Assembly (NCBI GenBank): GCA_000004985.1
Contig: GG739501.1
Direction: 5' to 3' (one strand)
Source of the DNA: Naegleria gruberi
Lineage: Eukaryota
Length of the DNA: 1,207 bases
Part shown: one piece after another, positions 1 through 1,207 of the stretch
Numbering within the stretch: position 1 is the first letter of the stretch
Layout: the number at the start of each line of letters is the position of its first letter
The notes under the pieces: model-generated
What the model saw: only the letters and a program-made list of their open reading frames with translations
Told to the model about the DNA's origin: nothing
Databases searched by the model: none
Program-made: the position numbers and the translations under genes

Positions 1-199
1 ATATTACTTTAAAGTTCGTGTGTTTAAGACTGTGTTATAGTCATGATGAATATCAATGATACTGAACTTTCGCATTCTTCCCAACCATAACATGTTAGTT
101 ACTTGGTGCTGATTCTAGGACTTAAACGAATAAACAACTCTCTAGTAATCATTATAACAACACAATAACCGCTAACAAACTCAATAGAAAATATAACAA

Positions 200-838
200 A
201 TGTCCAATAAGAAGCAAAGACAATTTAGCAAGCGTTTATTTAATAGTAAGGTAATGGATTTTTTAGAAGCAGCTGCTGTTGTTGAGGAGAGGGAGAAGAA
301 TGAAGCTGTTCACAAAGTACAACAGGAGCCAACTGTAGAAGAACCAAGGTTGAAAGGATTGAGAAGGTGGTTGTTGAAGAAAGGAAGGAAGAAACTCTTG
401 AAGCTTGTTGAAACTGTTTCCGAATCAGATGTTTCCAAAGAGAACAAAGAGAAGAGTGAAGATAACATAGTGGTTGCTGTTGTTTCTGAAGAGAAGGAAG
501 GAATTTCTTCCGCACAAGTTATTAAGCAAGATTATGCTGAAGAAATCCCATTATTTGTCGGTTCTTTAGATATTATGATGCATTTTATTGCGCAAGCCTT
601 CTCATCATTCCAAAAGAATATGATGAAGGAGATGAGAGAAGAAATGCAAAAGAATATAAAGGAGATGAAAGAAGAAATGCAAGAGCTAAAGAAAGATATG
701 AAAAAGGAAATCAAGGATGTTAAGAAAGACATAAATGACTTGAAAAAGGAGGTCAAGGATGTTAAGAAAGATGTGAGTGAGATAAAGAGGGATGTTAGGA
801 CTGTTAGAAAGATATTGATGAATTACAGAAAGATATGA
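200..838 (+). CDS. Hypothetical Lys/Glu/Met-rich coiled-coil repeat protein (212 aa). Basic N-terminal segment, central hydrophobic patch, C-terminal heptad/hendecad repeats. The C-terminus is probably truncated by a frameshift.
   Basis: This is the longest ORF in the window and has no internal stops. The ATG at 200 is the first in-frame ATG after the in-frame TAA at 194-196, and the next in-frame ATG is at 254. Codon choice is varied and position 3 looks coding-like from 200 to about 800. The translated C-terminal half has hydrophobic residues (M/I/V/L) spaced 3,4,4,3,4..., which is a coiled-coil signature. There is no Shine-Dalgarno motif upstream, consistent with a eukaryotic gene. The stop at 836-838 is suspect because coding-like repeats continue downstream in other frames. 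Confidence 0.55.
   Translation: MSNKKQRQFSKRLFNSKVMDFLEAAAVVEEREKNEAVHKVQQEPTVEEPRLKGLRRWLLKKGRKKLLKLVETVSESDVSKENKEKSEDNIVVAVVSEEKEGISSAQVIKQDYAEEIPLFVGSLDIMMHFIAQAFSSFQKNMMKEMREEMQKNIKEMKEEMQELKKDMKKEIKDVKKDINDLKKEVKDVKKDVSEIKRDVRTVRKILMNYRKI
626..691 (+). repeat. Two tandem 33-bp units encoding 11-aa units KEMREEMQKNI / KEMKEEMQELK. A third diverged copy lies at 879-911 in a different frame.
   Basis: Direct read: aaggagatgagagaagaaatgcaaaagaatata (626-658) followed by aaggagatgaaagaagaaatgcaagagctaaag (659-691). The core 'ggagatgaaagaagaaatg' recurs exactly at 881-899. Confidence 0.8.
711..796 (+). repeat. Two tandem 42-bp units encoding 14-aa units (two heptads each).
   Basis: The exact 19-nt string tcaaggatgttaagaaaga occurs at 711-729 and 753-771, an offset of 42. 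Flanking bases are diverged but alignable. The string agaaagatatgaa also recurs near 689-701, 827-839 and 857-869. Confidence 0.75.
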
Positions 839-885
839 AAGAAATGAATGAATTTAAGAAAGATATGAATGATTTAAGAAGGAGA
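808..885 (+). pseudogene. Out-of-frame continuation of the coiled-coil coding repeat in frame 1 (KDIDELQKDMKEMNEFKKDMNDLRRR), bounded by TAG 805-807 and TGA 886-888.
   Basis: The translation has the same K/D/E/M heptad-type motif as the upstream CDS (compare KKDINDLKKEV with KKDMNDL). It overlaps the last 10 codons of ORF 200..838, so it cannot be a separate exon. Deleting 1 bp in the a-run around 806-811 would fuse it in frame as ...RDVRTVRK-DIDELQKDMKEM.... Confidence 0.5.
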
Positions 886-986
886 TGAAAGAAGAAATGG
901 ATGGATTAAAGCAAGAATTGACTAATGTTGTTACTGGTTTGAATGAATTTAACAATGAGATGAGATTGGAGAAGTTAAATCTGAAC
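873..986 (+). pseudogene. Further continuation in frame 0 (FKKEMKEEMDGLKQELTNVVTGLNEFNNEMRLEKLNLN), bounded by TGA 870-872 and TGA 987-989.
   Basis: It contains a near-exact copy (879-911) of the 33-bp KEMKEEMQELK unit from 659-691, here read in frame 0. The two copies are 220 bp apart (220 mod 3 = 1), which proves a net frame slip between paralogous repeat units. The frame 1 to frame 0 switch must occur within 873-885. Confidence 0.5.
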
Positions 987-1036
987 TGAATAGGGTGAAC
1001 AAGAATGTTGACACCCTGTACCAACTCTTAGAGTAA
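959..1036 (+). pseudogene. Final continuation back in frame 2 (DEIGEVKSELNRVNKNVDTLYQLLE*), terminating at TAA 1034-1036. This is probably the ancestral C-terminus and stop.
   Basis: The coding-like, coiled-coil-like translation ends in a non-repetitive tail (VDTLYQLLE) and is followed by AT-rich non-coding-looking sequence. It is the same frame as ORF 200..838. The frame 0 to frame 2 switch coincides with the gagat-gagat 5-bp tandem duplication at 957-966. Confidence 0.5.
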
Positions 1037-1181
1037 TTATTAAGAGAAAAATATAATATTGTCCCTTAAAGATATGTCAATTTTCATTCAGAAAGAGACA
1101 ATTACAAGAAAAGGAGATGACCTAATTATTGAAATTGTTTGCAAACTTTAACTACTCAGTGGCTAATTATCAACACCATCC

Positions 1182-1187
1182 AATAAA
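1182..1187 (+). promoter_or_regulatory. Candidate poly(A) signal hexamer AATAAA in the 3' flank.
   Basis: An exact AATAAA lies about 145 nt downstream of the putative ancestral TAA (1034-1036) in AT-rich non-coding sequence. It is only meaningful if the locus is eukaryotic and transcribed, and the hexamer is common in AT-rich DNA. Confidence 0.2.
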
Positions 1188-1207
1188 AACATATTGCTGA
1201 TATGTAT

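What the first reader, a model, noticed from the sequence alone, without database searches (positions are those of the whole stretch)
800..1036. Coiled-coil ORF continues past its stop through three successive -1 frame shifts that return to the original frame
After TGA 836-838 the same repeat-type coding signal continues in frame 1 (808-885), then frame 0 (873-986), then frame 2 (959-1033), ending at TAA 1034-1036. Each switch is -1 and the three together restore the original frame. A conceptually repaired protein (...RDVRTVRK-DIDELQKDMKEMNEFKKDMNDL-KKEMKEEMDGLKQELTNVVTGLNEFNNE-IGEVKSELNRVNKNVDTLYQLLE*) is a coherent extension of about 65-70 aa of the heptad pattern. So either the annotated 212-aa product is a recently truncated allele or pseudogene of a roughly 275-280 aa protein, or the sequence carries three indel errors in a repeat region. 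Three real compensating indels would mean only the 60-odd residues between the first and last shift are scrambled, which would be an unusual way for a repeat protein to evolve.
Basis: seen in the sequence. Interest (0 to 1): 0.65.

Follow-up and report, generated by a model that had tools for sequence, protein, structure and literature searches.

The report
Frameshift-broken tail of Naegleria coiled-coil gene
The 3' third of an orphan Naegleria gruberi coiled-coil gene is broken by three small slippage deletions, so the annotated 212-residue protein is a truncated remnant of a longer repeat protein; this is ordinary gene decay, not a recoding mechanism.

Summary
The window is a complete 1207-bp Naegleria gruberi contig. 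ORF 200-838 is the annotated 212-aa protein NAEGRDRAFT_55017.

After TGA 836-838 the same heptad-repeat coding signal continues in three frames (808-885, 873-986, 959-1033), each shift -1, to TAA 1034-1036. The signal is frame-specific and is not a composition effect (local-alignment sum 160 against 70 +/- 8 in shuffles). DNA repeat copies change register by 3n+2 at two of the shifts.

The only relative found anywhere is an independent metagenome contig, about 95% identical.
- It is colinear through the whole region, and homology stops one base after the TAA.
- It has the same length at shift 1.
- It reads in one frame across shift 2.
- It differs by one AG unit at shift 3.
- It carries its own nonsense codon and frame-breaking indels.

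No intact long homologue exists in any collection searched.

Best reading: real slippage indels in a decaying or truncated lineage-specific repeat gene. Sequencing error cannot explain shift 1 but remains possible for shifts 2 and 3. A 192-nt GTGAGT...AG intron spanning the broken region, in frame in both copies, is a low-probability rival. Programmed frameshifting is rejected. Interest is low.

The parts
200..838 (+). Annotated ORF: NAEGRDRAFT_55017 / XP_002667992.1 / EFC35248.1, 'predicted protein', 212 aa. Its last 8-10 residues (ILMNYRKI) are out-of-frame read-through.
611..807 (+). In-frame (frame 2) heptad / 14-residue coiled-coil repeats (21-, 33- and 42-nt DNA periods).
804..811 (+). 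Shift 1 (frame 2 to frame 1). One base is missing from GTT-AAG-AAA-GAT or GTT-AGA-AAA-GAT; the window reads GTTAGAAAGAT. L001 has the same length here (GTAAGAAAGGT).
808..872 (+). Frame-1 repeat segment KDIDELQKDMKEMNEFKKDMN. 0 stops, SW 54 against the upstream repeats.
866..878 (+). Shift 2 (frame 1 to frame 3). The window differs from L001 by a net 8 nt. The simplest reading is a 9-nt in-frame unit plus loss of one A (GAATTT to GATTT). L001 reads KEFKNEFKKEMK in one frame.
876..964 (+). Frame-3 repeat segment KKEMKEEMDGLKQELTNVVTGLNEFNNEM(R). 0 stops, SW 52. Includes D5 copy 878-899, 95% identical to the in-frame copy at 625.
960..966 (+). Shift 3 (frame 3 to frame 2) in an AG-dinucleotide tract between ATG and ATT. 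The window has (AG)1 and L001 has (AG)2. Only (AG)0 or (AG)3 would be in frame.
965..1036 (+). Frame-2 terminal segment IGEVKSELNRVNKNVDTLYQLLE plus TAA. It has 1 synonymous difference from L001 in 72 nt, and homology with L001 ends at 1037.
773..964 (+). Candidate intron or exitron (rival reading). It is 192 nt, from GTGAGT to GAG|ATT, and 174 nt with the same ends in L001. Removal keeps the frame and the heptad register in both copies.
346..404 (+). Segment inside the annotated ORF that is read out of the ancestral frame. The annotated reading is RLKGLRRWLLKKGRKKLLKL; the reading supported by L001 and by the internal repeats is KVERIEKVVVEERKEETLEA. It lies between a 1-nt deletion at 346 and a 129-nt indel at 403/404.
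   Evidence: (D6, D7)

Best explanation
The window is a small unplaced Naegleria gruberi contig. It carries a lineage-specific (orphan) gene with three parts: a variable acidic N-terminus, a conserved hydrophobic segment, and a long K/E/D/M-rich heptad-repeat coiled coil. That coiled coil originally ran to TAA 1034-1036, giving a protein of about 280 aa.

Its 3' third has been broken by small replication-slippage indels in short A / AG-rich repeats.
1. Shift 1 is a one-base loss at about 806-808. The only known relative has the same length there, so the loss is probably old and real.
2. Shift 2 is a one-base (or net 8-nt) change at about 866-873 that is specific to the window.
3. Shift 3 is a contraction of an (AG)n tract at 960-966.

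Translation therefore stops at TGA 836-838. The annotated 212-aa 'predicted protein' is a truncated allele or pseudogene remnant. Bases 839-1036 are a relic of coding sequence, and the return to the original frame is coincidental.

Shown: the frame path, its homology to the upstream repeats, colinearity with the relative, the same length at shift 1, and further independent lesions in both copies. Inferred: that the indels are biological rather than base-calling errors at shifts 2 and 3, and that the locus is non-functional or truncated rather than spliced.
For: Identity: the 212-aa ORF is 100% identical to XP_002667992.1 on a 1207-bp contig.

The frame-specific coding signal and the register shifts of the DNA repeats are documented. 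Heptad spacing continues across shifts 1 and 2.

The relative L001 comes from an ENA metagenome assembled with MEGAHIT.
- It is about 95% identical from the upstream region to the TAA, and unrelated after it.
- It has no length difference at shift 1, is in one frame across shift 2, and has one more AG unit at shift 3.
- It has its own lesions: indels of -2, -8 and -10 nt, a CAA-to-TAG nonsense codon at window 912-914, and a 1-nt difference at window 346 that splits its N-terminus.

Substitutions between the copies are 8 synonymous and 20 non-synonymous. This gives pN/pS 0.54, not significantly below 1 (p = 0.11).

No intact homologue was found. All other hits are generic repeat or coiled-coil matches confined to residues about 100-210. 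No Pfam family reaches its cut-off.
Against: - Only two sequences exist, so the direction of each indel is inferred.
- Both copies return to the starting frame (1/3 x 1/3 by chance).
- The terminal 72 nt (1.4% divergence) and 514-772 (1.3%) are more conserved than the broken region (4.1%). This suggests some constraint on the flanks and fits the intron rival.
- Outside 773-964, 3 of 4 indels between the copies are multiples of 3. Inside it, 0 of 4 are. My hand calculation gives a Fisher p of about 0.07.
- The contig is short Sanger whole-genome-shotgun sequence, so base-calling error at shifts 2 and 3 is not excluded.
- The shared state at shift 1 could also be two independent deletions (GTTAAG to GTTAG in the window, to GTAAG in L001).
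Confidence: 0.6

Rival explanations
1. Sequencing or assembly error. Some or all of the three one-base deficits are base-calling or consensus errors in a low-coverage, possibly collapsed-repeat, Sanger contig. The real gene would then be intact, or broken only at shift 1.
For: - The contig is only 1207 bp and appears to wrap around like a collapsed tandem unit.
- All window-specific one-base deficits (346, about 873, about 965) are losses within A or AG runs.
- L001 is in frame across shift 2.
- The three shifts cluster within 160 nt.
Against: - Shift 1 has the same length in an independent Illumina assembly.
- The substitution rate in 808-964 is not raised relative to the flanks beyond what is seen elsewhere in the gene, and 965-1037 is almost identical to L001. 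The region therefore does not look like a poor read tail.
- There are no homopolymers of 4 nt or more in 800-1036.
- Correcting position 346 would break the annotated ORF rather than mend it.
Confidence: 0.2
2. The broken region is removed by splicing. The candidate is a 192-nt GTGAGT...AG intron or exitron (773-964), which may have arisen by intronization of decaying repeats. A shorter 35-nt intron (773-807) would cover shift 1 only. The product would be about 215 aa, joining ...KEVKDVKKD to IGEVKSELNRVNKNVDTLYQLLE.
For: - GTGAGT at 773 and AG at 963-964 are conserved in L001 (777 and 949-950).
- The lengths, 192 and 174 nt, are both multiples of 3.
- All four frame-breaking indels between the copies in this part of the gene, and L001's nonsense codon, lie inside it.
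- The flanks are about 3 times less diverged.
- The spliced product keeps perfect 3-4 hydrophobic spacing.
- The mean N. gruberi intron is 203 bp (PMC8296547).
- Intronization of exonic sequence is a recognised route of intron gain (PMC3488318).
Against: - The 'intron' carries a strong frame-specific coding signal homologous to the upstream repeats, with heptads continuous across position 772/773. It was therefore coding until recently.
- Any valine codon (GTN) in frame 2 gives a phase-compatible GT, and GAG codons supply AG, so a compatible pair is nearly guaranteed. Only the GTGAGT consensus is unexpected, at roughly 1 in 20 by my estimate.
- The 3' site is GAG, which from general knowledge is the least used, and no pyrimidine tract precedes it.
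- The JGI gene model has no intron, and no transcript-derived protein appears in the databases.
- L001 is also broken outside this region, at window 346.
Confidence: 0.08
3. Programmed recoding: three successive -1 ribosomal frameshifts, or transcriptional slippage, produce the long protein.
For: Only the pattern itself: three -1 shifts that restore the frame.
Against: - No X_XXY_YYZ heptamer, canonical or relaxed, lies in any overlap zone, and no run of 4 or more identical bases is available for polymerase slippage.
- The relative does not conserve the shifts. It is in frame at shift 2 and shifted +1 at shift 3.
- Three low-efficiency events in series would yield almost no product (general knowledge).
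Confidence: 0.01
4. Composition artefact: AG-rich repeat DNA merely looks coding in whichever frame happens to be open.
For: An open path with 3 or fewer switches occurs in 10.8% of dinucleotide shuffles.
Against: - Off-path frames have 3-5 stops each and low similarity to the upstream repeats.
- The real sum of the top three scores is 160, against 70 +/- 8 in shuffles, with 0 of 500 reaching it.
- DNA repeat copies up to 95% identical lie in shifted register.
Confidence: 0.01

Closest known systems
Frameshift-disabled pseudogenes and truncated alleles produced by replication slippage in repeat-containing genes
   Same: Small indels in short mono- or dinucleotide and tandem repeats. Recognisable coding signal continues out of frame. 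A related copy carries additional independent lesions. pN/pS is not distinguishable from neutral.
   Different: No intact parent or orthologue has been found, so it cannot be called a pseudogene 'of' anything. Parts of the locus (514-772, 965-1036) are more conserved than expected under uniform neutral decay.
Short heptad / 7-11-14-residue repeat coiled-coil proteins of unknown function (for example hits P0035, P0010, P0007: ...DLQEVKSDLQEVKSDLQTVNTKLDQLLSK)
   Same: The repeat type is the same (x-V-K-x-D-[IV]-x-[DE]-[LI]-K-x). A hydrophobic segment precedes the repeats, and the C-terminal cap V-N-x-x-[LV]-D-x-L resembles EVKSELNRVNKNVDTLYQLLE. The repaired C-terminus aligns colinearly with P0035 across shifts 2 and 3.
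   Different: The similarity is confined to the low-complexity repeats. There is no homology in the N-terminal 130 residues and no curated family above threshold. This is a resemblance, not membership.
Intronization of exonic sequence / exitrons (PMC3488318; tandem-duplication intron gain, PMC4974935)
   Same: A coding-derived stretch, a multiple of 3 in length, bounded by GT...AG. Its removal keeps the frame, and the disabling mutations accumulate inside it.
   Different: There is no RNA evidence. The 3' site is weak, and the coincidences needed are modest.

Membership tests
Frameshift-disabled pseudogene / truncated allele | Coding-type sequence homologous to the gene continues beyond the disabling lesion in another frame | tested here: met
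Frameshift-disabled pseudogene / truncated allele | Lesions are real, not sequencing errors | tested here: inconclusive
   An independent assembly has the same length at shift 1. Shifts 2 and 3 are window-specific, and no reads are available.
Frameshift-disabled pseudogene / truncated allele | An intact functional parent or orthologue exists | tested here: not met
   The only relative is itself broken. N. gruberi genomic DNA itself could not be searched.
Frameshift-disabled pseudogene / truncated allele | Neutral substitution pattern (dN/dS about 1) | tested here: inconclusive
   pN/pS 0.54 from 28 substitutions, p = 0.11; rates vary between regions
Programmed -1 ribosomal frameshift site | Slippery heptamer X_XXY_YYZ in the zero frame within the overlap | tested here: not met
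Programmed -1 ribosomal frameshift site | Shift site and frame arrangement conserved in relatives | tested here: not met
   L001 is in frame at shift 2 and +1 at shift 3
Spliceosomal GT-AG intron (773-964) | GT...AG boundaries in a phase that joins the flanking ORFs, conserved in the relative | tested here: met
Spliceosomal GT-AG intron (773-964) | Length within the species' range | tested here: met
   192 nt against a mean of 203 bp (PMC8296547)
Spliceosomal GT-AG intron (773-964) | YAG acceptor with a pyrimidine-rich tract; non-coding character of the interior | tested here: not met
   The acceptor is GAG and the sequence upstream of it is AG-rich. The interior has a frame-specific coding signal.
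Spliceosomal GT-AG intron (773-964) | Junction seen in RNA | not testable with these tools
   No transcript data are accessible; PRJEB23822 exists.
Pfam Baculo_PEP_C (PF04513) / DUF1664 (PF07889) | Score at or above the gathering cut-off | tested here: not met
   33 bits against 38, and 30 against 34.6; about 100 coiled-coil families match weakly

The most novel reading that the evidence does not exclude
The frame-scrambled stretch 773-964 may be spliced out as a young intron or exitron, born by intronization of decaying coiled-coil repeats. It runs GTGAGT...AG, is 192 nt here and 174 nt in the relative, and keeps both the frame and the heptad register when removed. The gene would then still make a functional protein of about 215 aa with the conserved C-terminal cap. 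That would be intron birth caught at an early stage in two Naegleria lineages.
Probability: 0.08. Interest if true: 0.55.

Novelty: new member of a known kind. Interest (0 to 1): 0.2.

Why it matters
The main value is for annotation. The N. gruberi model NAEGRDRAFT_55017 (212 aa) is a truncated reading of a decaying or misread orphan repeat gene, and part of its annotated sequence (346-404, 808-838) is out-of-frame translation.

It also illustrates that AG-rich coiled-coil repeats stay open in several frames, so frameshifts there can escape gene callers. Only the unlikely splicing reading would have wider interest, as a candidate case of intronization.

Tried and rejected
- Homologue searches found only the window's own protein and one broken relative. 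These were: the repaired 279-aa protein against 5.8 billion proteins; phmmer of the 212-aa protein against 1.84 billion representatives; protein-guided scans of JGI metagenome and viral contigs; and degenerate DNA patterns for the C-terminal cap and the hydrophobic core in metagenome, viral and prokaryote genome contigs. The other 73 phmmer hits are generic repeat matches.
- Pfam and PHROGs gave only sub-threshold coiled-coil noise.
- Rfam found nothing; SNORD63 at E = 0.37 is chance.
- An exact look-up of P0001's contig found no record.
- A literature search for the metagenome project PRJEB11402 found nothing.
- The N. gruberi genome paper is not held, so the species' splice-site consensus could not be checked.
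- Short GT-AG introns at shifts 2 and 3 were rejected. There is no GT at all in 838-900, and no phase-compatible GT/GC...AG pair around 911-974 (reading).
- -1 PRF and transcriptional slippage were rejected.

Full report
**What the window is.** The 212-aa ORF at 200-838 is 100% identical to the Naegleria gruberi 'predicted protein' XP_002667992.1 / EFC35248.1 (NAEGRDRAFT_55017, UniProt D2W6Q4). Its longest recorded contig is 1207 bp, so the window is the whole contig. G+C is 33%, which matches the N. gruberi genome (PMC8296547).

**Check of the observation.** Frames are named by the window position of the first codon base. A three-frame translation confirms every coordinate.
- Frame 2 ends at TGA 836-838.
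- Frame 1 is open at 808-885 and reads KDIDELQKDMKEMNEFKKDMNDL.
- Frame 3 is open at 873-986 and reads KKEMKEEMDGLKQELTNVVTGLNEFNNEM.
- Frame 2 is open again at 959-1033 and reads IGEVKSELNRVNKNVDTLYQLLE, followed by TAA 1034-1036.

An open path alone is not remarkable. 10.8% of dinucleotide shuffles can be crossed with three or fewer switches.

The signal is, however, frame-specific.
- Path frames have no stops and local-alignment scores of 54, 52 and 31 against the upstream in-frame repeats. Off-path frames have 3-5 stops and scores of 10-20.
- The top three scores sum to 160, against 70 +/- 8 (maximum 97) in 500 shuffles.
- The DNA repeats prove the register change. Family D2 has spacings 33, 42, 62, 30, 53, 42, so two steps are 3n+2. 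A 22-nt unit encoding KEM(R/K)EEM recurs at 878, 95% identical but 220 nt (3n+1) from its in-frame copy at 658.
- Hydrophobic 3-4 spacing runs unbroken through shifts 1 and 2.

**Related sequences.**
- A search with the repaired 279-aa protein against 5.8 billion proteins found only the window's own protein and one relative, P0002.
- An exhaustive phmmer search of 1.84 billion cluster representatives added only generic repeat hits confined to residues about 100-210. Examples are EVKQDVSDVKQ and DVSELKT repeats. None shares the N-terminal 130 residues.
- Scans of metagenome, viral and prokaryote contigs found nothing.
- No Pfam family reaches its cut-off.

The gene is therefore an orphan.

**What the relative shows.** P0002 lies on a 1129-bp MEGAHIT contig from an ENA metagenome, L001. 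L001 is about 95% identical to the window from the upstream region through the coding region. Homology stops one base after the TAA at 1034-1036, so that TAA, not TGA 836, is the end of the conserved unit.

At the three shifts:
1. At shift 1 the two sequences have the same length (window GTTAGAAAGAT, L001 GTAAGAAAGGT).
2. At shift 2 L001 is 8 nt shorter and reads KEFKNEFKKEMK in a single frame. The simplest account is a 9-nt in-frame unit plus loss of one A in the window (GAATTT to GATTT).
3. At shift 3 the window has ATG-AG-ATT and L001 has ATG-AGAG-ATT. This is an AG-unit slippage series in which only 0 or 3 units are in frame.

L001 is itself broken.
- It has a 2-nt deletion at window 783-784.
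- It has a 10-nt deletion at window 921-930.
- It has a CAA-to-TAG nonsense codon at window 912-914.
- A 1-nt difference at window 346 splits its N-terminus into a separate 59-aa ORF.

That last difference also shows that residues RLKGLRRWLLKKGRKKLLKL of the annotated window protein (346-404) are probably an out-of-frame reading of KVERIEKVVVEERKEETLEA. The VVEER motif recurs in frame at 278 and 479 but out of frame at 370 (families D6 and D7).

**Selection.** The copies differ by 28 substitutions, 8 synonymous and 20 non-synonymous. This gives pN/pS 0.54, not significantly below 1 (p = 0.11). Divergence is uneven:

| Region | Divergence |
|---|---|
| 200-345 and 405-513 | 6-8% |
| 514-772 | 1.3% |
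| 773-964 | 4.1% |
| 965-1037 | 1.4% |

**Most likely explanation (about 0.6).** These are real slippage indels in a decaying or C-terminally truncated lineage-specific repeat gene. The annotated protein is a remnant, bases 839-1036 are relic coding sequence, and the return to frame is a one-in-three coincidence.

**Rivals.**
- *Sequencing or assembly error (about 0.2).* This remains possible for shifts 2 and 3. The contig is tiny and all window-specific deficits are losses in A or AG runs. It cannot explain shift 1, where L001 has the same length. The region has no homopolymers of 4 nt or more and no excess of mismatches.
- *Splicing (about 0.08).* Bases 773-964 (192 nt; 174 nt in L001) begin with GTGAGT and end with AG in both copies. 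Both lengths are multiples of three.
  - For: the stretch contains all four frame-breaking indels of this part of the gene and L001's nonsense codon. It is flanked by better-conserved sequence, and its removal keeps the frame and the heptad register. Its size is close to the species' mean intron length of 203 bp.
  - Against: its interior was clearly coding until recently. Any valine codon supplies an in-phase GT. The acceptor is GAG with no pyrimidine tract. There is no RNA evidence.
- *Programmed frameshifting or transcriptional slippage.* Rejected, because there are no slippery heptamers and no runs, and the relative does not conserve the shifts.

**Comparison with known things.** This is an ordinary kind of event: a frameshift-truncated repeat gene or pseudogene. 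It is not on record for this locus. It cannot formally be called a pseudogene of a known parent, because no intact parent was found. The repeats resemble a widespread type of short heptad-repeat protein, including a similar C-terminal cap. That similarity is low-complexity resemblance, not family membership.

**Verdict.** Interest is low (0.2). The only reading with wider interest is intronization, at a probability of about 0.08.

Noticed in passing
window 1178-1207 joined to 1-40; L001 42-118: The contig seems to wrap around. Window 1178-1192 (ATCCAATAAAAACAT) matches L001 42-57. In both sequences the match lies exactly 15 nt before the point where window base 1 / L001 base 73 begins. Joined end-to-start, the window reads ...SNKNILLICIYYFKVRVFKTVL* in one frame; L001 reads ...LNKNMMDAAQYYFKVRVFKTVLWS*. 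This suggests the 1207-bp contig is one period of a collapsed tandem repeat, or a circle. The 15-18 nt in between are oddly diverged.
   Followed up: partly
window 346-404: Inside the annotated ORF, a 1-nt deletion (CCAAAGG to CCAAGG relative to L001) and a 129-nt indel at 403/404 bracket a stretch that is read in a different frame from L001 and from the internal VVEER repeats. The basic RLKGLRRWLLKKGRKKLLKL is probably a frame-shifted acidic KVERIEKVVVEERKEETLEA.
   Followed up: partly
window 1037/1038; L001 1023/1024: Homology between the two contigs ends abruptly one base after the TAA stop, although upstream non-coding sequence (1-57) is 98% identical. The 3' flanks are unrelated, which points to a duplication, rearrangement or cassette boundary at the stop codon.
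   Followed up: partly
window 58-196: 139 nt immediately upstream of the start codon are replaced by 7 nt in L001. The short direct repeat TCAAT occurs at 53-57 and 182-186.
   Followed up: no
window 514-772: The hydrophobic segment (QVIKQDYAEEIPLFVGSLDIMMHFIAQAFSSFQKNMM) and the first repeats show only 3 substitutions in 226 aligned nt. The flanking coding sequence shows 6-8%. This points to local constraint or recent gene conversion.
   Followed up: partly
window 292-324 and 626-658: Two 33-nt (11-codon) in-frame indels relative to L001. The second is a copy-number change of the 33-nt KEM(R/K)EEMQ... repeat unit.
   Followed up: no
window 1-40: The 3' end of an upstream ORF (...YYFKVRVFKTVL*, frame 2) is conserved in L001, where it is called as a 38-aa partial gene. 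It was too short to search.
   Followed up: no
L001 906-908 and 796-798: The relative carries an in-frame nonsense codon (TAG, where the window has CAA 912-914) and a TAA inside its 26-nt scrambled stretch. L001 is therefore itself non-functional in this region unless the region is spliced out.
   Followed up: yes

Follow-up and report, generated by a model that had tools for sequence, protein, structure and literature searches.

A perfect 5-nt tandem duplication, GAGAT-GAGAT, lies at the third of three frame switches in a coiled-coil gene of Naegleria gruberi. We read it, with a probability of about 0.7, as an old slippage microduplication in a lineage-specific orphan gene that is decaying, or else evolving fast under weak constraint at best. 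The window, by which we mean the whole stretch analysed, is a complete, small, unplaced N. gruberi contig of 1,207 nt with 33% G+C and a strongly purine-rich coding strand (A 41%, G 25%, C 9%). The doubled tract recurs in the one relative that we found, an environmental metagenome contig (L001) that is itself broken. The annotated gene model NAEGRDRAFT_55017 (212 aa) covers just the cut-off head of a coiled-coil gene that is longer than annotated and frame-broken in its 3' third. Gene decay here is an ordinary process, with no new mechanism; the case shows repeat-rich orphan genes decaying by slippage and matters little beyond annotation.

A coiled-coil gene read in three frames

The annotated open reading frame (Table 1) is the gene's head, shortened by the first frame change. 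With frames given as position modulo 3, the gene starts in frame 2 at the ATG at 200, passes to frame 1 at about 808 and to frame 0 at about 873, and returns to frame 2 at 959/965. The 3' half of the window is built of 30-33-nt tandem units encoding a K/E/D-rich coiled coil, and the first middle segment belongs to a 30-nt tandem repeat at 807-873. Repairing the junctions yields a protein of about 277 residues, in which a short hydrophobic segment precedes a long K/E/D-rich heptad coiled coil. Pfam returned compositional coiled-coil matches only: DUF1664, at 35.9 bits, exceeded its cut-off of 34.6, and the others fell below theirs.

Table 1. Features of the gene in the window (frames as position modulo 3).
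Feature	Positions	Strand	Sequence	Basis or remark
Annotated ORF, 212 aa (NAEGRDRAFT_55017 / XP_002667992.1)	200-838	+		Longest ORF; identical to the database entry 'predicted protein [Naegleria gruberi]'
Middle segment 1, frame 1	808-870	+	KDIDELQKDMKEMNEFKKDMND	Three-frame translation
Second frame change	866-872	+	Window aatgatttaag; relative aatgaatttaag	One A missing, private to the window
Middle segment 2, frame 0	873-958	+	FKKEMKEEMDGLKQELTNVVTGLNEFNNE	ORF list, three-frame translation
Perfect period-5 tract	955-966	+	ATGAGATGAGAT	12 nt, 2.4 copies; putative 5-nt slippage duplication
Sole interval allowing the switch from frame 0 to frame 2	959-986	+		Three-frame translation, ORF list
Stranded C-terminal tail with TAA	965-1036	+	IGEVKSELNRVNKNVDTLYQLLE	Same frame as the gene's start codon

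The first frame change is a shift of -1 near 807-812, where the window reads agaaagAtattg and the relative agaaagGtattg. At the second, the relative reads aatgaAtttaag around position 870, and restoring the missing A in the window gives NEFKKDMNEFKKEMKEEM, with the tandem NEFKKDM-NEFKKEM. The loss of that A may be genuine, or the low-coverage contig may contain a read error here.

A GAGAT duplication at the third frame switch

The first-pass annotation had placed a doubled gagat at the third frame switch, and its coordinates and sequence (957-966, GAGATGAGAT) are correct. Three-frame translation likewise bears out its codons and its arithmetic, by which a gain of 5 nt equals a shift of -1 and carries frame 0 into frame 2. 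The boundaries of the two copies are ambiguous by 2 nt because of the AT microhomology. In frame 0 the codons read ...NEFNNEMRLEKLNLN and end at TGA 987-989 (ORF 885-989); in frame 2 they read DEIGEVKSELNRVNKNVDTLYQLLE and end at TAA 1034-1036. The switch is confined between a frame-2 stop, TGA 956-958, and the frame-0 stop at 987-989, and the duplicated tract forms the 5' edge of this 28-nt interval, between 'NEFNNE' and the tail, which agrees with the location claimed for it. The frame-2 stop at 956-958 is created by the GAGAT duplication itself. In the present sequence the last 23 codons are out of frame, and MRLEKLNLN followed by a stop stands in their place.

Perfect 5-nt tandem duplications occur at four loci in the window (447, 955, 981 and 1050), compared with 1.9 expected from dinucleotide-preserving shuffles of the window (P = 0.13), and they are therefore common in such purine-rich composition. 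Among the window's period-5 tracts, that at 955-966 alone reaches at least 12 nt. A tract of at least 12 nt would overlap a given 28-nt interval by chance in about 1% of cases, and one of at least 10 nt in about 7%; the co-location of tract and switch is thus moderately more than chance would give.

These figures bear on whether the repeat could be coincidental, with a different lesion in 959-986 having caused the switch, either the loss of 1 nt from TTGGGA (giving NEMRLGEV) or losses from GAGATGAGAGATATTGG (giving NEMRDIGEV). We regard this as unlikely. The 7% figure leaves room for it, as does the arrival of roughly two 5-nt repeats per window by chance, and the window's other two shifts look like 1-nt losses in short runs. 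Against it stands the 1% figure for the 12-nt tract, and either alternative makes the perfect tandem repeat an accident, whereas the repeat would be perfect because it arose by duplication of GAGAT if the ancestor was single-copy.

A second perfect 5-nt tandem repeat, CTGAACTGAA, lies at 981-990, 15 nt 3' of the GAGAT tract. It includes the frame-0 stop TGA 987-989, reads SELN in the tail frame and is unchanged in the relative; it is probably a chance repeat.

One relative carries the same tract

A search of the repaired 277-aa protein against 5.8 billion protein clusters matched only the window's own ORF and one further protein (P0002), encoded on L001. This is a 1129-nt ENA metagenome contig from a short-read assembly (project PRJEB11402); a literature search for the project accession gave no match. 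An exhaustive HMMER search of the 212-aa ORF against 1.84 billion representatives contributed nothing beyond the N-terminal ORF of L001 and generic coiled-coil repeat proteins, and the best distant matches proved on reading to be unrelated K/E/D/V repeat proteins. Over window positions 1-1037 the alignment with L001 has 10 indels and, among 819 aligned columns, 31 substitutions, an identity of 96.2%. Two in-frame indels of 33 nt (11 codons) lie at window 292-324 and 626-658, the latter being exactly one unit of a 33-nt tandem repeat.

At the GAGAT site L001 reads AATGAGATGAGAGATTGG, that is, the double GAGAT with an extra GA (also given as GAGATGAGAGAT), and the counterpart of the tract lies at its positions 935-948. 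This bears on the possibility of a sequencing or assembly artefact, in which the doubled GAGAT would be absent from the organism. The window is a 1.2-kb unplaced contig and its frame problems cluster in the last third, as an artefact might have it. The same duplicated tract, however, stands in a contig obtained independently, in a different project and with a different assembler, and the duplication is therefore not a read error of the window; we hold the artefact to be extremely improbable. To our knowledge, an exact 5-nt duplication is not a typical base-calling error.

Since the window and L001 have the duplication in common, it is older than their split (dS about 0.065). The extra GA in L001 is a second slip of the tract, by a dinucleotide and in one lineage. 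The first-pass annotation had expected an allele with a single gagat to represent the ancestral state among relatives; none was found in the protein searches, in the JGI metagenomes (searched with the protein and with a gapped DNA pattern across the site), in the GTDB genomes, in IMG/VR or by exact-product look-ups, all of which yielded no relative other than L001, and L001 instead has the duplication plus GA. We therefore infer the single-copy ancestral state.

Similarity between the two contigs stops abruptly 1 nt past the TAA at 1034-1036 (window 1034-1037, L001 1020-1023). Beyond it the 3' flanks share nothing (window 1038-1207, L001 1024-1129), and the 5' flank is common to both, including the end of an upstream gene.

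Heptad register favours removal of one GAGAT

With the three junctions repaired, we followed the hydrophobic a/d positions (i mod 7 = 2/6) through the protein. Removing 5 nt, which joins NEFNNE to IGEVKSEL, leaves the heptad register unbroken from mid-protein to the last residue, across all three repaired junctions; the removal of one GAGAT thus gives a continuous ORF, NEFNNEIGEVKSEL...LLE and stop. By contrast, the +1-nt repair (NEMRLGEV), one of the two forms of the different-lesion alternative and the one that the window's other two shifts would suggest, shifts the register by two residues, and a -2-nt repair also breaks it. The other form fares better: a +4-nt repair (NEMRDIGEV, equal to L001 plus AT) keeps the register too, and, given L001, deriving both lineages by deletion from an ancestor GAGATGAGAGATATTGG takes as many events as starting from a single-GAGAT ancestor. 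The latter takes two slippage steps, the common GAGAT duplication and then the gain of GA in L001.

The claim that the repeat is a slippage duplication and not a sequencing error is accordingly strengthened by the doubled tract in L001 and by the register kept when one copy is removed, and tempered by a single-copy ancestor that is a reconstruction and by the +4-nt repair, which serves the register equally.

Both copies of the gene are broken

The window's copy is broken at three places and that of L001 at four or more. In the window's head one A is absent at 345/346, a private loss (L001 reads CCAAAGG), and a 129-nt deletion relative to L001 at window 403/404 restores the frame lost there (stretch 344-403). 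Because of the missing A, residues about 49-68 of NAEGRDRAFT_55017 (RLKGLRRWLLKKGRKKLLKL) are probably an out-of-frame reading of KVERIEKVVVEERKEETLEA, which is of use in correcting the model. KVERIEKVVVEERKEETLEA is a motif (VEERKEET) that L001 repeats in frame at a later point. The 1-nt losses private to the window could also be errors of a contig with low coverage.

In L001 the frame breaks around its own position 318, and 2 nt are deleted at window 782-783, which leaves an in-frame TAA. Its further lesions are a CAA-to-TAG nonsense change at window 912-914, deletions of 10 nt (window 918-927) and 8 nt, and 7 extra bases at the GAGAT site relative to the single-copy state. The second frame shift is absent from L001, and a private 2-nt deletion neutralises the first; the three shifts of the window are therefore not of one common history.

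Several disabling lesions are thus present in both copies, the mark of a pseudogene, and no intact homologue appeared among the 5.8 billion clusters or the 1.84 billion representatives, so that this orphan gene would be a unitary pseudogene. Between window and L001, dN/dS is 0.54 (28 substitutions, 8 synonymous and 20 non-synonymous), a value that does not differ significantly from the neutral value of 1 (P = 0.14). The hydrophobic core at 520-625 has one substitution, and the tail has one in 72 nt, synonymous in the tail frame, so that decay has not accelerated after the tract; there may be some constraint, or the loss may be very recent. The first-pass annotation had spoken of pseudogenisation or allelic truncation. 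The other lesions in both copies fit decay, but the duplication, being old and common to window and L001, is not a recent allelic change in this strain.

Added up, the non-triplet indels come to a multiple of three both in window 200-1036 and in L001 306-1022, and head and tail share a frame. Chance would give such sums in about 1/9 to 1/27 of cases, which is a little surprising if the gene simply decayed. Every shift in L001 has a private indel at most about 45 nt away that compensates for it (-2/-1, -8/-1 and -10/+7). We read no function into these sums because the out-of-frame patches hold stops. That the gene is alive with its frame actively maintained is very unlikely. A maintained frame could reflect selection for repeated compensatory frameshifts in a patch-tolerant repeat protein, against which the stop codons in the out-of-frame patches argue, or 773-807 could have become a 35-nt intron.

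The shared frame of head and tail also invites a reading by programmed recoding, in which the ribosome would slip by -1 three times in succession to make the full-length protein from the present sequence: all three shifts are -1 and sum to zero in frame. By eye, no slippery heptamer of the form X XXY YYZ lies in the switch intervals (808-835, 873-885 and 959-986), the nearest being T TTA AGA at 873-879, and programmed -1 frameshifting was rejected on this ground. In comparison with L001 the second site is just a 1-nt deletion, and the indels of L001 displace every one of the sites. An Rfam search gave no RNA-family match. Recoding has next to no probability on this evidence.

An improbable alternative: a functional gene with a short intron

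If the gene were functional, the double GAGAT would be its present, fixed state, the first shift a tiny GT-AG intron (773-807) and the second a read error. The native protein would then end ...NEFNNEMRLEKLNLN at TGA 987-989, and the old tail would be 3' UTR. Several observations agree with this. The sole relative also has the double GAGAT, and the second shift, which the window owes to a single base missing from an AA run, does not occur in it. The putative intron reads GTGAGT...TAG in the window and GTGAGT...AAG in L001 (777-809), so that it has GT...AG ends in both; taking it out, 35 nt in the window and 33 nt in L001, puts both sequences back in frame, and 2 of its 35 nt are substituted relative to L001, with one indel. 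Splicing together with the restored A gives one ORF from ATG 200 to TGA 987.

The segment resembles the very short spliceosomal introns of protists in its boundaries and in that both sequences regain the frame without it, although its lengths in them differ. For comparison, the average N. gruberi intron is 203 bp, and a minimum intron length of 30 nt was used for read mapping in Naegleria fowleri (PMC8296547). Unlike such introns, 773-807 looks like a coding repeat in heptad phase and shows no compositional contrast to the exons: it reads VSEIKRDVRTVR, keeps the heptad register and is a member of the repeat family. With a purine content that matches the exons, it lacks non-coding character, and splicing it out breaks the register. 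The 3' end fits a functional gene poorly as well. After NEMR the endings differ, LEKLNLN and stop in the window and DWRS and stop in L001, and homology to L001 ends right after the frame-2 TAA, not after TGA 987. L001 is in any case broken by the TAA, the TAG and the 10-nt deletion. The first-pass annotation had allowed that frame 0 would be the native reading if all relatives carried the double gagat and were free of the other shifts; L001 does have the double GAGAT, but its upstream part is itself broken, with the TAG and the 10-nt deletion. We consider a functional gene improbable, to about the same degree as a different lesion at the switch.

Other candidate introns were rejected. A 56-nt intron for the first shift (773-828) has its 3' part in phase with the 30-nt coding repeat at 807-873, and for the third shift the sole GT...AG pairs in the right length class (927-964, 930-964, 937-959 and 937-971) have poor 5' sites and fail in L001. 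The interval of the second shift contains no GT anywhere.

A proposed route and its likenesses

On the preferred reading, an old slippage microduplication, replication slippage between the two AT dinucleotides of AT-GAG-AT would have doubled 5 nt in the common ancestor with L001, giving ATGAGATGAGAT (an allele with the single copy would read AATGAGATTGG); both this ancestor and the slippage mechanism are deduced from the two sequences. The duplication would have thrown the final 23 codons out of frame, and further indels in the gene's repeats would have followed it or been already under way.

The lesion has the features of a slippage microduplication frameshift: a perfect head-to-tail copy of 5 nt, 2 nt of AT microhomology, a length that is not a multiple of three, a stop (TGA 956-958) made in the downstream frame together with a new short C-terminus, a repeat-rich neighbourhood and a further GA step in L001. 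It differs in being common to two sequences about 4% diverged, hence an old lesion, and in that its single-copy allele is reconstructed. The gene as a whole resembles orphan coiled-coil repeat proteins that evolve by gain and loss of units, in its 30-33-nt tandem units, in the in-frame 33-nt and 129-nt indels between window and L001, and in its purely compositional matches to coiled-coil Pfam families and unrelated K/E/D/V proteins. It departs from them in having several non-triplet indels, and stops, in both copies.

Flanking sequence

The end of the upstream ORF lies on the same strand at window 2-40 (...YYFKVRVFKTVL and stop) and at L001 2-118. Its stop is TAG in the window, where L001 has TGG, and the L001 ORF is two codons longer (WS and stop). 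Between this ORF and the ATG, about 132 nt of the window (within 56-193) are absent from L001, as gaps of 3 nt and 129 nt; this is an intergenic or 5'-UTR indel that lacks GT-AG boundaries. The window's 3' end (1178-1192) has an A-rich match of 16 nt, with 15 bases identical and E about 0.01, to L001 42-57, just upstream of the counterpart of window base 1. The match hints weakly that the contig is arranged in tandem (or circularly), or is due to chance.
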